A stretch of DNA of 64,000 nucleotides from an uncultured Trueperaceae bacterium (lineage in GTDB: Bacteria; Deinococcota; Deinococci; Deinococcales; Trueperaceae): the NCBI GenBank assembly GCA_963815215.1, contig CAWFFU010000003.1, forward strand, positions 480,001-544,000. The letters are read 5' to 3'. The position numbers and the translations under genes were made by a program. Shown piece by piece: positions 1 to 64,000 of this stretch. Under the pieces are notes generated by a model. The model did no database searches. It saw only the letters and a program-made list of their open reading frames with translations, and was not told where the DNA came from. The first letter of the stretch is position 1; every line of letters begins with the position of its first letter.

Positions 1-134
1 CCACCTACCACCGCGAGCACGGTGAACCAGATATGGACCACGTAGGGTGTGGCCCTGGACGTCGACCAAGGCGCCCATAGGAGCGGATAGGCGAATGCAA
101 ACCCGGCCCACCACCATTTGCGCAGGCTCGTCAT
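1..134 (-). CDS. N-terminus of an integral membrane protein (runs off the window); possibly a pilin glycosylation / O-antigen-ligase-like protein
   Basis: ATG at 134 preceded by GGGAG; translates MTSLRKWWWAGFAFAYPLLWAPW...VVHIWFTVLAVVG (hydrophobic). Function is guessed only from its position downstream of the pilin. Confidence 0.5.
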   Translation of the reverse strand, partial: MTSLRKWWWAGFAFAYPLLWAPWSTSRATPYVVHIWFTVLAVVG

Positions 135-321
135 GAGGATCTCCCACGTACCGTGTTGACTTGTGCGCTTGCCTCGCGCGCCCTCACCCTTGGTGGACGG
201 TACCCGGGGCGCCATCCGGTGACCCGTTCATCCGGGTGGCGTCATGTCCCCGCCTGACTGCGTGCGCTTCTCACAGGCATGCTCGGAGGCTGAGGGAAAG
301 CGTCGTCGGCGCTGACATGAC

Positions 322-356
322 CGAGCGCGCGGACAGAGATCTAGTCCGCGCGCTCG
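322..356 (-). terminator. Stem-loop downstream of the pilin gene (terminator or mRNA stabiliser)
   Basis: Perfect 13-bp inverted repeat CGAGCGCGCGGAC / GTCCGCGCGCTCG with a 9-nt loop, 30 nt after the stop; no U-tract. Confidence 0.5.
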
Positions 357-386
357 TGGTGCGTTCAGGCGCTAGGCGCCAGGCGA

Positions 387-776
<390 letters not shown>

Positions 777-1027
777 GTTGCGCTCCTTTCGATCGCAGGG
801 AGGATGAGAGATATGGATGAACTCACGTCCCCGCAGGTAGTCCAACACGGGGCATTCCCGCGTCGCCATCAAGAGTAGCACCGGCGACTTACAGCACTCT
901 TACAAATTTCCCACAGTGCCGAGGGCCCCTGAAGATTCGCCGAGTCAGTCGGTGACGGCTCTGGCGCGGGCGTTGGCGTCACCCGCGGACTGGCCGACGC
1001 ACCTCGCCACATGGTACGCTCGCCAAC

Positions 1028-1127
1028 GCCCCGCCGGCCCAACGCGGTGGCGACCCCCGAACCAGGTCAGATCGGAAGAAGCAGCCTTAAGGGGTGATCG
1101 TCAGGTGCCGTTGGCCACCGGCGGGGC
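1028..1127 (+). ncRNA. ffs: Signal recognition particle 4.5S RNA
   Basis: Terminal stem GCCCCGCCGG/CCGGCGGGGC; helix-8-like core GAACCAGGTCAGATCGGAAGAAGCAGCCTTAAG; -10 box TACGCT at 1015-1020. Confidence 0.88.
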
Positions 1128-1228
1128 ACTGTCTTGCATGCCGCGTGAGCCCCCCCGGATCAGGCTCCATCCCTAGGCGGGCCGACGTCGGCACACCGCA
1201 GCCGCGCGCGAGAACGTTCACGCGTCCC

Positions 1229-2089
1229 TCAAGCCCCGAGCCGGTCGCAACGCTCCCGCAACGCCGACAGGTACGACCCCCCGAACAGCGCCACGTGCAC
1301 CAGCAGCGGTACCAGCTGGTACAGGTCCCTCCGCCAGCGGTCGTACCCGGGATCGACCGGCCGCCGCTCCCGATAGGCCTGATGGAACGCCGCTCCGAAG
1401 GTCTGGAACAGGTCGATGAAGGCGAGCTCGACCTCGGCGTCCGCGAAGTAGAGCGCAGGATCGAGGAACGCCACGACGCGGCCGCCCCTCGCGAGCACGT
1501 TGCCGGACCAGACGTCGCCATGGATGAGCGCGGGTGCAGGCTCGGCGTCGAAGCGCTGTGGGAGCTCCGCCGCGATCCTCTCGACACGCGCGCGCTCGCG
1601 TTCCGGTAGCGCCCCCCGCTCCACCGCCATCGCGGCCAGCGGGAGCAATCGGCGCCGCGCGTAGAACTCGGGCCACGACGCGGTCCAGCGATTGTCGAGG
1701 GGGAACGGCCCCAGCAGGGTGTCGCGCTCGAAACCGAAGGCGTGCGCGGTGACCAGATGCAGCTCGGCCAACAACCGGCCGGCATCCCGTTCCACGGCCT
1801 CCGAGCGCTCGGACGAGCCCTCCACGAAGGCTTCGATCAGGAGGTCGGCGTCGGCGTGCAGCACGACCGGCACGGGTAGGGCGCTGCGCTCCCCGAGGAA
1901 GCGCAGCATGAACCCCTCTACGTCCAACGGCGTGCCCGGAGAGGTCTTGGCGACCACCTCGCGCCCGTCCGACAGGCGGCAACGCACCACGCGTCCCACC
2001 TGTCCCCCACCCAGCCGCGACCACCGCACCACGTCGACGCCCAGCGCGGACGCCACCCGGCGAGCGATGGCACCGTCGGTGGCGCTCAC
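1229..2089 (-). CDS. Fructosamine kinase family protein
   Basis: LIHGDVWSGN and FLDPALYFADAEVELAF motifs; start (GTG 2089) approximate. Confidence 0.88.
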   Translation of the reverse strand: MSATDGAIARRVASALGVDVVRWSRLGGGQVGRVVRCRLSDGREVVAKTSPGTPLDVEGFMLRFLGERSALPVPVVLHADADLLIEAFVEGSSERSEAVERDAGRLLAELHLVTAHAFGFERDTLLGPFPLDNRWTASWPEFYARRRLLPLAAMAVERGALPERERARVERIAAELPQRFDAEPAPALIHGDVWSGNVLARGGRVVAFLDPALYFADAEVELAFIDLFQTFGAAFHQAYRERRPVDPGYDRWRRDLYQLVPLLVHVALFGGSYLSALRERCDRLGA

Positions 2090-2123
2090 CGTCGGCGCGG
2101 CCGGCGACTCCGGTTCCGGAGCC

Positions 2124-2612
2124 TCACGCCGCCGTGCCGTCCAAGCGTTCCCGGACCTCCTGCAGCAACCCCTGCGCAGCAGCCTCGACCAGGTCCAGCA
2201 CGTACTCGAAGGCTTCGGGTCCGCCGCTGTACGGGTCGGGCACCTCGCGCTCGCGGCGCTCGGGCGCGAACTCCAGGAAGAGGCGGACGTCCCCGCCGGA
2301 GGCGCACAGCTTGCGCACCCGGTTGAGGTTGCCACGGTCCATCGTCAGGATCAGATCGAAGTGCCCGCAATCGGCGGGGCGGACCCCGCGCGCCCTCAGG
2401 TCGCCGATGTCGACGCCCCTGGCTCCGGCCGCCGCGATCGCGCGCCGATCCGGGGGATCCCCGGCGTGGTAATCGATGGTCCCGGCAGAGTCGACGATGA
2501 CGCGATCGGCCAGCCCGGCCTCGGCCACCAGACGGCGGAAGACGCCGTGCGCCATCGGCGACCGGCAGATGTTGCCCATGCACACGAACAGGATGCTCAC
2601 GGTCTCGGCCAT
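2124..2612 (-). CDS. Low-molecular-weight protein tyrosine phosphatase
   Basis: VCMGNICRSP (CX5R) P-loop and VPDPY motif. Confidence 0.93.
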   Translation of the reverse strand: MAETVSILFVCMGNICRSPMAHGVFRRLVAEAGLADRVIVDSAGTIDYHAGDPPDRRAIAAAGARGVDIGDLRARGVRPADCGHFDLILTMDRGNLNRVRKLCASGGDVRLFLEFAPERREREVPDPYSGGPEAFEYVLDLVEAAAQGLLQEVRERLDGTAA

Positions 2613-2694
2613 CGCCGCCCACGGTAGCACCCGCTGGCAACGCGCGAACCTGCCTAGGCAGACCGGTCCGTACAGCTAACTGGGGCCCCGACCC

Positions 2695-4887
2695 CTACGC
2701 CTTCAAGCCCGGTTTGGCCCGGTAGACCTGGGTCACGTCCGTGATCCGCGCCACGTTGTCCTTGATGAACTCGATCTCGCTCTGGTCCTTCACGTCGACC
2801 CGGAAGTGGATGCGCGCCCTGGAGGCGCTCTGCACGTCCGCCGTCACCCTCGTCGCACTCTTGTTCATGCCGCCGATCACGTCCAACACGTCCTTCAGCA
2901 GGCCGGGCCGATCGACCGCCACCACCTCGAAATCGACGGCGAACACCTCGCCCGAAGGCACGTCCCAGGTGACGTTGACGAACCGTTCGCTCTCCCTCGT
3001 CATCAGGTGCTTGACGTTCGGGCAATCGACCCTGTGCACGGTGATCCCGCGGCCCCGGGTGATGTAGCCCACCACGTCGTCGCCCCGCACCGGCGAGCAA
3101 CACTGGGCCAGCTTGGCCGGCGCGTCCAGCCCGTCGACGTACACCCCGCTGACGCTCTTGCGCTCGCCGGGAGCGGGCTGAGAGGGGCGGCGTTCCTTGA
3201 TGAGGTCGGGCGCGAGCGTCTCGACCACCTGCTTCACCGGCATGCGGTGGTTCTCGATCGCCAGGTAGAGGTCGTCGGCGGAGTCTGAGTTGAGCAGCTT
3301 GTGCGCGGCGTCCTCCAGTTTCGCCTTGGTGGTGAGCGACCCGAGCGGGAGCTGCCGCCGGCGCAGGGCCCGTTCCAGCGCGCGCTTCCCGCTCTCGAGG
3401 TTCCCCTCCCGCTCCTGCTGACGGAAGTAGTGACGGATCTTCTGCTTGGCGCTGCGCGTCACCACCGTGTTGAGCCATCCGCTGGAGGGCCCGTACTGGC
3501 TGCTGCGGTTGGTGAGGATCTCGACGCGGTCGCCGGTCTGCAGCTCGTAGCCGAGCGGCACGATCTCGCCGTTGACGCGGGCGCCGATGCAGCGGTGTCC
3601 GACCTGGGTGTGGACCTGGTAGGCGAAGTCGATGGGGGTGCTGCCGCGGGGCAGGTTGACCACGTCGCCGGCCGGAGTGAACACCAGCACGCGCTCGGCC
3701 AGGAAGTCGCCCTTGACGGCGTCGACGAACGCCCCGGCATCCTCGGAGGTGGTGTCGACCTCGAGCAGCTGCTTCATCCACTCCAGACGCTTCTGGATCT
3801 CGTCGGTGTCCTCGATGCCCTGCTTGTACGCCCAGTGGGCGGCCACCCCGAACTCGGCCACTTCGTGCATGCGGTGCGTACGGATCTGCACCTCGATGGG
3901 CTGGCCCAGCAACCCGATCACGGTGGTGTGCAGCGACTGGTAGCCGTTGGGCTTGGGCACCGCCACGTAGTCCTTGAAGCGCCCGGGGATCGGGGTCCAC
4001 AGGCTGTGGACGATGCCCAGCGCCCGGTAGCACACGGCCTTCTCGGCATCTTCGGGCACCATGCCCGGCATGGGCCTGTCGGGCGCCAGGATGGCGCGGA
4101 TCGCCATCAGATCGAAGATCTGGTCCAGGTTCTTGTTGTCGCGCTGCATCTTGCGGTAGATGCTGTAGAGGTGCTTGCTGCGCCCGGAGAGCTCGAACGT
4201 GAGCCCTTCGCCCTTCAGCCGATCGGCGAGCAGCCCGATCGACTCCTGCACGTACGCCTCGCGCTCCGCGTGACGCATGCGGACCTGGCGGTCGAGCTGG
4301 TGGTAGCGTTCCGGCTCGAGGTAGTAGAAGCTCAGGTCCTCGAGCTCGTTCTTGATGTGGTTGATGCCCAGCCGGTGCGCCAGCGGCGCGAAGATCTCCA
4401 GCGTCTCCTTGCTGATGCGCTGCTGCTTGACCGGTGGCATGCTCGCGAGCGTGCGCATGTTGTGGAGCCGGTCGGCCAGCTTCACCAGGATGATGCGGGC
4501 GTCGCTGACCATCGCCAGCAGCATCTGCCGCAGGTTCTCGGCCTGCTCGTCCTCGTAGACGCGCACGGCCAGCTTGCTGATCTTGGTCTCGCCCTCGACG
4601 ATGCGGCGCACCGACTCGCCGAAGCGCTGCTCGATCTGCTCCAGGGTTGCGGGGGTGTCCTCGACCGTGTCGTGCAGCAGGCCCGCCATCAGCGCGTTGA
4701 CGTCGAGGTGCAGCTCGGCCAGCAAGGCGGTCACAGCGACGGGGTGGCTGATGTAGTCCTCGCCCGAGCGCCGCTTCATGCCACGGTGCGCCTCCTCGGC
4801 GAACCGGAAGGCTTCCGAGACGCGCCCCCTGTCCACGGGACTCAGGTAATCAGTGGCGGCGTCGAGGCTGGCCAGGAGCCCATCCAT
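2695..4887 (-). CDS. rel: Bifunctional (p)ppGpp synthetase/hydrolase (long RSH)
   Basis: LLHDTVED HD motif, KLADRLHNMRT, KPNGYQSLHT, EVQIRT, TGS domain (DFAYQVHT), CC (QCCSP) and ACT domains. Confidence 0.96.
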   Translation of the reverse strand: MDGLLASLDAATDYLSPVDRGRVSEAFRFAEEAHRGMKRRSGEDYISHPVAVTALLAELHLDVNALMAGLLHDTVEDTPATLEQIEQRFGESVRRIVEGETKISKLAVRVYEDEQAENLRQMLLAMVSDARIILVKLADRLHNMRTLASMPPVKQQRISKETLEIFAPLAHRLGINHIKNELEDLSFYYLEPERYHQLDRQVRMRHAEREAYVQESIGLLADRLKGEGLTFELSGRSKHLYSIYRKMQRDNKNLDQIFDLMAIRAILAPDRPMPGMVPEDAEKAVCYRALGIVHSLWTPIPGRFKDYVAVPKPNGYQSLHTTVIGLLGQPIEVQIRTHRMHEVAEFGVAAHWAYKQGIEDTDEIQKRLEWMKQLLEVDTTSEDAGAFVDAVKGDFLAERVLVFTPAGDVVNLPRGSTPIDFAYQVHTQVGHRCIGARVNGEIVPLGYELQTGDRVEILTNRSSQYGPSSGWLNTVVTRSAKQKIRHYFRQQEREGNLESGKRALERALRRRQLPLGSLTTKAKLEDAAHKLLNSDSADDLYLAIENHRMPVKQVVETLAPDLIKERRPSQPAPGERKSVSGVYVDGLDAPAKLAQCCSPVRGDDVVGYITRGRGITVHRVDCPNVKHLMTRESERFVNVTWDVPSGEVFAVDFEVVAVDRPGLLKDVLDVIGGMNKSATRVTADVQSASRARIHFRVDVKDQSEIEFIKDNVARITDVTQVYRAKPGLKA

Positions 4888-4965
4888 TAGGCGTATCACT
4901 CTATCACCAGGGGGCCCACTCCCCGGCGCCGAACGCGACGCCCACGCGTCGGCCGAGGCGAAGCG

Positions 4966-6093
4966 CTATCTCAGGCGCACGCGGCGGGCCAGGAGGAACA
5001 CGCCGATCACCGCGAGCACGATGTTGCCCAGCCATGGCCCGAGCCACGCCGGCAAGGCTCCGGTCTGCGAGAAGAGCTGGCCGAAGGTGAGCAGGACGTA
5101 CCAGACCAGCGTCACCACCAGCGACAGGCCGAAGGCGACGCCGCGGCTGCCGGCGTAGAGCAGCGCCAGCGGGATGGCGACCAGCAGCAGCGTCAGGTTG
5201 GCGAACGGCTCGGCCAGCATGCGCTGGAACAGCACCGCCGCCTGGCGCCGGTCGTGATACGACAGGGCGGCATCGCGGGAGTCGCGCCAGGCTCCGGCGA
5301 TGGAGCGGGTGTCCTCGAACCCTCCCTTGCTGAAGCGGCTGATCAGGTCCTTCTCCGTGAGCGACGTGGTGAGCGTGAGGGTAGCGTTCGGATCGGCGGG
5401 ACGGTTGAGCACGCGCACCAGCTTCGCCAGCGCCTGCCGGGGGTCGCCCGCGGTCGTGTCGAGCGCTGAGAAGTCCAGCACCGTCACGTCGTAGCCCTTC
5501 AGCACGAGAGCGGTGCCTTGGAAGGTCGCGCTGCGCGCGCGCACCAGCGTGAGCTTCTGTCCGTCCCAGCGTTCGACCCGCACGCCCTGCATGGTGTCCG
5601 TGCCGGCGTTGGCGTTCTGGAAGCGGAGGGTGAAGTCGCCTACCGGAACGTTCTGGCCGGCCAGCCGGAACAGGCCGCTCGAGCCAGCCGTCAGCTCCCA
5701 GTACTGCCGGGCCACCATGCCGTTGGTGGTGGGAAGCACCCACTGGTTGAGCGCCAGCGCCCCGCCGGCGGCCACCAGCCCGGCGGCGATGAACACCGCC
5801 GAGGTCCGCAGCAGGGAGATCGTCCCCGCCTGCATGGCCAGTAACTCGTTGTCGGTCCCGAGCCGCCCGAACGCCAACAGCACGGCCAGCACCAGCGCGA
5901 TGGGCAGCGTCTGCTCCATGGCGGTGGGGAGCTGCAGCGCCAGCCATCCCGTCAGCCGCAGGATCGGCGTGCCGACCACCCACTGCAGCCTCGGGATCGT
6001 GGTGCTGATGACGGCCAGGCCGGCGTACAGCAGGAGCCCGAAGAGCAGCGGGGGTACGCTCTCGCGCAGCAGGTAGCGGTCGATCCTCGTCAT
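4966..6093 (-). CDS. LptF/LptG (YjgP/Q) family permease
   Basis: MTRIDRYLLRE start, RLGTDNELLAMQAG coupling helix, 3+3 TM arrangement with periplasmic beta domain. Confidence 0.9.
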   Translation of the reverse strand: MTRIDRYLLRESVPPLLFGLLLYAGLAVISTTIPRLQWVVGTPILRLTGWLALQLPTAMEQTLPIALVLAVLLAFGRLGTDNELLAMQAGTISLLRTSAVFIAAGLVAAGGALALNQWVLPTTNGMVARQYWELTAGSSGLFRLAGQNVPVGDFTLRFQNANAGTDTMQGVRVERWDGQKLTLVRARSATFQGTALVLKGYDVTVLDFSALDTTAGDPRQALAKLVRVLNRPADPNATLTLTTSLTEKDLISRFSKGGFEDTRSIAGAWRDSRDAALSYHDRRQAAVLFQRMLAEPFANLTLLLVAIPLALLYAGSRGVAFGLSLVVTLVWYVLLTFGQLFSQTGALPAWLGPWLGNIVLAVIGVFLLARRVRLR

Positions 6094-6145
6094 GTCCGGT
6101 GGCGTCCCAATGCGTTCCGTCGCCGTCTCCCGATCGCCCCTACCG

Positions 6146-8269
6146 TCATGGCGGCGACGAGACGGTCGCGGCACCGGCCATGATACCCGTGCCGGCCGCG
6201 CTCACCGACGGGGGCGCCGTCGAACCGGCGTTCCCCGGCCCGCCGATCGAGCAGGTGGTCGAGGCGGTCCCCGTCGACGCCAGCGTCGCGGGCCCATCGA
6301 GCGGACTACCGCAGCCGGAGGTACCTGCCTGCGCATCGGTTGCGGTACGGCGCTGCAGGTCGACCGACACGGACACGCTCCACGTCCCGTCCTGATCACG
6401 GTAGCCCAGTTGCAGCGCGCCGCAGCAGCTCACGAAGGTGAGGTCGAGGCCGTGCCCGCTGATGGCGGGCAGGGCGCCGCCGGTGACGGTCGGAGCGAAG
6501 TTCAACGCCAGGTACGGCGTGAGTTCGACGCCGGGGAGCTCGATCGGCACGGCCGCGCTCAGCTCCAGCCGGTCCAGGCCCACGGGATCGGGCGCCCAGG
6601 TGTAGCGGGCGCGGGCGCCGAACTGCAGACCGCCGTCCGCGGCGCTCACGCTCCCCTGCAGGTAGCCGTCGCGCTCGCCGTTGGGGGCGAGCACGCCCTG
6701 CAGCGCGGTGTCGACCCCGACCTGGAGGCGCCATGGGCCGAGCTGCCGCGCCACCGAGGCGGTGGCCTCGAGCCGGTTGACCCCCGCGTCCACCGACGGG
6801 GAGGCGACGAGGTCGTAGCTCCCGACGACCTTCGAGGAGCCCGACCAACCCGGGCCCAACGCCCCCCGAGCCGTCACCTGCAGCGAGGGACGCTGCGCCG
6901 GCTCCAGACGGTCGAGGGTGGTGGTGAACGGCGATCCGCTATCGGTGAAGCGCGCCAGGTAGCTCGCGCTGAGGTCCACCCCGCCTGCCCGGACGCTGTA
7001 GCCAGGTTGGAGATCGACCCCCCACTGAGAGGCGCCCTGATCGGGGTACAGGCTCTCGCTCAGGCTCGTCCTGAGCGTCAGTCGGCCCCATGCCGCAGCC
7101 GCCGTGCCGATCTGGAACGACCCGGTGGCGCCCAAGCGCGCGCCGGCGACCGGACCGGCCGCAGGTTCCTGCGACGAGCCCGCCGCCACGAGCGCCAGCG
7201 CGGCGTCACCGCCCAGGGCGGGCAGCCGTGTGTGGGCCCGGAGGTGGAGCACACCCTCGCGCAACGTGTCGCGGTTGCCCGGTTCGAGCACGCGGGTGTC
7301 GAACCCGGCGTCGAGCCACGGAAGCACGGGGTGGTCGCTGGTCATCTCGAAACGCATGCCGTCGGGCGCCTTCCCGAAGGTGAACGACCCCCCGGCTCCC
7401 TTCCCCGCCAGGAGGGCCACGGCCGACAGCGGATAGTCGGCGTCGAGGCCGGTCGCGCCCAGGTCCGCATGGACACCGGGGCCCAGCCCCAACGGTCCGA
7501 CCGTCACCCCCAGGCCGGTCCCGGTCACCCCGGCGGCGACGTCGCTGGCCACGTAGCTCACCTTCACCGGTACGGTCAGGTCCTTGAGCGTCTTCTCCGA
7601 CAGCGTGATGGTGTCGGCGAGCAGCAGCGTCACGGCGCCGGCCCGGAGCCTGCCTCCCTGCAGCACTACCGTTCCCCCCTGCAGGTCGAGCCGCGCGCTG
7701 CGGCCTTGCACGTCGTACAGGGGTGGTCCTGCACAGGTGCAGGTGGTGATGAGCGGCCGGTCGATGGTGACGCCGTCGCCGGCGACGACGGCGCTCGCTC
7801 CGCGAACCACGTAGGTGGGCGCCTCGAGCACGGCGTGCTGCAGGCGAAGAGTCTCCTTCTGCAGATCGACCGTCACCGCCGAGGCGTCACCGTTGAGCTG
7901 CTTCCCTGCGACGCGAACGGTGCTCAAGGTGAGGGTCCGGCGGTCGGCATGGAGGCTGGCGGCCGTCATCGTCCAACCCTCGAAGTGCACCGTCGGCAGC
8001 TCCGCGCTGACCGAGAGCTGTCCGCTCAACCCCCGGACGGTCACGCGCTGGGCGAGCAGTGTCCACGCCACCCCCTCCCCCGTCAGGCACACCCCGCCGT
8101 AGAACTCGACGCTGTCGTGGGCGCTGTCGGTGCGGACCTGCTGGAAGTAGGCGGCTCCGAAGCCCTGGATCGACAGCTCGGAGGTCGTGGGCCCGCGCTC
8201 GCACTGCGCCGACGCCGTGCCGACGGCGAGCAACAACAGGAGGACGAGGAGGTGCCGGCTGCGCTGCAT
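6146..8269 (-). CDS. LptD-like outer-membrane translocon
   Basis: Signal peptide, beta-jellyroll-like N-region with ITTCTC, C-terminal VSCCGALQLGYR resembling the LptD CC strand. Confidence 0.7.
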   Translation of the reverse strand: MQRSRHLLVLLLLLAVGTASAQCERGPTTSELSIQGFGAAYFQQVRTDSAHDSVEFYGGVCLTGEGVAWTLLAQRVTVRGLSGQLSVSAELPTVHFEGWTMTAASLHADRRTLTLSTVRVAGKQLNGDASAVTVDLQKETLRLQHAVLEAPTYVVRGASAVVAGDGVTIDRPLITTCTCAGPPLYDVQGRSARLDLQGGTVVLQGGRLRAGAVTLLLADTITLSEKTLKDLTVPVKVSYVASDVAAGVTGTGLGVTVGPLGLGPGVHADLGATGLDADYPLSAVALLAGKGAGGSFTFGKAPDGMRFEMTSDHPVLPWLDAGFDTRVLEPGNRDTLREGVLHLRAHTRLPALGGDAALALVAAGSSQEPAAGPVAGARLGATGSFQIGTAAAAWGRLTLRTSLSESLYPDQGASQWGVDLQPGYSVRAGGVDLSASYLARFTDSGSPFTTTLDRLEPAQRPSLQVTARGALGPGWSGSSKVVGSYDLVASPSVDAGVNRLEATASVARQLGPWRLQVGVDTALQGVLAPNGERDGYLQGSVSAADGGLQFGARARYTWAPDPVGLDRLELSAAVPIELPGVELTPYLALNFAPTVTGGALPAISGHGLDLTFVSCCGALQLGYRDQDGTWSVSVSVDLQRRTATDAQAGTSGCGSPLDGPATLASTGTASTTCSIGGPGNAGSTAPPSVSAAGTGIMAGAATVSSPP

Positions 8270-8281
8270 CCGGTGGGGCGC

Positions 8282-8929
8282 TCAGGGGAGCTCGGCGGAG
8301 AAACGCGCCAGCAACGTGGGCGAGACCTCGGTGGCGGCATCGTACACAGGTGTTCCGGCGACCTGGTGGAGGTGCAGCTCCAGCCGGCCGCCGTCGGTCG
8401 GCGACGTCAGCGTGAGCACCCCGTCGCTGAAGCGGTAGTGCCCGAGCAGCAGCACGTCGCCGGTCTGAGCGTCCAGCAGCACGCGATCGGCGTGGAAGTC
8501 CGGGGAGGTCCCGGTCACCGGGCCGGTGAAGTCCACCACCTCGCGCCCCGCGACGTAGCGCAGCGTTCTGGCCGTCAACGTGAGGCCGTTGCGGGTGAGC
8601 GTCAGGTCGCCCGACGCGCGCAACGTCCCTGCCGGGATGTCGATGTGGATGGTGTCCGCCTTGAGCGTTCCGAAGCTCCCGGTCACCCGGGCGCCCGTCG
8701 CGTCGATGGTCGAGCCCTCCAGCACCTGCAGGGTGGCCGCCTCGAGCGTCACCCCGGTGTCCTGGTCGATCACCGTGCCCCCTTGGGGCAACGTGGTCAC
8801 GCCGGTGGTGATGTCGTAGCGCTGCGGCCCGGCCGGTGTCACGGTGAGCGCAGCGAAGGGCGCAGCCTCGGCCCGCGCCATCCCGGCCGGGAAGAGCAGC
8901 AGCAAGACGACACCGAGAAGGACTCGCAC
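8282..8929 (-). CDS. Exported LptA/OstA-like beta-jellyroll protein
   Basis: Signal peptide (ARA|EA); repeated ADTIHID / LRASGDLTL / ARTLRY strands; leaderless GTG 8929 seven nt after TAGACT. Confidence 0.65.
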   Translation of the reverse strand: MRVLLGVVLLLLFPAGMARAEAAPFAALTVTPAGPQRYDITTGVTTLPQGGTVIDQDTGVTLEAATLQVLEGSTIDATGARVTGSFGTLKADTIHIDIPAGTLRASGDLTLTRNGLTLTARTLRYVAGREVVDFTGPVTGTSPDFHADRVLLDAQTGDVLLLGHYRFSDGVLTLTSPTDGGRLELHLHQVAGTPVYDAATEVSPTLLARFSAELP

Positions 8930-8965
8930 GGCCCCCAGTCTACTTGCGCCCAGCATGAAGATGCT

Positions 8966-10225
8966 CTAGGACCGTGGGCCGCGGGGACCGAGGGTGTGCA
9001 CGTACAGGTCGTCGAACGGACGCTCGTCGAGCAACGCGCGCCCCTGCTCGACCGTACTGTTCATGACCGCCTCGACCACGTTCTGCACGCTCTGGTAGCG
9101 ACCGAGCGTCTGATAGGCGGCGCCCAGCGAGACGAGCCTGCCGAGCGGCGTCTCGGCGCGGAGGGTGAGCCCGGTAGCCAGCTTCCGCTGCGCCCGCCGC
9201 CACTCCGCCGGATCGAGGGGCTCGTCCTGGGCCTTCACGACCACGCCGCGGTAGATGTCGATGACGTCCGCCGCCCGTTCCGGCGCCGCGCTCACGTAGC
9301 CCACGTAGGCCCCCGCGCCGTCCGACGCCTCGTGCCCGAGGCCGGCGCTGTCGGCGAGCCCGCGGTCCACCAGGCGCCAGAACAGGCGCGATCCGCTGTC
9401 ATCACCCAGCACGTTCGCCAGGATGGCGGCGGCGTAGCGGCGCTCGTCGGCAGCCGCGACGCCCGGAGCGAACACCGCGGCGTGCACCCGCTCGAGCTTG
9501 GGATCCTCCGTCCCGCCCTCACCGTGCAGCGGCGCCGGAGCAGGGAACTCGCGCGCTACCTCGAACGGCTCCCACGACGACGTCAACTCCGCCACCTGAG
9601 CGGTGACCGTCGACCAGTCGTAGGCGCCGGCGATCACCAGGGTGAGGTTGGACGGCGCGTAGCGCCGCTCGAAGTAGGCGAGCATCTGATCGCGAGCCAG
9701 CGCCCGTATCGAGGCCTCCCCACCGAGCACGCTGTTGCCCAGCGGGTGGCCGTTCCAGAACTCCCTCCCGGCCACCTCGAACACGCGGAAGTGCGGCCGG
9801 TCCTCGTACATGGCGATCTCTTCCAGGATGACGTTCTTCTCGAGGTCGAAGTCGTCGGCGCGGAGCGCGGGCCGCATCATGTCGCTCAGCAGGTCGAGCA
9901 GCCGCGGCAAGTGGTCGGGCAGGAGGGCGCCGTAGTAGACGGTGCGCTCCTCGCTCGTGAAGGCGTTGTATTGGGCTCCCAGCTCGTCGAAGCTGCGGTT
10001 GATGTCGGCCGCGCTGCGACGATCGGTCCCCTTGAACAGCATGTGCTCGAGGAAGTGCGATACCCCGGCCACTTCTGCCGTCTCGTCACGAGCTCCGGTC
10101 CGGACGAAGTACCCGGCCGCCACCGTGGACGCGTAGGGGTTGAGCTCCCCGATGACGGTGAGCCCGTTGTCGAGCACGGCTCGATCGAACCGGATACCGT
10201 CGCCCCCGGCGTCGCCCGCGCTCAT
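8966..10225 (-). CDS. M16 zinc peptidase, catalytic subunit
   Basis: HFLEHMLFKGT inverted zinc motif (HXXEH) and NAFTS. Confidence 0.93.
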   Translation of the reverse strand: MSAGDAGGDGIRFDRAVLDNGLTVIGELNPYASTVAAGYFVRTGARDETAEVAGVSHFLEHMLFKGTDRRSAADINRSFDELGAQYNAFTSEERTVYYGALLPDHLPRLLDLLSDMMRPALRADDFDLEKNVILEEIAMYEDRPHFRVFEVAGREFWNGHPLGNSVLGGEASIRALARDQMLAYFERRYAPSNLTLVIAGAYDWSTVTAQVAELTSSWEPFEVAREFPAPAPLHGEGGTEDPKLERVHAAVFAPGVAAADERRYAAAILANVLGDDSGSRLFWRLVDRGLADSAGLGHEASDGAGAYVGYVSAAPERAADVIDIYRGVVVKAQDEPLDPAEWRRAQRKLATGLTLRAETPLGRLVSLGAAYQTLGRYQSVQNVVEAVMNSTVEQGRALLDERPFDDLYVHTLGPRGPRS

Positions 10226-11493
10226 TGGTGTACCTCTGCTGCGGCCACCTCATCGGCGAGCGGCTTGGGGCCCAGCGTGACCACCGTCGGCTCCGGGAAC
10301 GGGTGCTCGGCCAGGTAGTCGTTGATGCGCTTCAGGTCCACCTTCTCCACCTCGCCGCGGATCTCATCGAGCGTGCGCGCCCGTCCCTGTAGCAGAGCGT
10401 CGGAGGCCAGGCGCGAGGCGCGGGCCGAACTCGACTCGCCCTGCATCACCACCGAGGACAGGATACCGGTCTGAGCACGCTCCAGCTCGTCGGCCTCCAC
10501 GCCCTGCGAGAGCTTGCCCAGCTCGGCCACCACCACATGCAGCGTCTCGTCGGCGCGCTCGGGCGTGGTTCCGGCGTAGCCGAGCGTGTAGCCGAAGCCG
10601 TGGAGGGCCCGGTAGGAGGCGCCGACGCTGTACACCAGGCCGCGCTTCTCCCGCACCTCGGTGAACAGGCGGGCGCCCATGCTGCCGCTCAATACGTGCA
10701 GCGCCAGGTCGTAGGCGTAGACGTCCGGGTCCGACGGCGCGGGCGCCACCAGCGCCAGACCGATCTGCGTCTGAGCGGAATCGGCACGGACGTGGCCGCG
10801 GCCGGGTGAGCGCACGACGGGTGTCGGCAGCGCCACGGACTCCCCCGTCCAGCCTCCGAAGGCACGCTCGACGCCATCCCTGACGGTGTCCCAATCGGCT
10901 CCGCCCGCCAGTGCCAGGATGGCTCCGTCAGGGCCGAGCCGCCGCTGCGCGTCCTCCCGCACGGAAGCCGCGCTCAACGCGGCCAGCCCCGCCTCGCTAC
11001 CGAACGGACTGCGCCCCTGGCCACCTTCGAGGAAACGGGTCATCAGCTCGTTGAACAGCCGCTGCGTGGGGTTGTCCGCGAGCGATTGCAGCTCCTGCTG
11101 CGCCAGCTCACGCGCCGGTGCGAACTCATCGTCGTCGAGTCGCGGCTCGGCCGCCATCGACGCCACCAGGGGAAGCACCTCGGCGAGCTCGGCCGCCAGG
11201 AACGATGCCGATACACTGGCCATCTCGCGCCCGGCGCCGCCGCCGCGTCGCACGCCCAGTCCCTCCAGGGCGTCGGAATGCGCGCGCGAGTCGAGGGTGC
11301 CGGCGCCACGCTGGAGCCAGTCGTGGAGCACCGTCGCGCTGCCTTCCCGACCGTCGGGGTCGGTCGCGGAGCCGAACGGAAGCATCAAGGTCGTGCTCAG
11401 CGTGGGCAGCCACGGCATCGGCTCGAACAACAGCCACAGGCCGTTGGCGAGGCGGTGCTGGTAGATGCGCTCACTGCTCGGGTTCGAAGCCAT
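10222..11493 (-). CDS. M16 peptidase, non-catalytic partner subunit
   Basis: M16 motifs (RLFTEVREKRGLVYSV) but no HXXEH; 4-nt overlap with the partner gene. Confidence 0.9.
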   Translation of the reverse strand: MASNPSSERIYQHRLANGLWLLFEPMPWLPTLSTTLMLPFGSATDPDGREGSATVLHDWLQRGAGTLDSRAHSDALEGLGVRRGGGAGREMASVSASFLAAELAEVLPLVASMAAEPRLDDDEFAPARELAQQELQSLADNPTQRLFNELMTRFLEGGQGRSPFGSEAGLAALSAASVREDAQRRLGPDGAILALAGGADWDTVRDGVERAFGGWTGESVALPTPVVRSPGRGHVRADSAQTQIGLALVAPAPSDPDVYAYDLALHVLSGSMGARLFTEVREKRGLVYSVGASYRALHGFGYTLGYAGTTPERADETLHVVVAELGKLSQGVEADELERAQTGILSSVVMQGESSSARASRLASDALLQGRARTLDEIRGEVEKVDLKRINDYLAEHPFPEPTVVTLGPKPLADEVAAAEVHQ

Positions 11494-11569
11494 GGGAACG
11501 AGTATAGCCCCGGTCCGCAGCCGTACGGGTCGCGCTTCGAGCGCGCACGCCGACGCGTCGGCGTGCCGG

Positions 11570-12277
11570 CTAGGCGGGGCGGATCGTCAGCTCGGTCACC
11601 GTGCTCGGAGGGTCCAGGGCGAGCACCGCTGCGATCTGGGAAGCCACGTCTTGTGGGCGAACGAAGGCATCGGGGTCGTATGCGCGGCCTTCCTGGCGGT
11701 GCACCTCACGCTGCATGGGTGTGGCGGTGCGGCCCGGGTACACCGTGGTGACCCGCACCTTGCGGGCCGCGACCTCCTGGCGCAGGCTGTCGGCCAGCGC
11801 GCGAAGCGCGAACTTGCTGGCGGCGTAGGCGCTCCATCCCGCGTTGGCATGGAGGCCGGCGCCCGAGTTCACGAACACGACCTGGCCGTGGGCACGCTCG
11901 AGCGCGGGGAGCAGCGCGCGCGTCAACCGGTACGGGGCCCGCACGTTCACGCGGTAGTGCTCGTCGAGAACGGCTGTCGCGGTCTCGGCGACGGTGCCCA
12001 GGCGGATCATCCCCGCGCAGTGGACCAGCGCCGCCACGGTGCGGGCTTCCAGCGACGCGACCCAGCCGTCGACGGCGCCATCGTCGGTCAGGTCGAGCAC
12101 GCGGAGCTCGGCGCGCCCGCCGGCCGCCGCCACCGCCCGACCCACCTGCGCCAAGCGCTCGGCGTCGCGACCCTGGAGCTCGAGCCACGCTCCGCGCGAC
12201 CCCAGCTCGGCGGCGAGGGCGCGGCCGATGCCGCTGCTCGCGCCGGTGATCACGATGGGATGGTCGACGTCGATCAT
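11570..12277 (-). CDS. SDR family oxidoreductase
   Basis: TGASSGIG and YAASK motifs. Confidence 0.92.
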   Translation of the reverse strand: MIDVDHPIVITGASSGIGRALAAELGSRGAWLELQGRDAERLAQVGRAVAAAGGRAELRVLDLTDDGAVDGWVASLEARTVAALVHCAGMIRLGTVAETATAVLDEHYRVNVRAPYRLTRALLPALERAHGQVVFVNSGAGLHANAGWSAYAASKFALRALADSLRQEVAARKVRVTTVYPGRTATPMQREVHRQEGRAYDPDAFVRPQDVASQIAAVLALDPPSTVTELTIRPA

Positions 12278-12332
12278 CGCTCTCGCCCTCGCGCAGCCGG
12301 CTCCTCCGACGCGTCGTGGCGGACCCAGCGCC

Positions 12333-13160
12333 TCACGACAGCGCTGCCAGCGCGGCGCCGGGGTCCTTGCTCGCCGCCAGGCTGCTCCCGATCAGCACGC
12401 CGTCCGCGAGGCCCCGCAACGCCTCGAGCTCCGCGCGCTCGGCGTACCCGGACTCGGCTACGCACACGCCGTCGAAGCCGCCGCGGAGCGCGCGTTCGAT
12501 CAGGCGCGGGGCCACCCCGAGATCGATCTCGAGGGTCCTGAGGTCGCGGTTGTTGACCCCCAGGACGCGCGTTCCCGCCGCGAGCGCACGGGCCAGCTCG
12601 GCCTCGTCGTGAACCTCCACCAGCGCCTCGAGGCCGAGTGACGAAGCGAACGCGAGGTAGTCGGCGAGCGCCCGGCCCAGTACGGCCGTGATCAGCAGCA
12701 CCGCGCTGGCACCCGCCGCCCGCGCCTCGAGCAGTTGCATGGGGTGGACGACGAAGTCCTTGCGCAACAGCGGCACCTCGACGGCCGCCGCCACCGCCTG
12801 CAGATGCTCGAGTCGCCCGAGGAAATGCCGCGGCTCCGTCAGAACGCTGATCGCCACCGCACCGGCGGCCGCGTAGCTGCGTGCCAGCTCCACCGGATCG
12901 CGATCAGCGATGGCGCCCCGTGAGGGGCTGGCGCGCTTGACCTCCGCGATGATGCCGATACCGGGCGCCCGCAGGGCAGCGATCAGGGACGGCCGCAGGG
13001 GAGCCGGCTCGGATCGTTCGGGCAGCCCGGCCTCGGCGTAATCCTGAGCCCGCTCCCGCGCGATCTCCCCCAACACGCCGGGAACCGCCTCCAGCGTGTC
13101 GGGCCCGAGCGGGCGGGGCGTCCACACCTCGGCCTCCGACGGAGCGGCCCGCTCAGCCAT
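12333..13160 (-). CDS. trpC: Indole-3-glycerol phosphate synthase
   Basis: IIAEVKRASPSRG, SVLTEP, LRKDF, LVEVH, GVNNRDL, VAESG. Confidence 0.95.
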   Translation of the reverse strand: MAERAAPSEAEVWTPRPLGPDTLEAVPGVLGEIARERAQDYAEAGLPERSEPAPLRPSLIAALRAPGIGIIAEVKRASPSRGAIADRDPVELARSYAAAGAVAISVLTEPRHFLGRLEHLQAVAAAVEVPLLRKDFVVHPMQLLEARAAGASAVLLITAVLGRALADYLAFASSLGLEALVEVHDEAELARALAAGTRVLGVNNRDLRTLEIDLGVAPRLIERALRGGFDGVCVAESGYAERAELEALRGLADGVLIGSSLAASKDPGAALAALS

Positions 13161-13443
13161 AGACGAAGAACCCCCCGCGCATCGCGCCGCCCTGTCCCCA
13201 GGTGACGTCGATGTCGGAGACCTCGGCGTGCGGAGGTCCCTCGCGCAGTTTGACCAGCAGGTGCTCGAGCTCCGAGCGCTCTCCTTCGGCGACCACTTCG
13301 ACCCGACCGTCCGGCAGGTTCTCGACGTAGCCGCGGATCGACAGATCGAGCGCCTGCCGTCGGGCGAAGGCGCGGAAACCCACGCCCTGCACCCGGCCGC
13401 GTACCAGCGCGGTCAGGCGTGCCGAGTTGGATGCTGTCGTCAT
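13153..13443 (-). CDS. acyP: Acylphosphatase
   Basis: VRGRVQGVGFR and GYVENLPDGRVEVVAEG. Confidence 0.95.
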   Translation of the reverse strand: MTTASNSARLTALVRGRVQGVGFRAFARRQALDLSIRGYVENLPDGRVEVVAEGERSELEHLLVKLREGPPHAEVSDIDVTWGQGGAMRGGFFVYG

Positions 13444-13602
13444 CAGGCGCCATGGTACCGCAGTTTCTCATGGCGAGGTGCTACCATCAGAACGCGGGGG
13501 CGCCGTCGGAACCGGCATTTCTCGCACATCTGGCTCTCGCCGTGAGCCCGCGGCAGCCGGCCGCCTCCACCGCCCGATGACCCACGTGACTGCCGAAGCC
13601 CC

Positions 13603-16600
13603 ATGCGACGACGAACCCTCGTCACCCTGCTGGCGCTAGTGGTGCTGATCGCCCTCGCGGCGATCGCACCACAAACGCCTCTGGGACGCGCTTGGCTACT
13701 CGGCCGGGCGCGCGCCGCGCTGCAGTCCTCGGGCATCGTCCTCGATTACCACGATGCGACCGGCAACCCATGGACCGGCGTTCATCTGGACGACGCCAGC
13801 GTGCGCGCCCCCGGGCTCGAGCTGCGCGTCAGCTCGCTCGACGTGCGCTACTTCCTACCGTCGTTGCTCACCGGCGAGCTGCCCCTGTCCGTGACGATGG
13901 ACGGCGTGCGTGGCTCGGTGGACGTAACCGCGCTGACGCGGGCCGGACGCTCCGCGAGCTCGGCGGGGCTGCCCGTGACCCCAGTGCTTCAAGAACTCAC
14001 CGTCAGCGACGCCTCGTTGACCGTCCAACAGGTGCCCTATACCCTCCCGAGCGGCGCCGTGAGCAACATCCGCATCCGACAACGCGGCGACACCCTGGAA
14101 CTGCAGGCCCACCTGCGAACCGCCGATGGCAGCGCGGACGGACGCGGTGTGCTCGATCTGGCCGGAGGCAGCTTCGACGGCGAGGTCACCCGCGCCGACG
14201 TGACGTTGGCACGGCATTGGTTCCCCGGCGCCGCTGGCGGCACCGTCTCCGGCCCGCTGCACGTGGGTAGCGACGGCATCCACGGCGACTTCACGCTCCG
14301 CGACGGGTCACTCGACGCGATCGGTCTGAAGCCGACGAACATCCACGGCGCGGTTCGCCTCCGCTACCCGCTCATCACCGCCAAGCTCCAAGGCACGGTG
14401 CTGGGCGGCGCCGTGCAGGCCGATGGAACGGTGAACATCGCCGCCCGCCACTGGGAGGCCCACGGCCAGGGAAGCCCGCAACTGGCCGCCGCCGCGGCCT
14501 GGCTCGGCAGAGGGCAGCTCCCCGCGGCCGACCAGATGCCGCTGACGGGCAGCGCCGCCACCACGTTGGACGTGGCAGGTTGGACCGGGGTGCACGTGAG
14601 CGGGACCGCTCATGGGAGCGGCGCCCTCGCGGGTCTGCCGCTCGCCGGGCTGGCCTCGAACTTCAGTTACGACAGCCAGCGGGGCGTGACCGTGCAGGCG
14701 ACGGGAGTGGTGGCGCAGGGACCCACCGTAGTCACGGTGGCGTCGGGACCCGCCGGCACCCGGATCGAGGCGAACGCGAAGCAGATGGCGCCCCTTCCTG
14801 GGCAGCGCGTCGACGCTCAGTTCCAGGTCGAGCTCACCGCGAAGGGCGCCGGCGGCACCCTCCGACTCACCGATCACGCCTCCCTGCCGGATCGGCAGGC
14901 GGTCGTGTCCCTCGAAGCGGGACTCAACCGCGACGGCTGGCAAGGTGTGGTGCAAGGGAGCGACGGCCTGGGCGGTCGCCTCGAAGGCGCGCTCGCCCTG
15001 GCGGCCGGATCCCTCAGTGGCGAGCTGCGCGTGCACACGCTGACGCTGCCGGGACTGACGTCCCCGATCGACGCCGGCTTGAGAGCCGACGGTCCGCTCA
15101 CGGCACTGCCGCTCACCCTGACCCTGGGCGTAGGGGCGCCGGTGACCGTCGGCCTCGCCGGCGAGACGCTCGAGGCCGATCTGAGCGGCCACGTCAATGC
15201 CGTGCTGGAGGGTGCCCGGCTGCGCCAGATACGGGCCGCGCTGGGTCCGCTCACGGCGTCCGGCGAGCTAAGGCTGGCGCCGTTGAGCGGAACGCTCGGT
15301 CTGGAGCTGGCGCCGACAGCGGTGCGCGGCCCGGTCACGGCACAGCTGTCGCTGGCTCAGGGCACGATCGACATCGGCCCCAACGGCCTTCAGCCCCACG
15401 GCACGCTGGACGTGGGCACGGTCCTGGCGGGGCCACTCACGTTCCGGCCGGGGCCACTCGAGCTCACACCCGGCAACGGCTCCGGCGCGGGCCTGGTAGC
15501 GACCTCGAAGAACGGCCACATGACCGTCGAGGTAGGCGCCGGAGGGGCCCAGGCGACCCTCGCTGGGATGTCGTTCGCTCTCGCCGGGCTACCGGTCACC
15601 GCCGACGGCAGCGTCCGGCTTCCGTTCGGAACTGCCGGCAACGCAGGCGCGGCCACGACCCGCTCGGCCGCTCCCCTGGCGGCGCTCCGCCCCGACCTCA
15701 CGCTTCACAACGGCGACGCCGCGCTGACCCTGCGGCCGAATGACGGGAACCTCGCACTCGAGCTCACCGCCCCGGCCGGGGGCCGGCTCGGCCCCTTCTC
15801 GCTAACGCAACCCCTGCACCTGTCCGGCGAAGCCGATCTCACGGCCGCCCACGCCGACCTGACCGGTGCCCTGGGGAGCGTTCCGCTGTCCGCCGCAGCC
15901 GATTGGCCGGCGAGCGGGATGCGCGCCGAGGCGAGTGCCGGCTCGCGACCTCAGCGACTCGACGCGACGCTCACGGCACAGGGCTGGAGCCTCACCGGCT
16001 CGCTGCCGTTGGCACCGGTCGGTGCGGCGCTGACGCTGCCCCTGGCAGGCACGCTGCGCGCCGACCTGACGGCGGAACGCAACGCAGCGGGGGTCCGCTA
16101 TCGCGGGACCGCCGACGTTCACGTCACGGCTCCGCTCGCCGGCGAGGTGAGCCTGGCCGGCCGCGGCGACCGCCTCGAGGCGACGCTGCGATCGGGCCTG
16201 GCCGGCACGCCCCTGCGCGCCGAAGGCACCCTGCTTCCCTCCCTCGCGCTCGTGGCGCACGCCGGCAGCCTCGGCCCCATCGACGTCCGAGGGGGTCGCC
16301 TGACGGGCTCGGGAACGCTTCCGGCCCGTACCCTGGCCGCAGGCGTCGAGATGCCGGCGCTGCCATGGACCGTCGGAGGCTCGTTGTCGCCTCTCGCCAT
16401 CGATCTCGTGCTCGGCGGCGGACACGTCCACCTGGCCGGCGGGCGGCTCGCGGCCAACCTGCGCCTGCCGTTGCGGTACCGGGGCCAGCCGCTGCTCGCC
16501 GAGCTCGCCACCGCCGGAAGCGGCCCGCTGGACGACGTCGCCGGCGCACCTCAGGTTCGCCTCGACGGCGGTTTGGGGGCGTTGCCGCTCACGGCGCGGC

Positions 16601-19600
16601 TGCTGACACGGGACGGGACCTCTCTGCTCGACGTGTCGGGCACGCCCGGAGCCTTGAAGCTCACCGGAACCGTTCCGGCCGCCGTGGCTGCCGGTCCTCT
16701 GCCCGACGCCCTGACGCCCGCCGGCACCATCGCGCTGACCGGCGAGGCGAGCCTCACCGGCATCTCGAGCTACCGGCTCGACGCCCGCTGGCAGGCCGGG
16801 GCATCCACCGTCGTCGCGGCCCTCTCGGGCGGTGTCACCAGCTACCGCCTCGACGCGCAGGGCGGCGGCTTCACATTCCAGGCCTCGCCCGGGCGAGCGA
16901 CCCTCACGGCGGACGCGGCCGACCTCCGCCCGCTCTTCGTGGGGCTGCCCCTCGACGCTGCGTTGAACGGCACGCTGCACCTCGAGAAAGGCCATTGGAG
17001 TGGGGCCTTGCACGCCCGGGCCACCACGCCAGTCCTCCTCTCGGCTGATCTCACCGGTACGGGCACGGGCCTCGAAGCGGCGATCCATGCCGCCTACGGT
17101 CCGGTGCAGGCCGACGTCTCGGGCGCCGTGCTCCCGGCTCCCCGGCTCCAGGCTGTGGCGCGGGCCTATGGGACGGCGCTACGACTGGAAGCGACCACGC
17201 AGGGGAGCTGGACCGACCTTCGCGTGGCCGGCTCCCTGACGACGTCCGCCGTCGCCGCGGCGCCGTGGCTCGTCCTCCCTGACCGACGGGTCTCGCTGGC
17301 CTGGGAGCCGCTGACGGGATCGCTGTCCGCAAGCGGCGGCGGACTCACCCTCAGCGGCAGCGTCACGGAGCTGCGGGGTTCGCTGACGCTCCCGCTACGC
17401 GTAGCGGGGATCGACGAGACCCTGGCCGCGGATTTCGCCGGCTCCGCCCTGCGACCCACGTTGCGCGGCAGCATCACCGGGGCCGCCGTCCATGGGACCT
17501 TCTCGGCGGGTGTCGACAGCGGCCTCGACACCTCGTTGGTGGTGAGCGCCGCGGGCGCACAAGCGGCGCTCGGGCCCAGCGCCCGCCTCGTCGCCGGCGA
17601 CAGCAACGTCCGTGCCCACGCGGCACTCGACGGGAGCTGGAACGCGACGCTCGGCAGCGCCCTGACCCTCGGCGCCGCCACCCTCCCGCTGCACGCGGCG
17701 CTGGACGGACGACGAGCGAGCTACACCGGCACCCTCGCGCTCCGGTCGCCGGCGCCGGACGCCTCCCTGGTCAGCGCTTCGCTCCGTGGGACCGGCGCCA
17801 GCATGAGCGCGACCGCCGATCTGTCGCAGGTCGACTTCACCCGAGTCGGCGAGCTGCTGGGCGTTCCGCTCGACGTTCATGCCAGCGGCGAGCTCACGGT
17901 GGCCAGCCAGCCGCTGGCGGCCACGTTGCGCGTCCGGGCAGACGGCACGGTGGCCGGGCGCAAGCTCACGCTCGAGGGGCACGCCGGCAACGCCGGTGGG
18001 GTCGACTTGACCGCGGCCTTCGGGCCCCTCACGTTCGGCCTTACGCAGGCGGGCGGATCGGACGGCGTGGGCGCGCCGCTGAGCCTTCGCGTGCTGAGCG
18101 CGGACGGCGCCAGCCAGCTCGCAGGAACGCTCGACCTGGGGGCCTCGACGGTCCTCGCCGTGACGGGCACCGTCGGCGGCAGCCCGGCAACCGTCCATGC
18201 CGCCGGCGACGCGTCCGCCGGCAGCGGCACGCTCCGGCTCGCGTTGGGCGCGGCCTCGCTCGATGCCGACCTGCGGCGGACCGACGGCACCAGCGACCTA
18301 CGGCTCGACGTGAACGCACCGGCCGGGAGCCTTCGAGCGCTGGGGACCTCCCTGGCGGGGACCGTCGCCGCGGAGTTGTCGCTGGCGCAGGGCGCGATCA
18401 CCGTGCGGAAGCTGCAGGTGGCGAGCCCGACCGGACCCACGGCCTGGGGGTTGTCGCTCTCCGGACCGGCCTATCCCAACGCGGACCTGAAGGGCACCCT
18501 CGGCGCGCCCGCCTGGAAGCTCACCGGCGACGTCGCCGTCGCCGGCCCTGCATCCCGGCTCGGCATCACGCTCCGGACGGGGAGCCTGGAGGTCGACGCC
18601 GCCATGCAGGGGCCGAGACTCCACCGTGTGCGGGCCGACGGCGCGGCGCGGCTGGCGCTGGCGGCACAGTGGATCGACATCCGAGCGAAGGAGCTCGCCT
18701 GGGGACCGGACGCCGGCTTCACGGGGAGCGCCACGATCCGGGCGCCGGCCCTCCTCGTCGGTCTCCCCGGGGACCTCGTGGCCGACGTGACCGGTGATGG
18801 ACCGCTGAGCGCTGGTGTCACGGCCGGCCCCGCCGACCGGCCCTGGCTCCGCGCCAGCGCCCAGCTGGCGCCGGACCCGTTCCGGGATCCCACGCTCCAG
18901 GGCACCACCGCGTTCGACGTTCCGCTGATGCAGCTTCTTGGCGGTGTGACCACGGCCGACCTGCTACTGACGGGACACCCTGCGCTGTCGGGTACCTGGC
19001 GGCAGCCGTCGCTCGCGGGCGACCTCGCTGTTCAGGGTGCGCTGCAGGCTCAGGGACCCGTCCGCATCGGGAGCGAGGGGGGCTCGCTGAGCCTCCACGG
19101 AGGCGGTCTGAGCCTGGACGCCAGCTACCGAGGCGGCGCCTGGAGCGGCACCTTCTCGATGCAGGACGTCGCGCTCGCCCCGTTCGACGCGCGCCTGGAC
19201 GGCGCCCACCTGAGCCTCCGCGCCGACCTTGCCGGCGGGCGCGGACGGAATCTGCAGGCCAACGTGTCCTCCCTCCAGCTGACGGCTCCCGGGGCCAGCC
19301 TGACAGGCTCCGGGACGCTCGGCAGCGGGTTGCGCGTCGCGCTCCAGGTTCGCGCCGACCTGTCCGCGATGAGCCTCCCCGGCCCCAAGCTGCAGGGCCT
19401 GGTGCACGGCCCCCTGGTCCTGGCGGCGCCCAGCCTTGCCGATGTCCGGCAGGGGACCCTGGTCGCGGTCCTCGACATGGCCCGGGTAGGGCTGGCCGGA
19501 ACCGGGGGCACCGTCGACGGCACGCTCCAGGTCGGTGGCAGCCCCGCGGACCCCAGCCTCTCGGCAACACTCCAAGGCGCGGGCGAGGTCCACGGCCAGC

Positions 19601-22600
19601 TACGAGCCGACGCGCGTCCGGCCCGGCAGCGTCTCGACCTCCACAGCACGCTCTCCTTCCGGGGCGTCGTCACCGACCTTGGCCTGGTGTTGAACAACGG
19701 TCGAGTCGAAGCGTCGGGACTGGCTCGCGTGGGGACGGCCGAAGCGGACCTCTCGACCGACACGCAGGGCCGCCTGCAGGTCACCGGCGCCGGTTCCTTG
19801 CTCGGCTGGCGGGCCACTGTCGCCGCCGACCTCGCACAGGCGCAGCTGGAGGGCCCGTTGACCTCGCTCGGCGTCCACGCCGTCGGAGGGGTCACCCTGA
19901 CGTTCGGATCCGAGCCGTGGCTGAACGGGCGCATCGAGGGTGCGTCGTTCCAGGGCATCGACCTCGGGACGTTGAGCGTGACCAGCCAGCGCCCCGGCGC
20001 GCCCGTCGTCCTCGACGGACCGCATCTGAACGGCTCGCTGCAACCGACGACGCTGGCGTGGAAGCTGCACCTCGACGCACAGCCGCTGGCCGCTGGCGTC
20101 GCCGCCGGCGGCGACGCCAGCGGGACGGCCGCGACCGGCGACGCGACGGTGCACCTCACCGGGACGGTGGCGGGATCGCCTGCGGCGGTCTCGCTGCGGG
20201 CCTCGAATCGCGGCGGCGTTTCGCTTCAGGGTAGCGGCACGATCCTGGGCGGCCGGCTCGAGCTGGCGGCCGCTCTCGCCGGCGGAAAGCTGTGGACCGG
20301 GTCGCTGTCCTTGACCGGGGCCCGAGTGGCGGGGTTGGGCGGCTCCTTCGACGCCAGCCTGGCCGGCCCCGCCAACGACCCTGCCCTGGACGGCCGCCTC
20401 ACGCTCCAGGGGGTGCTGCAAGGCAGCGCACGCCTGCACGCGTCGCCTGGCCGCGCCACGATCGAAGCCGCATTGCAGGGAGCCGCCCTCGGCAGCGCCG
20501 TGCACGTGACAGGGTCGCTGGCGCCCACGCTCGACCTGACGCTGTCGACCGCCGGCTCGTCGGGGCCCTCCCAGGGGAGCGTTCGCCTGTTCGAGACGGG
20601 AGGGGCGGTACACGCCGACGGCACGCTGGATCTCGCAGCCGGTCCCGTGGTCGTGGGGCTGGCGGGGAGCGGACCCGACACCCCGGTCGGGGTCAGCCTG
20701 CGCGTCCCGGCGCTGCCCGGGCTGGCCTTCCACGGCGAGCTCCCCGCCGAGGCCCCACTGGCCCTGGCAGACACCCTCAGGACCGCCGGGCTCGCCCTCA
20801 CGGGCGCCGGCAGGACCCGTGGACGGCTCGCGCTCGAGATCGCACCGGCGCCACGGGCCACGCTCCATGACGTCCGATTCGACCTCGGCGGGACGGTTCT
20901 CTCGGCCAGCGGGACCCTGACTCCGGCCGGGACCTCGCTTCAGGGAGCCCTCGCGCTTCCAGACAGCTTCCCTGTGGACCACGTGGGTGGCGCCGAGCTG
21001 CCCTACCGGCTGACCCTGGAGAAGGGCGCGCTCACGTTGAGCTCCGACGGCGCGCTCGGCACCCTGAACGCCACGATCGCGACGACAGCCGGCCGAGGCA
21101 CCGTGCGGGCCGACCTCCACACCATCGGCGAAGGAGGGGGCGTGGGTGCGGGAACGGCCTCCATCGCCCTGTCGTTCGACCCCTCGAACGGCCCCTCCGG
21201 CACCGTTTCCGTCAAGGACGTGCAGGTCTCGCGCAGCGGCCTCCCCTCCCTGACGTTGTCCGCCGACGTACGAGTGGCAGCGGGGAGACTGGCAGGCAGC
21301 GCCGACGTGAAGGCCCCCCATGGCGGCGTCCACGTCGACGGCGGTTGGGGGCTCGGCGGCTTGCTCCCGAGCGCGCTCGCGCCGAACGCTCCGAGCGGCG
21401 GCTCCCTCCAGGCACGTGTCAACACCTTCCAGTTGGCCAGCCTGCCCACCGTGGCGCGCCTGGCGCCACACGTCGCGGGCGCCGTGAGCGGCATCGTGCA
21501 GCTCCGCAACGACACCGCCGTGGCGCAGTTGGTCGCACCCGGCTTCACCGTAGCCGGCACCGCGTTGCCACTCGAGCTGCAGCTCAGCGGCCCGCTGACC
21601 GACCTGAGCGCGCAGCTCAAACTCGGCACCAGCGTGGCGACGGCCACCTTGCGTGCGGACCGCGCCAGCGGCGTCCTGACCCTGAGACGCTTCCCTGCAC
21701 AGGTCCTGGCCGAGGCGAGCGCCGGCGCCACGGACATCCAGGCCGAGGTGGACGGCCTACTGCGCTTCGACATCCCGTTCCGCGACCCGGCCTCGAGCTA
21801 CCTGCGCATGGCGACGGAGTCGATCCGCCTCGAACGGGCGGGGGTGGTGACGACCGGCAGCCTTGCGTTCGCCTACAACGATCACGCATTCACCTTGGAG
21901 CAGGCGGCCTTCCAGGGGCGGGGCACCTGGCAGGCGCAGGGAAGCGTGGACGCCAACCATCTCGATCTGCGCCTGAGCGCGAACGACGCGGACTTCGGCC
22001 CGCTCCTGGGCCTCGTTCCCATGTTCGCCCGCTACGGCGTCGGCGCGAACGGCAGCTTCGATCTCATCGCCCAGGGCTCCCCCGCCAGACCCGACATCAA
22101 CCTCACCGCGAACAGGCTCGACGCGCAGGTAGCCGGCACGCGCTATCGCGTCGACCACGCCAACGTCACCCTCAAGGGGAGCGCGCTCACGGCGGTGGCC
22201 ACCATCGTCGGGATCGCGCCTCTGGGCGGGTCGCTCGACGCCCACGGCAGCGCCCAACTGACGCTGGCGCCGCTGGCGCTGCGGAACACCGACTTCCGTT
22301 TCACGGGGAGCGCCCGGGTTCCGGTGTTCGGGACCGTCACCGATGTCAGCGGCGGCATCACACAGCCGCCCGGCAGCGCACCCCAGCTCGCCATCTCGGG
22401 CAAGCTCGGCAATCCGTTCACCATCCGGGGCTCCCTGGCGCCGTTCGATGTCACCTTGCGCGGACAGGGCCTCGACCTGCAGGCGAGCCCCCTGCTCGTG
22501 ACCTCGAGCGTCGTAGACGCCAACGTCACCATGAAGGCCACACCCACCGGGCTGGCCCTCGGCGGCGAGCTCGATGCCGCCGAGATCCGGATGGACCTCG

Positions 22601-23736
22601 CTGCGGGATCGTCGTCGCCCCCCGCCTCGTCGTCGGCATCGCCGTCCGCGACGGGAGCGGCCGCGACCGGCAACGCGTCGACGACCGCGCCGGCCAGCGG
22701 TTCACGGGCCGCGCTGCGGGCGGTGGTGTTCGACGGGCTCCACCTGCGCGCCCCCCAGCGCGTCCTCCTCGACGCCAGCTTCGGCAGCATGGAGGCCGCG
22801 CTCGACCTGACCCTGACGGGTACAGCTGCCGCTCCGGAGCTCTCCGGCACGGCCAGTGCCCTGCGCGGCTCGTTGCGCTTCGGCGGCCGGGACTTCACCA
22901 TCGACCACGCCCTGGCGACCTTCCAGCCCAACCGCGGCGTGTACCCGAGCCTGGACGTGCAGGCCCACAGCACGTTCGACAAACGCCGTGTGCTCTCGGG
23001 AACGACGGGCGTGAGCTTCGATAGCCCGCGCGACACCAACTCCTTCACGGTGACGCTGGCGTTCTCCGGCCAGGTGCAGCCCGCGCCGCAGGGACCCACC
23101 CCGGTGAAGTTCGACATCACCCCGACGCTCACGAGCGACGCCACGGTCCAGACCGGGACCGATGCCGCGACCTCGTCCCCACGGCCGCTGAACGACCAGG
23201 AACTGCTGTCACTCATCACCCTGGGCCGGCTCGAAGTGAAACCGCAGTTCGCCGGGCAGGCCGGCATCGGAACGGCGGTGGCCCAGAGCGCCATCGACAC
23301 CGCGGTCAACGTCCTGGTCGTGAACGAGCTGCAGAACGCGCTCAGCAAGGCACTGGGGCTGGACGTGGTGGAGATCCACACCACCCCGCTATCGAGCCTG
23401 CTCGACAACTCCGGGCAGCCGTTCGGGGTCTCGCTGCGCCTGGGCGGCTACCTCACGCCAGAGCTGTTCGCCAGCTACCGTTTCGGGAACGTCACCGGCA
23501 CCGGCGAGAGCTACGCCTTCACCAACGAGGTGACCCTGAGCTACGATCTGGGGCCGCTCAATTTCGATCTCTCGGGGCAGCTCAGCTTCCCGGACTCCAG
23601 CGCCACGGCCGGCCCGGTCCCGCAACTCGGCCTGGGGCTGCGTTACGCCTTCACCCCGGCCATCGGCCTGGAGGCGGGCGTCGATCTGTCGAACGTGCGC
23701 CAACAAGCCCGCTTCGGCGTCAGCTTCCGTTGGTGA
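13603..23736 (+). CDS. tamB: Giant TamB/AsmA-like (DUF490) envelope protein, 3377 aa
   Basis: N-terminal TM anchor (TPLGRAWLLG), long G/A/L-rich amphipathic beta repeats, DUF490-like C-terminus (NALSKALGLDVVEI...LGGYLTPELF) ending FGVSFRW. Confidence 0.85.
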   Translation: MRRRTLVTLLALVVLIALAAIAPQTPLGRAWLLGRARAALQSSGIVLDYHDATGNPWTGVHLDDASVRAPGLELRVSSLDVRYFLPSLLTGELPLSVTMDGVRGSVDVTALTRAGRSASSAGLPVTPVLQELTVSDASLTVQQVPYTLPSGAVSNIRIRQRGDTLELQAHLRTADGSADGRGVLDLAGGSFDGEVTRADVTLARHWFPGAAGGTVSGPLHVGSDGIHGDFTLRDGSLDAIGLKPTNIHGAVRLRYPLITAKLQGTVLGGAVQADGTVNIAARHWEAHGQGSPQLAAAAAWLGRGQLPAADQMPLTGSAATTLDVAGWTGVHVSGTAHGSGALAGLPLAGLASNFSYDSQRGVTVQATGVVAQGPTVVTVASGPAGTRIEANAKQMAPLPGQRVDAQFQVELTAKGAGGTLRLTDHASLPDRQAVVSLEAGLNRDGWQGVVQGSDGLGGRLEGALALAAGSLSGELRVHTLTLPGLTSPIDAGLRADGPLTALPLTLTLGVGAPVTVGLAGETLEADLSGHVNAVLEGARLRQIRAALGPLTASGELRLAPLSGTLGLELAPTAVRGPVTAQLSLAQGTIDIGPNGLQPHGTLDVGTVLAGPLTFRPGPLELTPGNGSGAGLVATSKNGHMTVEVGAGGAQATLAGMSFALAGLPVTADGSVRLPFGTAGNAGAATTRSAAPLAALRPDLTLHNGDAALTLRPNDGNLALELTAPAGGRLGPFSLTQPLHLSGEADLTAAHADLTGALGSVPLSAAADWPASGMRAEASAGSRPQRLDATLTAQGWSLTGSLPLAPVGAALTLPLAGTLRADLTAERNAAGVRYRGTADVHVTAPLAGEVSLAGRGDRLEATLRSGLAGTPLRAEGTLLPSLALVAHAGSLGPIDVRGGRLTGSGTLPARTLAAGVEMPALPWTVGGSLSPLAIDLVLGGGHVHLAGGRLAANLRLPLRYRGQPLLAELATAGSGPLDDVAGAPQVRLDGGLGALPLTARLLTRDGTSLLDVSGTPGALKLTGTVPAAVAAGPLPDALTPAGTIALTGEASLTGISSYRLDARWQAGASTVVAALSGGVTSYRLDAQGGGFTFQASPGRATLTADAADLRPLFVGLPLDAALNGTLHLEKGHWSGALHARATTPVLLSADLTGTGTGLEAAIHAAYGPVQADVSGAVLPAPRLQAVARAYGTALRLEATTQGSWTDLRVAGSLTTSAVAAAPWLVLPDRRVSLAWEPLTGSLSASGGGLTLSGSVTELRGSLTLPLRVAGIDETLAADFAGSALRPTLRGSITGAAVHGTFSAGVDSGLDTSLVVSAAGAQAALGPSARLVAGDSNVRAHAALDGSWNATLGSALTLGAATLPLHAALDGRRASYTGTLALRSPAPDASLVSASLRGTGASMSATADLSQVDFTRVGELLGVPLDVHASGELTVASQPLAATLRVRADGTVAGRKLTLEGHAGNAGGVDLTAAFGPLTFGLTQAGGSDGVGAPLSLRVLSADGASQLAGTLDLGASTVLAVTGTVGGSPATVHAAGDASAGSGTLRLALGAASLDADLRRTDGTSDLRLDVNAPAGSLRALGTSLAGTVAAELSLAQGAITVRKLQVASPTGPTAWGLSLSGPAYPNADLKGTLGAPAWKLTGDVAVAGPASRLGITLRTGSLEVDAAMQGPRLHRVRADGAARLALAAQWIDIRAKELAWGPDAGFTGSATIRAPALLVGLPGDLVADVTGDGPLSAGVTAGPADRPWLRASAQLAPDPFRDPTLQGTTAFDVPLMQLLGGVTTADLLLTGHPALSGTWRQPSLAGDLAVQGALQAQGPVRIGSEGGSLSLHGGGLSLDASYRGGAWSGTFSMQDVALAPFDARLDGAHLSLRADLAGGRGRNLQANVSSLQLTAPGASLTGSGTLGSGLRVALQVRADLSAMSLPGPKLQGLVHGPLVLAAPSLADVRQGTLVAVLDMARVGLAGTGGTVDGTLQVGGSPADPSLSATLQGAGEVHGQLRADARPARQRLDLHSTLSFRGVVTDLGLVLNNGRVEASGLARVGTAEADLSTDTQGRLQVTGAGSLLGWRATVAADLAQAQLEGPLTSLGVHAVGGVTLTFGSEPWLNGRIEGASFQGIDLGTLSVTSQRPGAPVVLDGPHLNGSLQPTTLAWKLHLDAQPLAAGVAAGGDASGTAATGDATVHLTGTVAGSPAAVSLRASNRGGVSLQGSGTILGGRLELAAALAGGKLWTGSLSLTGARVAGLGGSFDASLAGPANDPALDGRLTLQGVLQGSARLHASPGRATIEAALQGAALGSAVHVTGSLAPTLDLTLSTAGSSGPSQGSVRLFETGGAVHADGTLDLAAGPVVVGLAGSGPDTPVGVSLRVPALPGLAFHGELPAEAPLALADTLRTAGLALTGAGRTRGRLALEIAPAPRATLHDVRFDLGGTVLSASGTLTPAGTSLQGALALPDSFPVDHVGGAELPYRLTLEKGALTLSSDGALGTLNATIATTAGRGTVRADLHTIGEGGGVGAGTASIALSFDPSNGPSGTVSVKDVQVSRSGLPSLTLSADVRVAAGRLAGSADVKAPHGGVHVDGGWGLGGLLPSALAPNAPSGGSLQARVNTFQLASLPTVARLAPHVAGAVSGIVQLRNDTAVAQLVAPGFTVAGTALPLELQLSGPLTDLSAQLKLGTSVATATLRADRASGVLTLRRFPAQVLAEASAGATDIQAEVDGLLRFDIPFRDPASSYLRMATESIRLERAGVVTTGSLAFAYNDHAFTLEQAAFQGRGTWQAQGSVDANHLDLRLSANDADFGPLLGLVPMFARYGVGANGSFDLIAQGSPARPDINLTANRLDAQVAGTRYRVDHANVTLKGSALTAVATIVGIAPLGGSLDAHGSAQLTLAPLALRNTDFRFTGSARVPVFGTVTDVSGGITQPPGSAPQLAISGKLGNPFTIRGSLAPFDVTLRGQGLDLQASPLLVTSSVVDANVTMKATPTGLALGGELDAAEIRMDLAAGSSSPPASSSASPSATGAAATGNASTTAPASGSRAALRAVVFDGLHLRAPQRVLLDASFGSMEAALDLTLTGTAAAPELSGTASALRGSLRFGGRDFTIDHALATFQPNRGVYPSLDVQAHSTFDKRRVLSGTTGVSFDSPRDTNSFTVTLAFSGQVQPAPQGPTPVKFDITPTLTSDATVQTGTDAATSSPRPLNDQELLSLITLGRLEVKPQFAGQAGIGTAVAQSAIDTAVNVLVVNELQNALSKALGLDVVEIHTTPLSSLLDNSGQPFGVSLRLGGYLTPELFASYRFGNVTGTGESYAFTNEVTLSYDLGPLNFDLSGQLSFPDSSATAGPVPQLGLGLRYAFTPAIGLEAGVDLSNVRQQARFGVSFRW

Positions 23737-23791
23737 GCGGCCCAACGATGCCGGGCCCCGGGCGTGACGGGGCGCCCGGCGGGGCGCTCCC

Positions 23792-25441
23792 TCACCCCAC
23801 GCCGGACTCGTAGCGCGCCAGACGCGCGCTCCCCAGGAGCAGCGGCAACACCGTCCATAGCAGCGTTAGCACGCCCACGGCGCCGAGGACCGCCAGCCCC
23901 TCGACGGAGCTCCAGTGGAAGCTCCCTGGAGCCCGCAGCGTGCGGTAGGCCGGGTAGGCGAACAGCAGCGTGGCCAGGACGGCGTAGGCGAGCCCCAGCG
24001 CCATGTACAGCAGACCCCCGGTGGACAGCGGGACCTCGGCCGGGCTGGTTGCGTCGAAGCGCGGGAAGGCGGCTCCCAACCCCACCCCCAATCCGGTGGC
24101 GGCGACGCCGGCGCACACGCCGGCGATGGGGCTGGCGAGGGCGAGTACCGGTGACACCCCGAGGCGTCCGGCGACCGCCACCCCCAGGCCGCCGCCGAGG
24201 AGCACCATCACCGGCAGCGCCCCCCAGAACTTCGCCAGCACCACCTGTCGCGCGCGCAGCGGCGCGGTGCGCAGCAGCCAGAATCCCTCGCCCTCCAGCG
24301 ACACCAGCGGGAAGGCCGTGCGGATCCCTACGCCCGCCATCAGGAAGCCCAGGAACATCAGGTTCAGCGCGCCCACCAGATCGCGGAAGGTCTGCATCTG
24401 CGCCGCCAGGGACGCGGTGCTGATGAAGTAGACGCCGGCCAGCGCCGCCAGCACCAAGAGTTGCGACCACTGCGACGGATCGCGCGCCAGCAGCCGTAGG
24501 TCCTTCACGATCATCCCGCCGGCCGGCCCCAGCCGGGCGAGCGGCGCTTCCCAGCGCGCCGCGGGCAACGCTCCTACCACGCCGGGCTTGCCGGCCGCGT
24601 CGAGGGCACGGAACCAGCCGGCGCGGTAGGCCAGCGCTGCCACCCGCGCCACCCCGGCCAGGAGCGCCACCGACACCACGGCCAGCAGAAGCGCCGCCGG
24701 CGACACCTCCCCGCGCAAGGCACGCCACACCGCGGAGCTGCCCCACGCCGACGGCAGCCAGCCCACATGCCACGCGGCGAAGCGGGCGAGCGCCTGATCG
24801 AACTGCTCCGGGGTCAGGTTGCTCAGGCGCTCGGGACGGAGCGCACGCATCCCGAGCACCAGCGCGGCCGCCAAGGCGACGCTCGCCCCCGTGGCCACCT
24901 CCTTGGCGCGGCCCGCGGGCGCGACCCGCATCAGTACCAGCGCCGCCAGCGCTCCTACGGCCACCGGCAACGCGTACAGCGCCAAGAGCGCGGCCACAGC
25001 GATGAGGTAGTAGCCGGGCGGAGCGCCCCGCTCGATGCCCAGCCCTACCAGCACCGGCAACGTGAACAGGGCGGGGAGCAGGGCACTGTTGACGTAGGTC
25101 TCCACCACCTTCAGTCCGAACACCCGCGCCGCGCTCACCGGCAGGCTCAACAGGAACGGCAGATCGCTGGAGTCGTAGAGGGTGGCGATGGCCCCGGTCA
25201 GCACGCTGAACGCGACCGCCACCATGAGCACCGTGAACAGCGCCTCCAGGCTGCGCTGCTCCACCGCTCCCGAGATGCTGCCGATCCCCGGATAGTCCTC
25301 CAGGAAGCGGACGCCGCGGCGGGTCGCCGCCAGCACCCCGATGAAGATCCCGCTCAGCATCGCCACGCCGACGAGCGCCCGCAGCGGCGTCCGCCGTAGC
25401 GCGTTGAGCGCCCCCCGTAGGCGCATGGCCGGCAGGATCAT
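23792..25441 (-). CDS. Putative ABC exporter permease
   Basis: Multi-TM; DLPFLLSLPVS, KDLRLLARDPSQWSQ and SLEGEGFWLLRTAP motifs; ATGA overlap with the ATPase. Confidence 0.85.
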   Translation of the reverse strand: MILPAMRLRGALNALRRTPLRALVGVAMLSGIFIGVLAATRRGVRFLEDYPGIGSISGAVEQRSLEALFTVLMVAVAFSVLTGAIATLYDSSDLPFLLSLPVSAARVFGLKVVETYVNSALLPALFTLPVLVGLGIERGAPPGYYLIAVAALLALYALPVAVGALAALVLMRVAPAGRAKEVATGASVALAAALVLGMRALRPERLSNLTPEQFDQALARFAAWHVGWLPSAWGSSAVWRALRGEVSPAALLLAVVSVALLAGVARVAALAYRAGWFRALDAAGKPGVVGALPAARWEAPLARLGPAGGMIVKDLRLLARDPSQWSQLLVLAALAGVYFISTASLAAQMQTFRDLVGALNLMFLGFLMAGVGIRTAFPLVSLEGEGFWLLRTAPLRARQVVLAKFWGALPVMVLLGGGLGVAVAGRLGVSPVLALASPIAGVCAGVAATGLGVGLGAAFPRFDATSPAEVPLSTGGLLYMALGLAYAVLATLLFAYPAYRTLRAPGSFHWSSVEGLAVLGAVGVLTLLWTVLPLLLGSARLARYESGVG

Positions 25442-26175
25442 GCCGCGGCCCCGCGCGCCGCCTCCTCCGTGAGTTGCAGGAAGATGGCCTCGAGGGTAGC
25501 GTCGTCGACGCCCACCTTCTGGCGTAGCTCGGTCATGGTGCCCGACGCCACGATACGGCCGTGGTGCAATAGCAGCACCCGATCGGAGACCGCTTCCGCC
25601 ACCTCCATCGAGTGGGTGGTGAGCAGCACCGCGCCTCCAGTGTCCGCCCGCTGGCGCATGAGCCGGCGTACGTCGTGGGCCGCCCTCGGGTCGAGCCCGA
25701 CCATCGGCTCGTCGATCACCAGCGCCGGCGGGTCGTGAAGCAGCGCCGCGGCGAAGGTGAGCTTCTGACGCATCCCATGGGAGTACGTCTCGATCAGCTC
25801 GTTGGCCGAGCGCTGGAGGTCGAAGTGCTCCAACCACGCCTCGGCCTTCGCCTCACCCTCGGCGACGCCACGCAGGCGGGCCAGGAACCTCAGCAGCTCC
25901 CGGCCCGTCAACTTCTGATAGAGGTAGGGGCGATCGGGCACGTACCCGAGCAACGCCTTGGCCTCGAGCGGTTCCCGCTCGAGGCCGTGGCCACCGACCG
26001 ACACCGTCCCGCCGCTAGGCCGCAGCAGCCCGGTGACGGCCTTGATGGTGGTGGACTTGCCGGCGCCATTGGGCCCGAGCAAGGCCACCACCTCCCCCTT
26101 CTGCACGGCGAAACTCACCCCGTCGACCGCTCTCACGCGGCCGTAGCTCTTCACCAGCAGGCGGACGTCGATCAT
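25438..26175 (-). CDS. ABC transporter ATP-binding protein
   Basis: GPNGAGKST Walker A, YSHGMRQK signature, IDEPMVGLDP Walker B. Confidence 0.95.
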   Translation of the reverse strand: MIDVRLLVKSYGRVRAVDGVSFAVQKGEVVALLGPNGAGKSTTIKAVTGLLRPSGGTVSVGGHGLEREPLEAKALLGYVPDRPYLYQKLTGRELLRFLARLRGVAEGEAKAEAWLEHFDLQRSANELIETYSHGMRQKLTFAAALLHDPPALVIDEPMVGLDPRAAHDVRRLMRQRADTGGAVLLTTHSMEVAEAVSDRVLLLHHGRIVASGTMTELRQKVGVDDATLEAIFLQLTEEAARGAAA

Positions 26176-26194
26176 CGCTCGGACGGGTCCGCCG

Positions 26195-27556
26195 TCAGTG
26201 CGACGCCGTTGCGGTCGACGCCGCCGTCGCCTCCTTCAGCACCGTGTCGTACGCCACCTTGAGCGCGTGATCGGTCTTCAGGTCCACGATGGCCTGACCC
26301 TGCACCGCACTGAGCTGCGGTTTGGGACCGAGCGTGACGAACTGGAAGGTACCGTCCTGGTTGGCCTTGGTGCTTCCGATCGTCTTGCCGTCCACCACGA
26401 TCTGCACCTCCTGCCCGGGATCGGCGCCGCGGCCGTCCACCGAGATGGTGTTGGGGTAGCGGGTGTCCTTGGCCAGGATGTCCGGGGTGATGCCCTTCTT
26501 CTGGATGTTGGTGCGGTCGGGCGTGAGCCACTCGAACGACACGTAGCGTAGCTGGCCGCCGTCGGAGAGCGACACCACCGACTGCGCCACGCCCTTGCCG
26601 AAGGTCTGCTCGCCCACCACCTTGGCGCGTCCGTTGTCCTTCAGGGCCGCCGACACGATCTCGGACGCCGACGCCGAGTTGTGGTTCACCAGCACCACCA
26701 TCGGTCCGCTGAACACCTGTTGAGGATCGGCCGACGCCAGCCGTTGCGTCACCCCGCGAGCACGCTGGAACACGATATCTCCGTGGCTGAGGAAGTCGTC
26801 GGAGACATCGATGGCTTCGGTGAGCAGGCCGCCGGGGTTGTCCCGGAGGTCGAGGATGAGCGAGGTGGCGCCCTCCTTCTTGAGCTGGTCGAGCTGCTGC
26901 TTGAGCTGGTCGTTGAGCTTCTGGTTGTTGAACGAGCTCAGCGCTACGTATCCGACGTGGTCGGGCAGCATCGTCGACGACACATCGATGACCTTGATCG
27001 TGTCGCGCTGGACGGTCACCTCGACAGGCTGATCCTGGCCGGGACGCCGCATGGTCAGGTGGACGCTGGTGCCCTTCGGGCCGCGCACCAGGTCGGCGAC
27101 ACCGCTCGAGGTCTTGTCGCTGACGTCGGTGCCGTCGACCTTGAGGAAGATGTCGCCGCGCTGGAGCCCCGCCTTGTCCGCCGGGCCGCCCTTGTAGACG
27201 GTGAGGATCTCGACACCCTTGCCGGTCTGCCGGTTGTGGGGCGTGAGCACCGCACCGATCCCTTCGTACTGACCGGTCATCTGCTGGTTGTCGAAGGCGG
27301 CCGCCTTGGGCTCGATGTAACTGGTGAACGGATCGTTGAGGGAGCTCACCATGCCGTTGATGGCGCCGCGGATCAGGGTCTGATCGGTTACGTCGTGCAG
27401 GTAGCCGGTCTTCAGGGCCCCGAACGCCTGGACCAGCGCTCGACCGCTCGGGTTGTTCAGGAACTCGCCCGCGAAGTCCCGGGAGAGCTGTGCGTTCACG
27501 ACCGCCGTGGTCAACGCCAGCCCCACCAGGCCAAGGATCAGCCATCTACGCTTCAT
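26195..27556 (-). CDS. ctpA: S41 carboxy-terminal processing protease
   Basis: Signal peptide, PDZ domain, LDLRDNPGGLL, SASASE (Ser) and TFGKG (Lys); RBS GGAGG. Confidence 0.93.
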   Translation of the reverse strand: MKRRWLILGLVGLALTTAVVNAQLSRDFAGEFLNNPSGRALVQAFGALKTGYLHDVTDQTLIRGAINGMVSSLNDPFTSYIEPKAAAFDNQQMTGQYEGIGAVLTPHNRQTGKGVEILTVYKGGPADKAGLQRGDIFLKVDGTDVSDKTSSGVADLVRGPKGTSVHLTMRRPGQDQPVEVTVQRDTIKVIDVSSTMLPDHVGYVALSSFNNQKLNDQLKQQLDQLKKEGATSLILDLRDNPGGLLTEAIDVSDDFLSHGDIVFQRARGVTQRLASADPQQVFSGPMVVLVNHNSASASEIVSAALKDNGRAKVVGEQTFGKGVAQSVVSLSDGGQLRYVSFEWLTPDRTNIQKKGITPDILAKDTRYPNTISVDGRGADPGQEVQIVVDGKTIGSTKANQDGTFQFVTLGPKPQLSAVQGQAIVDLKTDHALKVAYDTVLKEATAASTATASH

Positions 27557-27698
27557 GAAGCCTCCAAGGGGGGATTGCACATGTCTCCCGAGTATATGCG
27601 GGCACTGCCATTAGAACCGTAAGGACCCGGACAGCGCTTTCGTGGGCCTGGAGGCGCCTCGAAAGGTGCGCCAGCAAGGTTGCGCTAGGATGGACGCC

Positions 27699-29099
27699 GT
27701 GCGCGTTCTGTTCGCCAGCAGCGAGGTCCATCCGTACAGCAAGACGGGCGGGCTCGCGGACGTGGCCGCGGCTCTCCCGCGCGCGCTGGCCACGCTGGGC
27801 CACGAGGTGCTGGTGGTGTCCCCCTGGTACGGGAGCCTGAGCGCCGACCCGCCACCGTTGTGGATCGGCGACGTGGAGGTGCCCTTCGCGGGCGGCTTCG
27901 AGCCCGTGGGCGTGGGGACGCTCGAGGCGATGGGCGTGCGCTACGCCTTCGTCGGACACCGCGACTTCCAGCGCGAGGACCTCTACGGTTACAGCGACGA
28001 CGTACGGCGCTTCGCGCGGTTCACGCGGGCCGTCCCTGCGGTCGCCGAGCGCCTCGGCTTCCGACCCGCCGTGGTCCACGCGAACGACTGGCACACCGCC
28101 TACCTGCCACTGGTGCTGGGCCATGGCTGGCATCTGCCGCAGGGGTTCCCGGGCCTGCCAACGGTGTTCACGGTCCACAACGTGCAGTACCAGGGCACCT
28201 CGGGGATCGAGGAGGTGCTGTGGTGGTTGCGCCTCCCGGGCGCGCTGGCCGACGACTACCTCAACCATTTCGGGACGGCCAACGCCATGCAGTCGGCTCT
28301 CGGCCACGCCGGGCGGGTCACCACGGTCAGCCCGACCTACGCCGACGAGATCCGGCGGCCGGAGTTCGGCTACGGGCTCGACGGCACGTTCCGTCACATC
28401 GGCGACCGTCTGGTGGGCATCCTGAACGGGCTGGACACCGACACCTGGGACCCGTCCCGCGATCCGCACCTGCCGCAGACCTACTCCGCGGCCGACCTGC
28501 GCGGCAAGATCCGATCCGGGCAGGAACTCCGCACACGCTTCGGCCTTGCCGGGGAGGCGCCGGTGCTGGGCGTGGTGTCGCGCCTCGCCGACCAGAAGGG
28601 CATCGACGTGCTGCTCGCGGCCGGCGACCGCCTGGTGACGCAGGGCTGGTCGCTGGCGCTGTTGGGATCGGGCGATCCGGCCCTGGAGCGCGCGGTGCGC
28701 GAGCTCGCCGCACGCCATGCGGGTCGCGTCAGCGCGGTCGTGGGTTTCGACGAAGCCGTGGCCCACCTGGTGTACGCCGGGAGCGACGCGCTGGCGGTCC
28801 CCAGCCGCTTCGAGCCGTGCGGGTTGAGCCAGATGATCGCCATGCGCTACGGCACGCTCCCCATCGCACGCGACACCGGCGGGCTTCACGACACCATCGA
28901 CGACGAGCGCACCGGCTTCCTGTTCCGGCGGGCCGACCCCGAGGGGTTGTTGGGAGCGACGGAGCGTGCCCTCGCGCCGTTCGGGACCGAGCGCTGGCGA
29001 GCGATGCTGCAGCGGGCGATGGCGCTCGACTTCAGCTGGGAACGTTCGGCGCGTCACTACGCCGAGCTGTACCGGGGCGTGGTAGCGTCGCCGCGATGA
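27699..29099 (+). CDS. glgA: Glycogen synthase
   Basis: KTGGLADV, HANDWH, PSRFEPCGLSQM; leaderless GTG seven nt after TAGGAT. Confidence 0.95.
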   Translation: MRVLFASSEVHPYSKTGGLADVAAALPRALATLGHEVLVVSPWYGSLSADPPPLWIGDVEVPFAGGFEPVGVGTLEAMGVRYAFVGHRDFQREDLYGYSDDVRRFARFTRAVPAVAERLGFRPAVVHANDWHTAYLPLVLGHGWHLPQGFPGLPTVFTVHNVQYQGTSGIEEVLWWLRLPGALADDYLNHFGTANAMQSALGHAGRVTTVSPTYADEIRRPEFGYGLDGTFRHIGDRLVGILNGLDTDTWDPSRDPHLPQTYSAADLRGKIRSGQELRTRFGLAGEAPVLGVVSRLADQKGIDVLLAAGDRLVTQGWSLALLGSGDPALERAVRELAARHAGRVSAVVGFDEAVAHLVYAGSDALAVPSRFEPCGLSQMIAMRYGTLPIARDTGGLHDTIDDERTGFLFRRADPEGLLGATERALAPFGTERWRAMLQRAMALDFSWERSARHYAELYRGVVASPR

Positions 29100-29899
29100 T
29101 GAGCGACCCTACCGCCGGCACCGCACCCCGTCCGGCGGCTCCGATCATGGACTGGCGTGAGGCTCTCTCCGAGGGCCGCTTCGGCACAGCGCAACGGGCC
29201 TTCACGATGGCGAACGAGAGCGCGCCCGACGTCCGCCACGCCCTCGCGGGCTTGGCGGACGTGGAAGCGATGCTCAAGGACAAGGCCTGGGGGCGGGCGC
29301 TCAAGCGCTTCGCCCAGATCGACGAGCGGCCTGCGATCGTGGCGTGGCACGAGATCGAGCTCGACCTGGCGTGCTTGAAGCGCTCGGGGGAGGCGCTCGA
29401 GCGGCGCCGTCCGGACGATGCGCTGGCCGAGCTCGACCAGCTGCGAAGCGGCCTGTTCGTAGCAGAGGCCGAGACCCAGCGCGGCACCGCGCTCATCTTC
29501 GACGACCGACTCGAGGACGCCGCCGCGGCCTTCCAACGGGCCATCGAGCGCGATCCGATGCACTTCCGCGCGCTGACCAACCTCGGCAACGTGGCGCTCG
29601 AGGAAGGCAGGGTCGACGACGCCATCGCTGCGTACGAACAGGCTCTGAAGCTCAACGACAACTTCGCCAACGCCCACCACAACCTGGCCGTGGCCTACCG
29701 CCGCAAGGGCAATCTGAACAAGAGCGTCAGCTCACTGCGGCGCGCCCAGCGCCTGATGCAGCGACGCGACACCAACGAGGCCCGCGATCGCCTCGGGTCG
29801 CTGGGGAGCGGGAAGAGCGCGCGCACGCTGCGTTGGGCGCTGTACGCGGTCGCGGCGGTCGCGCTCTATCTCGTGCTGCACAGCCGCGGAATGCTCTGA
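29096..29899 (+). CDS. TPR protein with C-terminal membrane anchor
   Basis: TPR repeats (ALTNLGNV...AIAAYEQAL; AHHNLAVAY) and C-terminal hydrophobic segment; ATGA overlap with glgA. Confidence 0.85.
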   Translation: MMSDPTAGTAPRPAAPIMDWREALSEGRFGTAQRAFTMANESAPDVRHALAGLADVEAMLKDKAWGRALKRFAQIDERPAIVAWHEIELDLACLKRSGEALERRRPDDALAELDQLRSGLFVAEAETQRGTALIFDDRLEDAAAAFQRAIERDPMHFRALTNLGNVALEEGRVDDAIAAYEQALKLNDNFANAHHNLAVAYRRKGNLNKSVSSLRRAQRLMQRRDTNEARDRLGSLGSGKSARTLRWALYAVAAVALYLVLHSRGML

Positions 29900-29924
29900 G
29901 CCACCGCTCGCCGCCGCACCGCCG

Positions 29925-30110
29925 TCAGTCGCCATCGAGGAGGGTCTGCAAGATGGCGTCGACGTCGCCATCGCTGAGGGGCACCAGCCTGTCGCGCTGG
30001 AGGTAGTCCTCCAACAGTCGCTCGATCCTCTCCAACAAGGCCGCGTCTTCGACGTAGGCGACCCGAGAGATGATCCGCTGTTGGCGCTCCATGAGCGCGG
30101 CGCCCTGCAC
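29925..30110 (-). CDS. Small acidic hypothetical protein (61 aa)
   Basis: Own -10 box TAAGAT and AGGAGG RBS before GTG 30110; helical acidic sequence. Confidence 0.7.
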   Translation of the reverse strand: MQGAALMERQQRIISRVAYVEDAALLERIERLLEDYLQRDRLVPLSDGDVDAILQTLLDGD

Positions 30111-30219
30111 AACCGTTCCTCCTAGCCCTCATCTTAGGGGCGTCCGGCGCCTTCCGAAAGGGCACATGTACGCCGGCCCGGATGCTCGTGGGCATCGGCC
30201 GGGACCCCGGGCCGAGGAC

Positions 30220-30881
30220 TCACCAGTCCGCAGGCCAGGTGAAGAACGACGCGAACGTGTAGTCGATGAGCGCCCGTCGATCGTCGGCCGCGAGGTTGCC
30301 GTAGCGCGCGCCAGCCAGCCGGTACATGAGTGCGTCGATATCGGCGACGTTGTGCGCGAGCACCCAGGACGCGCTCTTGAGGTCCTGCAGGTCGCCCCAG
30401 TGCAATAGCGCGATGCTCAAGGCGTCCGCGCGCAGCATCTTCTCGGCGTCGAACGCCATGCTCTCGCCACGCCGGATGCGCTCCCCATCGTCGGGCAGGG
30501 TCCACACATAGGCGGCCGCGTCCCACGCCCGGGCCGGGTCGCTGAGCGCCGCCGGATGCCCTGCGGTCCGGCCCAGGAGCAAGCTCGTCACCAAGCCCGG
30601 AGACATCGTCGAGCGCCATGTCGGCTCGGCGAACCTCGCGCGGTCGGCGTGACACGAAGCGCACGCCTCGGCATAGATCCTCTCCCCGGCCGGGATGCTC
30701 GGCTTGCGCGAGCCGGCGAGCGGGGCGGTGGCCCGCACGCTGCCGGCTTCCGGGGCCGCCGCGACGGCGGCGGCCCACAACGCCGAAGCCGGCAGCGCGA
30801 TCGCCGCCGCCACGGCCAGCGCCAGCGCGCGACGTCTAGCCACGCGTCCGCCCGCCCGCCCCCACCGCGCGCCGCCACGGC

Positions 30882-30885
<4 letters not shown>
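30220..30885 (-). CDS. Exported c-type cytochrome
   Basis: GERIYAEACASCH (CXXCH); Arg-rich plus hydrophobic signal; GTGA overlap with the glmS stop. Confidence 0.75.
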
Positions 30886-32735
<1,850 letters not shown>

Positions 32736-32759
32736 GGAACATCCCTTCGTGGGATCGAC

Positions 32760-33072
32760 CAGCGTCTCTCGCGACCGGCACCGATGAAGCCGGCCACGTC
32801 TCGTTGTGCTTGCCTCGGGGGGAGGGCCCGATCCCGTGAACCCGGACGATGTCGAGCAAGGGGTTCAACTAGGGAGGGGCCCGCAGACTTCCCGCCCCGC
32901 CTGGGCGGTGAGCACGCCACTCGCCGGCGTCCTCGGTTCGCGCTTTGGCGCGATCTCCTGAGACCGTCCGCGGTCTCGGGAGACCCGCTATCTTCCGGCA
33001 CCCGCACCGGGCCCGGAAGCCCTCCGCCTCGTCACCGGCAGCCGTCCGTGGACGGCGCCGGGCTTGCGCTTC
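32760..33072 (-). ncRNA. glmS riboswitch-ribozyme (expanded)
   Basis: Minus strand reads A|GCGCAAG, P1 hairpin, UGACGAGG, GGAGGG ... UGCGGGCCCCUCCC, directly upstream of glmS; CGCA/UGCG covaries from the usual CGCC/GGCG. 3' boundary approximate. Confidence 0.8.
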
Positions 33073-33122
33073 CTCGACGTCCCTGCCTGGTCGCTCCGGC
33101 GGCCTCCGATCTCGCGGCGACG

Positions 33123-33658
33123 CTACAACGACTCGTTCCAGGGTTCCCCGACCACGAACAGCCGGTGGAGCCCACCCATGAGCCGCTGCTGTCCCGTCTC
33201 CGCGCTCCCCTGCTTGTGGAGCAAGGGATAGAAGAGGATATCACGTCCCAGAAGCACCAAACGCGAATCGAGCACGGCGCCGGAGACCGCCGTGGGCAGG
33301 TTCCGGGGCGGGTAGAACAGCTCGCTCGGGTTGGCCGGATTGCGTTGGATCGGCAACGACGTGACCAGCGAGAGCATCAACGCCAGACCCAGCGCCAGCC
33401 CCCCGATGCCTCCGAGAGCACGCATCAATACCACCGCGCCGCGGTTCTGCTGGACCAGGCGCCGGCCGATCATGCTCAGACCGAGCCCTGCCAGCAGCGC
33501 CGCCACCAGGGCCAGGAAAGGGTTCGCGTGCGCCAGCACGAGCAGCGGGTGGAGCAGCAACACGCCCCCCAGACCGACGAAGAACCCCGACAGCCTACGG
33601 TGCGCTCCCAAGGCCGTCACGGCCGCCACCACCGCCACCAGGACGAGATCGAGCCAGC

Positions 33659-33662
<4 letters not shown>
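33123..33662 (-). CDS. CvpA-like membrane protein
   Basis: MSWLDLVLVAVV...LGAHRRL N-terminus, four TM segments, RALGGIGG motif; ATGA overlap with pheT. Confidence 0.7.
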
Positions 33663-37047
<3,385 letters not shown>

Positions 37048-37073
37048 TCACAGCGCAGGACGGCGTCCCACGC

Positions 37074-37109
37074 TCAGCGGGTAAAGGCGGAGACCGCCCA
37101 GGTTCTCAT
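37074..37109 (-). CDS. Putative leaderless leader peptide MRTWAVSAFTR
   Basis: TACACT (37122-37117), 7 nt, ATG; contains a TTT Phe codon; precedes the terminator and pheS. Confidence 0.65.
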   Translation of the reverse strand: MRTWAVSAFTR

Positions 37110-37141
37110 GTCTGGGAGTGTAGCCCCCGGTCCCGCGGGTG

Positions 37142-37735
37142 TCAACGCGCGAGCGCCGATCCGTCGTCGGCTCGGAAGACGTCGCAGAACCAGCGTCCGT
37201 TCATCGGGAACGGGTCGTGCACGAGCGGGGGCCGCACATGAGCCCGGCCCCAGGCGTCCGCGGCGGCCTCGTCGGCGAACGGGCCGACCACGGTGTCGTC
37301 GTCCAGGTCGTCGGCCCCCAGATCATCGTCGGGCGCCTGCGGGAGGTCGAGTTCGCGTCGCACGCCGCGAGCGTCGTCGACCTGCCGGAAGTAGACGTGA
37401 CGCCTGCGCCATTCGGGTCGGTCCGCAAGCGGCGCCAGCAGCGCGTCGAGGCGCTCCAACTCGTCGGCCGACAGCGGCGGGAACGCCAGCAGCCGTTCAC
37501 GTCGGCCGTCGGCGACGCGGAAAGCCTCCCGCCCCGGGAACGCAGCGAGCAGCATGGCGCCCGCCAGCTGCGCCAGATCCGGAGCCACGCACAGCACCTC
37601 GCCGGCGGCGAACGCCATGTAGTCGACGGGGGCCTTGCGCTTCAGGTCGTCGAGATCGATGCCCTCAGCCTCGGCGCGGGCACGCAGCGCCGCGCTGGGG
37701 ATGTGGCGCCGCAGCCGCTCGTCGAGGTCCGTCAC
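37142..37735 (-). CDS. Hypothetical protein (197 aa)
   Basis: GGAGGT RBS before GTG; protein-like composition; no recognised family. Confidence 0.75.
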   Translation of the reverse strand: MTDLDERLRRHIPSAALRARAEAEGIDLDDLKRKAPVDYMAFAAGEVLCVAPDLAQLAGAMLLAAFPGREAFRVADGRRERLLAFPPLSADELERLDALLAPLADRPEWRRRHVYFRQVDDARGVRRELDLPQAPDDDLGADDLDDDTVVGPFADEAAADAWGRAHVRPPLVHDPFPMNGRWFCDVFRADDGSALAR

Positions 37736-37768
37736 GTCAGCACCTCCGCGTTCGAACGTCCGACGCGA

Positions 37769-38929
37769 TCAGGCCGCGGCCGGCCGGCGCGCCCCGCGGA
37801 AGCGCTCCGTCAGATCGTGCTCACCGAGGACGCCCTGAAGGGCTCCGAAGAAGCGTTCGTAGTGCTCATCGCGGGCTCCCTCCCCCATCAGGCCGAGGCG
37901 CCAGATCCGGCCGGCCGTCGGTCCCAGTCCCCCGGCGACCGTCACGCCGTGGTCGCGCCGCAGCGCGCTGCGTGCCGCGGCCTCGTCCATGCCGGCCGGT
38001 GGCACCACCGCCAGCACCGTGGGGAGCCGATGGCGCGCCGGCACATAGGCCTCGAAACCGACACTCTCGAGGGCGGCCAGCGCCGCCTCTCCGACGCGCC
38101 TGGCACGCTCGGCCCGGACGTCCAGGCCTTCCTCTAGCGCCGCTGACAGCGCCTCGCCGAGCGACCAGTGGAGCTGAACGGGCACGGTGTGGTGGTACTG
38201 GCGCCCGCCGTCCCCCGGCTCCCAATAGCGCCGCATGCCGATGGCGTCGGCGTACCAGGTGGCCACCGGAACGCGCCTGCGCGCGATGCGCTCCATGGCC
38301 CGCTCGGAGAAGGCCACCGGCGCCACCCCGGGAGGAGCCGACAGGCACTTCTGGGAGCCGGTGTAGGCGTAGTCGATCCCCCAGTCGTGCATGGCGAAGG
38401 GCATCATGCCGACGGTGGTCACGGCGTCGACACTGAACAGCGCTCCGGCGCTCCGCGCCACGGCCGCGAGCTCCGGCACGGGGTTGAGGACCCCGGTACT
38501 GGTCTCGCCGTGCACCACCGCGATGAGCGCCGGCCGCAGGGTGCGGGCCGCACGCGCAGCCTCGTCGACGTCGACCGGGTCACCCGCCTCCGAGCGGACC
38601 ACGTGGACGTCGAGCGACAGCCGTGTCGCCATGTCGACCATGCGTTCGCCGAAGGCGCCGTTGGACAGCACCAGCACCCGCTCGCCGGGCTCGAGTAGGT
38701 TGGCGAGGCCCGCCTCCATCCCGAGCGAACCGGTCCCGGACAACAGGCTCGTGAAGGCGCCCGGCGCGGTCCCGTACAGGCGTCGCAGATCGGCCACGAT
38801 CCGGTCGTTGTAGGCGAACACCTCGGGGTCCATGTGCCCCCGCATCGGCCAGCTCAACGCAGCCTGGGCCCTGGGATGGATCGGCGTGGGCCCGGGAGTG
38901 AGCAGCAATACGTCGTCGTTCGGCATCAT
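37769..38929 (-). CDS. Class V PLP aminotransferase (alanine-glyoxylate / serine-pyruvate family)
   Basis: [30 protein letters not shown] (PLP Lys); RBS GGAGG. Confidence 0.92.
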
Positions 38930-38992
38930 GGCAGTCCTCCAACACGGTGCGGCGGTCCCATCGGAGTCGCTGGGGTCTGCCCCGCTCCCACC

Positions 38993-39029
38993 AAAGGAAC
39001 GAGACCGCGCCATGGCGTGGCGGGTCTCG
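38993..39029 (-). terminator. Terminator-like hairpin in the aminotransferase leader
   Basis: CGAGACCCGCCA-loop-UGGCGCGGUCUCG followed by UUCCUUU. Confidence 0.7.
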
Positions 39030-39074
39030 AACATGCGACGTTCTCCGGCCGCAGGCGGCCGGCGATCGTCGCCG

Positions 39075-39104
39075 TCAGGAAGCTCGCGCGGGTACCGTCC
39101 GCAT
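39075..39104 (-). CDS. Putative leaderless leader peptide MRTVPARAS
   Basis: TACACT (39118-39113), 8 nt, ATG; stops upstream of the hairpins and terminator. Confidence 0.55.
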
Positions 39105-39218
39105 CGTGGGCGAGTGTACAGGAGGGCCACCCCACTGTAAAGTCGAGCCCTTCACAGGCGGTCCGTGCGCCGACCGCCGCCTGTCCGCCGGCGGTTGAAG
39201 TGGGCGCGCGCATCGGGG

Positions 39219-39287
39219 TATACTCCGGCCCGGACAACGTCCCGGTGTTTGCTCGGGTGGGTTCGCTGGGCCCACCCGGTTTTGTTG
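39219..39287 (+). promoter_or_regulatory. rimP promoter and rimP-leader terminator-like hairpin
   Basis: -10 box TATACT at 39219; CGGGUGGG...CCCACCCG followed by GUUUUGUU, matching the known rimP leader pattern. Confidence 0.75.
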
Positions 39288-39307
39288 GGGCGGTGGCAGG
39301 AGGATGC

Positions 39308-39751
39308 ATGGAACTGGCGCAAGCGGCGGAGGAGGTGCTCGCGCCACTCGGGTTCGAGGTTCTGGAGTGCAAGGTCAGCGGAACCGGCCGCGAGCGGCGA
39401 GTCCTGTTGCGCATCGACCGCCTCGACGAGCATGGGGTGAGTGTCGACGACGTCGCGAAGGCGGCCGAGGTGTTCGGGTTGGAACTCGATCGCCTCGATC
39501 CCTTCGAGACGCCCTATCGATTCGACGTCGAGTCGCCCGGGGCCAAGCGTCCACTCAGGACGTCGCGTCACTTCGAGCGCTTCCACGACCTGTTGGCGAA
39601 GGTACGCGTCGAAGGCGAGACCTTCACCGGCCGGATCCGTGAGGTGTCGGACGCGTCCGTCGTCTTCGAGGTCGACGGGGGGCGCCGTGAGGTGCGCCTC
39701 GACGCCATCCAGATCGCTCGCCTGGCCGAATGGCCGGACGAGCCGCGCTAG
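39308..39751 (+). CDS. rimP: Ribosome maturation factor RimP
   Basis: VSVDDVAK...LDRLDPF...YRFDVESPGAKRPL; first gene of the nusA operon; AGGAGG RBS. Confidence 0.93.
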   Translation: MELAQAAEEVLAPLGFEVLECKVSGTGRERRVLLRIDRLDEHGVSVDDVAKAAEVFGLELDRLDPFETPYRFDVESPGAKRPLRTSRHFERFHDLLAKVRVEGETFTGRIREVSDASVVFEVDGGRREVRLDAIQIARLAEWPDEPR

Positions 39752-39824
39752 GCCCGGTCGTCGTTCGCGTCACGCACAGCGGGGCGCGGGTCACGGCCCA
39801 CAACCGAATACGAGGTGGTTAGAG

Positions 39825-41084
<1,260 letters not shown>

Positions 41085-41086
41085 GC

Positions 41087-41413
41087 ATGGCGGGCCCGAC
41101 CGGGAAGCACGTGCCCCTCAGACGCTGCGTGATGTGTCGCGCGTCGCTGCCGAAGGCGGAGCTCGTCCGCCTGGTGCGGGATGTCGAGGGCCGGTTCGAG
41201 CTCGACCCAACCGGACGTGCGGGCGGGCGAGGCACCTGGGTGTGCCTTCGCTGCGCCCGCGATCCCGCGGAGAAGCGCCTCAAGCAGGCCTTTCGAGGCC
41301 AGTCGGCGCACGTCCGCACGCTGCTCGCCCCCACCGAGGAGGATCCCACCTCCGAGGCAGGCGACGGCGCTCCTCGCGCAAGGCATCGGGACGGAGGCAT
41401 GAATGTCCGATAA
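41087..41413 (+). CDS. ylxR: YlxR (RnpM) family RNA-binding protein
   Basis: HVPLRRCVMCR...KAELVRLV...GRGTWVC; conserved position between nusA and infB. Confidence 0.9.
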   Translation: MAGPTGKHVPLRRCVMCRASLPKAELVRLVRDVEGRFELDPTGRAGGRGTWVCLRCARDPAEKRLKQAFRGQSAHVRTLLAPTEEDPTSEAGDGAPRARHRDGGMNVR

Positions 41414-43208
41414 GGTACGGATCTATCAGCTGGCGAAGGACCTCGGCATCGAGACCAGGGAGATGTTGAGCATCCTGGACGAGATGGGCGTGGAATACAA
41501 GTCGCATTCGAGCACGTTGGAGCACGAGGTGGCCGACACCGTGCGGCAGCTCGTCGCGCGAGACGATGGGGACGCGCAGGCCCCCGCGAAGCCTGCGGCC
41601 ACGGCGGCGGCGACGGGCGCCGGGTCCGGCGCGAGCGGGGCCACGGCAACGGTCGCCAAGCCCAAGGCCGCAGCCAAGGAGGCGGCCGGGTCCGACGCAC
41701 CTCTGCGGGCGCCCGTCGTCACCGTGATGGGCCACGTGGATCACGGCAAGACCACGCTGCTCGACTACATCCGACATACGAAGGTGGCCGAGGGCGAGGC
41801 TGGCGGCATCACGCAGCACATCGGCGCCTACCAGGCCGAGACCAAGGGCGGCATCGTCACCTTCCTCGACACGCCGGGCCACGAAGCGTTCACGTCCATC
41901 CGTCAGCGCGGCACCAACGCCACCGACATCGCCGTCATCGTGGTGGCCGCCGACGACAGCATCATGCCGCAGACGCGCGAGGCCATCGCCCACGCCAAGG
42001 CCGCCAAGGTGCCGATCATCGTCGCGATCAACAAGTGCGACCTGCCTCAGGCGGACCCCGAGAAGGTCAAGCGCGACCTGATGCAGGTCGAGCTGGTCCC
42101 CGAAGACTTCGGCGGGGACACCATCGTGGTCGAGATCAGCGCCAAGAGCGGCGAAGGGGTCGACGACCTGCTCGAGATGATCTCGCTCGTGGCCGAAGTG
42201 GAGGAGCTGCGGGCGGCCCCGGACGGCGGGGCGCGCGGGCTGGTGATCGAGTCGGTGCTCGACAAGCGAGCCGGCGTTCTGGCCACCGTGCTGGTGCAGG
42301 AGGGCACGCTACGTGTGTCCGACTACATCGTTTCGGGAGAGGTCTGGGCCAAGATCCGGCGCCTGACCGACCACACCGGGACCGCCGTGGTCGCGGCCGG
42401 TCCCTCGGTTCCGGTCCAGATCCTCGGCTTCTCCGAGCAACCCAACGCCGGCGACCCGATCGAGGCCGTGGCCGACGAGCAGACGGCCAAGCAGTTGGCC
42501 GAAGGGCGACGCGAGGAGCGTAAGGACGCCGAACGGGAGTCCATCGGACGCAAGGGGCTCACGCTCGCCGATCTCTTCGGCAAGCCCACCAAGAAGATCA
42601 TCAACCTGATCGTGCGGGCCGATGCCCAGGGATCGCTGGAGGCGATCAAGGGGGTGCTCGCGCGAGAGGCGGAGACCACCGAAGAGGTGGACCTCGAGCT
42701 CATGCTCGCCGAGGTCGGCGCCCCGACCGAGTCGGACCTGCTGCTGGCCAGCACCGCCGATGCCACGGTCATCACCTTCGGCGTGACCGCCCCCGGCAGC
42801 GTGAAGAAGTCGGCCGAGCGGCAGAAGGTATCCATCAAGAGCTACAAGATCATCTACGAGCTGATCGAGGACGTGCAGCGCATGATCCGCGGGCAGATCG
42901 AGCCCGAGTTCGAGGAACGGGTCATCGGCCACGCCGAGGTTCGCGCGGTCATCCGCGTGCCCCGCAGCGGCAACATCGCAGGCTCCTACGTCACCGACGG
43001 GGCGATCCGGCGCGGCTCCAAGGCGCGCCTGACACGGGCTGGCAAGGAGGTCTACAAGGGCTCCATCGCTCAGCTGCGACGCTTCAAGGACGACGTCCGC
43101 GAGGTGGCCTCCGGGTTCGAGTGCGGCGTCCACCTACAGAACTACGACAACGTGCAGGAAGGCGACATCATCGAGGCCTACGAGATGGTCGAGGTGACCT
43201 CGATCTGA
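41403..43208 (+). CDS. infB: Translation initiation factor IF-2
   Basis: [31 protein letters not shown]; short N-domain. Confidence 0.98.
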
Positions 43209-43360
43209 CCGGGCTGTGACACCGGTGCCGGAGAGCGCGCAGCCCCTCTCCCTCGTCAACCGCCCCGACCGCGCCCGAGCGTGGCCGGGGCGGAGTCGTT
43301 GACAGCGATGGGACGCCGGGCCCGCCGCACCACGCTACTCCACGCGCTAGAATGGCCGAC

Positions 43361-43714
43361 GTGCAGGCCGCTGTGACGACTCTCTCGCGACGGCGCGGAC
43401 TGGCATTGAGCCTCGCGCTCGCCGCGACGCTGGCGGCCATCCCGTTGCAGCCGTTGGCGGCGGCGGCGCGCGATCCGTCGACCGCCGGCGCCGGCATGGG
43501 GACCCGAGCGCCCCTGATGCTCGAGAGCAGTGCCCGCCTGACCTCTCCCGGCAGCGGAGCGGGAACGTTGCGCGTTCCGGTGCTCCCGGGTCGCGGGCCG
43601 TCCCCGACGCCGCCGGGCCGGACGCCGCCGAGCGCAGCGTTGCAGGGCGCACCCGCGCCCGCGCCGTCGTCGTTGCTGGCCGCGTACGGCAGGCTCCAAC
43701 TCGAAGGCGGGTGA
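43361..43714 (+). CDS. Small signal-peptide, Pro-rich uORF upstream of secDF (candidate arrest peptide)
   Basis: TAGAAT, 7 nt, GTG; SRRRGLALSLALAATLAAIPL signal, Pro/Gly-rich linker, C-terminus YGRLQLEGG. Confidence 0.6.
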   Translation: MQAAVTTLSRRRGLALSLALAATLAAIPLQPLAAAARDPSTAGAGMGTRAPLMLESSARLTSPGSGAGTLRVPVLPGRGPSPTPPGRTPPSAALQGAPAPAPSSLLAAYGRLQLEGG

Positions 43715-43814
43715 GGGCGAGTCCGTCCCTGGCCCGTGGACGCCGGCGGCATGCGTGCGCCGTTGCGCCCTCCCTCCCCCTCAACCCCTCGAACATCCGT
43801 CCTAGGAGACCTCT

Positions 43815-46007
43815 GTGAACCGAAGGACCTTCACCGGCGCAATCGTGGTGGCGGCGATCATCGCGTCCATCCTGTACCTCTGGCAGCCCTGGAGCTCGAC
43901 GGCTCCGCTCAAGCTCGGGCTCGACCTGCAAGGCGGCCTGCGCGTGGTGCTGCAGGCGAACACGGCCAACCCGTCGTCCCAGGACCTGGCGACCGCCCGC
44001 AACGTCATCGAGAACCGCGTCAACCAGTTCGGCGTGTCCGAGCCTCTCATCACCACCTCGGGCAAGAACCGCATCGTGGTGGAGCTGCCAGGCCTCACCG
44101 CCGCGGACCAGAAGCGTGCGCTCGCGCTCATCGGCCAGCAGGCCAAGCTCTACTTCCAACTGGTCAAGCCGTCCGCTCAGAACCTGAGCGTCGCCCAGAT
44201 GAGCCTCACCGATCTCGAAACCCCCGCCTTCACCGGTGAGATCATCAGCACCGCCCGCGCGGACTTCCAGCGTGTCGGCGGCTCCACCACGGGCCCGGCC
44301 GTGTTCTTCAACATCAAGCCCAAGGACGCGGGCAAGTTCGGGGACTTCACCGGAGGCAACATCGGCCGGCGCATGGCGATCGTGCTGGACGGCAAGATCA
44401 TCACGGCGCCGACGCTCCAGTCGCGTATCTCCGACTCGGGACAGATCACCGGCATCCAGTCGCTGGAGGAAGCCAGCAACATCTCGCTCGTGCTCCGCTC
44501 CGGTAGCCTCCCGATCAGCCTCCACGTCGAGGAGATCCGTTCGATCGGCCCGACCCTGGGGCAGGACAGCATCAACGCCGGCAAGGTCGCCGCCTTCATC
44601 GGCGGGGCGGCCGTCGTGGCGGCGGTCATCGGCTACTACGGCCTGGTCTTCGGAGGCGTCCTCACCTTCGGCCTCGGGCTCGCCATGCTGTTCATCTTCG
44701 GCGCCCTGGCCGCCCTCCACGCAGCGCTCACGCTGCCCGGCCTGGCGGGCCTGGTGCTCACCATCGGCGCCGCCGTGGACGGCAACGTCATCAGCTTCGA
44801 GCGCATCCGCGAGGAATTGCGGGCCGGCAGGTCGATCCGGCTCGCCATGAAGACCGGCTTCGGCAACTCGCTGTCCGCCATCATCGATGCCAACGTCACC
44901 ACACTGCTGGCGGCCGCCGCGCTCTACCAGTACACCACCGGCCCGGTGCGCGGCTTCGCGATCACGCTCGCCATCGGCATCATCGCCTCGGTGTTCGTCA
45001 ACGTCGTGGTGGTGCCGTTCATCCTCGACCTCATCACCTCGGGCAAGAGCAAGCGCACCTACCTGTGGAAGGGTTTCTTCGTCGAGGGCATCCGCTTCGT
45101 GAGCAAGGCGCCCGTGATCATGAGCATCTCCGGCCTGCTGGCGGTGGCCTCCATCGCCATCGTGTCGATCGACGGCCTGAAGCTCTCCACCGACTTCACG
45201 GGCGGCACCAACGTGCTGGTCGACGTCCCCAACGGCACCACGGTGGCCGACGTGCGCACGGCCATCACCGATCTGAACTACCCCGGCATCACGGGCAAGA
45301 ACGCCACCGTGGTGAAGGTGATCGACAACACCCTCCAGGGCAACCCGATGTCGATCCGGGTCGGTCTGAACGAGACCGGCCAGCAGAGCGCCGACCAGTT
45401 CGCCAACGACCTCACCGCCAAGCTCAAGGGGCAGCTGTTGCAGGCCAACTACGTCGGCCCCGCCGTCGGGGCCGACCTGCGACAAGCCGCCATCATGGCC
45501 GTGCTGGTAGCACTCGGTCTGATCCTGCTGTACGTGGCGTGGCGCTTCTGGCCTAACTGGATCGTGGCGGTGGCCGCCATCATCGCCACCATCCACGACG
45601 CAGGCATCGTGCTCGGCGCGCTCGACCTGTTCAACGTCACGTTCAGCATCCCGGTCCTGGCGGCGGTCCTGTTCGTCGTAGGCTACTCGCTCAACGACTC
45701 GATCATCATCGCCGACCGTATCCGAGAGAACCTCCGCAAGGTGCGCGACCGCAGCTACGCCGAGGTGGTCGACCTGGCGGTGAACCAGACGCTGTCGCGC
45801 ACGGTGGCGACCTCGGGCACCACGCTGCTGCCGGTGATCGCGCTGTTCCTGTTCGGCGGCAGCGTGCTACGGGGGTTCAGCATCGCGCTGCTCATCGGGA
45901 TCGGGTTCGGCACCTACTCGAGCATCTTCATCCTGTCCCCGATGGTGGTGTGGTTCAAGATGCAGCAGCAGAAGCGCGCCCGCCGCAGCCGGCGGCGCAC
46001 CGCCTGA
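43815..46007 (+). CDS. secDF: Fused protein translocase SecDF
   Basis: LGLDLQGG, RVNQFGVSEP, AVDGNVISFERIREE, DFTGGT, GYSLNDSIIIADRIREN. Confidence 0.97.
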   Translation: MNRRTFTGAIVVAAIIASILYLWQPWSSTAPLKLGLDLQGGLRVVLQANTANPSSQDLATARNVIENRVNQFGVSEPLITTSGKNRIVVELPGLTAADQKRALALIGQQAKLYFQLVKPSAQNLSVAQMSLTDLETPAFTGEIISTARADFQRVGGSTTGPAVFFNIKPKDAGKFGDFTGGNIGRRMAIVLDGKIITAPTLQSRISDSGQITGIQSLEEASNISLVLRSGSLPISLHVEEIRSIGPTLGQDSINAGKVAAFIGGAAVVAAVIGYYGLVFGGVLTFGLGLAMLFIFGALAALHAALTLPGLAGLVLTIGAAVDGNVISFERIREELRAGRSIRLAMKTGFGNSLSAIIDANVTTLLAAAALYQYTTGPVRGFAITLAIGIIASVFVNVVVVPFILDLITSGKSKRTYLWKGFFVEGIRFVSKAPVIMSISGLLAVASIAIVSIDGLKLSTDFTGGTNVLVDVPNGTTVADVRTAITDLNYPGITGKNATVVKVIDNTLQGNPMSIRVGLNETGQQSADQFANDLTAKLKGQLLQANYVGPAVGADLRQAAIMAVLVALGLILLYVAWRFWPNWIVAVAAIIATIHDAGIVLGALDLFNVTFSIPVLAAVLFVVGYSLNDSIIIADRIRENLRKVRDRSYAEVVDLAVNQTLSRTVATSGTTLLPVIALFLFGGSVLRGFSIALLIGIGFGTYSSIFILSPMVVWFKMQQQKRARRSRRRTA

Positions 46008-46066
46008 GAACGGACCCCGCGCCCGTGCGCCGCATCCCGGCGGCAGACCGGCATCCTTGCACGCTC

Positions 46067-46103
46067 CGGCACCGGCCCCTGGAAGGGTCGGTGCCGTTCT
46101 TCT
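46067..46103 (+). terminator. Intrinsic terminator after secDF
   Basis: CGGCACCGGCCC/GGGTCGGTGCCG stem followed by TTCTTCT. Confidence 0.7.
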
Positions 46104-46326
46104 GGCGACATCCGCTGCACGCTGGTCCGCGTCCCCGCGCCATCGCTCAGCCACAATGAACGAGCCAGCGCAGGCCCGGCGAACGGTGGCCCGTCTAGAT
46201 GGACCGGTCTAGCTTACGGTAGTCGGGGCGGCCCTTCCCCACCTGGGCCGAGCGAAGAAGGAGACGGTCGTAGCGATGGAGCGACGGGGACCGGCGTGAC
46301 CCCGGCGCCGGCGCGCGTCGACCGGC

Positions 46327-46371
46327 CGCTACGGTCCGGTCGCTATGGTCCGGTCGCTATGGTCCGGTCGC
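46327..46371. repeat. Three copies of a 14-bp tandem repeat CGCTAYGGTCCGGT
   Basis: Units at 46327, 46341 and 46355; overlaps the stop codon of the lipoprotein gene. Confidence 0.9.
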
Positions 46372-46788
46372 GACGACGGTCGTGCGGAACTGGCGCAGCA
46401 CGTCGCTGCCGAACGAGACCACCGCGCGCCACTCACCGGCCGTCGGCGTGACACGTCGCGGAAGCGTCAAGGTTCGGCCCTGCCCAACATCCTCGGGGGT
46501 CACCCAAAGGCTGTCGGAGGCGGCCTCGGTGCCGTCTGGCGCGAACCACTGCACCGCCAGCCAGCCGGCGCGGGGAACGCGATCGAGCACCACGTGAAGC
46601 GTCAGCACGCCGCTGTCATCGCTGAGTGCGCTGGCATCCCCGAGCTGCGCCACCTCGCGGATCGGGATGCGCTCTGGAACGAGAGGAACGTAGAGCGGTG
46701 TGCACGCGACGAGCGCCACGACCAATGGCAGCACCGACAGCAACAGCACCTCGCCACGGCGCCGACGCCCTACGCCGACGCGGCTCAC
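46357..46788 (-). CDS. Putative lipoprotein
   Basis: Basic N-region, hydrophobic stretch, LVAC lipobox, beta-rich body; start uncertain. Confidence 0.7.
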   Translation of the reverse strand: MSRVGVGRRRRGEVLLLSVLPLVVALVACTPLYVPLVPERIPIREVAQLGDASALSDDSGVLTLHVVLDRVPRAGWLAVQWFAPDGTEAASDSLWVTPEDVGQGRTLTLPRRVTPTAGEWRAVVSFGSDVLRQFRTTVVATGP

Positions 46789-46819
46789 GGCCGAGCCGGC
46801 GGGAGGCCCCACCGCACCC

Positions 46820-47629
46820 TCATGACGTCGCATCCGAGGCCGCGAGGTCGACGGCCAGCAGCGACCACTCGCCGTCGCGTTCGACCCGGCAGCGTGCAAC
46901 CGTGGGCAGCGCCTGTCTCACGATCGCCTCCAGCCGCGTCAGGATGCCCGTCAGCAGCAGCACACCGTCCGGGTTCAGGCGTTCCAGGTAGGCAGGCATG
47001 AGCGCTGCATGGAGTTCGGCGTAGAGGTTGGCGACGACGACGTCGAAGCGAGACGGCAGATCGGGGTGATCGACACTCCCTTGCAGGAAGCGCGCGCGGG
47101 AACGGTTGAGCACGGCGTTGCGCCGCGCCACCGCGACGGTGGCGGCGTCGGTGTCGACCCCGACGGCCAGGCTCGCGCCCAACCGATCGGCCGCGACCGC
47201 GAGGATGCCGGAGCCGGACCCCACGTCGAGCACGCTACGGTCCACCAGCTCACGCCCAGCCAGTGCCGCCAGCGCGAGTCGCGTGGTCTCGTGGTGCCCG
47301 GTACCGAAGGCGCTCCCGGGGTCGAGCCACACCACCTGCTCCCCCGCCGCCAGGCTGGCGCGGCGGTGGGTCGGCGCGACCACCAGTGGGCCCACCCGCA
47401 CCGGCCTGAGCTCGGCGCGGTAGGCGGCCACGTGATCGATCGCCTCGACGTCCTCCCAGCTTCCCTCGAGCCCCACCTCGACGCGCTGCTCGAAGTACGC
47501 CACGATCTCGGCACCCTTCGGCCCCGACGCCTCCACCACCCCCACCGAGCCCAACTCGAACAGGCGTGCTACCTCCGGACTCTCCGCCTCGAGCCGACCC
47601 CGCATCCGGAACGCCTTCAACCCGACCAC
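46820..47629 (-). CDS. prmA: Ribosomal protein L11 methyltransferase
   Basis: LDPGSAFGTGHHETT, VLDVGSGSGILA, VVANL. Confidence 0.93.
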   Translation of the reverse strand: MVGLKAFRMRGRLEAESPEVARLFELGSVGVVEASGPKGAEIVAYFEQRVEVGLEGSWEDVEAIDHVAAYRAELRPVRVGPLVVAPTHRRASLAAGEQVVWLDPGSAFGTGHHETTRLALAALAGRELVDRSVLDVGSGSGILAVAADRLGASLAVGVDTDAATVAVARRNAVLNRSRARFLQGSVDHPDLPSRFDVVVANLYAELHAALMPAYLERLNPDGVLLLTGILTRLEAIVRQALPTVARCRVERDGEWSLLAVDLAASDATS

Positions 47630-47630
47630 C

Positions 47631-49343
47631 TCACGGCGCCGGCTCCAACTCCGCCACGCGCTCTTCGCCGGTGACGATCTCGAAGCCCAGCCGCTCGCCC
47701 TCTCGCAGGTAGAACGCGATGTCCGCGGTGCGCGTGGAGGGGCCCAGGCTGCGACGATCGAAGGCATGGGCGGCGGTCATGATCATGGTCTCGGCCATGC
47801 AGGCGGGAACGTACCCATCCCCGAACCGGATGTCGATGCGCGAGCGCATCTCCCCCGGCGGGCGCACCACCCCACCCGGGACGATCTGCACGCCCGGGAC
47901 CTCGCGAACGCTGGGGTGCACGTCGCTTGGCCTTCCCAGATCGAAGATCCAGGCACCCGGCCGGACATGCTCGGGTCGCAGCACCGGCGCCGGGTCGGAG
48001 GTCGCCGTGAACACCAGCTCGGCACCCGCCACGGCAGCGAGGTCGGTCGTGGCCACGATGCGCGTGTCCGGGTACTTGCGGGCGAGGGTGGCAGCGCTGC
48101 GTCGCAGCCGCTCCGCGTCACGGCCCACCAGGATCAGCTCGTGGACCTCGGGGGCGATCATGCGCGCGACCCCGAACGCGACCACGCCGTTGGCGCCGAC
48201 CACGGCCGCGGTGGCGTGGCGCAGCGTGCCGCCGGCCGCCGCGAAGCGCTCGAGCAAGCCGGGCACGGCCGCGCGCACGCTCGCCGCCGTGTACGCCCCT
48301 CCGTTGGTGACGGCGATCTCGGGAACCGCGCGCTGCACCTCCTCGCCCTTGCCCCCGACGGTCGACCAGAACGCCCCCAGGCCGACCGCCTCGGCGCCGA
48401 GCTCGTGCGCCAAACGGGCGCCTTGCACCGCCATCCTCAGCGCGATGTCGGGGTGAGCCGCGAACTGATCGGGCAGCATCGGGCCGCCGATGAGGAGCAC
48501 CCGCATGCGTCGGCCGTCGGGCAGCCGGATGCCCTCGATGACCCCCTGGCTCTGGGGCCGCATGCGCAGCATGATCCGGCGCAGCGCTGACTCGGGCAGC
48601 AGGCCCCGCGCCGCGAGGTGGCGGAGCCAGCGCTGGCTGGGCGGCTGCCACAGGTCGTCCACGGTCATCGGGTGCAACAGGAAGGCGCACAGTACGGCGT
48701 CGCGATCGAGCCCGCGCACCGCCGGCGGCTCGCCCAGACGCGCCTCGGTGCCGTCACGCACACGAGCCACCGCCGCCTTCTGGCGCCAGCCACCCGCGAG
48801 AGCGATGAGCGCGGCGGCCACAGCGGCCGTTACCGGAGCCGCGCCCGACAGCCAGGCCGCCGTGGCGGCGAGCGCCAGCACCGTCAGCCCGCTCGCGGTG
48901 GCCAGAACCACGTAGCGGCGCGCCGCGAGCACCGCCGCGTAGGTCCAGATCGGTGCGGCCAGCGCCAGCCACGGGAGCGAGCCCGCGACCGAGAGCCCCG
49001 CCAGAGCACCGAGCAGCACGCCGTTGCCGCGACCCCGCAGCGGTCTCGGGCGGCCAGGCAGGTGCAGCGGGTAGAGGTGGCCGAGGTAGACGGCCAGCGC
49101 CCCGAGCGGCGCGATGGGCACCAGCACCACGACGACGGCGCCCTTCAGGACGTCGAGTGCGAACGCCGCCAGGGCCGCCGGAGCGCCCACCATCCGGTAG
49201 ACGTTCTCCACGCCGATGAGGTGGGGGTTGACCTCGGCCGGCTCCGAACCCGACACCCAGCGAACCAGGGTGGAGCCCAATGGCAACGACCCGACCAGCC
49301 ACGCCACCAGCATCCCGACGACCGTTCCGATGAACCCATGCAT
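47631..49343 (-). CDS. PlsY-like acyltransferase fused to an NAD(P)-binding acyl-ACP-reductase-like domain
   Basis: N-terminal WLVGSLP, LDVLKG, LGHLYP (PlsY-like); C-terminal AFLLHP, GLGAFWS, TNGGAYTA, AVVGANGVVA, DLGRP, PACMAET. Confidence 0.8.
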   Translation of the reverse strand: MHGFIGTVVGMLVAWLVGSLPLGSTLVRWVSGSEPAEVNPHLIGVENVYRMVGAPAALAAFALDVLKGAVVVVLVPIAPLGALAVYLGHLYPLHLPGRPRPLRGRGNGVLLGALAGLSVAGSLPWLALAAPIWTYAAVLAARRYVVLATASGLTVLALAATAAWLSGAAPVTAAVAAALIALAGGWRQKAAVARVRDGTEARLGEPPAVRGLDRDAVLCAFLLHPMTVDDLWQPPSQRWLRHLAARGLLPESALRRIMLRMRPQSQGVIEGIRLPDGRRMRVLLIGGPMLPDQFAAHPDIALRMAVQGARLAHELGAEAVGLGAFWSTVGGKGEEVQRAVPEIAVTNGGAYTAASVRAAVPGLLERFAAAGGTLRHATAAVVGANGVVAFGVARMIAPEVHELILVGRDAERLRRSAATLARKYPDTRIVATTDLAAVAGAELVFTATSDPAPVLRPEHVRPGAWIFDLGRPSDVHPSVREVPGVQIVPGGVVRPPGEMRSRIDIRFGDGYVPACMAETMIMTAAHAFDRRSLGPSTRTADIAFYLREGERLGFEIVTGEERVAELEPAP

Positions 49344-49463
49344 GCGCTGCCCATTGTAGGCTGCGCACCGCCGCTGCGGTCCCGGGGGCCACCGGGCGCC
49401 GCCCGTCGACGCACGCCTGCGTACCCGCCGAGCCCGCAAGCGGCACACCGTACAATGGCCTGC

Positions 49464-50792
49464 GTGGAGAGCCGCACACCCCCCCATAACCTCGATGCGG
49501 AACAGAGCGTCCTGGGAAGCATCCTGCTCGACAACGAGACCTACGCCTCGCTGGAAGGGATGCTGGCGGCGGATCACTTCTACAAGGAAGGGCATCGCAA
49601 GATCTTCCGGGCCATCGAGCGTCTGTTCCGGCGCGGCGACCCCATGGACCTGGTGACCCTCACCGAGGAGCTCCGGCAGTCCGGTGAGCTCGAGAGCGTG
49701 GGTAGCGTGCCCTACCTCATCGGCCTGGCCGACAGCGTCCCTACCGCGGCCTACGCCGACAGCTACGCGCGCATCGTACTGGAGAAGGCGACCCTCCGCG
49801 ACCTCATCTCCGCCAGCGGCAGGATCATGCAGCTCGCCTACGATCAGGCCGGCCCGCTCGACGAGGTGCTGGACCAGGCCGAGCAGAGCATCTTCGACCT
49901 GGCCACCAAGAAGCGGCGTAGCCAGTTCGAGGGGATGCCGACGCTCGTCACCGAGACGTTCGCGCACATCAATGAGCTGTTCGCCAACCCAGACCCGGTC
50001 TCGGGCATGCGCACGGGCTTCAAGGAGCTCGACATGATGACCGCCGGGCTGCAACCGTCTAGCCTGAACGTTCTAGCTGCGCGGCCCTCGATGGGCAAGA
50101 CGGCGCTCGCCCTCAGCATGGCGCTCAACGCCGCCTTGCGCGACAGCGTCAGCGTCGGCATCTTCTCGTTGGAGATGTCGGCCGTACAACTCGTCACCCG
50201 CATGCTCTGCTCCGAAGCGCGCGTCGACATGAGCCGGGTTCGCAACGGCCAGCTCTCCGACCGCGACTTCCAACGTCTCGCCGACACCGCCGGGCGCATG
50301 TCGGAGGCCCGCGTCTTCATCGACGACAACCCCGATCTCACGGTGATGGAGCTGCGCTCGCGCGCCCGCCGGCTCACCGCCGAGCACGACCTCGGGCTGC
50401 TGGTCGTCGACTATCTGCAGCTCATGTCGGCCGGTACGCGAAGCACCGGCGAGAATCGCCAGCAGGAGATCTCAGCCATCTCGCGCGGCCTCAAGGCCCT
50501 GGCGCGGGAGCTGGACATCCCGGTGCTGGTACTGTCGCAGCTCTCACGCGCCGTCGAGGGCCGGCCCAACAAGCGACCCATGCTCTCCGATCTCCGCGAG
50601 AGTGGCGCCATCGAGCAGGACGCCGACCTCGTCATGTTCATCTACCGCGACGAGTACTACGACCAGCAATCCGAGAAGCACGGGATCGCAGAGGTCATCA
50701 TCGGCAAGCAGCGTAACGGACCGACCGGAACGCTGGAGCTCCAGTTCCACAACTCGCACGTGCGCTTCAACGACCTGGCCCGTGCTCCCTGA
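49464..50792 (+). CDS. dnaB: Replicative DNA helicase
   Basis: PPHNLDAEQSVLG, AARPSMGKT, VVDYLQL, DLRESGAIEQDAD; leaderless GTG seven nt after TACAAT. Confidence 0.97.
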   Translation: MESRTPPHNLDAEQSVLGSILLDNETYASLEGMLAADHFYKEGHRKIFRAIERLFRRGDPMDLVTLTEELRQSGELESVGSVPYLIGLADSVPTAAYADSYARIVLEKATLRDLISASGRIMQLAYDQAGPLDEVLDQAEQSIFDLATKKRRSQFEGMPTLVTETFAHINELFANPDPVSGMRTGFKELDMMTAGLQPSSLNVLAARPSMGKTALALSMALNAALRDSVSVGIFSLEMSAVQLVTRMLCSEARVDMSRVRNGQLSDRDFQRLADTAGRMSEARVFIDDNPDLTVMELRSRARRLTAEHDLGLLVVDYLQLMSAGTRSTGENRQQEISAISRGLKALARELDIPVLVLSQLSRAVEGRPNKRPMLSDLRESGAIEQDADLVMFIYRDEYYDQQSEKHGIAEVIIGKQRNGPTGTLELQFHNSHVRFNDLARAP

Positions 50793-50864
50793 GTCGCAGC
50801 GAAGCGTGAAGGGAGGCGCACGCTTGGCCAACGTCGGGCTCATGGCTCGGGGGTAGACTGACGT

Positions 50865-52772
50865 ATGGGTCGCTTCCCACTCCGCGGTCTCCTGGTCGCC
50901 GCCGGCGTCATCGCGCTGGTGGTCTTCGTAGCGACGCAGTCGAGCCACCGGGCCCAACACGAGACCAAGAGTTACTCGACCTTCCAGCAGCAGCTCGATA
51001 GCGGGCAGATCCAGAGCATCCGCGTCCGCAACACCGAGCTCGAGGTGACGCCCAGGAGCGGCACCCCTTATGTGACCTACCTGCCGACCCCGCCGACCGA
51101 CCTTAGCCGCTTCACCAGCCACGGCGTCGACGTTCAGGCCATCCCTCCCGGCACCAACTGGGGAAACGTGCTGGTCTACGCTCTGCCCATCCTCTTGATG
51201 GTAGGGCTCCTCTTCTACCTGATGCGCGGTGCCCGTGGCGGCGGTGACGGGGCGATCTCGTTCGGAAAGAGCCGCGCTCGGCTGGTCACCGAGGAGAACA
51301 CCAACGTCCTGTTCAAGGACGTGGCCGGCGTCGAGGAGGCCAAGAGCGACCTCACCGAAGTCGTCGAGTTCCTCAAGAACCCGGCCAAGTTCCACGCCCT
51401 GGGCGCGCGCATTCCCCACGGCGTGTTGATGGTGGGACCGCCGGGATCGGGCAAGACCCACCTGGCCAAGGCCGTGGCCGGCGAGGCCAAGGTACCGTTC
51501 TTCTCCATCAGCGGCTCCGACTTCGTGGAGATGTTCGTCGGCGTGGGCGCCGCTCGCGTCCGCGACCTGTTCGAGACGGCCAAGAAGAATGCACCGTGCA
51601 TCGTGTTCATCGACGAGATCGATGCCGTCGGGCGACGTCGAGGGATGTCCATCAATGGCGGCAACGACGAGCGTGAACAGACTTTGAATGCCCTACTGGT
51701 CGAAATGGACGGCTTCGAGACCCAGCACGACATCATCATCATGGCGGCTACCAACCGCCCGGACGTGCTCGACCCGGCGTTGCTCCGCCCCGGACGCTTC
51801 GACCGCCAGGTCGTCGTCGACGCCCCCGACGTCCGCGGACGCGAGGCCATCCTGGCGATCCACGCGCGCGGCAAGCCCCTGGCCGGCGAGGTCGACCTGC
51901 ATCGTGTGGCGGTCCGGACCCCTGGCTTCGTGGGCGCCGACCTGGAGAACCTGCTCAACGAGGCCGCGCTGGTGGCGGCCCGCAGCGACCGGCGCGAGAT
52001 CGGTATGACGGACATCGACGAGGCGGCCGATCGGGTGGTGATGGGCCCCGAGCGTCGTAGTCGCGTCATCAACGAGCGCGAGAAGCGGGTGACCGCCTTC
52101 CACGAGGCCGGGCACGCGCTGGCCGCCTATCTTCTCGAACATGCCGACCCGGTGCACAAGATCACCATCGTGCCGCGCGGCCGGGCCATGGGCTACGTCA
52201 TGCAGTTCCCGGAGGAGGACCGCATGTCGGCCAGCCGCAACATGCTCCTCGATCGCGTAGCGGTCGCGCTGGCCGGGCGCGCCACCGAGCAACTCGTGTT
52301 CGACGACGTGACCACCGGCGCACAGAACGACTTCGAGCAGGCGACCGAGATCGCCCGGCGCATGGTCACACGCTGGGGCATGAGTGAGGTCGTCGGGCAC
52401 GTGGCGCTGTCGAGCTCATCGGACTCGTATCTCGGAGACGTCGAGGGGGCGCGGTCGTACAGCGAAGACACGGCGCGCGTCATCGACGGCGAGGTCAAGG
52501 GCATCCTCGGCGAGCAGTACCGCCGCGTGTCCGACCTGATCGAAGCGCATCGCTCCGAGCTCGAGCGCGTCGTCGACGTCCTGCTGGAGCGCGAAACGCT
52601 GCACGCCGACGAGTTCGTGACGCTGCTCCGCGGCGACGCGCTGGCTCCGGCGCCCAACCCGGTTCGGGCCGAGCCGGCCCGTTCCCGAGGGCCGTCCGCG
52701 CCGGAGAAGGGGTCGGGCGAGGCTCCGCAGGAACCTCGGCTTCCGCCAGGGATGCTCCCCAAGCCCGGCTGA
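50865..52772 (+). CDS. ftsH: ATP-dependent zinc metalloprotease FtsH
   Basis: Two TM segments, [28 protein letters not shown]. Confidence 0.97.
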
Positions 52773-52879
52773 ATCGCCGTCCAGCAGGGGGCAGGAATCC
52801 CGACACGCTTGCGAAAATTTCACTCGGAGCCATGAGGGCACCGTGATAGACTCCGCTTGATTTACGAGGAGGAGACGTT

Positions 52880-54067
52880 ATGCCCTCAATGCGCGAGCGC
52901 CTGGCGCGCATGCTCAGCCCCAGGATCGAAGCAGTCGGTCTAGAGGTGGGCACCAGTGCGCTCAAGGTGGTGGAGCTTCGACCAGGGAACCCGCCGACTC
53001 TGGTCGCGATGTCCGTCCGCCCCATGCCGCCTGGTCTCATCCAGGACGACCAGGTGGTCGACGCGCGTGGGCTGGCTGACGAGATCAAGGCACTGCTGGA
53101 CGAGGCGGGCGTCCACAAGCGGTTCGCGGTGGCGGCCGTGAGTAACCGGCAGGCGATCACGCGCAACATCCACGTCCCCAAGATGACGATGCACGAGCTC
53201 GACGAGGCGATCAAGTGGGAGGCCGAACGCTACATCCCCTTCCCGATCGACGAGGTCGTCCTCGACTACTACGTGCTCGACAACCCCGACGATATCGAGG
53301 AAGGCGGTCAGCTCGAGGTGGTGATCGTCGCGGCCCGGCTCGACCAGGTCACGCAGCAGGTCGAGTACATGAAGCAGGCAGGGCTGGAGCCGCTGGTGCT
53401 CGACGTCAAGCCCTTCACCTTGCTGCGCTCGCTCAAGGGCTCGCTGCTCGGCGAACACCTCACCAAGACCACGCTGACCGGCACCAGCTACACCGAGGCC
53501 AACGAGATCGGCGTGGTCCTCGAGATCGCCGCCTCGAACACCACCATCACGCTGGTGCGCGGTGAGCGGGTGTTGATGAACCGCAACATCGGCGTCAGCG
53601 GCGACGACTTCACCGCTGCCATCCAGCGCTCCTTCGGGCTGGACTTCGACAGCGCCGAGGACGTGAAGCTCGACTACGGTACGGCTACGATCCCCACCGA
53701 GGACGAGGAAGAGCTCCTCAACTTCGACGCCAAGCGCGAGCAGTTCAGCCCCAGCCGGGTCTACGAGTCGCTGAGACCGGTGCTGGTCGATCTCACTACC
53801 GAGATCCGCCGGAGCCTGGAGTTCTTCCGGGTGCAGACGGGCGACGCCAACATCAGCCGCATGGTGGTGACCGGCGGCGGTGCCAAGCTGCGCGGCCTGC
53901 CCGAAGCGATCGGCGACGCGCTCGGGTTCCGGGTGGAACTCGGCGATCCCTGGCTCACGGTCCACTATGACGAGAACCGCTTCGACAGCCAGTACCTGCA
54001 GAAGGTGGGTCCCGAGTTCGCGGTGCCCCTGGGCCTCGCGCTGAGAGGGGTGGCGGGCGTTGATTAA
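52880..54067 (+). CDS. pilM: Type IV pilus assembly protein PilM
   Basis: VGLEVGTSALKVVEL, WEAERYIPFP, TGGGAKL; GAGGAGG RBS. Confidence 0.95.
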   Translation: MPSMRERLARMLSPRIEAVGLEVGTSALKVVELRPGNPPTLVAMSVRPMPPGLIQDDQVVDARGLADEIKALLDEAGVHKRFAVAAVSNRQAITRNIHVPKMTMHELDEAIKWEAERYIPFPIDEVVLDYYVLDNPDDIEEGGQLEVVIVAARLDQVTQQVEYMKQAGLEPLVLDVKPFTLLRSLKGSLLGEHLTKTTLTGTSYTEANEIGVVLEIAASNTTITLVRGERVLMNRNIGVSGDDFTAAIQRSFGLDFDSAEDVKLDYGTATIPTEDEEELLNFDAKREQFSPSRVYESLRPVLVDLTTEIRRSLEFFRVQTGDANISRMVVTGGGAKLRGLPEAIGDALGFRVELGDPWLTVHYDENRFDSQYLQKVGPEFAVPLGLALRGVAGVD

Positions 54068-54671
54068 TGTCAACCTGCTTCCCAAGAACCTGAGGCGCGT
54101 TCGCGAGCCCGGCTATTGGCGCATACTGGCGGTCGCCTTCCCGATCATCGTGCTCGGGTTGGCGGCGGTGTTCCAGGTCTTCGCCTACCAGACCGAGCAG
54201 AACCTGCAGACCGAGAAGCAGGCGCGGGCCGATCAGTTGGCGTTGTTGCAGCCCTACCTGCAGGAGCAGCAGAGCCTGACGCAGCGTCAGCGCGACCTCA
54301 ATCAGCTCATCGCCGTCGAGAAGGCGGTCCACCAGAACCGCATCCTCTGGACCGGCGAGATCTCGGGGCTGTTGGAGACGCTACCCCCGCGCGGCACGGG
54401 CGCCCGCCCCAATATCGACTTCAAGAGCCTGAGCATGAGCGCCATCAACCCGCCGCGAAGCGATCCCGCGAAGTACGAGGGCAAGAGCGTGATCGCCGAG
54501 CTCAACGTCAGCGGTGATGTCGTCGACCCCGAGGTGCTGGCGCAGTTCGTCCGGGCGCTCGAGAGCTCCAAGGGCTACGGCGTCTCCTTCCGCAACGCGT
54601 CGCGCCAGGGAACCAACGACCTGTTCACCTACAGCCTGACGGTCGGCGCCCTGGCCGGGAGCCAGCCATGA
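54060..54671 (+). CDS. pilN: PilN
   Basis: INVNLLP motif, TM segment, coiled coil. Confidence 0.9.
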   Translation: MINVNLLPKNLRRVREPGYWRILAVAFPIIVLGLAAVFQVFAYQTEQNLQTEKQARADQLALLQPYLQEQQSLTQRQRDLNQLIAVEKAVHQNRILWTGEISGLLETLPPRGTGARPNIDFKSLSMSAINPPRSDPAKYEGKSVIAELNVSGDVVDPEVLAQFVRALESSKGYGVSFRNASRQGTNDLFTYSLTVGALAGSQP

Positions 54672-55261
54672 AGCTCGGGAACTTCAGCCTCCGCAATTTG
54701 CGGCAGCGCGATATCGCCATCCTGGCGATCGTGCTCTCGATCGTGGTGGCGGGACTCTGGTACTTCTATATGTACCGGCCCACGCAGGACCACATCGCGA
54801 CGTTGCAGAACGACATCGCTCAGCTCAACACCCAGATCCAGCGCGGCGAGCAGGCCCGGCGCAATCTGCCCGACCTGCGGGCGGCGGTGGCGCAGCTCGA
54901 ACAGGATCGGCGCACATTCCTCGCTCAGCTCCCCAAGGAGAGCGACATCTCCGGGCTCATCGACCAGCTGCGTACCTCGGCGTCCGACAGTCAGGTCAAG
55001 GTCGACAGCTTCGGGCAGGGGAGCGCGCAGGGCTCGGTCCAGGACGTTCGGCCGATCGGCTTCTCGATCGCGACGACGGGTACCTTCGTGAACACCATGG
55101 ACTTCCTCGGCAAGCTCGAAGGCCTGCAGCGCTTCACGAAGATCCACCAGGTCACGCTGAACGTGAAGGGCAACGCCGATAACAACCCCGACCTGAGTGC
55201 CAGCTTCAACTTCACGGTCTACGTCTATACCGGCAAGGATCCGGGGGCGGGGACACCATGA
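54668..55261 (+). CDS. pilO: PilO
   Basis: TM segment, coiled coil, LAQLP motif, operon position. Confidence 0.9.
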   Translation: MKLGNFSLRNLRQRDIAILAIVLSIVVAGLWYFYMYRPTQDHIATLQNDIAQLNTQIQRGEQARRNLPDLRAAVAQLEQDRRTFLAQLPKESDISGLIDQLRTSASDSQVKVDSFGQGSAQGSVQDVRPIGFSIATTGTFVNTMDFLGKLEGLQRFTKIHQVTLNVKGNADNNPDLSASFNFTVYVYTGKDPGAGTP

Positions 55262-56382
55262 CGCTCTCCAGAACGGCCCGCATCCTCATCGCGGTACTGC
55301 TGCTCGCTGCCGCTGCGTTCTTCTGGGTCAATTTCTTCTCCCAGGAGCCGCCGGCCGCGATCCCGGTGACGACCACCGGCACCCAGCCGTCGACCTCGTC
55401 ATCGACGTCGACGCCATCGGGTTCGATCACGGCCCCGGCCCCGGCCGGCACCACTGCACAGGCCACGGCCCCGGCGGATCAGAATGCCGCACCGGTGGTG
55501 GCGCCCAACAAGCCGGCCGTCGCGACACGCGACCTCCAGGTCGCCGAGCTGCCCTTCCTGGTGACGCAGCCGCCGGCCTCCGGGCAGGCGGCCGGGAGCG
55601 CAGCCGGTGCCGCGGCAGGATCGACCTCATCCACCGCCGGCACGCAGGCCACGACCTCGGGGCAACGCATGAGCGTCAACCCCTTCTCTCCGATCGTGGT
55701 CCAGGCGCCTGCGACTGCGCCATCGGCCACGCAGGCGTCGGCGCAACCGCCCGCCTCTCAACAGGTGACGACCGCACCCGCGCCCTCCGCGCAAACTGCG
55801 ACCCCACCGCAACTGGCTGAAGCACCGGCGCCGCAGCCGGTAGCTCCTCCGCCCCCGCAGGCGAGCGGTCTCCCCCACGCTCTGCCGTCCGGGATGCTCC
55901 CGACGACGCCGAGCGTGCTCCAGACGACGCGCGCGCAGGCGAGTTCGTCCGCGCCCAAGGACCTCGGTGCGGTGGCCGCCGTCCGCGTCCCGGACAACGC
56001 GAGCTCGGCCTCCCTGGGCACGGTCACCCAGCAGGGCGTGCTGTCCTCCGGGCCGACGCTACCCTCCGTCCTGGGACCTGGGCAGCCGACGCAGGCCAAC
56101 TCCGCCCAGGGGACTGCAGCCAATGGCAACCCGCCCCTCCAAGCGGGAACCGATTCCCTGAGCCGCTACCTCCGCGATAACAACGTACGGTTCACGGGCA
56201 CGGTGCTCGGCCCCGTCAGCGTGGGAGTCTTCCGATCGAGCCAGTACAAGATGCCCGTGGTCGTGTCGCTGGGGCAGGTGCTCCCCGACACCAAGATCAC
56301 GCTGACTGACCTCCGCGGCCACGAGGCCGTGTTCACGCTCAACGACTCCACGCAGAGCCTCTCCTTGGATCTCAGGCGGTGA
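55258..56382 (+). CDS. pilW: Thermus-type PilW (occupies the PilP position)
   Basis: TM anchor, ELPFLV and VNPFSP motifs, P/A/T-rich spacer, C-terminal FTGTVLGPVSVGVF beta domain. Confidence 0.8.
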   Translation: MTLSRTARILIAVLLLAAAAFFWVNFFSQEPPAAIPVTTTGTQPSTSSSTSTPSGSITAPAPAGTTAQATAPADQNAAPVVAPNKPAVATRDLQVAELPFLVTQPPASGQAAGSAAGAAAGSTSSTAGTQATTSGQRMSVNPFSPIVVQAPATAPSATQASAQPPASQQVTTAPAPSAQTATPPQLAEAPAPQPVAPPPPQASGLPHALPSGMLPTTPSVLQTTRAQASSSAPKDLGAVAAVRVPDNASSASLGTVTQQGVLSSGPTLPSVLGPGQPTQANSAQGTAANGNPPLQAGTDSLSRYLRDNNVRFTGTVLGPVSVGVFRSSQYKMPVVVSLGQVLPDTKITLTDLRGHEAVFTLNDSTQSLSLDLRR

Positions 56383-56384
56383 TC

Positions 56385-57887
56385 ATGAAACGTATCCTGG
56401 CCCTCCTCACGTTCCTCGCCCTGGTGGGGCTCGCGTCGGCCCAGTCACAGCTGACTCCCCTGCCGAACAACCCCAGGTTCGACCAGACGGTCGAGCTCAC
56501 CACCGGCGCCAACGGTGAGTCGTTACGAGCCATGGTGTCGGCGCTGGCGCGCTCGGTCGGCCTCACCGCCATCGTCAACGACGTTCCGGACAAGACCATC
56601 ACCTACGACATCGGCTCGCCGAAGCCGTTCCGGCAGGTCTGGGACATCGTGCTCACCCTGAACGACCTCGACTACGCCCTGCTCCCCAACGACGTCGTGG
56701 TCGTCGGTCCTACCGCGACGGTCGCGAAGTTGCAGCCGCAGCCGGCGGCGAGCACGCAGACGCAGACCCCGACGCCCGCGGCGGCGAACACGGTGCAGAA
56801 GTTCTACAAGGTCAACGCCGACCCCGCACAGGTCGTGCAGATCCTGCAGCGCTCCATCCCCGGTCTCGACGTGCAGGCTCTGCCGGGCGTGAAGAGCATC
56901 GTGGTGGTCGCGACGCAGCAGACCCAGGACAAGGTCCAGTCACTACTGCAGCAGTTCGATACGCTCTCGCAGGCCGAACCGCTGGAGCAGCGCACCTATC
57001 AACTCTCCAACGCCAACGCCACCGATCTCGCCAAGACGCTGCAGGACAGCGGTGTGGTGACGCAGCCGACGACCGGCGCCACGACCGGCACGGGCGCCAC
57101 CGCGCAGAACGCCACCAGCACGCAGGACTTCAAGGTGGTCGCCGACAAGCGCACCAACAGCCTGATCGTCACCGCCACGGCAGCCGTGCAGGCCCGGATC
57201 GCCGAGCTCATCCCCAAGCTGGACGTGCCGCAGAAGCAGGTGAACATCCAGGTGCGGATCCAGGAGGTCACCAAGTCGACCGCCTACGACCTCGGGCTGG
57301 ACATCACCAACGCCAGCTTCGGCAACCTGGCCGCATCGGTTCTCAGCACCGGGCTCAAGTTCGTGTTCGACATGAACACCGTCTCCCCCCTCAACATCAA
57401 CGCGGTGCTCAACGCGCTCGAACAGCAGGGCTTGTCGCGCACAGTGGACGACAGCAATATCACCGTCCTCGACAACGAGACGGGCACGATCCAGTCGGGC
57501 GGCACCATCTTCATCAGCATCCCCGGCGCCAACCAGAACATCGAACGCACGATCCCCTACGGCGTCCAGGTCAACGTCACGCCGCGCATCGCCAGCGACG
57601 GCCGCGTGACGCTGCTGATCAGCGCCAAGATCGATAGCGTGCTGTCCACCACCAACGACCCGAGCTTCTTGAACCTCTCCACGCGCGCGGTGACCTCGAC
57701 GGTCACGCTCGCACCGGGTCAGACCGCGCTGCTGGGCGGCCTGCTGCAGAACAGCCTCACCGTCGACAAGAAGCGCCTGCCGGTCATCGGCGCGATCCCC
57801 ATCATCGGCGACCTGCTGGGCAGCACCTCGACCCAGAACAAGAGCGGCGACCTCATCCTGGTGGTGAACGCGCAGACGATCGAGTAA
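56385..57887 (+). CDS. pilQ: Secretin PilQ
   Basis: Signal peptide, N3 repeats (ADKRTNSLIV), secretin domain ending LPVIGAIPIIGDLLG. Confidence 0.92.
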   Translation: MKRILALLTFLALVGLASAQSQLTPLPNNPRFDQTVELTTGANGESLRAMVSALARSVGLTAIVNDVPDKTITYDIGSPKPFRQVWDIVLTLNDLDYALLPNDVVVVGPTATVAKLQPQPAASTQTQTPTPAAANTVQKFYKVNADPAQVVQILQRSIPGLDVQALPGVKSIVVVATQQTQDKVQSLLQQFDTLSQAEPLEQRTYQLSNANATDLAKTLQDSGVVTQPTTGATTGTGATAQNATSTQDFKVVADKRTNSLIVTATAAVQARIAELIPKLDVPQKQVNIQVRIQEVTKSTAYDLGLDITNASFGNLAASVLSTGLKFVFDMNTVSPLNINAVLNALEQQGLSRTVDDSNITVLDNETGTIQSGGTIFISIPGANQNIERTIPYGVQVNVTPRIASDGRVTLLISAKIDSVLSTTNDPSFLNLSTRAVTSTVTLAPGQTALLGGLLQNSLTVDKKRLPVIGAIPIIGDLLGSTSTQNKSGDLILVVNAQTIE

Positions 57888-57911
57888 TCCCACAACGACC
57901 ACCGCAGATCC

Positions 57912-57948
57912 CGAACGGTGCCCGACCTCCCAGGCCGGGCACCGTTCG
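57912..57948 (+). terminator. Stem-loop after pilQ
   Basis: 13-bp inverted repeat CGAACGGTGCCCG/CGGGCACCGTTCG; no U-tract. Confidence 0.55.
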
Positions 57949-58021
57949 CGTGGTCGCCGACGCCGTTCGGGACGCGTTCACCACGCTCGGTGCGGCACCC
58001 GAGCCGTGATACATTACCGGA

Positions 58022-59179
<1,158 letters not shown>

Positions 59180-59189
59180 AGCGCGTGCC

Positions 59190-59753
59190 GTGGCCGCTCT
59201 CCGCTACTTCCCTCCCGATCGACCGGTCACCTGGGTCGCCATGGCCGGCTTCATGGGGACGGGCAAGAGCCGCATCGGCTGGGAGCTGTCCCGGCGTCTC
59301 AGCCTCACCTTCATCGACACCGATCGTGTCATCGAGCGGGTGAGCAACATGCGCATCGCCGACATCTTCGAGCTCTACGGCGAAGAGGTGTTCCGCGACT
59401 ACGAGGCCGAGGTGGTGCGCCGCTGCGTCCGCCTCGACGAGGTCGTAGTCTCCACCGGCGGCGGGACCATCCAGCGTCGGGAGAACCGCGGCCTGTTGAG
59501 GCAACGGGGGCCGGTGGTGGTGCTCACGGCCACCCCCGAGACCATCTACCGGCGCACGCGCCGCAACCGCCGTCCGCTGTTGGAGCTCGGAGATCCCGAG
59601 GAGCGCATCCGCGAGTTGATGCTGGCGCGCGCCGCGGCCTACCAGGACGTGGCCAGCTTCAGCGTATCCACCGAGGGGCGCCAGTCCGAGGACGTCGTGG
59701 ACGAGATCGTAGAGAGGTTGGAAGCATGGGCGAGCAGCCAACACCCCACTTGA
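59190..59753 (+). CDS. aroK: Shikimate kinase
   Basis: GFMGTGKS, FIDTD, STGGG, RPLL. Confidence 0.95.
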   Translation: MAALRYFPPDRPVTWVAMAGFMGTGKSRIGWELSRRLSLTFIDTDRVIERVSNMRIADIFELYGEEVFRDYEAEVVRRCVRLDEVVVSTGGGTIQRRENRGLLRQRGPVVVLTATPETIYRRTRRNRRPLLELGDPEERIRELMLARAAAYQDVASFSVSTEGRQSEDVVDEIVERLEAWASSQHPT

Positions 59754-60808
59754 TCCGCGTCCGTGTGCGACCGGCCTATACCGTGACGGTCGGCGCAGGC
59801 GTGCTCGATTCGCTCGCGGTCACCGTGCGGGAGCGGCGGCTGGCGCTGGTGAGCGACAGCAACGTCGGTCCGCGCTACGGCTCCAGGGTGCACGACGCGT
59901 TGACCGCGGCCGGGGCTCAGGTGGCGCGCTTCGAGGTGCCGGCGGGCGAGGACAGCAAATCGGCCGAGCGCTGGCTCGAGCTCCAGCGCGGCTTCGCGCG
60001 CGAGCGCCTCGACCGGGCGTCGGCCGTGGTCGCGGTGGGGGGCGGCGTGGTGGGCGACCTCGCCGGCTTCGCGGCCGCCACCTACCTGCGGGGCCTGGCC
60101 TGGTACCAGGTACCCACGTCGCTGCTGGCCATGGTCGACGCCAGCGTCGGCGGGAAGACGGCCATCGACCTTCCCGAGGGCAAGAACCTCACGGGAGCGT
60201 TCTGGCAACCGCGTGCGGTCCTCGCCGACGTCCGCACGCTGAGCACGCTGCCCGCACCCGAGTTCCGGCAGGGCGCCGTGGAGCTCTTCAAGCACGGGCT
60301 GCTGGCCGATCCGGCGCTGCTCGATCCCTTCGATCACGGCTTCGCAGCCGACTGGCCGGAGCAGGCGCTGGCCGAGACGATCGCTCGGTCGGTCGCGGTC
60401 AAGGCCGAGATCGTAGCGCAGGACGAGCGCGAGAGCGGCGTGAGGGCCCACCTGAACCTGGGGCACACGCTTGCGCACGCCCTGGAGGCGGTCAGCGACC
60501 ACGCCCTCCCCCACGGTGACGCCGTCGCCTACGGGCTGCATTTCGCGGCGTTGTTGGCGCGCGCCCGCGGCCTGGCCGATGTCACCCCGCGCACCCGACG
60601 CCTGCTGGCCTGGGAACGTCCCGCTCCCCTGCCGGACGCGCCGTTCGACAGCCTGCGCCTGTTCATGGCGCGCGACAAGAAGAACCGCAGCGGCCGCCAG
60701 CGTTTCGTGCTCCTCGAGGACCTCGGACGACCGGTGGTGGTCGACGACGTCACCGAGCAGGAGCAGGAGCGCGCCTGGGACGAGCTGCTCGAGGAGGTGG
60801 GCCCATGA
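59726..60808 (+). CDS. aroB: 3-dehydroquinate synthase
   Basis: [34 protein letters not shown]. Confidence 0.96.
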
Positions 60809-61233
60809 TCCTGGTCTTGAACGGACCGAACCTGAACCTGCTGGGCCGTCGCGAACCCGAGGTCTACGGCTCCGCCACCCTGGCCGAGCTCGAGGCGTCG
60901 TGCGTGGAGGCGGGGCGGGAGCTCGGCGTCGAGGTGGTGTGCCGGCAGAGCAACCACGAGGGCCAGCTCATCGACTGGCTCCACGGCGCTGCGGACGAAG
61001 GCGCGATCGGCGTGGTGTTGAACCCCGGAGGCTACACCCATACCTCGGTGGCGCTACGCGACGCCATCGCGGGGATCACCGTGCCGGTGGTCGAGGTCCA
61101 CCTGTCGAACGTGCATGCGCGCGAGCCGTTCCGGCACCGCAGCCTGACCGCCGCCGCGTGCGCGGGCAGCGTGGTGGGTCTCGGTGAAGCCGGCTACGCC
61201 CTGGCCTTGCGGTACCTGGCACGCCGGCGCTGA
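60805..61233 (+). CDS. aroQ: Type II 3-dehydroquinate dehydratase
   Basis: [18 protein letters not shown] and [14 protein letters not shown]. Confidence 0.97.
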
Positions 61234-61266
61234 CGCGGCGGACACCGTCCTCGGCCACCCGTACCC

Positions 61267-61809
61267 TCAGCCCCGCAGGAAGCTGTCGGGCTGTCCTTCC
61301 AGCGCCGGCAGATCGTTGAGCGACCGCAATCCGAACTCGAGCAGGAAACGCGCGGTCGTCGCGTAGAGAAGCGGTCTGCCGACGATCTCCTTGTGTCCGA
61401 TCGCCTTGACGAGCTCACGCTCTTGGAGCGTGTCGAGCGTCGACGAACACGAGGCCCCTCGGGCCGCCTCCAGCTCGCCGCGCGTCACCGGCTGATGGTA
61501 CGCCACCAGGGCCAGGGTCTCGAGTGCGGCATTCGTGAGGCTGGGAAGCGGCGAGGGCGCCAGGAGACCCTGCCAGATGACCCAACCAGGCGCGAGCGCG
61601 ACGACCAGGCGGTAGCCCCCGGCAACCTCGTCGACCACCAGGCCGAGGTCGGCGCCGACGAGCGTTGCGGCCGAAGGTCGTCCACGACCCGCGTGAGCAA
61701 CGCCTCCGAGCGAGACGCCCAGCAGGCGTTGAAGCTCCGTCGACCGACGGGCACGGTCCGCCGCCAGCAACGCCGCATTGAGGAGCGCTGTGCCTTCCAT
61801 CGTGCCCAT
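61267..61809 (-). CDS. scpB: Segregation and condensation protein ScpB (N-half locally frame-scrambled)
   Basis: LTNAALETLALVAYHQPVTRGE and GRPLLYATTARFLLEFGL. Confidence 0.88.
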   Translation of the reverse strand: MGTMEGTALLNAALLAADRARRSTELQRLLGVSLGGVAHAGRGRPSAATLVGADLGLVVDEVAGGYRLVVALAPGWVIWQGLLAPSPLPSLTNAALETLALVAYHQPVTRGELEAARGASCSSTLDTLQERELVKAIGHKEIVGRPLLYATTARFLLEFGLRSLNDLPALEGQPDSFLRG

Positions 61810-61903
61810 CTTCCCAATCCCTGCGTCATCGGTCAAGCTGTTCTGCCCTGCCCCCCCATTCGGTGGTGCCCGCTTCGCAACGGCTTCGCTAACATGACAG
61901 GTA

Positions 61904-62374
61904 ATGAAGCCACAACAAGGGTTCTCCTTGATCGAACTCATCATCGTCGTGGCCATCCTTGGAATCCTTGCGGGGATCGCCATCCTGGTCATACCCCGTG
62001 GTCGCATGGCCGTGAACCAGGCCGCCAATGGGTTCGCCCACCAGTTCCCGAGGGCGCGTATCGAGGCGCTCAGGAGCGATACCTTCGCGGGGGTCGCGTT
62101 CAGTACGGTGGGTGACGGCTCGTACTACGTCTGTGTCGATCAGGACGCGAACCAGCAGTGTGCACCCAGCGAAACGGTCCAGACCGTGGTGATGGGACAG
62201 GGATCGTATGCGAGCGTTCGCCTCACTGCTACCTCGACTGGTTTCACGCAGTTCATGTTCGACCCGCGCGGGATCCCGATGAGTTCCGGGGGAACTGTGA
62301 CGTTCTCTACTCCCAATGGGGACTACACCGTCAGCGTCGCGGTAACGGCGGCGGGGAAGGCCAGCGTGCAATGA
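61904..62374 (+). CDS. Minor pilin (FimT / PilA1-like)
   Basis: QQG|FSLIELIIVV prepilin signal and FDPRG motif. Confidence 0.88.
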   Translation: MKPQQGFSLIELIIVVAILGILAGIAILVIPRGRMAVNQAANGFAHQFPRARIEALRSDTFAGVAFSTVGDGSYYVCVDQDANQQCAPSETVQTVVMGQGSYASVRLTATSTGFTQFMFDPRGIPMSSGGTVTFSTPNGDYTVSVAVTAAGKASVQ

Positions 62375-62955
62375 GACATCATCGCAAGGGGCTCACTGTG
62401 ATTGAGGTGCTCATCGCCCTCGCGGTGATCGCCGTCGCGTTCGCCGCCCTCGCCTACGTCCAGGTGACGAATCTTCATGCAACCGCGCGCTCCCGCCTCA
62501 CGACTGAAGCGAAGACGGTGGCCGCGAACGTGCTGCAAGCCAGGATCGATCAGATACTGCAGGTCGAGAAGTCGGGAGACAGCAGGTACAACGACGCGAG
62601 CACAGGTTATGAGAGCTACTACTTCGTCGACTACTACTGGAGCTGCTTGTCCTCTCAGACGATCCAGAACCCCTCCGGGACGCGCACCGCTCTACGGTCA
62701 GTAACATGTTCGGATACTGGTGCCGAAGAGGCGGTTCAGGACGGGATGGTCACGCCCAAATGGACGATCATTGGTGAGTCAGGTGTTGGCGGCGAGGGCG
62801 TCATCGATATCACGGTCACCGCGACGCACAGCGCAGGTCCGGCCGTGACGCTGTCCGACCGTCTGAGCTGCTACGACGTGTACCCATCGCCCACGATTGA
62901 CACGCCGGCACCCTGTCCAGTTCCTACGCAAACAGGCGGAGGCCGCACGCCATGA
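62371..62955 (+). CDS. Minor pilin (PilV / PilA2-like)
   Basis: RKG|LTVIEVLIAL; ATGA overlap with the previous gene; Cys pairs. Confidence 0.85.
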   Translation: MRHHRKGLTVIEVLIALAVIAVAFAALAYVQVTNLHATARSRLTTEAKTVAANVLQARIDQILQVEKSGDSRYNDASTGYESYYFVDYYWSCLSSQTIQNPSGTRTALRSVTCSDTGAEEAVQDGMVTPKWTIIGESGVGGEGVIDITVTATHSAGPAVTLSDRLSCYDVYPSPTIDTPAPCPVPTQTGGGRTP

Positions 62956-63677
62956 GGCGGTCGACGGCGGGACTCACGATCGTCGAGTTGCTGATCGCGG
63001 CCTCCCTCCTGGTCGTGATGCTGGGCATGGTCGGGGTCTACTTCGCGCGGACGGCGAGTCTCACCCGGGATACACAGGCGCGATCTCAGGTCCAGGACAC
63101 CGCGCGCAGCGTTATGCAGCTCGTCACGAACGACATTCTGTCAGCTGGAGCAAACCAGTACGTGCCCGCGGGTACCGCATCCGTGACACCCATCATCCTC
63201 ACTGGGGCGATTCCCACGGGCACCGACGGAGGCCTTCTCGACGCCGTGGACTTGCAGTACGTCAGCAGTCTCCGGCCGACGCTGGCGACTGCATGCCGAC
63301 AGGTCGAATACCAGGTAAGCGGGAGCACCCTGGAGCGAAGCGATGTGCCTTGCTCGGGTACCGCGAACCTGTCCACGCTTGCCGACCACGTCCTCGCTTT
63401 TGACCTGGTGTACGTATGTAGTGACACGAACTCGGCGGCAACACCTAGCGACTGCCCGAGCAACACCTACGTTCGTTCCGTTCGGGTCGGCCTAATGGTC
63501 CGGTCCGATCACACGGTCCAGGGATCGGGGCCCTCCCCTACGTATACGGCACCGACGCCCACCTACCCGACGGGAACGGGAGGTCAATCGGTGACCTGTC
63601 CCGCAACGTACGTGTGTGCAGTACTAGAGCAGACCGTTCAGACCCCGAGCCTCAAGCAGTATGCCCCCGGAGGGTAG
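62952..63677 (+). CDS. Minor pilin (PilA3-like)
   Basis: TAG|LTIVELLIAA; several Cys pairs; ATGA overlap. Confidence 0.85.
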   Translation: MRRSTAGLTIVELLIAASLLVVMLGMVGVYFARTASLTRDTQARSQVQDTARSVMQLVTNDILSAGANQYVPAGTASVTPIILTGAIPTGTDGGLLDAVDLQYVSSLRPTLATACRQVEYQVSGSTLERSDVPCSGTANLSTLADHVLAFDLVYVCSDTNSAATPSDCPSNTYVRSVRVGLMVRSDHTVQGSGPSPTYTAPTPTYPTGTGGQSVTCPATYVCAVLEQTVQTPSLKQYAPGG

Positions 63678-63684
63678 ACCCATC

Positions 63685-64000
63685 ATGCGTCGAAACCACG
63701 AAGGAATCGCGCTCGTAACCGCGTTGATCATCCTCGCAGTCATCACCCTCCTGGTACTGGGGACTGTCTTCACCACCCAGATTGAGTCGTGGACCACCCG
63801 CAATGACACGACCTCGACCGAGGCGTACTACGTGGCGCAGGCCGGTATCGAGAAGTACAAGACGGTCGCGTTCCAGACATTCCGGTTCTACCTCGACCAC
63901 CTTCAGCAATACGGCGATAACCTGGGCACGTCGGCCATCTGCGGAAATCTCCTCGCGAGCGGGCTCGATCTCGATCGCGACTTCAGCTTCGATACCAACA
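63685..64000 (+). CDS. comZ: ComZ / PilX-like pilus tip protein (truncated by window end)
   Basis: MRRNHEG|IALVTALIIL...TTQIESWTTRNDTTSTEAYYVAQAGIEKYK...GLDLDRD, closely resembling the Thermus ComZ N-terminus as I recall it; lacks E5. Confidence 0.8.
   Translation, partial: MRRNHEGIALVTALIILAVITLLVLGTVFTTQIESWTTRNDTTSTEAYYVAQAGIEKYKTVAFQTFRFYLDHLQQYGDNLGTSAICGNLLASGLDLDRDFSFDTN

Follow-up and report, generated by a model that had tools for sequence, protein, structure and literature searches.

The window, by which we mean the whole 64,000 nt stretch of DNA that was analysed, carries a 117-aa ORF between infB and secDF, and we lean towards the reading that this ORF encodes an undescribed secretion-monitoring arrest peptide, probably stalling the ribosome at termination. 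Comparison of the related sequences marks the ORF as a conserved gene, more than a chance ORF. An earlier note on this DNA had proposed a force-sensing arrest peptide of the SecM/MifM layout at this position; its observation is confirmed, and its interpretation as a whole is partly supported. The coordinates given there for the promoter-like box, the GTG, the stop codon, the 100 nt gap, the AGGAG and the 7-bp complement all check out. The features of the locus are as follows.

41403..43208, + strand: infB, encoding IF-2, the upstream gene (Pfam GTP_EFTU, IF-2 and IF2_N)
43348..43353, + strand: −10-like box TAGAAT, 7 nt before GTG 43361
43361..43714, + strand: small ORF, candidate secDF leader/monitoring peptide, 117 aa from GTG, stop codon included
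43361..43468, + strand: residues 1-36, export signal or signal anchor, with a basic n-region (SRRR), the hydrophobic core LALSLALAATLAAIPL and then AAAA
43472..43540, + strand: residues 38-60, conserved block 1, DPSTAGAGMGTRAPLMLESSARL, directly after the signal, with nearly invariant columns in alignments A1 and A2
43541..43663, + strand: residues 61-101, Pro/Gly/Ala-rich linker, fast-evolving and predicted to be disordered (pLDDT about 45-54)
43664..43711, + strand: residues 102-117, C-terminal helix and tail, SSLLAAYGRLQLEGG, the candidate arrest motif
43712..43714, + strand: TGA directly after Gly-Gly, the presumed stall site with the stop codon in the A site, placed here from the motif position
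43715..43814, + strand: spacer of 100 nt, its 3′ half (43766-43803) C-rich and G-poor, containing CGCCCTC (43766-43772) and the Shine-Dalgarno (SD) sequence AGGAG (43804-43808)
43815..46007, + strand: fused secDF, 730 aa (Pfam SecD_SecF_C, SecDF_P1_head, SecD_1st and Sec_GG)

Both in the window and in the majority of the related loci looked at, infB and secDF flank the small ORF, and in related loci infB C-termini adjoin this upstream ORF (uORF). The window's genome (G000) gave one secDF match with an N-terminal query. All 11 close loci (L001-L011) retain TAnnAT followed by 7 nt and GTG, the box reading TAGAAT, TACAAT, TAAGAT or TATCAT, and the same box, 7 nt and GTG recur in L034, L035, L038 and L042. 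This conservation supports the leaderless GTG start that had been claimed, and the position of the −10-like box suggests a leaderless or near-leaderless transcript. An alternative ATG start at 43352, from which the ORF would be 120 aa, overlaps the TAGAAT box and is ATA in one of the 11 close loci. The consensus promoter scan of 43000-44000 found no site, but it is silent on the TAGAAT box because it requires a −35 element, which is absent here. No terminator-like site was found by consensus scan in the same interval, in agreement with the earlier statement that no terminator precedes secDF. The start of the ORF and the stop codon of infB overlap in genus g12 (GTGA or TGATG), and in Thermus the ORF begins 8-10 nt after the infB stop. 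The small ORF matched no family in Pfam or NCBIfam, seven of its homologues had no match in Pfam, YajC (PF02699) included, and Rfam returned no match in 42800-44200 of the window and nothing relevant in seven Thermus-type loci. Its look-alikes in the ESM Atlas were hypothetical clusters without names only.

The ORF is present in 9/9 same-genus genomes and is followed by secDF in 11/11 close loci, 17/17 further loci and 30 of 31 additional loci. Among the proteins found by profile searches, 85 of 86 have an [ED]GG C-terminus, with L(-12) and L(-4) nearly invariant. In an independent sample of 60 loci drawn from the secDF side across five families of the order, 47 contain an ORF of at least 80 codons that ends in [ED]GG-stop just upstream of secDF; as background, [ED]GG ends are found on 2 of the 410 stop-to-stop ORFs of at least 80 aa in the window. 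A degenerate DNA pattern matched six records, all from Thermus, and named Thermus species are among the carriers. The comparison of relatives that had been proposed along with the original observation therefore yields a syntenic uORF with a conserved signal and an RLQLEGG-like tail across the order. Neither the single-protein search nor the profile searches (0/125 in f2, 0/23 in f3 and 0/68 in f4) picked up the other families; the members in f2, f3 and f4 were detected only by direct inspection upstream of secDF. A single Thermus-type protein used as query gave no confirmed relative in the genome contigs. Weak, non-syntenic matches (L012-L020, L048, L049 and one in G012) were dropped as probable chance matches, and P0060 (755 aa, with six low-complexity stretches) as a false positive.

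The last eight codons of the ORF change synonymously between relatives. Synonymous divergence is the same in the tail and the linker (pS 0.57 and 0.58), while dN/dS is 0.17 in block 1, 0.23 in the tail and 0.67 in the linker. The synonymous changes together with this dN/dS pattern point to selection on the peptide. No such ORF separates infB and secDF in four Trueperaceae genera (G017, G014, G022 and G024), the two genes abutting in two of them and lying 64-113 nt apart in the other two, and this patchy loss fits a dispensable regulator. Decayed tails, which count against an arrest motif, were also seen, ending in ..EGC-stop or extended (genus g57), in ..GRLQL-stop (L172) or in ..SRWLE-stop (L111), and L092 (G046) has no clear tail.

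The hydrophobic window of the signal is found in 106 of 109 pooled homologues, P28 is invariant in the alignments, and AF2 predicts a helix at residues 3-26. A Tat-type signal, prompted by the SRRR, was rejected, as the twin Arg is not kept in relatives. Block 1 follows the pattern GxGM..P.L.LE..aR. At its C-terminus the ORF reads ...LLAAYGRLQLEGG, followed by the TGA at 43712-43714, and the tail motif can be written as L(-12)..[LFY](-9)[GQ][RQK][LWR][QLR]L[ED]GG, the window's ORF ending in RLQLEGG-stop. AF2 predicts a second helix at residues 102-114 (pLDDT 76-79); beyond the signal helix and this C-terminal helix the prediction is disordered, with no folded domain. The stretch that follows the hydrophobic core, up to the C-terminus, measures 73-100 aa (median 85.5, 10th-90th percentile 79-89, n=106 loci). 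Conservation of the signal and the terminal motif only had been put forward for testing; signal and tail are indeed conserved, but so is block 1. The motif abuts the stop codon in every member found, and among 109 members the stop codon is TGA in 62, TAG in 29 and TAA in 18. RF2-specific stalling was rejected, since TAG and TAA are used too, and so was a ubiquitin-like Gly-Gly tail, given the export signal and the lack of a predicted fold.

We then considered the RNA between the two genes. GAGGGCG at 43713-43719 is the exact reverse complement of CGCCCTC at 43766-43772, so that the stem over the stop codon described in the earlier note exists as a sequence pairing, but it is no more than expected by chance and does not survive in the closest relative. 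Of 2000 dinucleotide shuffles of 43695-43830, 46% contain one or more perfect 7-bp inverted pairs, and 14% contain one that touches the stop region; the fold energy z-score of 43695-43830 is 0.10. The closest relative, with 93% identity in the ORF product, has CGTGCTC as the pairing partner. RNAalifold on 11 loci of the window's genus gave five weak pairs, no compensatory change and no conserved structure. The suggestion of alternative folds touching the secDF SD was not supported: across 101 loci, the computed unpaired probability from the SD through the start codon was 0.45 for the free RNA and 0.46 with a ribosome footprint on the stop codon (Wilcoxon p 0.66), and no SD unmasking was obtained. 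In the window fold the most obvious pairing joins the G-rich ORF end with the CCUCC tract, so a parked ribosome would free this tract to mask the SD, which is the wrong direction. The folds lend no support to classical unmasking of the ribosome-binding site. There is more C than G in 86 of 106 spacers (58/62 in f1 and 11/12 in f2, with no skew in f3 and f4), and Rho is present in the window's genome.

A secretion-monitoring arrest peptide at this locus might work as follows. The ORF would be translated from its own leaderless GTG or, in other genera, through coupling to the infB stop. By the time the N-terminal signal leaves the ribosome, the C-terminal helix (L..[LFY]G R L Q L) would still be inside the exit tunnel; with Glu/Asp-Gly-Gly at the peptidyl-transferase center and the stop codon in the A site, release may be blocked or slowed, and the ribosome would park on the stop codon. 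Engagement of the signal by the Sec machinery would drag the chain out and lift the block, and SecDF itself possibly pulls on block 1 once this is at the periplasmic side. As parking would be lifted by export, the parked time is proposed to report export capacity, and it would tune how strongly secDF, 60-160 nt downstream, is expressed. Alternatively, the parked ribosome could, in the window's family, shield a Rho loading site in the spacer, an option that is considered because the spacer is C-rich and G-poor and Rho is present. We regard as possible but doubtful a more elaborate form of the model, a phylum-wide arrest peptide of Thermus/Deinococcus relatives with new chemistry: the tunnel helix and Glu/Asp-Gly-Gly would block hydrolysis by RF1 and RF2, the spacer of ~85 residues would be a ruler placing block 1 just outside the SecYEG channel, and SecDF would pull on block 1, so that the cell would measure SecDF activity directly. 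A block of both release factors is proposed because all three stop codons are used.

The conserved peptide might instead have a function of its own as a small protein that is exported or anchored in the membrane, for instance as a SecDF accessory partner or an envelope factor, which we consider rather unlikely. In that case short motifs for binding, sorting or turnover would be provided by block 1 and by the amphipathic C-terminal helix, whose Gly-Gly end is free, the position before secDF would reflect co-expression, and there would be no programmed stalling. Motifs at the extreme C-terminus are typical of tags read by other proteins, and the tag-like placement of the tail motif at the very C-terminus is equally expected for docking, sorting or degradation. 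Two short conserved motifs joined by a near-fixed linker (79-89 aa in 80% of 106 loci) would suit a tether, and block 1, the most constrained part (dN/dS 0.17), would be outside the ribosome during any stall. Neither RNAalifold nor the SD accessibility folds found an RNA-switch signal, no YajC was found in the window's genome, and in block 1 and its narrow range of spacer lengths the ORF departs from most described Sec monitors, in which spacers vary widely (PMC10987492). However, AF2 gives such a protein no folded domain, no Pfam or NCBIfam family was matched, and the four Trueperaceae genera lost the ORF yet keep infB next to secDF. Thermus has YajC as well as this ORF, which is thus not a YajC substitute, and the layout agrees with every published criterion used to screen for monitoring substrates (PMC10987492).

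Translation of the ORF could also act in cis without force sensing, by handing ribosomes from infB towards secDF, by keeping Rho or RNases off the spacer, or by bringing the secDF mRNA to the membrane via the signal peptide during a slow Gly-Gly-stop. The overlap of the ORF start with the infB stop in genus g12, the ORF start 8-10 nt past the infB stop in Thermus, the C-rich, G-poor spacers in the window's family and f2 with Rho present, and the slow release of Gly (PMC10802582) would all agree with this. Such a role, however, does not call for conservation at twelve C-terminal positions, for block 1 or for a spacer of fixed length, and the ORF of the window's genus, which carries a promoter-like box of its own, is uncoupled from infB, so we think a purely cis-acting role improbable. 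Still further from credible is the view that GC-rich DNA holds an open frame here by chance, or that the gene caller created it, with conservation due to RNA or promoter elements. Local G+C is about 70-80% and long spurious ORFs are common, for example a 749-aa antisense ORF across secDF, but five families, low-GC members included, preserve the reading frame, the start signal and the precise position of the stop codon. Conserved residues show synonymous changes, the background rate of the tail is the 2/410 ORFs given above, and neither an Rfam match nor a conserved structure was found; the comparative data already contradict a chance frame.

The arrest-peptide reading was compared with the published screening criteria for Sec/YidC monitoring-substrate arrest peptides (PMC10987492), and the ORF agrees with all four of them. 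It is a small same-strand ORF without annotated function directly upstream of secA, secDF or yidC, here 100 nt before secDF; its N-terminus, with a basic n-region and a hydrophobic core, has the make-up of a secretion signal or transmembrane anchor; its C-terminus is conserved ([ED]GG on 85/86 profile-found proteins and at 47/60 secDF-side loci); and 73-100 aa take the place of the more than 30 residues from the signal to the end of the conserved motif, 30 aa being the minimum spacer demanded of monitoring substrates (PMC10987492). An SD-sequestering stem of the SecM/MifM type was not found by RNAalifold on 11 loci or in the window fold (z = 0.10). No Pro occurs in the last 12 positions of 85 proteins, which separates the tail from the RAPP-like/RQH family (ApdA, ApdP, ApcA and SecM; R-A-P-P, R-A-G-P or R-A-P-G) and agrees with the non-RAPP-type motif proposed at the outset. 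The tail, being [ED]-G-G, also lacks Asn-Ala/Ser-Pro directly before the stop codon, and it lacks the Asp-Gly-x-Lys before the stop or A-site codon of uDF_DGMK-stop/LudP, as the acidic-Gly pair stands nearer the stop by one position and Lys is absent. The YajC profile (PF02699) matched neither the ORF nor any protein in G000 at E ≤ 0.01. As judged from sequence, the tail motif matches no described arrest motif.

We found no published description of this ORF family, and the unclassified supplementary clusters of the survey may include such uORFs (PMC10987492). The main texts of two large surveys contain no arrest peptide from Deinococcota, and those arrest-peptide tables of the 2024 survey that were consulted have no Deinococcota entry, though Deinococcota genomes are in its input list. 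Export-monitoring arrest peptides are known from Proteobacteria, Bacillota, Actinomycetota and Bacteroidota. If the ORF product does stall, it would extend such peptides to another phylum and to a new motif with Gly-Gly-stop at its end, would represent a natural termination-stage stall independent of any single release factor, and would offer an endogenous stalling sequence to those working on Thermus/Deinococcus ribosomes. It would also raise the question of how SecDF levels are set, because secDF is here in or behind the nusA-infB translation operon. Should the more elaborate form of the model hold, there would be a natural stalled complex for Thermus, whose ribosomes are classic structural material. 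If there is no stalling, the ORF would still stand for a small protein lacking annotation, found with SecDF throughout the order and carrying two short conserved motifs.

TnaC of E. coli stalls at its own stop codon, where the parked ribosome keeps Rho from loading on the spacer next to it. Stop-codon stalling combined with Rho blocking could by analogy fit the C-rich spacer and the Rho gene here, but TnaC is a cytoplasmic sensor of tryptophan that lacks an export signal, whereas the ORF here has one. With SecM and MifM the ORF shares the genetic layout and the presumed logic; there, however, the stalled ribosome opens a stem hiding the downstream SD (bioRxiv 10.64898/2026.10.26.761930), and no such conserved stem was found here. 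VemP of Vibrio, encoded upstream of secDF genes, is secreted and acts as a monitor, export canceling its arrest (bioRxiv 10.64898/2026.10.26.761930). Its arrest segment is helical in the tunnel (PMC5449182), and the export-signal peptide upstream of secDF studied here likewise has a predicted C-terminal helix. In contrast, VemP arrests during elongation, has a spacer of about 133 aa (PMC10987492) and controls a second SecDF paralogue (secD2/F2), whereas here the stop codon directly follows the motif, the spacer is about 85 aa and there is one secDF.

Closer to the stop codon, uDF_NAP-stop and uA_NSP-stop of Bacteroidota have invariant last residues at the stop, which toeprints place in the A site (PMC10987492). 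These uORFs of secDF or secA share with the present ORF a conserved tail directly at the stop codon, but their tails end in Pro, whereas the tail here ends in Gly-Gly and has no Pro in its last 12 positions. Gly before the stop codon gave the slowest release of the residues tested, with values that correlate with those of bacterial RF1 and RF2 (PMC10802582, citing Pierson 2016). In Bacillota, uDF_DGMK-stop is a signal-bearing uORF upstream of secDF whose tail abuts the stop codon, which is needed for arrest (PMC10987492), and LudP, also a uORF upstream of secDF, has a tunnel helix followed by an acidic residue and Gly near the catalytic center (bioRxiv 10.64898/2026.10.26.761930). The D-G-x-K-stop of this pair differs from the [ED]-G-G-stop here in register and in its Lys, there is no detectable sequence relation, the phylum is another, and stalling is shown there and predicted here. 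The resemblance is thus one of architecture only: a signal-bearing uORF directly before secDF and, in the ORF described here, a predicted helix followed by [ED]-G-G.

Between infB and the fused secDF gene, the window carries a small ORF (uORF) whose 117-residue product comprises a signal (residues 1-36), block 1 (residues 38-60), a linker (residues 61-101), and a C-terminal helix and tail (residues 102-117). The features of the locus are as follows.

43208 (+): 3′ end of infB, 139 nt before TAGAAT
43348-43353 (+): −10-like box TAGAAT, followed by 7 nt and then GTG
43352 (+): ATG inside TAGAAT, an alternative uORF start whose product would be 120 aa
43361-43714 (+): uORF of 117 codons, GTG at 43361 to TGA at 43712-43714
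43804-43808 (+): SD sequence AGGAG ahead of the secDF GTG
43815 (+): GTG start of fused secDF, 730 aa with SecD/SecF Pfam domains

Every coordinate of the earlier note was correct on re-check, as were the tail LLAAYGRLQLEGG, the 100-nt gap before secDF and the complementary heptamers GAGGGCG/CGCCCTC; a consensus terminator scan of the region found none, which agrees with the absence of a terminator before secDF noted there. The uORF product matched no Pfam family, and the uORF region matched no Rfam family. A 749-aa antisense open frame, 43347-45596 (-), spans the uORF and secDF; we rejected it as a gene, since spurious ORFs of this kind are common in GC-rich DNA.

When 41 related genomes were searched in six frames, the uORF turned up in 9/9 same-genus genomes (E 5e-60 to 1e-15) as well as in one other genus, and secDF lies downstream at equal distance in all 11 loci. 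Their products retain the hydrophobic N-terminus and the block AAAHDP..GAGMGTRAPLMLETGARL, and the middle is hardly alignable. The tail GRLQLEGG is kept in the close loci and reads GRRQLDGG in the most distant of the 11. The last eight codons vary synonymously among loci (Gly GGC/GGA/GGG/GGT; Arg AGG/CGG/CGC; Leu CTC/CTG/TTG; Glu GAA/GAG). Pairwise counts over ten loci gave dN/dS values of 0.45 for the signal, 0.17 for block 1, 0.67 for the linker and 0.23 for the last 14 codons, while linker (0.58) and tail (0.57) are equal in synonymous divergence. The equal synonymous divergence, the low dN/dS of the tail and its synonymous codon changes together indicate that it is the peptide which is selected and not an RNA element underlying the tail. 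On these sequence comparisons, it is near certain that the uORF is a translated, selected, secDF-linked leader peptide.

The leaderless GTG start proposed in the earlier note is likewise supported by comparison: 11/11 close loci retain the TAnnAT box, 7 nt and GTG, one of them has ATA in place of the ATG, and other genera show this arrangement too (loci L034, L035, L038 and L042). In genus g12 (L031, L033, L036, L039-L041 and L043-L046), the start codon of the uORF and the infB stop overlap as GTGA or TGATG behind GAGGTG, an arrangement that suggests coupling of uORF translation to that of infB. The Thermus uORF begins 8-10 nt past the infB stop. Each lineage thus has a plausible start, though the means differ.

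A profile built from the 11 sequences matched 31 of the 128 genomes of the window's family. At all 17 loci L031-L047, the uORF ends in [ED]GG-stop with secDF 63-159 nt downstream. Protein databases yielded 39 matches in one search and 55 representative clusters in another, all without a name or called 'hypothetical', the sole organism labels being 'Trueperaceae bacterium' and 'Deinococcales bacterium'; the [ED]GG terminus was found in 85 of 86 database proteins, the exception being a 755-aa low-complexity protein. A wider profile reached 58/127 genomes of the window's family and 1/19 in f5 but had no match in f2, f3 or f4, f2-f5 being other families of the same order (tallies that count one unpublished genome, G118, from which no data were used); in 30 of 31 further loci inspected, the uORF was followed by secDF. 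As the two profiles do not reach the rest of the order, the search was begun from secDF instead, by looking just upstream for ORFs that are at least 80 codons long and end in [ED]GG-stop, in 10 genomes and then in 60 loci across the phylum.

Such an ORF was present in 47/60 loci: 11/12 in f2, which we infer to be the Deinococcus family, 10/11 in f3, 16/19 in f4, 2/5 in f5 and 8/13 in Trueperaceae genera missed by the profile. Tails included RLYLLYxRLQLEGG, LLGRRQTDGG and LMRLQLEGG; as background, [ED]GG-stop ends only 2 of 410 window ORFs in the size class of at least 80 aa. The f4-type tail, written as a degenerate DNA pattern, hit six named records, all from Thermus (T. arciformis, T. thalpophilus, T. 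igniterrae, T. parvatiensis and two Thermus sp.). The collection of ORFs upstream of secDF that the earlier note proposed therefore bears out a syntenic uORF with a conserved tail, but not the expectation that signal and tail would be the sole conserved parts, because block 1 (dN/dS 0.17) is conserved too.

To describe the peptide we pooled 109 loci, which were picked by their tail, so that the tail itself is excluded from these counts. A hydrophobic core was found in 106, and from its end to the C-terminus these span 73-100 residues (median 85.5; 80% within 79-89), a distance held despite the unconserved linker sequence. AlphaFold2, given a 28-sequence alignment, predicted two helices only, at residues 3-26 and 102-114 (pLDDT about 76-82), with all residues between them below about 55. 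The tail consensus of the 85 database proteins, L(-12) x x [LFY](-9) [GQ] [RQK] [LWR] [QLR] L(-4) [ED] G G, is without proline. All three stop codons are used in the pooled loci (TGA 62, TAG 29, TAA 18), so no single release factor is implied; the choice goes by clade, being mostly TGA in the window's family and TAG or TAA in 29/29 loci of f3 and f4, including Thermus, with TGA in 0/29.

No uORF lies between infB and secDF in four Trueperaceae genera (L103-L106; genomes G017, G014, G022 and G024), where the two genes abut or overlap (L103, L104) or are 64-113 nt apart (L105, L106). Variant tails also occur: ..RLQLEGC-stop, or ..RLQLEGC with 27 more codons, in genus g57 (L142, L143), ..GRLQL-stop in L172 and ..SRWLE-stop in L111, and the Thermus-type locus L134 has a frame shift inside the uORF. 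The missing uORFs and variant tails indicate repeated loss or decay, matching the expectation for a dispensable regulator. Separately, in G014 and G078 the secDF match is spanned by an open frame reported as about 1340 aa long.

The 7-bp stem between the heptamers, one of the alternative folds envisaged in the earlier note, is at chance level: 46% of shuffles hold one, the fold z-score is 0.10, and the stem is broken in the closest relative. For the spacers of the 11 close loci, RNAalifold found no conserved structure. Across 101 loci, a ribosome footprint with the stop in the A site did not alter how accessible the SD and start codon were computed to be (0.45 vs 0.46, p 0.66), and a control block mid-spacer gave the same result. 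A SecM-like switch is thus not supported, although thermodynamic folding is a weak test. In the minimum-energy fold of the window, the G-rich uORF end pairs with the CCUCC tract, and a parked ribosome would, if anything, free this tract to mask the SD. The fold also places the SD and GTG in a small hairpin (43799-43828), formed by pairing of GUCCU, immediately ahead of the SD, with AGGAC of secDF codons 4-5; its conservation is uninformative because the 3′ arm coincides with N-terminal SecDF codons that are themselves conserved.

As an alternative output step, a parked ribosome would shield a Rho loading site in the spacer. Spacers are C-rich and G-poor in 58/62 loci of the window's family and 11/12 of f2, a trend absent in f3 and f4, and Rho is encoded in G000, the genome of the window. 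Six Thermus loci (L126:788-897, L127:162-271(-), L128:784-893, L129:782-891, L178:603-712(-) and L179:603-712(-)) carry a spacer hairpin with a GGGAAGG loop, with compensatory changes in 6/11 of its pairs and in 8/25 pairs of the whole predicted structure. A conserved CTTCCCC(C)GGC downstream is complementary to the loop, and a long-range helix is predicted to join the last uORF codons to a site about 80 nt downstream; the structure matched no Rfam family. This hairpin may be a clade-specific switch, and clades may differ in their RNA output.

The layout of the uORF is that of a monitoring substrate, an exported nascent peptide that stalls its own ribosome and thereby senses Sec/YidC export capacity, and by analogy the uORF would stall as well. 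We lean towards a secretion-monitoring arrest peptide. Rather unlikely, though a real contender, is a small protein with its own function: an exported protein working with SecDF would fit the additional conservation of block 1, the absence of an RNA switch and a spacer that is ruler-like, unlike the widely varying ones of described Sec monitors. YajC (PF02699) had no match at E ≤ 0.01 across the 97%-complete G000, whereas the Thermus thermophilus control genome has one; as Thermus carries both YajC and the uORF, the latter is not simply a YajC replacement. We consider a cis-translational role without force sensing improbable, and an artefact scarcely credible.

The uORF also agrees with how arrest peptides have been sought. 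In the parts of their survey drawn on here, Fujiwara et al. (PMC10987492) screened uORFs of secA, secDF and yidC for four traits (absence of an annotated function, a signal or TM segment at the N-terminus, conservation of the C-terminus and a spacer >30 aa), all of which the uORF shows; the pipeline depended on annotated upstream genes. Deinococcota are in the genome input list of this 2024 survey, yet absent from those arrest-peptide tables that form the examined part of its supplement. The main texts of PMC10987492 and Sakiyama et al. (PMC7897499) mention neither Deinococcota nor Truepera nor Thermus, and full-text literature on arrest peptides with secDF, Deinococcus or Thermus yielded nothing on the uORF family. 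According to excerpts of PMC10802582, Gly before the stop gave the slowest release of all substrates compared in a eukaryotic assay, and this assay correlated with bacterial RF1 and RF2 rates (r = 0.98 and 0.94). The spacers of described Sec monitors vary widely in length, as far as the same parts of PMC10987492 report, whereas that of the uORF family is ruler-like. The uORF tail fits none of the described arrest motifs; it is like the architecture of LudP, in which, as outlined in part of the preprint (bioRxiv 10.64898/2026.10.26.761930), a tunnel helix is followed by Asp-Gly near the catalytic centre and arrest at the stop is also possible.
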